This document shows, piece by piece, positions 1 to 64,000 of a stretch of 64,000 bases of DNA (positions within the stretch are counted from its first letter, which is position 1; the number at the start of each line of letters is the position of its first letter). The position numbers and the translations under genes are program-made. Below the pieces are notes generated by a model. It worked only from the letters and a program-made list of their open reading frames with translations, was not told the DNA's origin and searched no databases. The stretch comes from Salpingoeca rosetta. Taxonomy: Eukaryota > Protista > Choanoflagellata. The stretch covers positions 952,259-1,016,258 of the forward strand of contig JAWQFM010000023.1 of NCBI GenBank assembly GCA_033442325.1, given 5' to 3'.

Positions 1-58
1 TTGCTGGCACTATGTTGTGTGTTGCTGTTCACACGGGTTGTGTTGTGGTCCCCTGCAG

Positions 59-1665
<1,607 letters not shown>

Positions 1666-1833
1666 GTCATCACACACACACACACACACGTGCTTGCACT
1701 GATGCATGCTAACAAATAGCATGGGCGTGGCATGTGTGGTTGTTGCTGTTGTCGTCGTGTCCTGCTCTCTTTCCTGACTCACTTCTTCACGGTGTTTGTT
1801 GAGTTGTTTCTTTCAACACTGTTTCTGGTTTTG

Positions 1834-1906
<73 letters not shown>

Positions 1907-2391
1907 GCCTGAACCGTTGGTGAGCTGATGGCCCCCTCTTCCCTGCGTGTCTTGCCTTCTTTCCCCATCTCCCCTCTTTCCATTTTCCATATCTGTCCTT
2001 GTTCTCTTGCTTTCGTCCTGACAACCCTTTGTTAGTCCATCCCTACACGACCCATCTGTCCGCACCTGCAACCCCAGCACCCCCAAGGTCTTTCTCTCTG
2101 CCTGCCCTTGCGTATGTGTGTGTTGCGTTGCTTGGTTTTATGTGTTACAAATTCACGTGTCCAATTGTGCACCCCTGTGCTGTCCCCCACACGCGTAAAC
2201 GGCAACATCAAAGAACACAGGAGGTCCACAAACGCATGGCAAGGAGTTGTATCTCCATCAGCACACGAGACGAGAACGAAATGTGGTGGACGATTGAGGC
2301 AGCAAACCAACACGATGAAGCCTCACACGCATGCACATATGCACACCACCACCACTACCACCACCACTACCACCACCACTGCATTGGTTGC

Positions 2392-6182
<3,791 letters not shown>

Positions 6183-6415
6183 GACGGCGGTGAAGGGGGG
6201 GGGGGATGTGTGGGCGTTGTTGTTGTTGTTGTTGTCTGGCTGCAATTGGCAAAGCCGCAGTTGCTGGTGCAATTTGCAACTTGGGCACAGAACCAGCAGT
6301 GAAGCACCAGCAGCAACCCACCTCACCTGCTCTGCCTGTCCTCATCCTCTCACCTCAACCGCATCACCTCAGCTCCACGCTCCTGGGCTTCGAGTCACCA
6401 ACGGTCCCCGCCACA
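6183..6415. promoter_or_regulatory. Putative bidirectional promoter between the kinase and the DmX-like gene
   Basis: Divergent ATGs at 6182 (-) and 6416 (+) separated by 233 bp. Confidence 0.5.
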
Positions 6416-9400
6416 ATGCGGGAAGAACAGCTCATCACCGGTGCGTACCCTTGTTGATCGAGTTTGTGTGCGAGCGCTGCCATTGTGTGGAAGAGTTGTT
6501 TTGTCTTGTGCATGATGTGTGTTCTCGTCAGCAGTACACCCAGTACATCTCTTCTTCTCACCCAAGCGCTGACTCACCTTGAGGGACAACCCCCTTCCTT
6601 TTGCCCTCTCATCCATTCCGCAGGAGCTCCAAACAGCTCCCCATATGTTCTGGCAGACGGCTACGTTGGCACCTTCAGATTCACGGTGTGTACGTATGTG
6701 TGTGTGTTTCCTCGTGTGTGTGTATGTATGTGTGTGTGTGTGTTTCCTCGTGTGTGTGTGTGTGTGTGTTTCCTCGTGTGTGTGTCCTTGTGTGTGTTTC
6801 CTTGTGTGCGTTTCCTTGTGTGCGTGTGTGGTTTTGGTGTGTTTGGTCGACGCTCACCGCATATACCACTACTTGCCACGACGTGTCATCTCTGTTTCAA
6901 CTAGGCGTATGCTTGCGGATCATCGATCGTGTTCCTGTCGCCGGATTTCGCGCACATCCAGTCTGTGCGACGACCAAGCAACCCAAACGACATTGTGTGC
7001 ATCGACTGCTCCCCACTCGACGGCAAAGTGAGTGCGCCAGCAAGTCGTCATTCTGTGGGAACTCCTGTATTGCGTGCGCGCAGTGGACCACGTCTGCAGT
7101 GCTTGTTCCTGTTCGTGCTTCATGGTCCCCGCTTCTACATTCCGGCGTTTTTTTTGTTGGGTCAACTCAACACCGTATCACACGCCCGCGTTGCTTGTGC
7201 ACAGTTGGCGGTGTCGCACGGAAACGAGGTTGTTGTGTACAAACCACACGCAGCCGCAACAGACAGCTCCACGCCTACCGAGGTGTGTTCTCTGTGTGTT
7301 TGTTTTCTAGGTGTGTGGTCCATTTGTTTCTGTGCACTGTGCACTGTTGACTGAGTACTGCGTACTGTTAACCCTGTGCGTGCGTTCATGTTGACTGTGC
7401 GTCCGAGTTCAACCTGCTCTTGCACGCCTTCTCCCTGCTTCATGTCACCTTGGTGCGTGCATGCACAATCACCCCCCCCCCCTCATCCCTTCACCGGTGC
7501 GTCTCCATCGCCATCTGGTTGTGTGGCAGCTCGCGACGCTGCAATGGCGGGAGCACGTGGTCATCCAGTTTGACACGCACAATGTGATGAGCCTGTCGTG
7601 GGATTCGCGCGGCGGGCGCCTGCTCACCGGCGGCGACCACATCACGCTGTGGTGCGACATGGTAAGCTCCTTTAGGTGGCGCGGAGGGGTGTTGCGCGGT
7701 ATGGGGACGACACGTGGGGTTGCGCGGATGGGGTGAGATGATGGGGGGGGGATGGAGAAGAGCAATATAGAGCCACATCCACACGCTGCTTATCACACAC
7801 ACACATCTACTCTCAACGCACACACACACACACTCAACACACACACTCAACACACACACACATGCATGCGCATTGATATGTGAATGTAGGCGCTGGTGGA
7901 TGATGCGTACACGGCGGCGGAGTGCAATGCAGACATCGTCAAGGGTCGCCTCGTTCCGCTCTGGATCAAAGCAACAGCCACACCAGTGCACCACCTGCAC
8001 TTCTCCCCAGGTCTGCCGCATACGTGCTTGTGATGTGTGCGTGTGTGTGTGTGTGCGTGTGATGTGTGTGTGCATGTGTGTGCATGTGTGCGCATGTGTG
8101 CGTGCATGTGTGTGTGTGTGTGTTTGCATGTAAGAATGTGTCAACCCTACCCCTGTTTCCGTGTTGTGGACGTGTTGCCCTCACCCTTTGCTCCCGTGTG
8201 CTTCTGTTCGCCTCACCCTCCACTTTGCTTCTTCCTCCCTCGTTGCTCCATCAGATGGGACGTTCTTCGTCTCTGCGGGCCCACACGACCGCCTGCCAAA
8301 GGTGGTGCACATCGGCAGTGGCAACGTGTCGCCTGCCCACACCCGATGCCTCCTCATGCTTCTCATACATGTGTTGTCACCCCTACTCTCTCGCCACTCT
8401 CACCTACACACATTCACACATACATTCACACACATTCACACACACACACATACACACATACACTCATGTGCTCCCCTTCAGCTGTGGTATCCGCGACACA
8501 AGCGGCGGCGCGCGCGTGACAGCAGCAGCCCGCCACCAACATATCCGCTGTTTGACTTCATCTACCTGCCGCACCCACGCGCCGTCACCTCCCTCTCATG
8601 GCGAGCAGAGCGCCCAAACGCAAGGTGTGGCTCTGTGTATGTATGTGTGTGTATGTGTGCGTATGTGTGTATGTGTATGTGTGTGTATGTGTGTGTATGT
8701 GTATGTGCATGTGTGTGTGTGATCGTGTACAACACATGTGCTTGTAGAAGTGTGAGGTGTAAGATGTGAGGGAAGGTACAAATGTACATGTGTGTGCATG
8801 TGCATGTGTTCTCGTATCGTTCCTTCCACTTGTACATGCTCACCACCATGACATGCCCTCATGTCCTCATACCACCACCACCACCACCCTGTCGTGCGCA
8901 GGAATGCGTTGCTGACGTCGTGTGCGGACAACATGTGTCGCATTTGGACGGAGACCTCCGCCTACGAAGAGCTCGGCTTCTTCTGCGCATGTGAGCACCC
9001 TGTTCGCCCCAGTGTTGTTGCACCTGTGTTTGTACCTCTGTGTGTGTATTTGTGCGCGTGTGTGCGTGTGTGCGCGTATTTATGTGTGTATTTGTGCGCG
9101 TGTGTGTGTTTTGTATGGGTGTGTTTGCCCGTGTGTGGCATACATTTACCGACCTTTTCACGTGTTCCTCCTCCACCTACCTCTCCAGCCAGCCATCTCA
9201 CCAGCTGTCCAACTTGTCACCCATTGCATTGTTTCAGACACGATTCCACCTGACTTTCCGGAGTCGCAAGCAAACTCCGTGCAGCTTCCGTTTGTCCTCC
9301 ACTGGCTCAACTTCAGGGTTAGAACAACCACACACACAACACACAACACACAACACACAACACATTCTTACACGCTCCTTCTCTCTTCGTCTCCTGCTCC

Positions 9401-10729
9401 ATTCCATGTTTGCCAGAGCTTCACCAACCCGGCCGAGCGCGCGTGGACAACAACAGCCAGCGCCGTGTCGTCGGAACTTGCGCCAACAGCAACAGCATCC
9501 GTCGCCACAGCCGGCACCACCAACCCCACGCACCACCACGACCACGACCACGACCACGCCTACGGCGACGACGTTACCGCTGGTCATGGTGGTGGCAATG
9601 ATGGTGGTGGCAATGGTATGCGTGCGACCTCTGATCAGGCGTCACTGCGGACGGGGGTTGAGCCTGATGCGTCACGCGATATCGTCGGCCTCAACGTCAC
9701 ATCACGCAGCAGGCGCGGCATGAAGTACGCCCCCGCCCCTCTCTTGCTCATTCGAGCTATCGTGGTCATGGTGATGGTGTGCATGATTGTGATGGTGTGT
9801 GTATTTGCGAGTGTGCGTGTGAGTGGATTCATTTTTGATGCGCGTGTGTGCTTCGCTCCGCATATGCTCATGTGTATGCTGCCGTGTTTGACATCTCCCC
9901 ACAAGTTACTGACTGTCGCGCACGCACGCACCCTGCTCACCCTTGCTCTTCGTCACACGGTGCACTACTGTGGTGGTAGCAGCAGTCTTGGTCGCAGCCT
10001 GTCTGCACAGCCGAGCAGCACCGCCCTCAACACCCTGGGACGCACACGCGCGGACACCCCATCCACGCAGCAGGGGCAGCACAGGGGTGGGTGCACACCG
10101 GCAATGCGTTTGCTCAATGATACGTGTGTCCATGTTTGCACTCTTCTTGCATTTTGTGAATTCCGCATCCAATGCGTTGACCACCAACACAAAACTGCAA
10201 CCACTCACAATCACACACACACTCGCACACACACGCACACACACGCACACACACGCACACACACGCACACACGCACATACATATACCCACACACACACCA
10301 CGCCAGGCGATGTGTTTGCGCCCCAGTTGCCGCGGAAAGGGCGCCACAAAGCGCCCAAGACCCTCGCTGGCCGCCGCATCCTCCCTCGCATTCGCGCATA
10401 CGACGCAGTACGTTCAACAACACCCCCGTGATTGCTTGTGTGACATTGCATGCGCGCACAGTTGACTCAAATGCAACCCCTTTTCACACCACCACCACCA
10501 CCCAATACCACCACGTCATTACAGGCGCCGCCCGAGCTTGTGTTCTACGTGCGCGCTGACGGCTCGCTCGCCTTCTGGTGCGTGGACGGCCTCGATCAAA
10601 GCCCAAGGTAACAAGACGCTCAACACACACACACACATACACATACACATGCGACATGAGTGGTCGACAAGGGATGCGGTGGAATGCAGGCTGCCGCTAC
10701 GTACTCACACACGTACACACACACACACA

Positions 10730-10764
<35 letters not shown>

Positions 10765-10808
10765 TGACACACACACACACACTCACTGACACACACACAC
10801 ACGTACAC

Positions 10809-10839
<31 letters not shown>

Positions 10840-11912
10840 TCAGGGTGCACCTGGTTGTCAAGTCGCTGTCCCGGAGCCCGCCCGTGATTCCGCTGTCGGA
10901 CGCCATCTCCCCCTGCTACCGCGTCCTCGTCCACTTCCCCGACATGCATGGCGCATCGCGTGAGGTTATGGCAAGGCGTGCCGAGCAGTTCCGGCGCCTG
11001 GCCACCACCATTCGCGCGCCGACGTCCTCCCGCACCAGTGCTGCGTGTGGCAGCGGTGACGGCGATGACGACGATGGCGAGGTTGACTCGTTCCCCATCA
11101 TGCTTGAGCTGCACCACTCCTCTGGTGTGCTGGCCAAGTGGCAGGTGTCGTTTGACCCCGGGTCGGCGCTCTCGTCCGTGTCCACGGTGGAGTGTCTTGC
11201 GAGGTGCGCGGGCCACACTGCTGACGTCGGTGCCGTTGTTGCCCACCCGACACTGCCCTGTGCTCTCTCCCTAGCCACGCACCACGGCCGCACACAGATG
11301 GTTCTCTGGAAGGTGAGATGAAGCGAAGTATTGAGGTACACCTTGAGTCGTCTTGTTCCCTGGTTTAGTGTGCTAGACTGCTCGAGTGCGCTGTTGCCCT
11401 CCATTCTTGCACACTGCTCACGCCCGTTTTTCTTGTTTTCCTTCTTGTCACAACACCACACACACGCACACACAGGCCAACGACATGGGCGTGATACCAG
11501 AGACCGCTCGGGCGAGCGGCTTGCTGCAGCTGGCACGACTCGATGTCCCCAGCACCAGCGCGCCTGTCAAGGCCGCGTTCGTCCCATCAACACACGCCGT
11601 GGCGTGGGTGGTGCAGACGGCACGCGGGCTGGAGCTGTTTGCCCTCGACTGCCAGGCCACGCGCAGCAGGATGACAGCGCCGAAACACCAGGACAAAGTC
11701 GTGCATCGTGTCGTGCCCTGTGGTGTGCTTGTGCCACTGCAGTCGCAGGACAACACGCCATCGTTGCCATCGTCACCATCATCATCATCCTCATCCTCAT
11801 CATCGTGTACGTTTGCCGTGTCTCAACTCCGCTCGAGCGACAGCGGTGAGGCGTCTTTCCTCCTCGCCATGACAGCTCCAACCACTTCTGCCAATGTCGG
11901 CATCACCATCTC

Positions 11913-11964
<52 letters not shown>

Positions 11965-14900
11965 GTACAGCTGTACTGCGTGTCATATCACTGCTCGCCC
12001 GTGCGGACCAAGCGGGCCGTGTTTCCGCAGCACCGCCTGTCCATGCCCGGCAGCATCCTGCTCGTCACGCCACCGACGCGCGTGTGTGTACAGCGGCTCA
12101 TGCCGGGTATCACGGACGCGTGTGCCGCTGATACGACCCACCTGCTCTCGCTCTCACGCCACGACGTGCTTGACCTTCGACTCGATGCGCCGTGGTCAGC
12201 CGTGTACGTTGGCGGCATCACAGCAGCAAACACCTTCTGGACAGCGCGCATTGCACACAGCCCAGACATGCGCACGCACAGCACTGGTTGTAGCGATGGT
12301 GGCGATGGTGGCGATGGTGACGAGGTGCCTGCGTTCCCTGACGCCAGCGTGAGTGTCACCATGTTGCCTGGATTGGCGCTGAGCAACACGCTGCCGTGCA
12401 ATCGCGGCGCCACCGCCGCGGCCTTCAGCTCGCTTGGGCGGCTTGCTGCTCCCATGCCAACGCCAGCAACCGATGGCACAGCCACCACAGCAGCCACCGC
12501 CACGAATGATGGTGACGATGGCAACGGTGGCGATGGCAATGGCGATGGGGATGTGTTTGGCGACGCGTCGTTGTCGTTCCATGTGCAGGACACCTTCTCT
12601 GTTGGCGTGTGGGAGGCCCTGAGCGACCACGGCCGCTGGCGGCTCGAGTCGTGCCTCACCTTCCACAGCCAAGTGCGGCACGTGGCGTGGTGCTCCACCT
12701 CCCGCGCCAACGACCTGCTCACCGTGTCCACAACCGACGCCGTGCACGTGCTGTCCCAGACGAGCAGCAGCGTGGATGGCGCGTGGGTGGAGGTGGCACG
12801 CGTGCCCATGACCAGGACACCCACCTCCATTGCAATGCTCCCCCGCGGCGTGCTGCTCACGGCATATGGCACGCGCATCACCGTTCACTCCAGCTGGTCC
12901 GTTGCAGACACGGACACGGACGTGGCATACGTGCACGTCAGAGGGAACGCATCACACACATCCGCAGCAGCAGCCAGTACACGCACTGGCCACGAACGCT
13001 CCCTCCTTCCCTGCATCTTCCAGCGGGCCAACGAGCACAACCGCACCCTGCCGCCCCACCACCCAAGCGTGCTGCAGCACATGCTGTGTCTTCCCAGCGG
13101 TGAGGATGCAGCAGGTGCTGTGCTGTCAAAGGTGGCGGCTGCACTCGCCACGCTCAAGACGTCCGCTGAAGAGGCCATGTCCTACATCTATGACGATACC
13201 GCCACACGCCGCTTCCACGAGACGCGAAAGAAGGAAGGTCTGCCGTGCGTGGATGTGGGCGCCATCCCCCTGCCAGAGCTCGCACGCTTGCTCGGTGTGT
13301 CCAGCGATGGCTCGGGAAGCAACACCGCCAGCACAACCGCAAACGGCAGCAGCAGCAGCAGCACGACAACGAACAGCACGGCGGCCACGACAGCTGCTGC
13401 GGGGCTGTTTGGCGCGGGAGCGGCCCAGACCAAGGCAGACAAGTCGCTTCTGTTCTCCTCTGCAACAGCGGACGGCAGCACGGCGCTAGGCGATGTGGAC
13501 GCTGCGACGCTGCTGACCAGTCCAGCCCAGCTGGCCGCCCTGACGAAATCGCTCTCACGCGTGCGCCTGGCCGGGCTGACTGACGAGGAGACGTACGCAC
13601 TGCGTGGCCTGCTGTCTGCGGCGCAGGAACTGAATGCACGACGCACCTCGCTCGACGCGTGCGGGCTTCGGTTTGTCGTCAGCCTGTCCCTGTTCCGTGC
13701 ACAGTGCGAGCTGGCTGCTGGCAAGTCGTCCAACGCAGCACATGGCACTTCCTCCTACTTTGGCAGCCGAGGGACCAGTACAGGTGGCGACAAGGGAAGC
13801 GGCGACGGCACCAACGGCAACACCACCACCACCACCACCACGATGCACGCCAAAGATTTCGTGTGGGCGCTGCATTCTGAAGCGCAAGACGTGCTGCTCG
13901 AGGTCGTGGCACCAGCAGTCCCACCAGGCGGTGGCGGTGGTGGCGATGGCCAGGGTGCGCTGACTTGGGCTGCCCTGCGCGCTGTTGGCTTTGGCTGGTG
14001 GGTGACCTCCATCACGCTGTTGAAGAAGACAATCGAGCGGGTGATGAAGGGCGCGTACAAGCGCGACTCAACGAGTCTGCTGGACGTGGCGCTGTTCTAC
14101 GTTGCCCTGGGCAAGACAACGCTGCTTGCCGGGCTGTTCAAAGTTGCCGGCGATGATCGCATGAACGGGTTTTTCCGGCACGACTTTAAGCAGGAGAGGT
14201 GGCGCACGGCTGCGCTGAAGAACGCCTATGCGCTGCTGAGCAAACAGCGGTTCCTGCATGCTGCCGCCTTCTTCCTGCTTGGTGGGGATCTGGACGGCGC
14301 GCTGAACGTGCTGGTGAAGAGTCTTCGTGATCCCCAGCTTGCCCTCACCATCTGCCGCCTGTGCGAGGACAGCCGTGTCGGCATTGCAACCCCAGGCAGC
14401 AAAAGTGACAACAACAACAGCAGCAGCAACACTACCACCACCATCAATGGTGGTGATGGTGGCCAGGGTGGCGACGGCGAAGACACGATGACGCCTTTGC
14501 AGAAGCTGCTGCGAGAGCGCCTGCTGCCCATGTTTGAGGCAGCGGGCGACATGTTTGGCCGGCACATTGCACTGTGGCACCTGCGCGACTACACGGGCGC
14601 TGTGGACGTGCTGCTGAACCACCGACCCGAGCCTGCGCTGTCGCTTGATGACGATGCTGCTGCCGGTGCGAGCAGCAAGGCATCGACATCGCATTCGCGA
14701 CTGGCGAGCACAAGCAGCGTGCGCACAACAGCGAGCGAAGGGAGGGGCGGCTACAGCAGCGGCAGCAACAGCAGGAGCGCAGCGGGCCAGGGAGACACCA
14801 CCACCAACCACTCGCTCACGTACCCTGCCGCTGTCACCGCATACACGCTGGCGCGACAGCTGATGGAGCACTCGCAAGTGCGAGGGAAGCGCACGCTGCG

Positions 14901-17810
14901 CGCACACATGTTCCTGAGTGCCGCGTATGCATACGCGCAGACGGGGCAGCCGCTGTTTGCCCTAACGGTGCTGCAGGAAATGGACGCACACCTTCAGACC
15001 ATCACACCAGCATCAGCGAGTGGTGGTGGCGGCGATGGTGATGGTGGTGACGGTGGCGGTGCTGGGGCCACTGTTGCTGAACCTGCGCAGCCCAAGATGG
15101 ACATGCAAGACATGATCAACTCTGGCACGTTTGATTTCGGCGCGTTTTCCTTTGGAGACGACGACGATGACTTTGGTGGCGGGTTTGGCGATCCAGGGAT
15201 GGCAACGGCAACGGAGAGCAGCACTGAGGCAGACACGGGGACGGCCAGAGACGCAGATGGTGGTGCCACGGCGTCCGGTGGTGCTGACGGTGTGAGTGAG
15301 GATGTGCGGGCTGTTGAAGGCGATGTGTTTGAGGCGACGCTGCTGTGGCGCGTGGAGCTGGGCAGCGCCATCATCAGCAGCGGGCTGGCGAGCTGGCTCG
15401 ATGCCACCAGCGACAGCAACAGCAACAGCAACGATGACGGTGACGGTAACCATGGCCATGGAGGTGCAGCTGGCGATCAACACGACGCAAGCAGCGTTGT
15501 TGAGACAGGAGAGGCAAGCACTGCCGACAGCACCAACAGCAGCGAGGGCGATGGTCATTGTAACGTGACGTGGCAGATGTCGGGCGCTCTCCTGCGCAAA
15601 ACCGTTGAGGTCTTGCAATGTCTTGGGCTCTCAGCAGCGTCAACAACAACAGCAGCAGCAGAAGCAACGTCAACAACGTCAACAACAGCAACAACAGCAG
15701 CAGAAGCAGCAACGGGATCGGTTACAGATGCAAACGCTGCCGCTGCTGCCGCGGACAGGGCGTTGGCGCGTGCGTTTGAGTTTGCTGTGCTACAGCGGTC
15801 TGTACTGGGCACATTCACCACATACAACCTGGTGGAGTGCATGCACTGCCTCGTTGGCCTTGAGCCTGCACTGGTGCCTCGCCTGCTGGACCACATGTCA
15901 CAGCAGCTGTTCCACTTCCTCACGCAGCGCCTCACGGAAGGCACCGGTGGGCTGGAGCCCATACACATGCGCTCGTGCCGCGTGCTGGCCGACGGTGTTG
16001 CGCGCGGCATGTGGCAGATTGCTGCGAGCGAGCGCCCGCCCGCGTGCTTTGTCACGCCAGAGCAGCTGGTGGAGTGGGTGGTGAGTGTGTACGGTGTGCT
16101 GGTGATGCTGGCGTGGGACGAGCGAAACCTGTCGTTGCTTGTACCTGCAGTGCAGCACGCGCTGCCAACGGCCCTGTACCGTGCCATCTTTGGTGTCGAC
16201 ATTGACAGCGCGGCGCAGGCGGCATCCGTGCTGAGCAAACCCCCGCCCGTGCTGCCGGCGACCGCGCACACGCTTGCGGAATACACGCTGCACCCGGTCA
16301 ACGAGGAGCAATTCCGCACGCTGGACGGCCTGAGCGATCTGGATCAGGTGGAGGTGGGGCGGGCAGAGCGCGACACGGTGGCCATGGACGCGTCGTGGCG
16401 ATACCGCTGGCGGCTGGTGGAGCTGCTGCTGTACGGCCTGATGGAGGTGACGGTGTTTGAGCACGTGTCCTCCGCCGGCATTGATGTGCAGGAGCTTGGG
16501 CGCGCCTCAAGCAACGTGTTTGCCGTGCTGCGTGGCATTGCGCAACAGCGGCAGCAGCTGTGCGCCGACCTGCACACTTCGCCCGTGCCCAGCGAGTTTG
16601 CAGAGCTGCTGATTCGCCCGCCCGGTGCGCACCCGGCAAGCAGCGTGTTCCGCGTGCGGCAGCTGCTGCAAGACACGTCAAACCCGTTTAGCGGCCTGGA
16701 TGCGCGGCGGCTGTGGTCGGTGCTGCTGGCGCACCCGCCCTTGCTGCAGTACGTCGAGCACCTCGTGCGCGGGAACATGGAGCTGCAGCAGGCAGCGGCA
16801 GTGGCAGCAGTGGCGACAGCGGACGCAGCTGCCACTGCGTCATCGTCGTCTTCAGCAGCTGCTGCAGTAACGAAGGCTGGCGGTGAGAGTGACACAGCAG
16901 GCGGCAGTGATGATGCTGCTGCTGCGATAACCAAAGCAGCGGCGGCGGCGACAACAAGCGAAGATGGCGGCATTGCGTGGGAGACGCTGTGCCACTTCCC
17001 CAGCGACGTGGCCTGTCTGCGTGTGATGCGCACGGGCACGATGCTTGTGGCCACCAGCAAGGACACGTATGAGTTTTCCAGCATCCAAGACCTCTATCCC
17101 GAGATGGCTGCCGGCGCTGGCGGTGGCGGTGCGACCCGCAATCAACACCATCACCACCACCATCACCACCATCAGCACGGCGGTGTGACGCATGCGCCCT
17201 GCTGTAGCGGTCCCCTGCGTACCGTGCCAGCGCCGCTGCTGTCCAGCATCAGCCCGGACGCGTCGCCAACGTCGCTCGCGTCCCCGCACACCCCGCTCAC
17301 CTCCGCCACTGTCACGCAACTGGAGACGCCTAGCGGCCCGCTACCTGTTGAGCCGCGGCCGTGGCGGGCAAAGCTCATCGCGCCACACCCCAAGTTCAAG
17401 GCGTATGTTGTGCAGGGCGACTCGCCGCACGAGCTGCTGGCACTGAAGGTTGGCGATGATTACGTGCTTGGGCGGTACATTGTTCCCAAGGACATTCGCG
17501 TGGCGTTTATTGGCTTTGATCCGCTGGGCTCGCGGCTGTTTGCTGCATCCAGCGAGGGGTTTGTGTGCTTCTGGCACTTTCGTCCAGCCGTGAAGAAGGA
17601 CCACTTTCGCCGCGTGTATGTGTCCTCGCACAAGATTGACGCAATCGCAATGGCGGCACCGTCGGTGTTTGCGTACAGCAGCGACACGCGGCTGCAGGTG
17701 CTTGACATGCTGCTGCTCTCGTCCAGGCCCGTCGTGTACGAGACGAAGTCGCCCGATGACGGCAGCATCAAGGCCCTCCACCACAGCCTCGAGCAGCACA
17801 CGGTGAGTCG

Positions 17811-17868
<58 letters not shown>

Positions 17869-17882
17869 GTGTGTGTGTATGT

Positions 17883-17979
<97 letters not shown>

Positions 17980-18495
17980 CGCGCTTGTTTGCTTGTTTGC
18001 GTCTTTCTTTCTCCCTTGCTTGCTTTGGACCCTTGCATATCCCGTTGCTTTGCCCCCCTCCCCCAGCACATTTGTTGCTCACAAGTTCTTACCTCACCCC
18101 CCCCCCCATGGCCACCACCACGATGATCATCACCACCACATCTCACTGCCTTTTTCCCGCCGCAGCTGTTCTGCGCTACGAGCCGTGGGTCCGTGTTCCT
18201 GGTGGACCTGGATGTGTATCAGCGCATCAAGACCATCAACCTCTTCGACAGCAGCGTGCGTGCGCTCGCCCCGCTCGTGGGCACGTTCATGCTCGCTGTG
18301 GCCTCAGACCTGACCATCAAGGTGTTTGATGTCTCGGAGCGCCACGCGTCCAAGACCGTGGCCAAGCTTCCGTCGCGGGCAAAGGTGTTTTCCACGCCAG
18401 CCATCAGCATCACCAGCGTGCCTGGTCGCGTCTTTGTCGCCAACAACGACGCCCTTCTCACGTGCACCACAGCGCAGGTGCTGGGGCTGCTGTAG
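6416..18495 (+). CDS. DMXL: DmX-like protein / Rabconnectin-3 alpha (RAVE subunit Rav1 family, WD40; V-ATPase assembly), multi-exon
   Basis: The N-terminus MREEQLITG-APNSSPYVLADGYVGTFRFT-AYACGSSIVFLSPDFAHIQ...CIDCSPLDGK-LAVSHGNEVVVYKP matches the DMXL start. Also present are YLPHPRAVTSLSWR and NALLTSCADNMCRIWTET. The Rav1p_C motif reads FFRHDFKQERWRTAALKNAYALLSKQRFLHAAAFFLLGG. C-terminal WD repeats follow, with a large exon at 11476-17802 and the stop at 18495. Confidence 0.93.
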
Positions 18496-19386
18496 TGTGT
18501 GTGTGTATGTGTGATTGTGTGTGTTTGTACATGTGTGTGTTTGTGTTTGTGTTTGTGCATGTGTTTGTGTTTGTACATGTGTGTGTGTTTGTGTTTGTAC
18601 ATGTGTGTGTGGTTGTGTTCGTACATGTGTGTGTGTGTTTGTGTTTGTACATGTGTGTGCTTGTGTTTGTTTGTGTGCGTGTGTGCGCGTGTTTGTCTGT
18701 GCATGCACCATTGTGTGCTGTTGTTTGGTCTGTGGTGAGCTGTTGTTGTTGTTACACACAAGAGTACTGCTTCCCTTCCTCCATTTGCAATAGACGAAAC
18801 GCCACAACTCAGCACCGTGCGTGAGTGTGTGCGTGTGTGCTGGACTTTTGTGTGCTGGACTTGTCTCTCTGTGCATTGCGTTCATGTGCTGTACGAAGGG
18901 GAAATGAATCAAACAGAGGCAGCGAGTGAGACCGTCAAGAAGGGCAATGAACATTAAGAAAGGATGTGCCATGCATCGTTCGTCCTTGTCACAGGGGCAA
19001 CACAGACAAGGAACACTCTGTGCTACAGAGCCAACTATTGCTTCTTAAGGTGATGATGAAGGAGGGGGGAAAGGACACGAACAAAAAGGGTCATGAAGGC
19101 GACACAAGGAGCTGAAAGGCAGTACGAAACAAGCAAGCGGCATCACTTGGGATGCACACGCACGACACACACGCACGACGCGCACGCACGCATCACAAGC
19201 ATCAAGACAGGAACAAACAACGACGCAAACACAGACACAGTCACCGCACACGAGCAGCCACATACACCACGGAACAGCAACCAAACACCAGCAACCACAG
19301 CATCCCCAAGACACCCATGTAAGCACACAGCCCATCAAAGCAAGAGCTCCACCACCCCCAGATACAAGCTCAGCACAGCGCTGCGA

Positions 19387-20757
19387 CTATATCTGCTCTG
19401 GGCGGAAGCCGGAGCGTTGGCGCTTGTAGATGTTTGTGGTCAACTCGATGGCTTGGATGGAGGAGACAGGGCGTGACGATGTGGCAGAATTGCATGATGT
19501 TGACCCACGCGAGAGCGAGGGTGTTGTGGCCTTTGCTGGTTGCGTGTGCTGCAGCGGGTGGCTGCGAGAAGACTGCTGCGACAGCACAGGGTGGCGCGTG
19601 TCCAAGATGCGCTGCTCGTGCTGGCGGTGCCTGTCTGCGACGGGGGCAGATACGCCGAGCCCAACTGACGCGAATGGCGTGGCGACAAAGCTGCCAACAG
19701 GCCCTTGGTTCTTGAGGTATCTCTCCTCAAACTCGCCAACCGTCATAGTTGACGATGCTGTGCTGTGTGCGGACGACGCGGCGCGGGGAGGTGCCGGTGA
19801 GCGGAGAGATCCACCTGCAAGTCGCGTGTCGGACGCTGATGCAGTGCTGCGCCGACGCGACCCTGGCAGGTTTGCGTTTGTCAGCCAGGGCTTTGCATAC
19901 TGGCGCTGTGGCCGCGATAGGCCGTAGAACTGGCCCGCAGGCTGCTGCCGTTGCTGTTGCTGCTGTTGGAGGCGGCGGGTCTGGACGCCCCAGCCAATGG
20001 CGTCACTTGAGCGGAGCGGGATACGGGCTGTAAAGTACGACTGCTGGCTGGAGGATGTGGACGAGGTGCCCTCGCGCTGGCCCCGACGCGCAGCCGGGCG
20101 GTGGTGGTGGTGGCCATGGTGGCGGTGTCCGTCGCTGGTTGATGGCGTTGCTGTCGCGGCCATGCGCGGGCGCGAGCTTGTTGGACGACTGGATGGCGGG
20201 CGTGTTGAGCGGGCGCTGGCAGCACGGGAGGACGACGCTGATGACGCTGTTGATGATGACGGAGGCGCCGCGTGGCCCCAGCACGCCTTCGCCTTGCTTG
20301 GTGGCCGGCTTGAGCCAGGCCGGGACTCGGGCTTGACGCTTTGCGTGCGGTTGGTCTTTGGGGTTGCCGCGCTGTGGGCTCTGCTGTTGGATGGTGACAG
20401 CGGCATGGGTAATGATGACAGCGCAGCTGCTGATGAGGGTGGTGCAAGCCCGTGCGCGTCATGCTTGGAGTTGTGGCTCTGTCCGTGAGCGTGTGGCTGG
20501 GGTTTGCTTGGCGCAGAGGCTGGCTTGCGCGACTTGCTGCCCTGCCGGTGCTGCCGGTGTTGCTGCTGCTGGTGCTGCTTTCGGTTGACTGCCCGCTCTT
20601 GTTCCATGGTCCGCAAGGTCTCCTCGTCAGCATCCACCATCCACTCGAAGGTGTCCTTCCATCGCTGCTGCGCACACTTCTCCGCATGCACTGCGATCTT
20701 CCATTGCTCATCGTTGCACAGGTACTCGTCGCGTGCACGCAACCGTGTCACGGCCAT
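19387..20757 (-). CDS. Single-exon low-complexity protein with an LLC1/C20orf85 (CIMIP1)-like ciliary microtubule-inner-protein motif
   Basis: ATG at 20757, 456 codons. The N-terminal NDEQWKIAVHAEKCAQQRWKDTFEWM and the downstream IPLRSSDAIGW resemble the D-x-x-W...E...W-x-x-x-W/F and P-x-T/S-x-x-x-IGW motifs of the C20orf85/C2orf50 family (recognised from memory). Confidence 0.6.
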   Translation of the reverse strand: MAVTRLRARDEYLCNDEQWKIAVHAEKCAQQRWKDTFEWMVDADEETLRTMEQERAVNRKQHQQQQHRQHRQGSKSRKPASAPSKPQPHAHGQSHNSKHDAHGLAPPSSAAALSSLPMPLSPSNSRAHSAATPKTNRTQSVKPESRPGSSRPPSKAKACWGHAAPPSSSTASSASSSRAASARSTRPPSSRPTSSRPRMAATATPSTSDGHRHHGHHHHRPAARRGQREGTSSTSSSQQSYFTARIPLRSSDAIGWGVQTRRLQQQQQQRQQPAGQFYGLSRPQRQYAKPWLTNANLPGSRRRSTASASDTRLAGGSLRSPAPPRAASSAHSTASSTMTVGEFEERYLKNQGPVGSFVATPFASVGLGVSAPVADRHRQHEQRILDTRHPVLSQQSSRSHPLQHTQPAKATTPSLSRGSTSCNSATSSRPVSSIQAIELTTNIYKRQRSGFRPEQI

Positions 20758-20846
20758 TGTCGCGGTGTGTGAGTATGTGTGCGTATGTGTGCGTGTGTGC
20801 GTGTGTGTGTGTGTCTGTGTGTGTGTCTGTGTGTGTGTCTGTGTGT

Positions 20847-20887
<41 letters not shown>

Positions 20888-21495
20888 TGTGTGTGTGTGT
20901 GAGTGTGTGTGTGTGTGCGAGGTAGGTTGAGGGGTAAGACAAGTTGGCTGAGGCTCTGTATGTACGATCCAGCGGGTGCGAGAGAGAGAGTGTGTGTGTG
21001 GATGTGTGCTTGCGTGTGTGAGAGTGTGTCGTCAACCACCGCGATGGTGGTGGCGGTCAAGGCGCGGCCGGTTTGGGAGGACGGCGAGGCAACCCAGCAA
21101 GCAAGCAAGGTCGGTGTGGTTGGCCTCACTGGCTGGCTGGTGTGTGTGTGTGTGTATTGGGTGTTGTTGTCAGCGAAGAAAGAAGGAAAAAACAAAACGC
21201 CACACATTCCTTCGCGCAAACACTGACAACTTTGCACGAGCAACATGTGCGTGTGTGTGTGTGTGTGTGTTTGTTTGCTTGTTTGGGGCAAACGTGTTGT
21301 TGCTTGGACGTGTGACGCAAGCGAGACGTATCGACTCGCAGCACTGTGATTGGGCCGTTTAATGCTGATATCCTTGACATCAAAGAAGAAGAAGAACAAG
21401 AACAAGAAGCGAAGCACGCTGACAACACAAACGAGCAGCGAATAACAAAACAAAAGTGCGTGTGTGTGTGTGTGATTGGCAAGCTGCCATCACGC

Positions 21496-22864
21496 TCAGG
21501 TGCTGCGTCTGCATATGTTAAAGACGCTCTTGCTGGGATCAATCCCCAAGAACACACACGACAGGTCGGCGGAAGAAGAAGAAGAAGAAGAAGAAGAAGA
21601 AGAAGAAGAAGAAGAAGAAGAAGAAGAAGAAGAAGAAGCAGCAGGGGGAGCAAGCAAAGAGGAGGGTGGGAAGGGCGGCTGTGCGTGTGACACGGGCGCT
21701 GATGTGGGAGTGCTCGTGGCTCGAAGCGGCATCGGCTGCGACAGCTGTGGCGGCTGTAGTGGTGGTGGCAGGCATGTTGACGTTGGTGGTGGCGCTACTG
21801 TTGTTGATGATGGTTGCGGCTGCTCTCTTGTGCTGGCAGTTGTGTCGTGCTGGTCAACACCCTCATCGGTGCTGCCTGCACCCGTGACTGCATGAGGGAG
21901 CGGAAGTGTGGGCACTGCCACTGCTGCGGTGGTCGCGATCGGGTGGTGTGCTGCTGCTGCTGCTGACTTCAACTGTGACGGTGCGGTGACGCCGATGAGC
22001 TCCTCCCGTTTCTGCTTTCCCCGCAACAGCACAGCCGTTAGCGCATTCAGCGACACCTGCTGCTCCTGTCGTTGCTGCATCAGCTCCTCTTCGCTGGCTC
22101 CCCCACTCCCCGACACCTTGCCATCCCCCAACCCATCGCCTTCATCACCTGGCCCCTTTCCTTTTCCCTTTCCTTTATCGCCCTCCTCCTTTTCCTCCTT
22201 CTCATCATCGTCATCATCGTCATCATCGTCATCATCGCCACCAAAGAGATCAAAGTCGAATGTAGGCGTCGGTGGCCGCTGCATCTCAACACCACCGCCG
22301 CCGCCACCGCCTGCCGTAGAAGCTGTTGCCACAACCACCTCCTCCCCCAGCTGCTGTTGGTGTCCTTGGGGTTGTTGCTGTGTAAGCTGTGACCCCTGTT
22401 CACCATTGGCGCTGCTGCTGCTGCTGCTACTGTTGGCGGCGGTGTGTTGCTGCTTTTCTCGTTCCGCCACGGCCTCTGCATAGCCGGGGTCATGCTGCTT
22501 GATGCGCAGGTACCCTTGCAGATCGCGTGCCAGCCGCGCATGCTGCTCCGTGGTGAGCGGGTCGTGCGAGAACCGACACGCATCAACGGTGCAGCCGACG
22601 GTGAAGAAGTAGCGGCAGGGCAGCTGCTTGAGGTCGTGTGAGTACAGGCACGCGTCCCCCTTGCGGCATGTGTTGGCGAGGAAATACTTGCACACCTCCG
22701 TCTTTCGCTCCTGTTCCACGTCGTGGGAGAACGCGCAGTCGTCCCTGTGGCACGCGCCGTGCATGTAGAACTTGCATGGCACTGCTGCCTTTCCTGTTTT
22801 GGCAGGTGGACTCGATGTCCGCTGTTGGGCGCGTTGACGACCCCTTCGCTTCCGTCCTCCTCGT

Positions 22865-22924
<60 letters not shown>

Positions 22925-22999
22925 TGCTGTTGTTGTTGTTGTTGTTGTTGCTGCTGCTGCTGCTGTTGTTGTTGTTGTTGTTGTTGCTGCTGCTGCTGC

Positions 23000-23030
<31 letters not shown>

Positions 23031-23052
23031 GCTGTTGTTGTTGTTGTTGTTG
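21496..23052 (-). CDS. Tandem CCCH zinc-finger RNA-binding protein (ZC3H4/6/8-like), 3' portion
   Basis: Three CCCH fingers: CKFYMHGACHRDDCAFSH, CKYFLANTCRKGDACLYSH, CRYFFTVGCTVDACRFSH. They are preceded by a poly-Q of at least 60 residues running into the gap at 23053-23152. Stop at 21496. Confidence 0.85.
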
Positions 23053-23191
23053 NNNNNNNNNNNNNNNNNNNNNNNNNNNNNNNNNNNNNNNNNNNNNNNN
23101 NNNNNNNNNNNNNNNNNNNNNNNNNNNNNNNNNNNNNNNNNNNNNNNNNNNNAACCAGCGCTGACATTGCCCACCACCATCACCGCCACGC

Positions 23192-24423
23192 TCAGCACTC
23201 GAAACTGCTGTTGTTGGGCGTGCACGCTGGTGTGGTGCTGCACACAACAGCGCCACGCTCGCCAGAGAAGACACCTGCACGCGTGGCACGTATTCTCCCT
23301 GCAAACGCCCGTCCCGTTGATGTGGATGACAGCGACAACATGCGGGGCTTGCGTTGCCTTGCTGCTGCTGCTGCTGGTGGTGTCGATTGTGCATGTGGCG
23401 CTGATGTCGCCGCCGCTGTTGCTGCTCCTGTTGTTGCTGCTGCTGCTGATGATGATGATGATGGCATCACCGTCGGCGTTGCCGTTGGCGTCAATCTTGT
23501 TGTGGGCGCACGTGTTGAAGCTGCTTTCGCTGTGGTGGCATCCGAAGGCCCTCCTTCTGCTGGTGTGCGAGATTGTGGTTGCAGCAGCTGCTGGTTTGCG
23601 GCCTGATCGACAGGTTTGCTGCTGCCCACTAGCGGTGGCCTGCCAGCGCCAAGACGAGCAGTCGTGTGCGGTTGCAGGGCAGGTCGTGCTGTGCCCAGCC
23701 GCGCTCGCTTGGCCTTCATCTCCCCACGGTTCGACGCGGTAGACGCATGTGGTGTTGAGGATGTGGTGTGGGGGCTTGTGGCGTGGGAGCCTGTAGCGTG
23801 GGAGGCTGCCAGCGCTGGTCGGCCCCGCCCCAGCGACGTCAATCGCGCTGTTGGTGTTGTTGCAGATGACGACGGCTGAGCACTCTGCGCGGACTTGGTG
23901 GTGCATGTTGGGGCGTTCGTTGCTGTCGTTGCTGACGACTTGATTTGCGGTCTTCCACGTCCAAGTTGTAGCTGGGAGGGGTTGTGTGCCAAACGTGGTG
24001 AAGGCGAGGATGTCATCTGCATCTCACTTGTTCTTCTCCTGCATCTTTTGCTCGTTGTGCCCGTTGCTTTTGCTGCTGCTGCTGCTTTTGCTGCTGCTGC
24101 TGTTGTTGTTGTTGTTGTTGATGTCATCTGCATCTCACTTGTTCTTCTCCTGCATCTTTTGCTCGTTGTGCCCGTTGCTTTTGCTGCTGCTGCTGCTTTT
24201 GCTGCTGCTGCTGTTGTTGTTGTTGTTGTTGTTGTTGTTGCTGTTGTCGGAGGTTTAATGGCCACACCAGCACCACCACTAGAAGCACCACGATGACGCA
24301 GCTGCGGTCTCCCCTTTCCCAATGGCTTTGGCCTCGACCCACCTGTCATTGCCAGTGTTTTGGCTGTCGTGGCAGTCGCTGTGACATCGCAGCTCAAACC
24401 ACCACCACGATCACCACGATCAC

Positions 24424-24458
<35 letters not shown>

Positions 24459-24721
24459 CGTTTGAGCTGCGGCCTCCCACGCCCAAAACCAGTCCCTGAA
24501 GCTGGCGCTGTTGCTGCTGTGCCGGGCGGGATCCTGCCCCCGAGATTCCTCGTCACAGTGCTACTCGCATGATGATCGCTCCCGCTACCACTGCCGCTGT
24601 CCGTGCTACCGCTCCCGCTCCCACCAGCCGTGGTCGTGGTCGGTGTCGGTGTTGGTGTCGTTTGCAGCGTGCCACCACCAGCCGCACGTCGTAGTCGCGG
24701 CCGACCTTTGCCCAGCATCAT
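23192..24721 (-). CDS. Basic Ala/Thr-rich ORF with seven (L/F)GxGRP-type repeats; probably the 5' part of the CCCH gene
   Basis: A 509-aa open frame starting MMLGKGRPRLRR, on the same strand directly upstream of the CCCH exon. The link across a stop at 23192 and the gap is unresolved. Confidence 0.55.
24009..24230. repeat. In-frame 111-bp tandem duplication (37 aa)
   Basis: The unit beginning GATGTCATCTGCATCTCACTTGTTC starts at 24009 and again at 24120. Confidence 0.9.
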
Positions 24722-24968
24722 TACTTACTACGTTTTATGCTGTGTTTTTTATTATTCTGGATTTGGAATGGTGGCGAAAGATGCGGTCATTTTTCGCCGT
24801 GGCACTTCCCCAAAACGGCAACAGCCAAAACAAGCGACGGCCAACCAACCAACACGCCAACTATTCCACCAACACACCAGCACACGCAGCGTCGTCCGGC
24901 CGCTTGCTGTTTTGGGTTTTGTTGTTGTCTCATCGCCTCCAAAGTCCAAGGTGAAGAACGTGAGCGCC

Positions 24969-25988
24969 ATGCCAAGGCAAGTCGGCGCGGCAGGCGGCGA
25001 TCAACAGCCCCTCTCATCGTCAGCAACAACACCAACAACAACAACAACAACACCAACAGCAACAACAGCAATAGCAACAACAGTACCAATACCAACAATA
25101 CCAACAACACCGCCAACACCAGCTTCTACCCCGACACAGCACCGCTTTGGTGGCCCAAGCGTGTATGATTCCACACAACAACAACCGCAGCAGCACCAGC
25201 AGGTGTCATCCATTCCATCATCGTCGCTTCGCTCGGCAGGAGCCCAGAGCTCCTTCCTGCCACCTGCCTTGAGCCAGCCCGACTTTCCGCGCTCCAGCTC
25301 TGCACAGGGCGTGTACGACACCCTGTTCAGCCCAACGTCTTCCGCAATGCCGCAAGGGCAGCCGTGGCAGGCCGCCAGCCCCACCTACTCGATCCCAGGC
25401 ACAGGCCAGCTTGGTGCAAGTGACATGGTGTCCGCAATTGTCACGGCTGCCCCCACCATGAACCCGGCACTGGCCAGCTTTCCCATGAACAGAGGGTACT
25501 ATGACCCAGCCATGCTGGCAGATGCCGGTGGCATGCCCGCACGACCCAAGAAGCACAAGCGAAAGAAGGCCAAGAAGCAGAAGAAGCGCCGCAAGCGGTC
25601 GAAGCCACACTCGCCGGAAAGCGTGCCCGATGCCAGCGGTGGTGTCTACTCCTATGACCCGATGGTCATGTCACCCGCTGGCATGCATGCCCAATTTCCC
25701 GCTTATGGGCAGTCGTCATCATCGTCATCTGCAGCAGCAGCAGCGTACCGCGGGCAGCAGCAGCACTACGCTTATCCCCATCCCGTGGCAGCTGGTGTAT
25801 CGGGTGAGTACATGGCTTCATCGCCCAACCCGGCAGGCCTGACGCCCGCCCATCGTGGTTACCGCACGCCTCCGTCTGGCGCTCCCCCCTCCATGACCAT
25901 GGACCCGTACCAGCCTCAGCAGAGGGACTTTCAGCAAGGAACATTCTCGTTCCATCCACATGTGCCCAACATGCAACAACAACAACAA

Positions 25989-26020
<32 letters not shown>

Positions 26021-26553
26021 CAAGAAGGGTGGGAATGGACGCGGCAGCGCGGGTGCCGTGAATGGCGGTGATGATGATGACGGCGACGACGACGACGATG
26101 ATGATGATGAGGCCATGTTTGGCACGGCACAGAGCGAGCTGCTGCAAGGGCCTGGCATACACCGCAGCCGCCAGCATCAATCAAAGTCATCGGTGTCAAA
26201 TGCCAACCCAGACGCCACCACGGCACCCAAGCAGCCTAACCAGGGCGGCACTGTTGCGTCGACAGCCACGCCGACGGTCAACCACCCTCCACCCGCGCGC
26301 ACGTCAAAGCTGCCGCAGAACCGGCGGGGCAAGGTGCAGATCAAGTACATTGAGAACGCGCCGAAGCGGTACGTGTGCTTCACCAAGCGCAAGGCTGGCC
26401 TGATGAAGAAGGCCCATGAGCTGAGCGTGCTGACGGGCACGGAGGTGCTACTTGTGATTGCGTCTCCGGCAGGAAGCATCTTCACCTTCTCGACACCGCG
26501 GCTGCGACCCCTCATCGCAAAGCCAGCAAGTGAGTCGCGCGCGTGTGTCTGTG

Positions 26554-26597
<44 letters not shown>

Positions 26598-27012
26598 CGT
26601 GTGTGTGTGTGTGTGTCTATCTGTGTCTGTGCGTGTGTGTGTGTCTGTGTCTGTGTCTGTGTCTGTGTCTGTGTCTGTGTGTGTGTGTGGGAGTTGTGTG
26701 AGTAGGCATGTTGTATGTGAAGCATGCCACAACTGTGTGTGAAACATGTGACCACAGTGTGTGCCACCATGACTAGTTGCTCGCCATTTCTGTACGTTTC
26801 CTCACCTCGTCCTCCACCATCAACCACCACCCTCCTCTCCCACACCAGACCGGGAGCGGCTGCAGCGGTACCTGTGCTGCGATGTCGACGATGACGGTGT
26901 GCGCATCCCCATGTCCGATGACAGCGATTATGAGGACGATGCAGAGTTTGAGGCTAACACGCGCAACCGTTCGGGCGCTAACCAGACCTCTGGCCCACAG
27001 GGAGAAGCGTGA
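24969..27012 (+). CDS. SRF: SRF/Mcm1-type (type I) MADS-box transcription factor, 2 exons
   Basis: MADS domain RRGKVQIKYIENAPKRYVCFTKRKAGLMKKAHELSVLTGTEVLLVIASPAGSIFTFSTPRLRPLI. A phase-1 intron (about 26530-26848) leads to NRERLQRYLCC (SAM-helix-like) and TGA at 27012. The ATG at 24969 is inferred. Confidence 0.9.
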
Positions 27013-27608
27013 GTGCGCGCATATGACAGAATGAACCGGCTCATGCCACGATGGCATTTGTTACATTGGCAGTGGGCAAACATGTGTTACTGGATTTTGT
27101 TGTTGTGAGTCGCATCATGTAATGTGACGTTACGTGTGACTCTCAAGTGTTGTTATCAAACAAAGTGGCCCACTTCCTCAAGCAACATATGCTGCGTATT
27201 GCGTGCGTACGTGTATGCGTGTGCGTGCGTGTGCGTGTGCGTGTGCGTAAGGTCGAGGGCACGTGTGATGGTAGTTCATCGTTTATAGTTCTTTCCCTCT
27301 TTCTGATAGTTGACTGTTCCTCAAACGAATGTTTGCTGCTTAGCAGCGACACCCCCCCCCCCTTTTCAAGCGAATACACGAAGCACAAATGTCAATGCGT
27401 GGCTGTGACAGACACCATGTAACAAGGTCTCTCTAAAACCACCCACCTACTAAGTGAAGACGCTACGCTACAGAAGAAGCAGCAGGAATCAAATCGACAC
27501 CACAAACGCGCGCACACTCCACAAACACACACACACACACACACACTCCTACAAGCGACTGGGCCATGAGTCATGTCCTTGAACGTGACAGGTGCCACAA
27601 TCAGCGCC

Positions 27609-28779
27609 TCACTTCTGCTTGCCCTTCTTGCTGCCCTTCTTCTTGTTCTTCTTCTTCTTCGCCTGCACGCTGAAACGTGACTGCAGCATCTCGTCCAGCA
27701 GCGAAATCAGTGTTTCGATGCCGTACACAAACCCATGGTCAACGCCCCTGTCGCGTATACGTACATGTGAGAGAGTGTGTGTGAGTGAGTGTGTGTGTGT
27801 GTGTGTGTGTTCGTCTGTGTGTTTGGCAGATGGATGAAGATAAGTTTCATGGATGACAAGCACAAATGCACCTTGTTCAACGCACACACGCATATACACA
27901 CGCACGCACGCACACACGCACACACGCACACACGCAAACATTTTACGCACGGTTTTCCGTCTGGGTCGACCGGCGTGGACGTGCGGGCAAAGTCAATGAG
28001 ACGCAACTCCACGCGATTGTCCTGCACGTGATCCGGGTGGTGGCCCTCGTACACAATCAGCAGACTCGTCGAGTAGAACCTGCAGCCGTGGTGATGAAGA
28101 TGACCACGGTAGTGGTGATTCATGGTGATGGTTGGTGATGATTCATGGTGATGGTGGTGGAACCAGGTGCTTGGTAAGATTGTGATGTGCATGTAAATGT
28201 AAATGTCAGTTGTGACCTGCACGATACAAGAGCAGCACAAACACGACAGCACAACATCGCAATGGGTGCACGACGCACCGAAACCCGTCGAGTTTGAGTG
28301 CGTCTTCCTTCAACTCCTGCAGGCGGCGGTGCAAATTCTCAATCACTTTCCACCGAATGCCGCACCCGTTGTCAAAGAACTGCTTCAAACACAGATCCTG
28401 TCACCCACAATCGCAAATGTGCAAAGAATTTGAGGTGGTTGTTGGTTGGTGATTTGGGAGGGGGTGGATGGGGTACTTGGGTTGGTTGATTGGTTACCAT
28501 GTCTTGATCAAACACGTGCAACACCCACATGCGAGGACCGTTCAAACATACACACACACAAACCCACAACCATACATGTGCTGTCAACGCACTTTGAAAG
28601 TGTGTCGCTTGATCTTGCGTCCAAACAGCTTGTCCCAGACCTTGTACCTGCTGGTTGGCGTGGAATACACGCGCATACCGCAGCACCGCACCCCCATAGA
28701 CGCCGATGTTGTTTCGCGGCACTTTTCAATCTGCTTCAGGCGTTTCTCCAACGGCGCATCGTCCGTGTGCTGTCGCCGC

Positions 28780-28848
<69 letters not shown>

Positions 28849-29694
28849 ATGAGGATATCTGCTTCGCCCAACAGTCGCAGCTCTGCCATGTATCATCCTC
28901 CAGAACACAAGCAACAACAACCACCACAACAACCACCACAACAACAACCACAACGACGACAACAGCAGCAAATCGCTCCCGCTCCAACCACCAACAACGA
29001 GTGCAACCAGCGCGTGTCCAAATCTCATACCCATCTTGAGGTCGAGGATGCACGGGTGCTTGAATTCAGCCACGAGGTTCTCCAGCACAAGAAACACCTG
29101 GCCCCTCACATTCGCCCCCTCACGAATGGGTGACGTGGTGCCGGACGTGATGTCCGCTGCTGACGTGACATTTGCTGCTGACGTGACATTTGTTGCTGCT
29201 GCTGCTGCTGCTGTTGGCGATGGTGCGATTGCCGGCGGTGATGGTGGCTGCATTTCAAGGCCTGTGGACGTCGATGTGACTGACGACTCGAGAAGGTGTT
29301 GCGACGACGAGGAAGACAGCGGCTCGCCCGTGTACGCGCTGCTGCTGGTGCTGCTCGCAACAGTAGCAGCGGTGGGGGTGGTGCGGCGTAAGCTGTCGTC
29401 ATCAATATCATCTGCATCCGAGACAGTGATGGATGGACGGCGAGATTGTGTCGTGCGGCGGCTGCCTGCGGGTGTAAATATGCGCGTGTGTGTGTGTATG
29501 TGCGTGTGTGCAGGTGCATGTGTGTGTGTCAAACTTCTGAAAGTGTGCACGTGTGGGTGCAAGTGCGTGTGTAAACCAACACAGCACACACCGACACAGC
29601 ACACAGCAGAATTGCAGCAAAGACATTCGTACGTGGCACGTCGTCGTACTCTTCACCAAGCACCTCTGACAGCAGATCCTTTGTCTGAACACGC

Positions 29695-29740
<46 letters not shown>

Positions 29741-32054
29741 CGTGAAGCGTCAACAAATGCGAACATCGAAGGGACACACACAGCACCAAGTAAAGGGAGC
29801 ATGCACAGAGAAACACGTGTACACGCACACACAGACACACGCACACGCACACGCACACGCACACACACACACACACACACGAAGATCTGCGCGCACGGTA
29901 CTAGCAGACCACCAACCACAAGCAGCACTGCAAGCACCACGCCATCCCCCCCCCCCAGCAGGAAGACGCGGCCACCGACCTCCTTGAGAGCAACGAGAGC
30001 GTTGTCGAGGATGAAGCGTGCCTCGCGCTTCATGGCGGTGTGCACAGGCTCATCGCCATCATTGTCGTCATCTGATGCCGCCGCAACGGCGGGGGCAAGC
30101 GCAGCGAGCAACCCACTCTCCTCGGGGCCTACGTGATCGTGGTTGGTTGGTTGGTTGGTTAGTTGGTTAGTTGGAGAGGGAGAGGAGAAATGGAGGGGAT
30201 AGTGCGCATACGTACACATGCACACATGCACATGATCATGAGCACAGTGATTGTGCTGTTGGTGATGCTTTTGTTGGTAGCAGTGATAGTACGGTGTTGC
30301 ACGAAAATACATGGGTGCAGTCGCTGACGCGCGCGAGCAACGTGACATCCAGAGAACGACAAACAAGTTCCATTCCCCTCCCACATACACACACACACAT
30401 TTCCCACACGACAACGTGTGGCCACAGGCACGGACTGACTTGGCCTCTCGTTGACACGATCCACAAGGGCATTCTTCCACTGCGTGAAGATTGGACGCTG
30501 CATGAAGTAGAAAGGAAGCAGCGTGCCCGTCTTCGTGACCAGCGCAATTGCATGGCCTTTGCGCTGCAGCAGTGGTGGCAATAGCGGTGGTGGTGGTGGC
30601 AGTGGTGGTGGTGGTGGTACATGGTGGTGTGATGCGGAGTGTTAGAGGTGGGCGCTGCGTGCCAAGGTATGGATGAGGAGACACAAGAAAAGCAAGCAAC
30701 AACTGAAAACACTTCAACGAGAACAACGAAACCAGCACCAGCCACCAAATGCTGTGCGGTGGAAAATTCGCAGTGCCGTACATGTGTGAGTACTGCACCT
30801 GTGGCCAGGAGATGGCAGTGAGCCGCTTGTCGTGCGAGAGGATGACGTCTTTGCACTCGGCCACGTCAACTTGGCCCAGCGGCGCTGCGGTCCCGACTGC
30901 CAGGACGACGTGCCTGTGCCAGTACAGCACGTTCTGTTGGGGCGGGGGCGGCGACGCGTGTGGAAGCGGGTTAGAGTTGGGGTGAACCGGTAGTGCGTAG
31001 AACATCACGCGAGAAAAGGGGCATGATAGAGAGCACATGCACGCACGCACACATGCACACGCACACGCACAAGCAAACACGCACACATGCACGCACACGC
31101 ACACATACGCACATGCACACCCTTACACACAAACACGCAGCGCCACCTCCCCTCTCCCTGACGACTGCCAAGCAGCGCGTGCCCGTACGTCCTGCAAGAG
31201 AAGAAAGCGACGGCGCCACTGGCCGTCTGGGGAGAGCATGAGCGCTGTGCCCGTGATGGCCGGTGCCTTGGGGACGTGACGACGTTGGCGCGGTGACCCG
31301 CGGGTCGGCGTGTGCACGGGGGTGGCACGACGGCTGGTGACGGGCGATGCATTGAGCGAGCGGAAGCGCACCACCTCTGGCAGCTGCTCTTCCTGTGCAG
31401 CCTCAAGCTCCGCCCGCTGTTTCTGCAGCGCACGCATTTGCGACTGGCGGTGGTCGTGGTGGTGATGATCGTAGGTGGTCGTAGCAGTGGTGATGGGGAT
31501 GAGATGGTTGTGGGAAGCGATGGAGGGGGGGGGGGAGGGTGCACATCGACATTCAAGCGTGAGTAAGAGAGTGGGAAGAGGGGCTGCGAGCGTTCGTGTT
31601 CCCCACCTCTGTTCTGTTGATGAAGTTGACACGTTCGTAGCGCTCCGGAAGATGGGTGGTCCACGTGCGATCAAGCAGCTGCGTGTCGTCGTCGTTCACA
31701 TCGTCCTCTTCGCAACCAAACGCATACACACAAGGCATGAAGGTGACAGTGTGAGGGGCGCAAGGGTTCGATGGAAAGCCAATAAACATATCCACACATG
31801 TATGCACACGCAACACGCACCACGCAACACGCACCACACACATAAAACATATCAACATGAACACGTATGCACACAGACACACACAACGCACAACACAAGT
31901 GCACATACACGCATGCACATGCATGTGTAACCTCACCTTCGCTCTCGGGCGGTTGCTGGTCTGCTTCCTTCACAAACACCTGGTGATAATACGCTGGAAT
32001 CCATTTCCTGAGAATGGCAAACTGGCCCGCGTAGCCTGTGTTGTGGCCTGTGTG

Positions 32055-32086
<32 letters not shown>

Positions 32087-33386
32087 CGTGTGTGTGTGTG
32101 TGTGTGTGTCGGTATTGGAACGAAACAGCAGCGACGATGTACGATACGCTTCGTCGCCTTGGCCACAGCCACACAGATATGCACACACGCACGCACGCAC
32201 GCGCACACATGCACAACCCAAGTACATATACATACACACGCACGAATCCATATCCACACACTTGCCTCCGTGACGCACCTATTTCGAAGACAAGGCGGTA
32301 GAGGTTGAGTTCGCGATCTGTCATTGGTTTACAGACTTTCCGCTTGTCGCGCCCAAGGGTCATAATGCTGTCACGGTGTCCGGCGACTTGCTCCTCAAAC
32401 CGCCCAAGCACAGCCTTGCCTTCAAGCATGTCTGCACGTCGTGCGCATGAATTGGGTACACATGGAGCGAGAGGAGCACGGTTAGAAGCACGTACACATA
32501 TATACACGCAGGAACACACTTACATACAGAGCAAGCAAGCAAATCAATCAACGAACGAACGAACGAACAGTCAAATGAATAGTCAAATGAACAGTCAAAC
32601 AAACAAACCCAGCGGCCCAGCCGCGTTACGCAACAACGACAACAACACCACCCGAACCACCACCACCACCTCCTCCTCCTCCTCCTCCACCACCTCCTCC
32701 TCCTCCACAATAATGCACGGTGCCGGGCACGTACGGGGCGTGTCTGGCCTGGTGCTGTGGACAGGGGAGGCATCAAGAGCCTCCGGATCGCTCTTGGAGG
32801 CGTGCTGCCACTCCTTCTCGCTCGAGAAACTTCTGCGATCCTTCAGAAGCAGAAATTTGAACTCTTCAAGCGGAATATCGCGCCCTTCTCCCCGCCGCCC
32901 CCACGTCACAACCTGAACATGCAGATGAGAGCATGACAGGATGGGTGGGTCGTTGGTTGGTTGGTTGTTGGGGTTGTGCAAGCACTGCGTCCGTATGCAA
33001 GAGGCACATGCATACCGATGTATGCAAACACACACACACACACACTCGCGCAAATATTCAAAAGCACGCGCACATACGCCATACACACGCGTCCACTCAC
33101 ACATCCACTCACACGCGAACATACATTGACAGTCTCCCGCGTTCACAGACGCCACGCACATGCGCACCTGGCCTGGCCCCGGGATATCGAGGGCAAAGAC
33201 GGGCTGCAGGGTGCCGCTCATGACGGCTGGGTCTGATGGAAAGCCATACTCCTCGGGGTCGGGGTTGTACACGAGCCGAACAAACGGCGCGTTGTTCTGC
33301 TCGTGCAGCTCAAAGGCGAGAAAAGCGGCAAACGACGGCACAGGGAAGTCCCGGTAGCCTGTGATCGAGCACGTGTGTTGTTTGTT

Positions 33387-33461
<75 letters not shown>

Positions 33462-34942
33462 ATGTGTGCGTGCGTGCGTGCGCGTGAGTGTGTGATACGT
33501 GTGCACAGTTGCTGTTGAAGAAGCAAAGGTAGCATATGCGAAAACTCCATCGACCACGCATGCTTCCACGCGTCACGAACACAGTTGACGCACCGAGGTG
33601 TGCCAGCATGGCCATTAGGGTGTTGTCGTGTGCGCTGAAGATTGTCATTGTTCCACCGCGCTCCGCCGTTTGCGACACGCCCTCAAAGTTGCGCACAATT
33701 GTCGCTGACGATGCGGTGATTGGTGGTTTGTTGGTGGTCCATGTGAGTCGTGCTGGAAAGCACTAAGGCAATCACACCTACGCGCGGACCCGCACATCCA
33801 TACACACACGCTTACATGCACATACAGGCACTCACGCCTCCACCCTCACCCCAACATACACACACGCACACGCACGCACGCACACACACACACACATGTC
33901 CCTACACGCCTGCCTGCACCCCTTACCTGGGAGCGTGCCGGCTGCAAGGCGCGCGAGTCTGCGCTGTGTTGCAATATCGTCACCACAGTATCGCAGATTG
34001 CATATGTGCGTTGTGATTTCCTTCAACAGCTGCTCATCGTCCTCCTCAAACACAATCCCGCTCGAATTCAACAGCAGCTGCCGATGGCGCGTGATGGAGT
34101 GATGGCGTGGTGCGGGTGCAACGTGTTGGGTGGGTGAGGCATTGATCATGACATGTGTGACCGTGATGGAGTGATGGATGTGAAGATACAGCGGAAGAGA
34201 CACACGTGGGCGGATGGTGACGGCTCATACAGGGTAACGTGCTGCGCCACGCTTGATCGTTGAACGCATCATGATGTAACATGAAAAAAGGCAAAACGTT
34301 GCTGGCGTGCATAGTGATGTGATGACTCACATCCATGCTGTGGGACCGCTCAATGTTGACTTGCTGCGCAACGCTCTGCAAATTCCTCAACGCCTGAACA
34401 TAGAGAGGGAGAGAGGGGGGAGAGGGAGAGAGTGTGTGTGTGTTTGAGCGCGCGAACACCACGTGAGACAATTGATGCAGGCTGCTGATGCATCTCAACA
34501 TCACGATATCCATCACCATATCCATCATCACCACCGCCATCAAGGCCGCGTACCGTCTGGTATCCGTTGGCTGGGTTGATCTTTTCAAACTGCGTCATGC
34601 GCCAGAGCTTGTCGATGAGTTTTCGGCAGCGCACATCCTGCGCCCACTGCTCAAATTGCAGCGCTGCCGGGGTGAAGAAGTGATAGTGGTGGTGGTGGTG
34701 GCGGTGATGGGATGAGAGTGTGTTTGGGTGTTAGCTAGGAAACAGTGTATACTTGAGGCGTCCATGCACACACACACACATACATACATACACAAGCAGG
34801 CAGTGGGGTGCCAAGCTCACATTCATCAAAGACGCGTGTCTTTAGGGCGTTGTATGCGTCGTTTGACTTGAAGCCGTGCAGCAGTGGAGAGTAATTCTCG
34901 CTCGCCACGTGGATCGGCAATGAGTCTTCGCAAGTGATGTGC

Positions 34943-34989
<47 letters not shown>

Positions 34990-37384
34990 GCGGGTGTGTG
35001 GAACAGAGATGGGGGTTGGTGAGGACATGTGATGGTAACAAATGCAAATGGCAAATAAGGCAACAGACACCACCGCCACCACAGCCACCACAGCCACCAA
35101 CACCACCACAGCCACCAACACCGGCAACATGCACTGCTCACTTCCTGTGAACGTGGGGGACTTTGCGGCCTGTACGGGCGGAACCTTCTGGCTGGTGGAG
35201 AAGCGTCCGTGGAGATCGAGGCGGAAGGACGGGCTCGTGCCAGGAAACATCCCCAGCAGCAGGCTGCACTCGGCCCAAGGGAGGTGTGTGCGTATGTGTA
35301 CGTATGTGTGCGCGCGTATGTATATGTGTATGTGTATGTGTATGTGTACGTATGTGTGCGCGCGTATGTGCATATGTATGTGTATGTGTGTGTGTGAGTG
35401 CGAAGATGAGTATTCGAAAGGGCGAGTGTATGAAGGTGTAGGATTGGCTTCAAGACAGCCAAGTTTCAGACACCCACAAGCACACACGCACGCACACACA
35501 AAGCACACAACTTTCAGCAGCAGCATGATCACCTCACCTCTGTGCAGACATGAGGGCGCGGTCGGCGTGGGAGGTGTACGTTTGTACACGAAGACTAAGG
35601 TCTGGGCACTGCTCGTCAAGCAGCTGCTCGTGGTGGAGGTACTTGTGGCGCAGCTTCCGGCCCAGCGAGATGTGCTGCTGCATGCCCACGGCAGTGAGGC
35701 TGTGGTGGGGTGGTGTGTTGGTGTGCGCGACCATGGGGTGAGTGGGTTGGATATTGGCGTGGGGGCGTGGTGATGATGTGACGACATGATGGCGTGACGA
35801 CGCGAAGGCGTGGCGCATGCGGCCAACGAACAATAATTTACACACACACACACACACACACAAACACACAGACACACACACAAATGCACACACCCACACA
35901 CAATCACACACACAAACACACAGACACACACACAAATGCACACACCCACACACAATCACACACACACACACAAACGCACACGCACACACAGCCCGCTCAC
36001 CGGCCGCCAAACGACTGCCAGAAGTGCGGCTCCTTCGGCCAGTGCTCATCGCGGGGAAACGGTTTGAGCGGGAAGCGAGCGCCGTGTCGCGTGATGACGA
36101 CGACGCTGCGGATGGTGTGGCGGGCAGATGCCATCCACGCCCAGCGGCGCGAGAGCACGCGGCTTGTCTGGTACAGGCGGTGGTACACGGCGTTGTAGTC
36201 GATGCGGCCCGTGTTGTTGGGGTCAACGAGGCCAACCAGAAACTGCAGCTCTGTGTTTGGGAGTGGGCACACGGTGGAGATCATGGCAGCAAACTGGCTG
36301 CCGGTCAAGTAGCCATAGGACTTGAGGTCGTGCTGCTTGAACAGCAGCCTGCCACACGTTTGTGCATTATGTATGCGTTGAGGAGAAAAGGGGGTGGGAG
36401 GTCGTCAGGGGTGGGTGGAAGTTGGGAAGCCACACAGGCATGACTTGTGCATTCACGAGGTGGAGAGAACAGCTGCACACGCATGCATTCATGCATACGT
36501 GCACGTTCACGCACACGCATACATACACACACAGACACCTGAGGTTGATGTTGATGCGGTGGAGCTGGTAGACGACGTGCTCGACAAGGATGTCCTGCAT
36601 AATCTCCATGAACTCAATCTCCTTGCGGTCGGCGAGGAAGTAGTTGCAGATCGCCTCCACATCTGCTTGGCTCGCGGTGTTCGTGCACGTGGACAGCAAA
36701 TGTGCAAGCTTGGCGCGATGTTCCTCTGCCATGTGTGTGTGTGTGTGTGTATGTATGTTTGTGTGTGTGTGTGTGTGTGTGCGTGTGTGTGTGTGTGTGT
36801 GCGTATGCAAAGTGCGCTTTCGTGTGATGTGTGTGCGAGCAAATGGAAGGCATGCAGATCTGTTTGCAAGGTGGAGGCATTTGCCGCACCTGGGGAGGAA
36901 GCGCCCGGGGACCCATCGTCGGATGCCATCTGCTCAAAGGCCTGCTTGAGCGACATGCCCTTGTCTCGCATCTCCTCAAACATGCGGTGGACGACGGTAT
37001 GTGCGTACCTCTCCTCCTCCGTCAGCTGACAACACACACACACACACACACACACACACCAGTCAGAGGGATGGAGTAAGAGAGACGAGGGGTGAGAAGA
37101 GGGACGAAGGGAGAAGACGCAACAAACGCCAGGGGAGTGAACACGCTTGTCGTATGTGTGATGCTGAAGAAGCAATCGCTTGCATGGGCAAGCACATGGC
37201 AAGTGCACCCAACCGAGCCAGTTCGTCAAACCAGTCAGTGGGCCATTGAGCCAATGACCCTCGATCACATGACACATCTCATATCGCATCCACAATGGCT
37301 TACCTTGTCCTCTGAGAATGCCAGCGAGGAGGCCGTGGGCTCCACCCCGCCTGCATCCTTGCCCACCAATCCCAAGCGCTCCAT
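27609..37384 (-). CDS. Multidomain protein: EF-hands + histidine acid phosphatase (His_Phos_2) + IP6K-type inositol polyphosphate kinase with inserted PH domain + polybasic tail (20+ exons)
   Basis: EF loops [12 protein letters not shown] and [12 protein letters not shown]. Phosphatase motifs RHGARFP (36089-36069), [29 protein letters not shown] and IFSAHDNTL (HD at about 33630-33625). Kinase motifs [37 protein letters not shown] (29055-29031), [15 protein letters not shown] and [11 protein letters not shown]. Intron phases were consistent at the junctions I traced (5' exons, phosphatase-kinase link, PH region); a few internal phosphatase and 3' kinase exons were not traced base by base. Confidence 0.85.
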
Positions 37385-37672
37385 CGTGCATGCGGTGGTG
37401 GTGGTGGTGGTGGGTGGTGTTGCTGTAACGGCAGGCAACAGCGACCGTGTTGTTGTTGTGTGATATTTTGCGCCCCAACAACAACGAAGATGGCGGATGT
37501 GTGAGTTGCGTGCGTGTGCGCGTGAGTTGCGTGTGTGAGTGTCTGTGTATGTGTGTGTGCCTGGTCTCCGCCTGCCTTTGGTTGTCGCCGCTGTCTCCGT
37601 TTGCCTTGTACCTCGGCCTCGCGTGGGTTGAGACCCTGACATGTGCGTGTGCGTGTGCTCGGTAGGGACTCG

Positions 37673-37920
37673 ATGCCGGAGGACCGGAAGCTGAAGACAA
37701 CGGGAAAGGTTGGCGGCTTCCACGAGAGCAAGCTGCCCTTTGCCAAAGGTGCGTGTGCTGTTTTGGTTTCATCCGCATGCATGCATCCACATTGTGTTGG
37801 GTCCTGCGGTAACACATGATGGCATGACTTGCCCTCACGTCCTCGTCGGGCGTGTGTGTGTGTGTGTGTGTGTGTGTGTCTGTGTCTGTGTGTGTGTGTG
37901 TCTGTGTGTGTGTGTGTCTG

Positions 37921-37963
<43 letters not shown>

Positions 37964-38175
37964 GTCTGTGTGTGTCTGTGTGTGTCTGTGTGTGTCTGTG
38001 TGCGTGTTCTGCGTGTTTGCGTGGTGCGTCTGGGCTGTGTTGTAGATGCGGAACCCGTGCTGAAACACTTGGACGGACAGAAGTACGCTGTCATTGCCAT
38101 CGACCAGGAGACACACGAGCTCACGCTCGACCAAGTTGGGGAATGTGCATGCAAAGGTACAAGTGCGCAAACGGT

Positions 38176-38211
<36 letters not shown>

Positions 38212-38565
38212 TCCTTAAGATGTTCCTTTGCTGTGGTGTAACCCAAACCGCACACACACACATACACACACACACACATATACACACACATACACACAAA
38301 CATACATACACACACAATAGCGAAACAGGTGCAGGAGTTGCTGCACACCGCGGAGCCGCGGTTCTATGTGCTCAACTTCAAGAAGAAGCTGTTTGTGTAC
38401 TGCTGCCCCGACAACGCGCCTCGCAAGCTGCGCATGCTCTACAGCACCGCCAAAGCAAACACCCTCGCACAGCTCAAGGTATGTGTGTATGCATGTGTAT
38501 GTATGTGTGCGTGTGTATGTATGTGCGTGTGCGTGTGTATGTATGTGCGTGTGCGTGTGTGTGTA

Positions 38566-38608
<43 letters not shown>

Positions 38609-39204
38609 GTGTAAGTGTGTAAGTGTGTGTAAGTGTGTAAGTGTGTGCGTCTGTGTGTACCTGCTAACACATCCTCTGCCTCGCGCCCTCGCCACTCACA
38701 ATGTCCACCACCGCTCCTTTTCTCGCCTGTACTTGCGAGCAGAAGCTTGGCTTCAAGCCGAGCGTCACACTGGAGATCTCAGAGCCAGATGATCTTGACG
38801 ACAACACCATCGTCGGCAAGCATCCGTCCTCCTCCTCATCATCATCATCAGCACCACAGGACAAAGGCAAACCAGGCAGAAAGGTGTGTGTGTGTGTGTG
38901 TGTGTGTCCGTGTGTGTGTGTCTATGTGTCCGTGTGTGTCTGTGTGTGTGTCCGATTGTGTGTGTGTCTGTGTCTGTGTGTGTGTGTCTGTGTCTGTGTC
39001 TGTGTCTACTTGCGCCTCCTCTCCCACCCACAACAACACCCCCTCACCCATCACCCCTTTCACCAGAACTCTGCGCCGAAGACGGTGGTGCCGTCCCAAA
39101 TGACGGGCTCGCTGTCGGAGTTTATGGCCAAGTCCCTTGGCAAGAGCGCAATGTCTGGCGGGAAGAAGCGCGTTGTGCTGCCACCGAGCGGCGCATACGG
39201 CTGA
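37673..39204 (+). CDS. Single ADF-H/cofilin-fold actin regulator resembling the C-terminal half of twinfilin
   Basis: [25 protein letters not shown] / [28 protein letters not shown] / [34 protein letters not shown] / LEISEPDDL ... [13 protein letters not shown]. PxxxPxKxRMLYS is the ADF-H signature. Confidence 0.8.
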
Positions 39205-39612
39205 TGGTGAAGCAGTGACCGTGACGGCAGCAGTCTGTCTCGCTTTGCTTTGCCATTGCTCCACACCATCGTCGTCGTGGTGACATGATGCTTCAAGATG
39301 GTCCATTTCTCAGCCACGCTCATAGCTCTCTTACTTCACCTCACTTCCCTTCACTTCATCACATTCACATCACGACAGCCTTTGCTGCTCTTCTTGCTTC
39401 GTTACACACGCACGCACACACACACACACACACACGCACACACACACATACACACACACTGCTCCCCTGCATCATCATCGTATGTGACACTGAACTGACT
39501 GACCAAAGACCAGTGAGAATGAGCGTGTGGAATGGGGAACAGAGTTGACACAACTACCCTTCATCCAGACACACACGCACACACAACGCCCAGCACCTTG
39601 CCAACCACAACC

Positions 39613-40007
39613 ATGTCTGACACAAGTGGTGATGGCAGTGGTGGAGACTATGGAAGCTTCACATGGGAGTCGGCGCGCGTGCTTGCAGCACACCTGCATG
39701 CCATCGAAGATGAGGTCAGGGTAAGGGGCCAGACAGGAGCAATGTTGTGGTACTGTTTGACTGCCTGAAGAGCCCTTTGATGAGAGGAGCACAGCTGACG
39801 TTGGTATGCGTGTGTGGTGCGAATCGCAGTGTGTCAGTCTGTGTGGTGGAAGCTTGGGTGNNNNNNNNNNNNNNNNNNNNNNNNNNNNNNNNNNNNNNNN
39901 NNNNNNNNNNNNNNNNNNNNNNNNNNNNNNNNNNNNNNNNNNNNNNNNNNNNNNNNNNNNTGTGTGTGTGTGTGTGTCTGTGCGTGTCTGTGTGTGTCTG
40001 TGTCTGT

Positions 40008-40054
<47 letters not shown>

Positions 40055-40253
40055 CTTGCCTGTTGGTGTGCCTTCGATCTCAATTGCCCGCCCACCCGCC
40101 CTGCGCCGTCGCATGCACAGACTATGACGACATCTTTGCCACTGTCACGGATCTGCTTCAGCGTCGCGGTGGCCGCTTCATCACCGCATATCGCATCCGC
40201 ACAGCCAGATCCTTCCAGGTCAGTCCGTGTCTGTCTGTCTCTGTGTTTGAGTG

Positions 40254-40312
<59 letters not shown>

Positions 40313-40391
40313 CGGCCTGTCGTCGATGCCTTTACTGTGGACAGACGCACAAGAAGCTTCAATGTGTAACCAACCAACTCACAACGTTCAC

Positions 40392-40429
<38 letters not shown>

Positions 40430-40628
40430 GTATGCACGCTAGCACTCTGTGATCAAGTGGGGCCTGGACATGGTGCAAGTGCCACTGCCGCCAGCGCTGG
40501 ACGACGCCGATGTGGCCAGCAGCACCCGCCTCCTCGCCTTCTCCCTCAAACACCACCACGAACAACAGCAGCCACCATCGCCGCCGCCACCACTGCCACC
40601 AACAGCACACAAGGCCAACGCAGGGTAA
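39613..40628 (+). CDS. METTL23: METTL23-like seven-beta-strand (Methyltransf_16) methyltransferase; central exons hidden in gap 39861-39960
   Basis: DYGSFTWESARVLAAHL, then after the gap DYDDIFATVTDLL...FITAYRIRTARSFQ / HSVIKWGLDMVQVPL, with the stop at 40628. The SAM-binding motif I is not visible and is expected inside the gap. Confidence 0.7.
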
Positions 40629-40843
40629 CGAAATGAATCACATCCACACCCACGAGCGTGCGAGTTGTCGAGTGCAAAGACAGCGATGCAACACGGGATT
40701 GGACTCGCAGTTGCGCGTGCTCACGCCAACAACGTCAGCACCAGCAGTAACCTCAACACCAACACCCATGTTGACGGGACACCAACAGCAACAGTGTAAC
40801 ACCAACACCAACACCAATAGCAACGACCAACACCGAAACAGGG

Positions 40844-41235
40844 TCAGCCCGAGAGCGATGCGGTTGGTGGGATGGTGGCTGCGGGAACAGCTCGCTTCAG
40901 CACGCGGCTGGCAGTGTCGTTCTCCAAGGGCACCGCATCCTCCTCACCCTCCACATGGCCCTGATGTTGCGGGTGTTGCGGGTGTGTAGCGGTTGCCTCA
41001 TTTCCGCTCTCGCCAAACGCGTCCAGCGCTGTCTGGCGCCTGCGGAACCGCTCAATGGCGGCAATCACGTGCGGCAGCACCTATGGGGTGGGGGAGTGGG
41101 CACACAGTGAGGGGAGAGGAAGGCGGGTTGGTACTGCTTCGGTTGCTTGTACTGGGTTTTGTGTGTATGTGTGTCTGTGTGTGTGTGTGTCTGTGTGTGT
41201 GTGTGTGTGTGTGCGCATGTGTGTGTGTGTGTACA

Positions 41236-41269
<34 letters not shown>

Positions 41270-42434
41270 TGTGTGTGTGTGTGTCTGTGTGTGTGTGTGT
41301 GTGTGTGTACATCTGCGTGTGTGTGCAGCTCTGTGTGTGTGTGTGCGTGCTAACCTTCTCTTCTGCGTCAGCTGCCCACATCAGGTCAAGATGTTCATAG
41401 TTTGGTATGCGAATGTGCCTGGTGTGTCATATGCATGCATGCAGGGAGGGGAGAGGAGGGCGAGTTGAAGTGCCAGGACGTCACTGGTGAGCCTCAAAGC
41501 AAGAAACAAACAGACAGCACAGCACACCGAAACCCTAGACAAAGAGCAAGTCATACATGCAGAAATACACACAACATTCACACACAAGCAACACACAACA
41601 CAAAACACACACACAACACACAACATACACACACAACATACACACACAACACACACAGACACACACACACACACAAACAACACAACACACAAACAAGCAA
41701 GCAGACATGCATGCGGGCTGACCCTGCTGCGGAGTGCTCTGGGAGATTTCGCTTCATCCAGAGGATGTCTGTGAGGCGATCAGCGCCGCCATACATCATC
41801 ACCACGGGGCACGGCATCTGGTTCAGTGGATATTGCTGCAGTGGTGGCGGTGGTGGCGGGTGGTGGGTGATCAGGGGATTGGGGAGTTGGGAGTTGGGAG
41901 TTGGATGTAGTGAGGTGGCGCTGCAGTCGGAAAGCCCTGAAACAGCTGTGCACGCAATGCGTGATGTGTAGTGCGTGATGCGCGCATACACACACACACA
42001 CACATTCGCACATACACGCACACAGACACACACACACACACATTCACACACACACACACACATTCGCACATACACGCACACACACACACACACATACACA
42101 TACACCACCACGACGGACCTGCTGCTCGATGAGGCGGTACCCACTGCGGAATTCGCGGTTGTCGTCGTACTGCTGGAATGTGTCGCTCGCCACAATCTGG
42201 AACCAGTGCTGGGGAACGGGAACAGACAAGTGGGCGGCAATGGAAGGGGACGTGAAGAAGGAGGGGAGCAGGGTGAGGAAGGAGGACGCGAGCTAGTAGT
42301 GGATCCAGCTGGTCAAAGAGTACAGGGTAGAGGGTTTGTGGGGTTGGCACCGCGCACATGCAGGCACAAAAAGAGAGCTGGAGTAACGCCAGCAACGACC
42401 GAACAAACAAACATACACACACACACACACACAA

Positions 42435-42483
<49 letters not shown>

Positions 42484-44788
42484 GACACACACATGCAGAC
42501 AAGGTTCCTTCTTTCCCTCCCCCTTTGCGCACCACGATGGTTTTGACGCTTGTGAGGGAGAAGAGGTGGGAGTAGAGCATGAGGCGGCGCCGCTGGTCGC
42601 CGAGCTGGTCCATCCGCCAGTCAAACAGCTGACGGCAACACGCATTGGCGGCAGTGGTGGTGGTGGTGGTGATTGTGAGCGCATATGGAAGGAGATGGGC
42701 GTGAGGTTGGTGATCGCAAAGCAAACGCACGCACGCATGCACCCACATACATACATGCATGCACGCACGCACACACACACACACATACACATACGCGTAT
42801 GCGCGCACCATTTGACAGCCGCTCTCGATGAGACGTGCGTAAACGCGGCGGGTGAGGACGCTGCGCCAGAACATGACCCACGGCATCAAGGATCGCGTCC
42901 CTGCACACGCACATACACCCACACGCACATACACCCACGCGCACATACACCCACACGCACATACACCCACACGCACATACACCCACACGCACATACACCC
43001 ACACGCACATACACCCGCGCGCATGGAGGGACGAAGGTGAGGCGATGGTGTAGGAGGAAAGAGAGGGGGGAATGAAATGAGTTCAGAGCCAAATCACACA
43101 ATGTAACCAAACAACACTACACTCACACTCTCTCTCTCACGCATGCACACACAGGCACGCACACACACACACACACGCGCGCACGCGCACGCACAATTTG
43201 TCTTCACAAACGCAACGCACCAAAGACGAGGAAGATGGACTGGGGTGCAAGGTGCACGAGCGTCTGCAGGAATCCCTGGCGAAGACCAAGCGCCTTGGCT
43301 GCAGGTGCCAGCGCCACAAACACATCAATCTGAACGCCACGTCGCAAGAGTCGTTCACGCACGCGCATGAGTCGTTGTAAGCTGTGGGTGTTGCTCAAGA
43401 TAAGCACAGTCTGATGCGCAAAGTGCGCGCGTGAACTGAGTATTAAGCGGACGCCTGTTTGTTGGGGGTGCCACATCACATGCACGTAGTGTCAATGCTC
43501 ACCTTGTGTGCGAGTTGCTGGTTCAGGCTGAATGCTGCAAACCCAAGGGCCGTGCCCTGGGAGAACCCAACGTATGAAAGAGATGACGCACCCGTGCTTG
43601 CAAGCACGTGGTCGATGGAGGCTGGCAGGTCGTTTGCCGCCATTTCGTCGATGGAAAAGTCCCAAAACTGGCCACGATGTGACAAGGGCAACAAGAGGAG
43701 CGCAATGTGTTGGAGGATGGTGATGAATGCCACAAAACACACGCTAGCCATGATTTCAACACCACAGTGTCTGTGTGTTTGTATGTGTGCAGGTCAACAG
43801 AGAACAAACCAAGCGTATGCACACACACACACACACACGACACACACACACACACAAACAGCCACACACATACACACACATACGCACACAACATAGCACG
43901 CACGCAACTGGAAGCACGTGTTCAATGACTCACGGCCGGATCGTGCGGCTTGAAGGTCATGTGCTTGCAGCTGTACTTGTTTCCACGTGAGTTGCCCATC
44001 CACACGTCATACCCTTCCTCGAAGAGCAGATATGCAAAGCTGTCTCGGGTACAAAGCCTGCAAAGGTAAGCAAGGTGAAAATCGAGATGCACCACGACAA
44101 CACATGAGTTGTTCGCACCAAAGATTGTCAGCCTACCAATGTGTTTGTGTGTGCGTGCGTGCGTGCGTGTGTGTGTGTGTGTGTGTGTGTGTTTGATTCT
44201 GCTGTACCATGCTTCGCTGCACTGCATCAGCCCGTGTTGGAGGAAGACGACGCCCTTCCTCGGTTGCATCTTGCGTATGCGCATGCAAGTGAGCAATAGT
44301 GAGCACAAATGAGCAATGATGAGCACAAGTGAGCTCAAGGAGCAATCCATCTAATTGGTCAACATACAAACAAAGGGCTGCCCAAACGAAATCGCATTCC
44401 ACCCCCTCCTCTGCCGCCGTCCAACAAAAGTGAGCTGTACCTCAGGCTGGCGAAGGCGGTGCAGCGCAAGCTGGAAGCCGTCCTTTGTTAGCACGACATG
44501 CTGTTCCAAAAAGAAGCCAAAGTGCTGTGCCAGCTGGACGGCGGATAAGTTGTGCGTGTCCTCGCTTGGTGGGATGGTATCGCCCTGGAACACGTGGGCC
44601 TCCGAGAAGACGGAGACGCGCTTCACAAAGCTGACAATGTTCGAATCAATAAACGCAATCAACGGCGCCGGCAACACAAACAGCAGCAACCGCGTCACGG
44701 CCTCAACCACAACGATGACCAGCGCAAACGAGAGCTTGATCCAATCCGCCAGCGACAGCTGCCCCAGCCGTGTTGGATACAGCGCCAT
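40844..44788 (-). CDS. AB-hydrolase lipase / sterol esterase (LIPA/Tgl1/Yeh type) with an N-terminal hydrophobic anchor
   Basis: [67 protein letters not shown]. Catalytic triad motifs: nucleophile GFSQG, acid GGADRLTD, His YEHLDLMWA. Confidence 0.92.
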
Positions 44789-45295
44789 CACGCTGGGCAG
44801 TCGCGAAGAAAAGGAGGGAGCGTGTGTACGTGTGCGCGTGCGTGCGTGTGCGTGCGTGTCTGTATGTGAAAGGAATGGGAGAAGTACCAAGAAGCCGCGC
44901 TGTTTTGTGTTGTGTGGTGGAAAGGAGGGTGGGTGTTTGGTGGATTGGTGCATCCCGTTCCGCGATGAATGGCTGTTTGCGACAACATGAGAGTTTCACA
45001 AACAATTGTAGATAATTGGTTCAAGATATCATATACTCTTCCGAACCCACGCTGGTGTGGTGGTTGCACGAACGAACAGACGGGCAAACGGCTGCAGCAG
45101 GTGCACTGCCCCGTGTGTGACACACATCGCGCTCTGTCGCTCCCTCGCTCGCTGTGTTGGTGAGTCAAAGGGACGCTGTCACTGGCGTGGCTGATCTCCA
45201 GCAGCAAGACACATAGTGCTGGTGGTCGGTGGTAGTGGTGGTGTTGCTGTGTGTGTGTTTGAGAGGACACGAACGCCGCCAAGAAACAGGGGAAG

Positions 45296-47155
45296 ATGGA
45301 TGTGACGCTCGACAACGGAGACCCAGAGTATGCGGGTCTGCAAAAGGCCAAGGAGCTGGTCGACGGCTTCCAGGATGTCGATGACAAGTACCCGACCATC
45401 AGCCAGCTGAACATGGAAGGTGAAAACACCTGTGTGTGTGTGTGTGTGTGTCTGTGTCTGTGTCTGTGTCTGTGTGTGTGTGTGTGTATCTGTGTGTGTG
45501 AGTGGTTGCAGGTGGTAGTCGGAGCGTACCAGTGGGAGTATGCGTTGCGTTCACACGTGGATGAACGTAAAACAACCCTGACTCACGGTTCTTCTGGTGT
45601 TTTGTGGCCGCTTCGCTACCAAATTCACGCCTCAGGGGAAGACGCCGAGCTGTATGTCAACGAGACAGACGTTCCACCACAGCGGCACCAGTTTGGCCTG
45701 GACACGGAGATTGAGCAGCAGCTGCAACGTGCGTTGGTGGTGGCGTGCTCTTGTCGTACATGCGGACATGAAACCCTGCAATGCATGTGAGCACGCCTTG
45801 CTTTGCCCGTGGTCGCTTGGCCTGACTGTCGTCATGTTGCACGCTCACGGTTTTCTTGGTGCTCGTTGACACTTGCAGAGGTGCAAGTCCACAGCATGCA
45901 GGGCATCTTCAGTGATATTCAACGCGCGTGGATGACCGTCGACTCGCAGCTCTACATGTGGCACTACTCCGGGTGAGTTACTGCTGCCGCTGTTGTCTGT
46001 CTGTGCGTGTGCATGTGCGTCTGTGAGTGTGTGTGTATGTGTGTGTGTGCGTGTGTGTGTGTGTGAGTGTGTGGGAGTGTGTGTGTGTGCGTGTGTGGGA
46101 GTGTGTGTGTGTGCGTGTTTGTGTGTGGATGTGGATGTGCGCGCGTACGTTCCGGTTTCATAGCGCTTGAATATTTCCGGCAAGGATGTTATCTGCGACA
46201 AGTGCTTGCAATGCCGAACTCACCTATGCACGTACTGTTGCGTGAACCGCATTACAGTAAGGACTTTTGCTGCTACCAGGAGCTGGAGGAGGTCATCGTC
46301 GGCGTCGGCCTCGTCCGCCCAAAGCCAGGTCAGGCAATCGCGTTTGTCGGTGTGCGTGTGTGTGTGTGTGTGTCATGTGCAGTTGTGGGCAGCAACAAAC
46401 ATGTCGCTCTGCGTGTGTGCATGAGACCATCCAGCCTGCTTCTGCGATGCACATCTCACTGCGACACTCCCTCTCCCCCCCCCTCATCCCCACACCATGG
46501 CGACCTACAGGCGTGTACGACGCGAGCATTGAGCACCTGCTTGTGCTGGCAACGCCGCTGATGGTGTATCTGATTGGCGTGGACATGCGCATGGACGAGA
46601 GCGACGTTGGGGAGGTGCACCTCAACCCGGCCGTGCTGCACACAACAGCGACAGACAACGTCTGCTTCACGTGCATTGTCGGCACGCCCGACGGTCGCAT
46701 CTTCATGGGCGGCGACGACGCGGCCATCTACGAAATCCAATACGAGGTGCAGCGTGGAGTAACATGGTGTGGTGTGGCGTGGTGTGGTGTGGCGTGCATG
46801 ATGGGAGGGATGTTGATGGCACATGATGGGGAGGGATGTTGATGAGGGGATCAAGGTGGGAGTTTGTTGTACTGTTGGGTGAAATCGCACCCCCTTGCAT
46901 GCCTCAACCTTTATCCACCACATTTGCATTCATACACGCACATACACGCCCGTGCGACCATGCTAGCGGGATGACGGGTGGCTGCGGCGCAAGTGTCGGA
47001 AGGTGAACCACACCCGCAACCTGCTGTCGTTCCTGATGCCGACGATTGTGACGCAGACGTGGGGGGTGCGCGCCGAACCCATCAGGCAGCTGGTTCTCGA
47101 TCCCACGGGGACAACCCTCTTTGCCCGCTCAGACAACACCATCACGGTATCGCGC

Positions 47156-47232
<77 letters not shown>

Positions 47233-47299
47233 AGAAGGGGGTCTGCCATAGCTTCACTCGCTTTGCTTCAACCTATTCCCCTCCTGCTCCTCCTCCTCG

Positions 47300-47334
<35 letters not shown>

Positions 47335-48418
47335 TGCCATTACCACATCCCGAAAGGCGTACCGGGTGCACGGCGGGTCGCTGTCGCGCGCGTGTGCAAT
47401 GTATGACGAGCGCGGGCGGGCAGACCCGTACCGCCCAGGCCTCCACGGCGCCATCATCACCATTGCCCCAATTGCAGACAACCAGATTGTCGCCGTCACA
47501 GACAAGGGTGTGTACATGCACATGTGTGAATGTGTATGGGGGTTGTGTGCGCGCATGTGCAGATGTGTGGGTGTGTGTGCATGTGTGTGCATGTGTGTTT
47601 GTGTGTGTGTTTGTGTGTGTGCATGTGTGTGCATGTGGGTGGGTGCATATGCATGTGGGTGCGTGAGTCTGGGTGGACATGTACTGATTGGCTTGCGGAT
47701 GTGCCCAGCTTGTTTCGCCAGAGATCCCGTTTCACAGCTGTGCCCTACTCATCGTGTCTGCTGTCTCATGCCACTGATGTGTGTGTGTGTGTGTGTGTGN
47801 NNNNNNNNNNNNNNNNNNNNNNNNNNNNNNNNNNNNNNNNNNNNNNNNNNNNNNNNNNNNNNNNNNNNNNNNNNNNNNNNNNNNNNNNNNNNNNNNNNNN
47901 NNNNNNNNNNNNNNNNNNNNNNNNNNNNNNNNNNNNNNNNNNNNNNNNNNNNNNNNNNNNNNNNNNNNNNNNNNNNNNNNNNNNNNNNNNNNNNNNNNNN
48001 NNNNNNNNNNNNNNNNNNNNNNNNNNNNNNNNNNNNNNNNNNNNNNNNNNNNNNNNNNNNNNNNNNNNNNNNNNNNNNNNNNNNNNNNNNNNNNNNNNNN
48101 NNNNNNNNNNNNNNNNNNNNNNNNNNNNNNNNNNNNNNNNNNNNNNNNNNNNNNNNNNNNNNNNNNNNNNNNNNNNNNNNNNNNNNNNNNNNNNNNNNNN
48201 NNNNNNNNNNNNNNNNNNNNNNNNNNNNNNNNNNNNNNNNNNNNNNNNNNNNNNNNNNNNNNNNNNNNNNNNNNNNNNNNNNNNNNNNNNNNNNNNNNNN
48301 NNNNNNNNNNNNNNNNNNNNNNNNNNNAACCCCTAACCCCTAAACCCCTAAACCCCTAAACCCCTAACCCTAACCCTAACCCTAACCCTAACCTAACCAC
48401 ACACACACACTCACTACG

Positions 48419-48449
<31 letters not shown>

Positions 48450-48457
48450 TCACTCAC

Positions 48458-48536
<79 letters not shown>

Positions 48537-49125
48537 ACACACTTACTCGCACTCGCACTCATCCACATACAACCTACTCACTCGCACTCGCACTCGCACA
48601 CACGGTGCACGCGATGTCTGCAGTTGAGCGATGCGCTGCGCACGGAGCGGTACCAGAACAAGCTCATCACCCAGCACATGCCACCGACGCAGTTTGTGCT
48701 GTTGACATCTGCGGGCACGTTTTACATTGAGGACCGTAGGCCCGTGGACACGCTGGCGTATCACTTTGAGCACGGCCATGCCTCGGGCGCTGCACGCTTT
48801 TTCCAGCCGGCCTTCCCAGAGTCGGTGCTCCAGGGGCTGCCACCCTTCCAAGTCAGCATCAAGCAGCAGGCGTTTGTGCGCGAAGCGTCGGCTGCCGCGC
48901 TCGTGCTTGCATGCAACCCACCGCCAGGTCGTGTCAATGGCACGGAGGAGGAGTAGGAGGGAGGTACATGTGTGTGTGGGGGGGGTGCCTGTGTGGGTGT
49001 ATACATGTGTGTGTGTGTATGCGTGTTTACAAGCTGATGTATTGTCGCGCGGTGCTTTGCTGTCCACTTCTCACGCAATGACACCCACCTAACACACGAC
49101 GACTCACACGTTCTCCCTCAACTGC

Positions 49126-49161
<36 letters not shown>

Positions 49162-50633
49162 GTGCGTGCGTGCGTGTTTGTGCGTGTGTGTGCAGGTGTG
49201 TCCGCTGGGCAGGCTGTTGAGGCGCTGCGGCACCACGGAGGCGCTCCGTTCCACCTCAACAGGCCCGCCGTCTTCCAGCAGCACAGCTTCGTCGGCCAGC
49301 CAGAGCAGGAGCCCGATGTACGTAGCGTGTGTCTGTGCATGTGTGTCTGTGTCTGCGTCTGTGTCTGTGTCTGTGTCTGTGTGTGTGATCACTACCTAGC
49401 TTGCTCGCTTGCTCGCTTGCTCGCTTGCTCGCTTCCATACTTCCCACCCGCTCCTTACTCGTCTACTTCAACTCACTCGCCCCTTGTCCTCTCCCTCACC
49501 CACCGCAACGCCCTCCCTCCTCCTCCCGCCCCCTCTTCAGCTTGTGCTCTCTGGGCGGCACGATGCGGTGTTCCAGCTCATTGGCCGCGTTGCCCGCACG
49601 TTCCACTGGAAGCGCCCGCTGCTCGGTGCTGCCAGTGCCGCCGCCTCCATTGGCGACCCGGCCGTCCTCTCCTCCTCCCTCGCCCTCATGGATGGCCTCC
49701 AGCGCGTGCTTGTTGCCGTGTACGACAAGGTTGAGCCCATCGCCGCACCCATTGGCGGCAAGCTCGCCCCGCGCGATGAGGAGCGTGCGTCCATCTACAC
49801 CGCGAGCGTGCTCATCACGTACGTGCAGCAGGCGCTGCGGCTGTGGGCGATTCTCACGCAGGAGCCGGACGTGTTCACCACGCTCGCAGGCGATCTCTCG
49901 TCGCAGGAGCGCGCCATGCTTGAGAGCATCTCCTTCTGGGACCTGGCCACCACGCGCGAGGGCAACAGGCTGGCCCGCACGCTCATTGAGAAGATGCTCA
50001 TGCGCCTGGTGCGCGCAAATGAGTCTGACACGTTTTCCCGCCGCACGAAGGAGCTGCATGACGCGTGCCCGCTCTTCCACTCGTCCCGCGCCATGCTCGA
50101 GTCAAAGGTGGGCGAGTGGTTGTGTGTGTCTGTGTGTCTGTGTGTCTGTGTGGGTGTCTGTGTGTGTGTGTGTGTGTGCCTGCCTGTCCGTCTGGCTATC
50201 TGCCTGTTTGTCCGTCTGCCTGTCTGCCTGTGTAGATGTCTGCCTGTCTGCCTGTTTAGATGTCTGTATACGTGCGTGCAAGTACCAAGGAAGTACCCCT
50301 GCTGCACGTCGCGAGCGATTCCAAACCGTTGACGCCCTCATACTCACACGAACACCGACTGCTTTCCTTCCCATGTGCGCAGGCCAAAGAGCAGCTGGTG
50401 CGTGCTGAGCAAGTGCTGGCCACGCCCGGCATGGACGCAGCGGCCGCCCGCAAGGAGGCGTCCCGATATTTGACGGGTGTCGTTCGTGATTATCAGCGCA
50501 TCTTCAAGGACGACAACACAACACGCGGCCTTGCTGACATCTGCACCCGTCTCCTCAAGCTTGAGCACTGGGAAGGCATTACCGTAAGCGAACACGTGTT
50601 GCATGGCGCTGTCGCAGGCTAGGAAGGCTGATT

Positions 50634-50678
<45 letters not shown>

Positions 50679-51683
50679 GTTTTGTTACCCGTGTTATCAT
50701 TGCAATCACCACCTGCACCGCCGTCTCACCACGCCCACGACGGCCATGCGTGTGTGTGTGCAGCGGCTTGTGCTGACGTGTGCCGAGCTGGAGCGGCTTG
50801 AGCCCGCAGTGACGTACTACCGCCGCGGCGAGCCCCCAGAGGACATTGAGGGCATGCGCGCAAACGAGGAGCGCGAACTCTGCTACGAACAGGTGTGCTG
50901 TGGTGTGTTGTGGGGTCGTATACTGTGGTGCGGTGTCGTTTTCTGTGGTGTGGTGGGGTGCGTTGTGGGGGTGGTGTGTTGTGTCTATTCTTTGTGCATC
51001 GTATCCGTTCATTCTCACACCATGTCGCCAACCCCTTGTCCCTCTCCTGCTCCTCCCCGTGCCCAGCTGCGCACGATGCTGACGGAGCTGCTTGGCCGCG
51101 CGCTTCAGACGGGCCCGGCCCAACAGCAGTACGAACGCGACCTCCACGCCCAAATTGCCGTCGTGAGTCGCATGTCATTGTGTTGGGGGGGGGGGTGGCA
51201 GGGAAAAATACCTGTGCTTGTCTGGGGGTCTGTGGGTGGCTGGGGGTGGGGCCGTGGGTGGATGTGTGTGTGTGTGTGTGCGTGTGCGTGTGTGCGTGTG
51301 TGTGTGTGTGCGTGTGCGTGTGTGCGTGTGTGTGTGTGTGTGTGTGTAGTTGAATTCGCCGTTCCTTGAGGACTGGCTGCAGCGCGTGGAGGACAAATAT
51401 TCCGATGATCCAAAGGCCCTGCGCGAGGTCAGCGCGACAGCTTGCGTGTGTGTGTGTGTGTGTGTGTGTGTGCTTTCTGTCATCATCATTTCAGTTGACT
51501 TCATCCTTCAACGCGTTCACGTGCTCCTGTGTGTGTGTGTGTGTTTGCGTGTGTGTGTGTGTGTAGATTTTGAGCCTCAAGTTTGACTATTTCCGGGAGA
51601 AGCGCAATGCAAAGCGGTTGGCCGAGACAGCGTGCCAGCTCGCCCGCCTCTCGTACGTTCAACACGTGTTGCGCGCGCGCGTT

Positions 51684-51714
<31 letters not shown>

Positions 51715-52933
51715 CTTTGTTTGTGTGTCTTTGTAATTTGTGTCCGTGCACCAAACTTGTTTGTGTGCTGCAGTTCATTTCCTGACGGCTGTTGTGCGTG
51801 TTGGTGCAGGAATGACGACCGCACGTTCAAGGAGCGCGTCACCCAGCTCACTGCGTCGTCGGCACTTTAATTGTATCTTCCCCAATGATCACCTCTACAC
51901 CCACGTTCCAACCAACTCACTCAAACACACATCACCTCTACACCCACGTTCCAACCAACTCACTCAAACACACACACATTCACACACACATTCACACACG
52001 CGTCCTTTGCCTGTTCTCCAAACTGCTGCAGCCTGGAGAGCCAGAGCCGGTACATGCAGGGGGCAGATGCGATGGGGACGGCGCAGCACGTTGCGCAGCT
52101 GCTGCGAACGCTGCGGGACATGAAGCGTGCGGCGTACCACCAGGAGCAGGTCATCCGCGCCCTCGACGCCGCAAAGGACGCCGCAGCCATCCACCAGCAG
52201 GAGTACGCGCACCAATTGCTGCTGTCGTGTGTGTGTGGGTGTGGGTGTGTGTGGACCTACGTCTCTCCATGGTGAAGGTGTGATGTTGTTGCCCAAACTT
52301 CGGTTGTTCTTACACAACTGTGCACTGTTGCGATGATTGCAGGGCAAATGCCGCCATTGTGCAGCTGAACAGCAGATTGTGGCCGCTTGATGACGTGCGT
52401 TTCGCTCTCCGTGTGCTGTCTCTGTTTCTGCTGATGTACACCGTGTTTTGACTGACGTGCACACACACACACGCACTCTCGTCGCCACATACACCTACTC
52501 ATTCACGCATGCACATCACTCACATCACTCACCCATGCATGGCATGATCGTGTCACGCACCGCTCGCCATGTGCGCGTGTGCTGTTGTGCAGTTGCTGCG
52601 TCGGTTCTCGGAGCCGTTCCGGCTGTACGAGTGCCAGCTTGCCCAGCGTCTCGCACAGGGGCGCATCACGCCAAAGGAGCACTCGCAGATCTGGCACAAC
52701 ATTGTGCAGCAGACGTGGCAGCACGCCAGCCGCATCCCCGGGCGCGACACGCTGGAGGTGGTGGAGGAGGTGATGACCCGCCTGGCCGAGATTATGAAGC
52801 CCCTCAGGGACGACGACACAGAGGCTCCAAGTCCGTAACAAAGGGGGGGGGGAAGGGGGAGCTGTGTGTGTCTGTGTGTGTGTGTGTGTGTGTGGTTGTG
52901 TGTGATTGTGTGTGTGTGTGATTGTGTGTGTGT

Positions 52934-52964
<31 letters not shown>

Positions 52965-53942
52965 AGTGAGTGAGAGAGTATCTGTGTGTGTGTGTGTGTG
53001 ATTGTGTGGCTGTGTGGCTGTGTGTCTGTCTGCCTGTACCTTTCTGCGCCTCTCTGCTTCCCTTTCCTAAGATGCATATATTCATGCCATCCACCTCTTG
53101 ACCGATGCCTGACGATGCTGACATTGCCTCTGTTTCCCTTGCCCTTCCTTGTCCTGCCTGCAGGCTTGATTGCGGTGTGGATGGAGCAGTACCTGGCCGA
53201 GAACGGGACAGACACCATGGTGGTTGTCGACAAACTGCACAAGATTGCCGGCTACGACTGGTCCTTCCTCTTCAACCTCTACTGCAAGCTCGACGTCGAG
53301 CAGGTTCGTGCGTGCGTGTCTCTGTGTGTGTGCGTGTGTGTGTGCGCGCGCGCGTGCGTACGTGATTGTGTGTTTGTGTCTCTGTCTTTGTGTCTGTGTG
53401 TGTGTGTGTCTGTGTGTTTGATGTTTCGATGTCTATGTGTGTGTGTGCGCGCTGTGGTTCTTTCGTGCCTCTCGGCGTCTCCAGTGCTCTTTCCTCACAC
53501 CATCGCCACCCATTACCATCCACCACCTCACATGATGAGCAGCAGCAGTTCATGCTGAAGGCGAACCGCCCGCTGCATCTTGTGCGTGTGTTGGCGGGGA
53601 TTCTCAAGTGCTGGAAGCGCGAGGCAACGCGCAGCGAACGGTGAGTTGCCACACACAAACTGCTGCTGATGCTGCTGGGAGGGGGTGCCACTGCTGACGA
53701 TGATCTTCACTCACCCCCTCTCACACTAACTCTCTCACTCACTCACCCACTCTCACACTAACTCACTCACTCACTCACTGCACCCACTCACCCACTCCAC
53801 TCACTGCACCGCCATCCCCTCCCAACTTGCCAGGCTGTCACTGCACCAGGCGCTGAGCATCACGCTGCCGGAGCTGATTGCAAAAGCGGCGGCGGAGGGC
53901 GACAACGGCCTCAAGTCAGACCTCGCACAACTCCAGCTCTGA
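45296..53942 (+). CDS. NUP155: Nuclear pore complex protein Nup155 (multi-exon; part of the sequence lies in gap 47800-48327)
   Basis: GIFSDIQRAWMTVDSQLYMWHY, EEVIVGVGLVRPKPG, IEHLLVLATP, GTPDGRIFMGGDDAAIYEIQYE, GWLRRKCRKVNHT, QHMPPTQFVLLTSAG, EERASI, NSPFLEDWL. Stop at 53942. Confidence 0.93.
48328..48398 (+). repeat. Interstitial telomere-like repeats (CCCTAA / CCCCTAAA variants) inside a Nup155 intron
   Basis: aacccctaacccctaaacccctaaacccctaaacccctaaccctaaccctaaccctaaccctaacctaacc immediately after the N gap, followed by CA/CT microsatellites. Confidence 0.85.
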
Positions 53943-54132
53943 TGTGCGCGCACACGTCTGTGCTTGTTTGTCTCTGTGTGTGTGTCTGTGTGTGTGTGTG
54001 TGTCTGTTGGGTTTGGTGCATTTGCTTGTGTGGGAGGGTTTCGTTTCATTTAAGGTCCCTTGACAAATACAAACGAAGAAGAAACGGCAGCACACAGAGG
54101 CCAGCAGGAAAGCGAGGGTGCACACACACACA

Positions 54133-54240
<108 letters not shown>

Positions 54241-54298
54241 AGAAGCATGCACGAACACACGCACACACGCACACACATGCACAAGAAGCATGCACGCG

Positions 54299-55125
54299 TT
54301 ACTTTGTCCGCTTCTTGGCGCGCTTGCTTCTGTTGGCCTCCAGCTCTGCTTGAATGCGAGCAAACTCGTCCTCGGAGGGCATGTCCTGCAGCTTCTTGCC
54401 CTTGGTGTACCGGTGCTCAAGGTCTGCAAACGCCTTCTTGCGCTCCTGCTGCCGCCGCATAATCATGAGTGCAAGGTCTTCCCCGCCATCGCTGCCGCTG
54501 TTGCGTGTGCCTGATTTCCCCTTTGTCTTCTTGCCCCTAGTTGCAGATGCCTTTGCCGCTGCCTTGGCTTTTGCAGCCTGCTTGGCCTCCTTCTTCGCCT
54601 GCTGCAGCAGCAGCTTCTCCTTCTTCTTGTCTCTGAACGCCGGGTAGTCGCCAACTTCGCCGGCAGCAATCCACGCTTCAATCTTGGCGCGGAAACGGTC
54701 CAGGTCTGACAGCGGGTCGCTCAGCGGCACAAAGGAGAAGATGGCCTTCAAATCGCCCTCGTGCTGCCGGTATGCCGTCTTCAGGTCCTCGTCCTCTTCC
54801 TCGGATCCCTTGTACGAACTCGAGAAGTTGGCGATGTCTTCCTCAGTCAGTGCCGGGAACAGCTCATGCCAGTACTCCTCCCTGCGCAGTTGTACGTGTG
54901 TGTGTGTGTGTGTGAAAACAAGAGACGCGTACAAACGCAGGGTACGGATATGCGCTCTTGCTCTCATTCCAAACGACTGTCTGTCGCAGCAAGCATGTGC
55001 TGTCGCTCTTGCTCTCATTCCAAACGACTCAAGTACCAAGAAAAGTCTGGGTCGGAAGGCAGGTCCTCGTCATCAATCACACCGGTGCGATCGTAAGACT
55101 GCAAGCGAAACAGCGCGTATTGTAT

Positions 55126-55169
<44 letters not shown>

Positions 55170-55524
55170 TATTGTATGGTGTGTGTGTGTGTGTTGTGTG
55201 CATGATCCATGAGCGATTTGATACAGCAGACGCACACAGACAAGCGTGAGGCGCAGTCAATGTAGTAGCAGCAGCATCGGTGACGAAGCACACCTTTCGC
55301 CGAGATGGGCTACACAGGAACTTGTGCGCACGACTGATGAGCTGGAACTTGGTGGTGGCCTCCGGGTCGCTGCCTGCTTTGTCTGGATGGTATCTGAGCG
55401 CTTGTCTGCGAAAGGCCTTCTTCAGATCCTCCTGGCTTGCATCCCGCTCCACGCAAAACAACTTGTACAGGTCCGTCGTGCCAAACACACGCTCCAGCTC
55501 GTCGCCGAGCAGGGTGGTGCTCAT
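54299..55524 (-). CDS. DNAJC9: DnaJ homolog subfamily C member 9-like co-chaperone, 3 exons
   Basis: J domain DLYKLFCVERDASQEDLKKAFRRQALRYHPDK, then YDRTGVIDD. The C-terminal region has the DNAJC9 motifs YKGSEEEDEDLKTAY and DLALMIMRRQQER...FADLEHRY. Confidence 0.9.
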
Positions 55525-56387
55525 CGTCGCGTGAGGTGTTGTGTCGCCGTTCGTTGAAAAAAATGGCGCCGGATTTCCGTGTCGTTTGCGACACGATAAA
55601 GCGTAGCAAGTTGGAGGAGTGTTCGAGGCAGCCTCGTGTAAAACGCGTGCAGTCGTTGTTGTCGTGTTGTTGAATGTAGGGTGCTGTTGTTGTTGTTGCT
55701 GTTGTTGTTGTTGTTGTTTGCCATCTGAGCATGCAATGACAAGCAACGACAACAGCTGGCACAAGACTGCAAAGAACAAAGCGCAAGTCCTCAAGTCCGT
55801 TGGAGCGTTGCACAAACAGACAGAGCGCGTGTAGGTCTAGGTGTTGTGATGATGTGAGAACAAGTATTCTTGTATCGGCGTATCTTGCCCACCAGGCCAA
55901 CAAATGGCCATCACAACGACTTGTCACATTGCCGAGCACTTATTTTCAAGGCGTTGTTGTGTTGCCTCACAACAGTGTGTCTGCGTTGAAGTTGTACGCA
56001 TCTCCAGATCCCTCGTTGTTTGTCGCAATGGTTCTCCCCCCTCTTCACGTGTTGCTCTTGTTTTCTCCTCATTCTTCCAGCCATCAGCCGTTTTCTCGCT
56101 TATATGTTGCGTGCACATGTTCTTGCTTCATGTAGTCATGTGCAGGCACACCCCTTAATCGATCAGCCATGCTAATGCTTTGTGGAGCACAACACTACAC
56201 ACCTCACAATGGCAAGATGACGTGATGGTGTGGCGAATCTTCACTTTTTGGCTACACGTGTACCACCGCAACGATTGTGACATCAAAGTGACATGCTACA
56301 CCGACGTCTCCCGCTCTCCCACAGCTCCTACACAGCAACAGCAGGCCCAAGCAAGAAGAAAAGCCACACGCACACGCACACGACAGC

Positions 56388-56834
56388 CTACTCTAGCCCT
56401 CTGCCATCCCCATCCCCTCCCTCTTCGTCGTCGTCGTCATCGCCATCATCATCGTCGCCATCATCGTCATCGCTGCTGTCACTGTCCGCCTCATCCTCAA
56501 TCTCCGGCAGGGGGAATCTCAGGATCGCCGCAATCCCTGTGTCGTTGCGTACGTGTGCGTGAGCGCGTACGGGCGTGAAGGGTGGACAAGTACTTGGAAA
56601 CAGCAGCATGCGCGTAAGCAAGGCAAGCACGTAAGGTAAGGCAGGCATCTGTACCGCTTATTTGTGCAAGCTGTTCCCCAGACACGTGTAAGCTCGAAAA
56701 CTCCCTGAGCAGGGCAGTTGAGACAAAGGTGGCAAGAGCCAAGGCACATCCCTGAGTTATGGAAGCGACAAAGCGGTACAGACACGGTACCAGCACAATG
56801 CAGTGGCAACAACAACAACAACAGCAGCAGCAGC

Positions 56835-56872
<38 letters not shown>

Positions 56873-58742
56873 CTTAAACAACAACAACAACAACTTAAAC
56901 AACAACAAGAACAACTTAAACAACAACAGCTTAAACAACTTCAACAACTTCAACAACAACAACTTAAACAACAACAACAGCAACAACAACAGCAACAACA
57001 ACAACTTAAACGGCGTCCACGAGGGCTGCGTACTTCTTCCTCTCCACGATGTTGTTCGAGCGGAAGAGTGAGTCTGTGATGAGAACGAGGGCTGCGTACT
57101 TCTTCCTCTCCACGATGTTGTTCGAGCGGAAGAGTGAGTCTGTGATGAGAAGCGTCTCCACAGCGTGCTTCTCCGTCGCCAAGAGCACGTGCTTGTAGCC
57201 GTAGAATGCGCGGTCGGGCTCTTTGCTCATCATCTCAAAGAACGCATTCAGCGCATGCACTTCTTGCGCCGCCTATCACGCGTGTGAGGGTGAGTGTGCA
57301 TGCGTGCATGTGTGAGTGTGCATGTGTGCGTGCGTGCATGCGTGCGCGTGTGTGAACGGCAAGCGTGCATCATCATCATCATCGTCGTCGTCGTCGTCAA
57401 GCAGGCATGAAGTGTTGCCTCACCTTTGTGTCTTTCACGCGCGCTTGCACCTCCTCATTTGCCAGCACAGCTGTTGCAACACCAGAACAAACACATCAAT
57501 GAGCAACATAAACGCACACGCACACACGCACACGCACACACACACACACACACGCGCAAAGGCATGCATTCGCTGCAATTGCAGCCCACTCACTCTTGAG
57601 GTCGTGCACGTGCGACGAAGGACATGTGACGGTCATAAAGCATCCTTTGTTGTTTTTGATAGCTGCAATGTCATGTTGCGTCGCCTTTGCCAACATATAC
57701 TTCAAGAAGTCCTCCTGCAACCACACACACACAGAGCACATGCATATGAGTGAGGAACGTAAGAACAAGCCGACGGCTCCAGCCATTCAGCTATCACCAC
57801 AACATACAGACACCACCACCACTGTCGTCACAACGTATACAGGCGTGGTGACGTACAGCGAGGAAGCCGGGGCTGGCGAGTATGACTGCCTTGACAACTA
57901 CAAACCCGCACCACCACAACAACAGCGACAGCCACAGGTGGGCAGGCACGAAAGCACAGCATTGCACAGCACGGCACAGCACAGCATGTGAGCAAGACAC
58001 TGGTTGAGCAGTGTGCAGCGTGAGCAATTGGCGCGAAAGGGGCGGTGAGGTGGTGGCTAAGAAAAGCAGGCGTTCGCACCATCAAAGTCGATGTGTTTGC
58101 GGATGGCCTGGAACACCTCGTCAAAGAAGCGTGTCAGCGCCTGGCGATGAAGGTTGGCGATGAAGGTTGGCGATGAAGGTTGGTGGCAGGCAGAGTTGGC
58201 ACAAGTTTACGCATGCACACAGACAGACAGACAGACAGACAGACACAGACCCAGACCTTGTCGCGTGCGGATGCGTTCATCTTGCGTTTCTTGGGAATGT
58301 TGACGAGGATCTTGGCGCGCACAAGCGTCATATTTGTGGTGATCAAGCACACGTTTGCCTTGCCTGGCGTGTTTGCATATCAGTGAAGGGGTGTGTGGAG
58401 GAGGGTGAGCAAGGGGAAGGAGGGTGTATGGCGCGAAGCAAAAGAGACAGCCTGCGAAATGTTGTGCAGTATGAGAAGTGACCGTACCTGGCTCCATGAG
58501 GACGGCTGCAAGATCAGCAGACTTGACTGGGTTGACGGCCAGCTCTGTTCACGAGGGCGAGGAGATGACAAGTGGGGAGGGGGAAGATTCAGGGGTGGGT
58601 GACAGGCAGGAAGGAAGGAGGACAGGGATGGGCGAGGGAAGAGAGGAGTGAAGGAAGGAAGGAAGGAAGGAAGGAGAAACGTGGAGACGAGCAGACAGAC
58701 AGACAGACAGACAGACAGACACACACACACACACACTCACAC

Positions 58743-58791
<49 letters not shown>

Positions 58792-59424
58792 GAGACATAC
58801 CGAGTCGCTCCAGCTCGACAGAGGTCCATTCTGTCTTTCGCAGCGTAAACGCACGCCGCAGTCCAAGCTCCAGCGTGTGGTATTGTCCCAGCTGTTGTTG
58901 GTGTTGTGACGATCAGGAGTACCAACACTTCGTAAGAAGACGACACGGCTCGTTACCGCACTGAGATAGACATGCAGACACACACAGACACACAGACACA
59001 CAGACACACAGACACACAGACACACAGACACACACACGCACACACAGACAGACACACAGACACACAGACACACACACACACACACACACACAGACACACA
59101 GACACACAGACACACACGCACACGCAGAGGCGTCCTGACCTTGACAAACTTGTTCTCCTCCACGTTCTTTCCCTTGAGGCGAATGGTTGAGCCCTCAGGA
59201 TCAAAGTCGATGTCCTCCACACGCACGGCAAGGTTGAGCATCACCTTCTCCGACACCTGCGAGCCGGTGGCCGTCTCCCTCTGCACCTTGCGCGACGTCT
59301 TCGCCTTCACCACGTCGCCTTCGTGGATTAGGTTGTACAGCTGCCACATGTCCTCGGCCTCCACAGCCTCCACGCGCACCTCCCCGCCGCCCTCATTGTC
59401 GAAGTTGCGTCTCAGCAGCTTCAT
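56388..59424 (-). CDS. PELO: Pelota/Dom34 ribosome-rescue factor (multi-exon; the 3' region is anomalous)
   Basis: [106 protein letters not shown] duplication and an in-frame TAA occur at 57150-57006. Confidence 0.92.
56807..57010. repeat. (AAC)n microsatellite punctuated by AACTTAAAC units
   Basis: Direct inspection; it abuts the Pelota exon. Confidence 0.95.
57019..57150. repeat. Perfect 66-bp tandem duplication within a Pelota exon
   Basis: Copies at 57019-57084 and 57085-57150 encode [22 protein letters not shown] twice. Confidence 0.95.
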
Positions 59425-59525
59425 CGCGTGCCCTTGTGTGGTTAGTGGGTGGGTTGGTTTGTTGCTGTTGTGCTGTTGTGTTGTGATGAGAATGCACGTT
59501 GGTTTGTTGCTGTTGTGCTGTTGTG

Positions 59526-61592
59526 ATGATGCAAGCGGACAACAGCAACGTGCTCGACGACAATGACGAAGAGGAGAAAGCAGAGCACGCCACGCCGCTG
59601 ACGAAGAGGAGAAAGCAGAGCACGCCACGCCGCTTCGTGCGCGCGCGAGATGCACCGCACCAGTGCGTGTAACTTGCGCGCTCATTGCTCCGCATGCACC
59701 GCCCTGTCTGCGACGGTGCCTTGCTATCCTTCCTTCCCCTCCTTCAACTGTTCAGGTGTCTCACGCTTCCGAACGCACACGCATGGCGGCGCCGCTGCGC
59801 TTGCAGGAAGGAAGCGCGGGTGGTCGCGTGCAAGTGGGAGGGGTGCGACTTTGTCGCGGATCTGCCCAAGCTCGTGGTGGAACATGCGGAGAAGCAGCAC
59901 GTGAACGAGTGCAGTGACTACACCTGCCGCTGGCACAACTGCTCGGTGTGTTTGTCTGTGTGTGTGTGTATGTGTGTTTCTGTGTGTGTATGTGTGTGCG
60001 CGCGCGTGTGTGTGCGTGTGTGTGTGCGTGTGTGTGTGCGTGTGTGGGCGCACGTCTATGTTCTCACTGCTGGATGGCATTCGCGTTGTGGTGCAGATCA
60101 AGAGCGAGCGTGGCCAGCGAGCATGGCTCGTGCGGCATATCATGCAACACGTTGGTGCGTATCTATGTGTGTGTGTCGTGCGTGTGTGCGTGTTTGTGTA
60201 TTGTGTGTGTGTGCATGTGAGTGTCGTGTCGTGTGTGTGCGTGTGTGTTTGCTGCGCTGGTGTGGTGTTGATGACGGCTGCTTGTGCATACACCCACAAC
60301 CTCCACTCCCCAGGCATCCTCCCCTTCCCGTGTCCGATGCCGCGTTGCCCCGCGTCCTTTAACTCCCCCGAAGCACTCCGGGCACACGTCGAGGTCTGTG
60401 CACGTGGCTGTGTGCTGCGTTGCGTGTGCACGCGTGCATGTACACCTGAGCGCATGCCTCGCTCCCGTGCGTCGGCAAGCTGCAACGCTGCATTTTGTCT
60501 CCCCAGCCCCTCAAGCCCAGTCCACTCCTACACCCCCAATGCACACTCACACTACACCCGCACCACTCTCGCGCCACGCCCGCACGCAAACGCAAACGCG
60601 CACGCGGCGGTCTTCTTCACCACAGGGCCATCTCAAGCAGAGCAAGAAGAAAGAGGCCGAAGAGTGTGAGTCGCAACCTCCCTGCCCCAACTGTTGGATG
60701 CATGCGCTTCGTCGACTGCTCTGCCTTCAAGCACACTTGTTTGTCTTCATTGCCTGCCTTTCCCACCGCACCACCACCTCAACAACCATCTCAGCCACCC
60801 CGTTCACCACATAATGCCACGTCATACGCCACCACATGCGCACCCTCATCAGTGCGCGCGCGTATTCTGGCCCAGTTCCCCATCCAAGAAGCACTGCCAC
60901 CGTACGTCAGATGATGCGGTTGCCGTTGTCGACGCGCGAGTGTCGTGTCATGCATCCTACCTGCTGTGTGGTGTTACATTACCTGCACATGATGTTACCA
61001 CCCCATTTTGTTAGCTTTAGCTTCCTATTGTGTTAGCAGCCCAATCTGATTCTTGCATATGGTGCTACCTGCACATGATCTTACCAACCCATTGTGCTAC
61101 GTGCCCACCCACACCGTCACGCGTGTGCACGTGTCGTTGCTGGCAGAGCGGATGTTCAGCACTGGATGAGCGAGATTGCCGTGAACAAGAACCCCGTCTC
61201 GCGCGGCACGCACGAGGTGCCTTTCTTCTTGCCACTGTTACCGTTGTTGCTGCCGTTGTTGCTACCGTTGTTGCTGATGTTGGTGTTACACACTGCTGCT
61301 AGTGTTGCTGCTGTTGACCCGGAGCCCGACCACGTTCCAGCATTACCTCCGCACACCCACCGCGTCATGTCCACTCACGCATTGACGTGATCAACGCGCA
61401 TCATGTATGGCAGGGGCTGCAGCAGTGCGAGATTGTTGGCAGGATGACGGCTGATGGTGAACAGAAGCCACTATACCTCATTCTTCTCCCATCAGGGTAC
61501 GCTGGAAAGCAGGTGGTGAAGAGGAGGAAGCGATGGGAGGTTTGTGATTGCTGCACACACACGCAGACAGACAGACAGACAGACAGACAGAC

Positions 61593-61631
<39 letters not shown>

Positions 61632-61703
61632 AACACACAGACAGACAGACAGACAGACAGACCCACGCACGCACACAGACACACAGACACACACACACGC
61701 ACG

Positions 61704-61776
<73 letters not shown>

Positions 61777-62004
61777 ACGCACATATTAACACGCCCATCA
61801 CCACCGTCTGTGTGCAGTGCGACGGCATGGACGCGGTACCGCCACCCGGATCTCGAGATTGGACAGATCATCCACATTACCCCACCACCGTCATCATCAT
61901 CATCATCATCGACATCAGCAGCATCATCATCATCGTCGTCGTCGAAAGGATTTGTGCACGTTGAGCACGTACCAGGCCAGTGCTATCTGTCTCACATACG
62001 ATAA
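59526..62004 (+). CDS. AEBP2: AEBP2/Jing-like C2H2 zinc-finger protein (putative PRC2 accessory subunit), multi-exon
   Basis: Three fingers: CKWEGCDF...[31 protein letters not shown] and [29 protein letters not shown], comparable to AEBP2 SWLQRHMLTHSGDKPFKC...CNASF. The C-terminus [32 protein letters not shown]...IGQIIHI resembles the AEBP2 C-terminal domain. Exon 1 (59526-59662) splices in phase 2 to 59807. Confidence 0.65.
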
Positions 62005-62370
62005 CGGCGCGTTGTCAAGCAGCAGCAGCAGCAGCAGTAGCTGCATGCGCCAACGTTGATGCTGTCATTGCGTGAAGTTTGCTTGTGTCTGCGTGAAGCC
62101 CCTCACTCTCTCGTACACTCTCGTACACTCTCACTTGCTTCATTCCAGACTGCAACCTGACGCAACTGGCTGTTATTATCGATGTGTAACGCAAGCGTAA
62201 CCGACACACAACAGTATTGATTACGTGTAAGTAAAGAACCCCTTCCACAGTGCACGGCCACAATTCGAACAGAGAACACAACTCACCGTTGTTGTAGGTC
62301 AACGCCAGCAGACAACAGAGACGCACACAGACAGCCAGCAGACACGCACACACACACACACATGGCGTGT

Positions 62371-63669
62371 TCAGCTTGGCAGCGTGTATGGGAGGTTACA
62401 TGGCGTGTCATCAGGCAAGGGCTGGTGCTGTTGTGGAAGAGCAACAGAGAAGCAAGCGCCAACGCGCGTGGTATCGACGCCATCACCGCCATTGCTGCTG
62501 AGGACTGCATCCACCAGGCCCTCGTCTGCTGTCGTGGCCCACAGATGCGCACATCCATCTCCGTCCTGTGGGCAGGGGTCAAGCAGGTGGTGATGATCGT
62601 GGCGCAGTGGTAAGAAGCTGGGCAGACAGACAGATGGACACAGAAACGCGCACACAGGCACAGAAAGGCGCACAGACACACACAGGCACATACACAGACA
62701 ACTGACCATGATGATGGCCGGGTGGGTGACGCGTGGGGAGCCCGGCGTGGTGTAGACGGCGTCCACGGCCACGTGGCCCTGCGCATCAACGGAGAACTGG
62801 ACCACCTGTCCACTGCGCAGCGGCGTGGACGGGCGAAAGTCGAAGATGGCAACGGCAACTTTTGTAATGTCGCCGGCGGCACGCCAGCAGCACATCCCAT
62901 CTGGCAGCAGCGCCTCATGCCATATGGAGGGCTCGAACGCGTCAAAGAGCGTGCGATCACCAAAGTCCACGAGCAACGATGCAGTCGGCGCCGTTGCAGC
63001 GTCGTTGTCTGCGAGCGTGCTGGCAGGGATGGCGATGAGACGCTTGGATGGCGTCTCGATGTGTAAGAGATGCAGCTCGCCCTTCATATGGACGAAGCAG
63101 TTGCCGTTTGGGCACACCTCGTTGCGTGCGAGCGTGGTGACGGACTTTCCATCCGCTTGCACCACTTTTGTAAACGCAATGCGCTCCTGCAACGAAAACT
63201 GCGCATCCTTGAACCCTTGACAGTTGTCGTTGTTGGGTGAGAAAGTGGGTGGGTGAGTGAGTGAGTGAGTGAGTGAGTGAGTGAGAGAGTGAATGAGTGA
63301 ATGAGTGAGTGGGTGAATGAGTGAATGAGTGAGTGAGTGAGTGAGTGAGTGAGTGAGTGAGTAAGCGATTGAGTGAGTGGGTGAGTACACATGTGAGTGA
63401 GTGGGTGAGCGAGTGAGTACACATGCGTGTGTACGTTTCAATGTGTGTGCAAGTGTGGAGGCAGAGGAGCAAACAGTCGTGCAATGCATCGTTGCACAAG
63501 CAAGCCAGCACAGCAGCCCACCACAAATGATCTGGTTGGATGGCGAGACGCAGCCGTCGTTCATCATGATGCGCGGCGAGCCGCATGTGTCCTCGAAGCT
63601 GTGTAACGTCTCCACCTTGATGGACGCACCCTGCTTCACCTCAACAACACACACGCGCTGCTCCATGCC
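62371..63669 (-). CDS. SMP-30/gluconolactonase/regucalcin-family beta-propeller (5' exons beyond the window)
   Basis: Metal-binding motifs [13 protein letters not shown] and LPDGMC, plus [11 protein letters not shown] and LWATTA. Stop at 62371. Confidence 0.8.
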
Positions 63670-63806
63670 TGCAGTTTAGGGGGAGCGGAGAGGAGAAGGG
63701 AGGAGAAGGGACAGTAAGGAAGTTGCCGGGTGGGGGAGGGAAGCGAGAAGTGGCGGGTAAAGAGGCGGGTAAAGAGGCGAGTAAAGAGTCGGGTACAGAG
63801 TCGGGT

Positions 63807-63869
<63 letters not shown>

Positions 63870-64000
63870 CAAACAGACACACACACACACACAGACCTGC
63901 ACACAGACACAGACCTGCACACAGACACAGACATGCACACACACACACACACACAGACACACACACGGACACACACACACACACAGACACACAGACACAC

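Follow-up and report, generated by a model that had tools for sequence, protein, structure and literature searches.

A conserved and probably PH-like module within the predicted kinase domain of an IPK-family gene of Salpingoeca rosetta that is joined in frame to a histidine acid phosphatase

Can a small-molecule kinase of the IPK family carry a PH-like domain inside its own catalytic domain, and what would such a domain do there? The question is raised by a gene in a stretch of 64,000 nucleotides (hereafter the window, to which all positions refer) from the choanoflagellate Salpingoeca rosetta, in which three exons were originally predicted to encode a PH domain inserted within the catalytic domain of an IP6K. 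Kinases of the IP6K type make 5-InsP7, which is best known for competing with PtdInsP3 for PH domains (PMC13573144), and a PH-like element within the enzyme itself would bear on how its synthesis is localised or tuned. In this report, we delimit the exons of the gene against RNA evidence, examine the identity of the kinase and of the domain that precedes it, and weigh how far the inserted module resembles a PH domain and what role it may have.

The gene lies on the minus strand and is composed of many exons, separated by short GT-AG introns that are rich in CA/GT microsatellites (Table 1). Exon borders were set from the reading frame and the splice sites and were then compared with RNA reads and transcript contigs, namely two runs of raw RNA-seq reads and two of transcript contigs, drawn from three studies (X20, X21, X4 and X6). 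The joints 31937|31707, 31607|31443, 31189|30933 and 30799|30563 were observed in these data, and contig pieces and loose ends set the borders of exons A/B, F/G, G/G', G'/H and H/I. Both introns that divide the module, D|E and E|F, are GT-AG introns of phase 0, and the peptide of exon E begins with NVLYWHRH. The translations of exons D, E and F agree exactly with the peptides that were quoted for the three in-phase exons when the domain was first proposed, and the joints between them are supported by RNA; moreover, no joint that skips an exon was present among the joints listed from RNA-seq and transcript contigs, and skipping of these exons in the mRNA had been named as the observation that would count against the proposal. 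The interval then assigned to the domain, 30446-31270, also agrees with the module as we delimit it, which is made up of 31257-31189, 30933-30799 and 30563 to about 30446.

Table 1. Exons of the gene and parts of the inserted module, in window positions
Feature	Positions	Strand	Description and support
Upstream exons	32735-32910, 33166-33357, 33593-33704, 33927-34077	-	C-terminal part of histidine acid phosphatase (branch 2)
Exon A	32279..32431	-	N-lobe-like kinase start; joint 32431|32735 to upstream exon 32735-32910; frame continuous
Exon B	31937..32047	-	Last N-lobe-like strand before the insert; joint 31937|31707; loose end 32278 -> 32047
Exon C	31607..31707	-	Opening of the long insert; begins with an acidic stretch
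Full exon D	31443-31189	-	Its last 23 codons are the start of the module
Exon D, non-module part	31258..31443	-	Conserved helix-like stretch, then Pro/Arg-rich linker; joint 31607|31443
Module part 1 (exon D, last 23 codons)	31189..31257	-	Proposed beta1-beta2, W-R-x-R motif; joint 31189|30933
Module part 2 (exon E, 45 codons)	30799..30933	-	Proposed beta3-beta5, APLGQVDV motif; RNA joints on both sides
Module part 3 (exon F, 41 codons + 1 base)	30440..30563	-	Proposed beta6-beta7 hairpin and C-terminal helix; joint 30799|30563
Exon G	29980..30128	-	Linker and conserved helix-like stretch; transcript contig pieces, 201-nt record gap = G + G'
Exon G' (17 codons + 1 base)	29633..29684	-	Loose end 29632 reads into exon H
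Exon H	29031..29465	-	Ser/Thr/Ala-rich low-complexity stretch of about 118 residues, then hinge and PxxxDxKxG
Exon I	28593..28780	-	Kinase core; contiguous transcript piece over 28600-28772
Exon J	28279..28397	-	Inositol-phosphate-binding helices; borders predicted (GT-AG sites)
Exon K	27951..28079	-	SSLL-type and IDF motifs (...RLIDFAR); borders predicted
Last exon	27609..27747	-	Lys-rich tail, stop TGA 27611-27609; borders predicted

The exons downstream of the module identify the family of the kinase. When the exons were searched singly, the Pfam model IPK (PF03770) matched the tail of exon H with 23.8 bits (profile 1-21) and exon I with 39.9 bits, both above the curated cut-off, and a six-frame scan with the same model gave 55.4, 34.2 and 30.7 bits at 28593-28781, 27974-28090 and 29023-29094, with profile positions 1-24 covered in exon H and 122-162 in exon K. 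The motifs listed for the IPK family are PxxxDxKxG, SSLL and IDF(A/G), the last of which contains a metal-binding Asp (PMC3090757). PCILDLKMG in exon H corresponds to PxxxDxKxG, and exon K contains STSLL, with TSLL in place of SSLL, and LIDFAR, both of which are invariant in the only relative that we found (see below); a further motif of the family follows in the C-terminal tail. Because the motifs of the family are all present, the kinase looks catalytically complete, as far as its sequence allows this to be judged.

The place of the gene within this family is less easily assigned. A sequence search of the PDB with exons I and K returned chains of IPMK only (yeast 2iew with E 1e-6, human and plant) and no chain of an IP6K or IP3K, a word search with the hinge region for named IPK relatives gave no candidate, and a feature search of the ESM Atlas with exon I gave no usable match. 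The pattern RQHxDDA...KC...TSA..GVR.CGM.VY in exon I may resemble that of IP6K1. We therefore file the gene as a member of the IPK family that is IP6K-like; thus, of the original assignment to the IP6Ks, membership in the IPK family stands on the Pfam scores and the motifs, but the choice of IP6K over IPMK does not follow from the structures matched.

On the other side of the insert, QVAGH, VCKP and RELNLY can be read in exon A and WIPAYY in exon B, and we take these motifs to be those of the IPK N-lobe. The genome contains two IPK genes besides this one (C24 near 63.5-64.1 kb and C3 near 64.8 kb). In a pairwise comparison, the CKPxxxxELxxY stretch of exon A weakly matched the N-terminal exon of another IPK gene (E 0.007), the PDB sequence search with exon A returned no kinase, and the Pfam IPK model begins only at the hinge. 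The insert, which is about 400 residues long and partly of low complexity, appears to lie within the kinase domain, between the N-lobe and the hinge, the upstream N-lobe being assigned by motif reading with thin support from search tools. This is the position originally described for the three exons, with WIPAYY before them in exon B and FLVLENL and PCILDLKMG after them in exon H. A long insert, not conserved in sequence, occurs at this position in mammalian IP6Ks as well.

The gene does not begin with exon A. From the exons of a histidine acid phosphatase upstream, the reading frame runs unbroken into exon A, and RNA joints support the fusion over the stretch that was covered; the phosphatase exons run on past 34331 in the same transcript. 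Pieces of the Pfam model His_Phos_2 were matched in the order of the profile (1-21, 55-110 and 325-354), of which only the piece 55-110 scored above the Pfam cut-off. The kinase and the phosphatase domain probably belong to one larger protein, of which the kinase makes up the C-terminal half. That the gene begins upstream of exon A had been overlooked in the original prediction.

All tests of the PH assignment were run exon by exon, on pieces of 23, 45 and 41 residues. In Pfam, none of these pieces matched a PH family up to E 10, which speaks against the assignment, although the test is a weak one because the domain is split into such short pieces. The only family returned, SopA_C with E 0.11, was rejected as a chance match. 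A six-frame scan of the 55.4 Mb assembly with PF00169 gave 148 matches, of which none fell at this locus, and an HMM built from the PH domains of the genome itself scored the exons at background when it was run against the exons and all open reading frames of the window. By hhalign, each exon was compared, as a two-sequence alignment, with a reference profile of 25 PH domains from this genome, each encoded by one exon. Module part 1 aligned to template positions 15-26, the beta2 consensus WK.RWFVL.D, with P 4.4e-4; exon E aligned to positions 36-57, the G.I.L....V segment, with P 2.8e-3; and exon F placed its TQWKNAL on the helix W...L at positions 86-92 with P 0.16, which is the level of the background. 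The three exons are colinear on the PH template (beta2, beta4-5 and C-helix), with a combined P of 2.7e-5 by Fisher's method. None of 300 column shuffles reached the score of module part 1 and none of 300 that of exon E, and their scores of 19.4 and 18.0 compare with at most 11.7 on the C2 and SH2 control templates from the same genome and at most 10.8 for six other exon pieces of the gene on the PH template; in contrast, the score of exon F was equalled or passed by 9 of 60 shuffles. Thus, of the PH pattern first noted in these exons, the WxxRxxxL and PLGxIxL elements rise above shuffles, C2 and SH2 templates and other exons, but the C-terminal exon does not. The Trp of the C-terminal helix, the most conserved residue of PH domains, was described as conserved: it is present in the window (FTQWKNAL), and in 25 of the 25 reference PH domains of the genome, but is replaced by Met in the sole relative (FSLMKNAL).

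AF2 modelled exon F alone with a mean pLDDT of 84.3 as two strands and a helix (E4-9, E15-20 and H23-38), and this strand-turn-strand-helix arrangement is that expected of the C-terminal third of a PH fold. Exon E alone was modelled with low confidence (pLDDT 63), with mixed secondary structure and a helix where beta5 was expected, and prediction of the three exon peptides as a three-chain complex scored 0.06, a result that speaks neither for nor against the fold. Foldseek gave no significant match for the 41-residue model of exon F, a fragment too small for such a search to be meaningful. On this evidence, all of it gathered exon by exon, we consider it likely that the module has a PH-like fold.

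The genome contains a single copy of exon E, and relatives of this exon are few. An exhaustive HMMER search with exon E of 1.84 billion representative proteins found one true relative, P0003, which is an open reading frame running from an intron into the exon on a 638-nt ENA contig (L001). Three further matches, all to bacterial repeat proteins, were rejected as spurious because each was short and its score was summed over 5-14 stretches: P0001, with 6,510 residues and 14 matched stretches, P0002, which consists of WD40 repeats, and P0004, which consists of AAPLGQLDPGACEDVTI-type repeats. A word search with exon E within its stop-free frame of 483 residues gave no match among target proteins of 266-845 residues; the public protein of the window itself was absent from this search and from the 1.84 billion proteins of the HMMER search. 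Exon E gave no usable match in the feature search of the ESM Atlas, and exons E and F each gave nothing relevant in the sequence search of the PDB. A scan of metagenomes yielded a 2,984-nt contig, L002 (MDTD01126819.1), from an organism nearly identical to that of L001, which bears an orthologue of every exon from D to K, G' included. The intron positions D|E and E|F are common to both genomes, and the F|G intron is absent from L002, where exons F and G are fused.

Comparison with this relative indicates how the module has evolved. Its pieces share 39-54% identity, and their dN/dS lies at 0.2-0.46 where dS is saturated; both the identity of about 50% and these dN/dS values argue for constraint; exon E is 49-51% identical, and exon F is 49% identical with KNALVDR invariant and the helix W changed to M, and module part 1 keeps W, R, R and LLL unchanged. 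Identity is 59-81% over the kinase exons (exon I 73%, exon J 59% and exon K 81%), and the dN/dS of the module is comparable to that of exon J. In exon H, the low-complexity part could not be aligned to the relative and the last 26 residues are nearly identical, and the helix-like stretches of exons D and G, which flank the module, are likewise conserved. The module is therefore conserved under purifying selection. As judged by the searches above, it appears to be known only from a small lineage that comprises this genome and one related organism represented by metagenome contigs.

Together, these data suggest that a PH-like module of about 106-110 residues is placed in the loop from the kinase N-lobe to the hinge and, by analogy, may have a regulatory or targeting role. 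We propose that the three exons would form one folded module, in which the end of exon D supplies beta1-beta2, exon E beta3-beta5 and exon F beta6-beta7 with the capping helix, and that this module would be accommodated in the long loop that leads from the N-lobe-like exons to the hinge and the PxxxDxKxG strand. An anionic ligand, which may be the head group of a phosphoinositide or an inositol poly- or pyrophosphate in solution, could then be bound through the W-R-x-R of beta2 and nearby Arg and Lys residues, and its binding might localise the enzyme or tune the activity of the kinase and perhaps of the phosphatase. Basic residues are conserved in beta2 (W-R-x-R), after beta3 (Arg), in DKR and in the R-[KR]-G-H that precedes beta6, and these would sit where PH domains usually hold their anionic ligands. 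The motif of high-affinity phosphoinositide binders is K-Xn-(K/R)-X-R across beta1-beta2; its (K/R)-X-R half is present and conserved here (WRRRF and WRKRH). The proposed beta1 (TALMLSP) has no Lys, as was noted from the outset, and the relative has a nearby Arg (YMRAP). The most economical reading is that the affinity of such a site would be low to moderate. Membrane targeting or feedback by InsP7, the two functions first suggested for the domain, are purely conjectural possibilities drawn by analogy.

The ligand is also the point at which a serious rival arises, namely that the module has a PH-like fold but serves in protein-protein or intramolecular docking, for example onto the kinase or the phosphatase, so as to couple their activities, with no lipid or inositol phosphate as its ligand. 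For most PH domains, binding of phosphoinositides is weak or absent, and the missing beta1 Lys of the canonical motif, the two flanking helix-like stretches that are under constraint and the presence of two catalytic domains that could need coupling would all accord with such a role in docking or interdomain coupling; the apparent clustering of the conserved basic residues at the usual ligand site of PH domains points the other way, and we regard docking without such a ligand as a genuine possibility of fairly low probability.

Somewhat further from the evidence is the view that the module, although folded and conserved, is not PH-like, being a lineage-specific, beta-rich insert with another or a new fold in which the motif matches reflect generic beta-hairpin patterns. 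This would account for the lack of a Pfam match for any exon of the module, for the lack of a relative beyond one sister organism among 1.84 billion representatives, for the background-level PH match of the C-terminal exon with its unconserved helix Trp and for the poor folding of exon E alone, but against it stand the facts that two of the three exons exceed 300 of 300 shuffles and every control template, that the exons follow one another in PH order and nearly contiguously (15-26, then 36-57) and that the hairpin and helix of exon F suit the PH fold at precisely that place, so that we consider a non-PH fold unlikely. That the stretch contains no domain at all, and is part of a long, mostly disordered insert of the IP6K type in which a PH pattern arose by chance, would fit the partly low-complexity insert of some 400 residues and the blank per-exon family scans, but is very improbable given about 50% identity to the relative at saturated synonymous divergence where the low-complexity linker is unalignable, the regular secondary structure of exon F alone (pLDDT 84) and profile scores of part 1 and exon E far above those of shuffles.

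Returning to a PH-like module within the kinase as the preferred reading, several known systems share part of this architecture. With IP6K1-3 and Kcs1, the gene has in common the PxxxDxKxG, SSLL-type and IDF motifs and IPK scores over the cut-off in the flanking exons; unlike these, it has an insert of about 400 residues with a conserved, folded-looking module and is fused to a histidine acid phosphatase. In classical PH domains (PF00169, for example that of Akt), W-[RK]-x-R-x-[FL]-x-L in beta2, G-x-[IV]-x-[LV] in beta4 and a hairpin with a C-terminal helix occur in the same order as in the module, which differs from them in having no significant family match, no beta1 Lys and a helix Trp that is not kept in the relative. 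Split or inserted PH domains in PLC-gamma, syntrophin and myosin X provide precedents for one domain within another; however, the PH domain is the interrupted host in these proteins, whereas the PH-like module here would be the guest in a small-molecule kinase. In protein kinases such as Akt, the PH domain stands beside the catalytic domain and not, as the module does here, within it, and 5PP-InsP5 competes with PtdIns(3,4,5)P3 at the PH domain of Akt (PMC13573144). In full-text literature searches, we found no account of an IPK-family kinase whose catalytic domain holds a PH-like one and, for choanoflagellate IP6K, nothing that describes this architecture; a eukaryote-wide survey of inositol phosphate kinases mentions neither choanoflagellates nor such an architecture.

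By analogy, the closest functional precedent may be PPIP5K, in which a PH-like polyphosphoinositide-binding domain (PBD) overlaps the phosphatase domain and the relative activities of kinase and phosphatase are shifted by PtdIns(4,5)P2 (PMC5857911). Like PPIP5K and Vip1, the gene described here would combine a kinase, a domain of the histidine acid phosphatase type and a PH-like element in a catalytic domain, the last being PH-like by sequence in our case; unlike them, its kinase is of the IPK type and not an ATP-grasp kinase, and the PH-like element lies in the kinase, whereas the PBD overlaps the phosphatase. Because no sequence relation to PPIP5K was found, any likeness would be convergent. 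We speculate that a logic like that of PPIP5K might have been assembled independently, with one polypeptide joining a PH-like sensor to an IPK-type kinase and a histidine acid phosphatase, and that binding of a phosphoinositide or of the product by the sensor would switch between synthesis and breakdown of inositol pyrophosphate, but we hold this extended scheme to be improbable. If fold and ligand are confirmed, the gene would provide a convergent counterpart of the kinase, phosphatase and PBD arrangement of PPIP5K (PMC5857911). It would also be a natural case of ligand-gated or membrane-anchored synthesis of inositol pyrophosphate in an organism closely related to animals; should the fold not be borne out, the module would be only a lineage-specific structured insert. 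Salpingoeca rosetta can be transfected, and the idea is therefore testable in the host itself.

The studied gene is a histidine acid phosphatase-IPK fusion: its transcript extends upstream of the kinase (window 32431-37400, minus strand), and the kinase makes up the C-terminal half. RNA joints at 32431|32735, 32910|33166, 33357|33593, 33704|33927 and 34077|34331 link the kinase in frame to upstream exons, and the exons thus joined carry the pieces of a His_Phos_2 domain in order. A possible EF-hand-like stretch was also noted within 32431-37400 on the minus strand, where the Pfam match is weak. The gene is adjoined by an open frame that, judging from its C-terminal end, is probably an exon of an SRF/MEF2-type transcription factor.

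Features of the phosphatase part and the neighbouring frame (window positions)
Feature	Position	Strand	Remark
RHG exon of phosphatase part	near 36000-36100	minus	
SAHDNT of phosphatase part	33593-33704	minus	
Open frame adjoining the studied gene	24603-26705	plus	700 residues; C-end MADS-box-like stretch RGKVQIKYIENAPKRYVCFTKRKAGLMKKAHELSVLTGTEVLLVIAS

At least two further IPK-family genes are present in the source genome assembly (G000), at C24:63531-64109 (locus L080) and C3:64846-64941. The C24 gene, with the motifs MCKPASPKELLFYE, PCVLDLKMGTRTY, YRFYSSSLLLVYD and DLRMIDFANT, also looks IP6K-like; thus, the studied gene is not necessarily the sole or main IP6K of the organism.

Comparison of the RNA runs with the window revealed 17 fixed exonic differences between 28688 and 34036, shared by every run; the assembly and the RNA therefore derive from slightly different strains or haplotypes. 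Fourteen are synonymous, and the three amino-acid changes all fall within the linker exons G and H, with none in exons B-F. An additional variant, Arg to Trp at 28688, was found in 6 of 48 reads of a single run. Exons F and G are a single exon in the related organism represented by the metagenome contig MDTD01126819.1 (884-1141, versus window 29980-30563); the 311-nt intron at 30129-30439 has no counterpart in that contig, indicating intron gain or loss between close relatives.

Residues 15-33 of exon E (window 30836-30892) share 12 of 19 identities with a motif, AAPLGQLDPGACEDVTIS, of the bacterial repeat protein P0004, which was retrieved in the HMMER search with this exon. Many copies of the motif occur in P0004, and its summed score is inflated by this recurrence; because the exon E sequence of the related organism is less like the motif than that of the window, we judged the likeness to be due to chance rather than to a true relationship.

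Reads and contigs also pile up, with joints that go back and loose ends, on a (CAA/CAC)n-type repeat at 28912-28960 in the intron between exons H and I; this pile-up probably arises because other transcripts carry the repeat too, or because its length varies, and is probably not a property of the studied gene.
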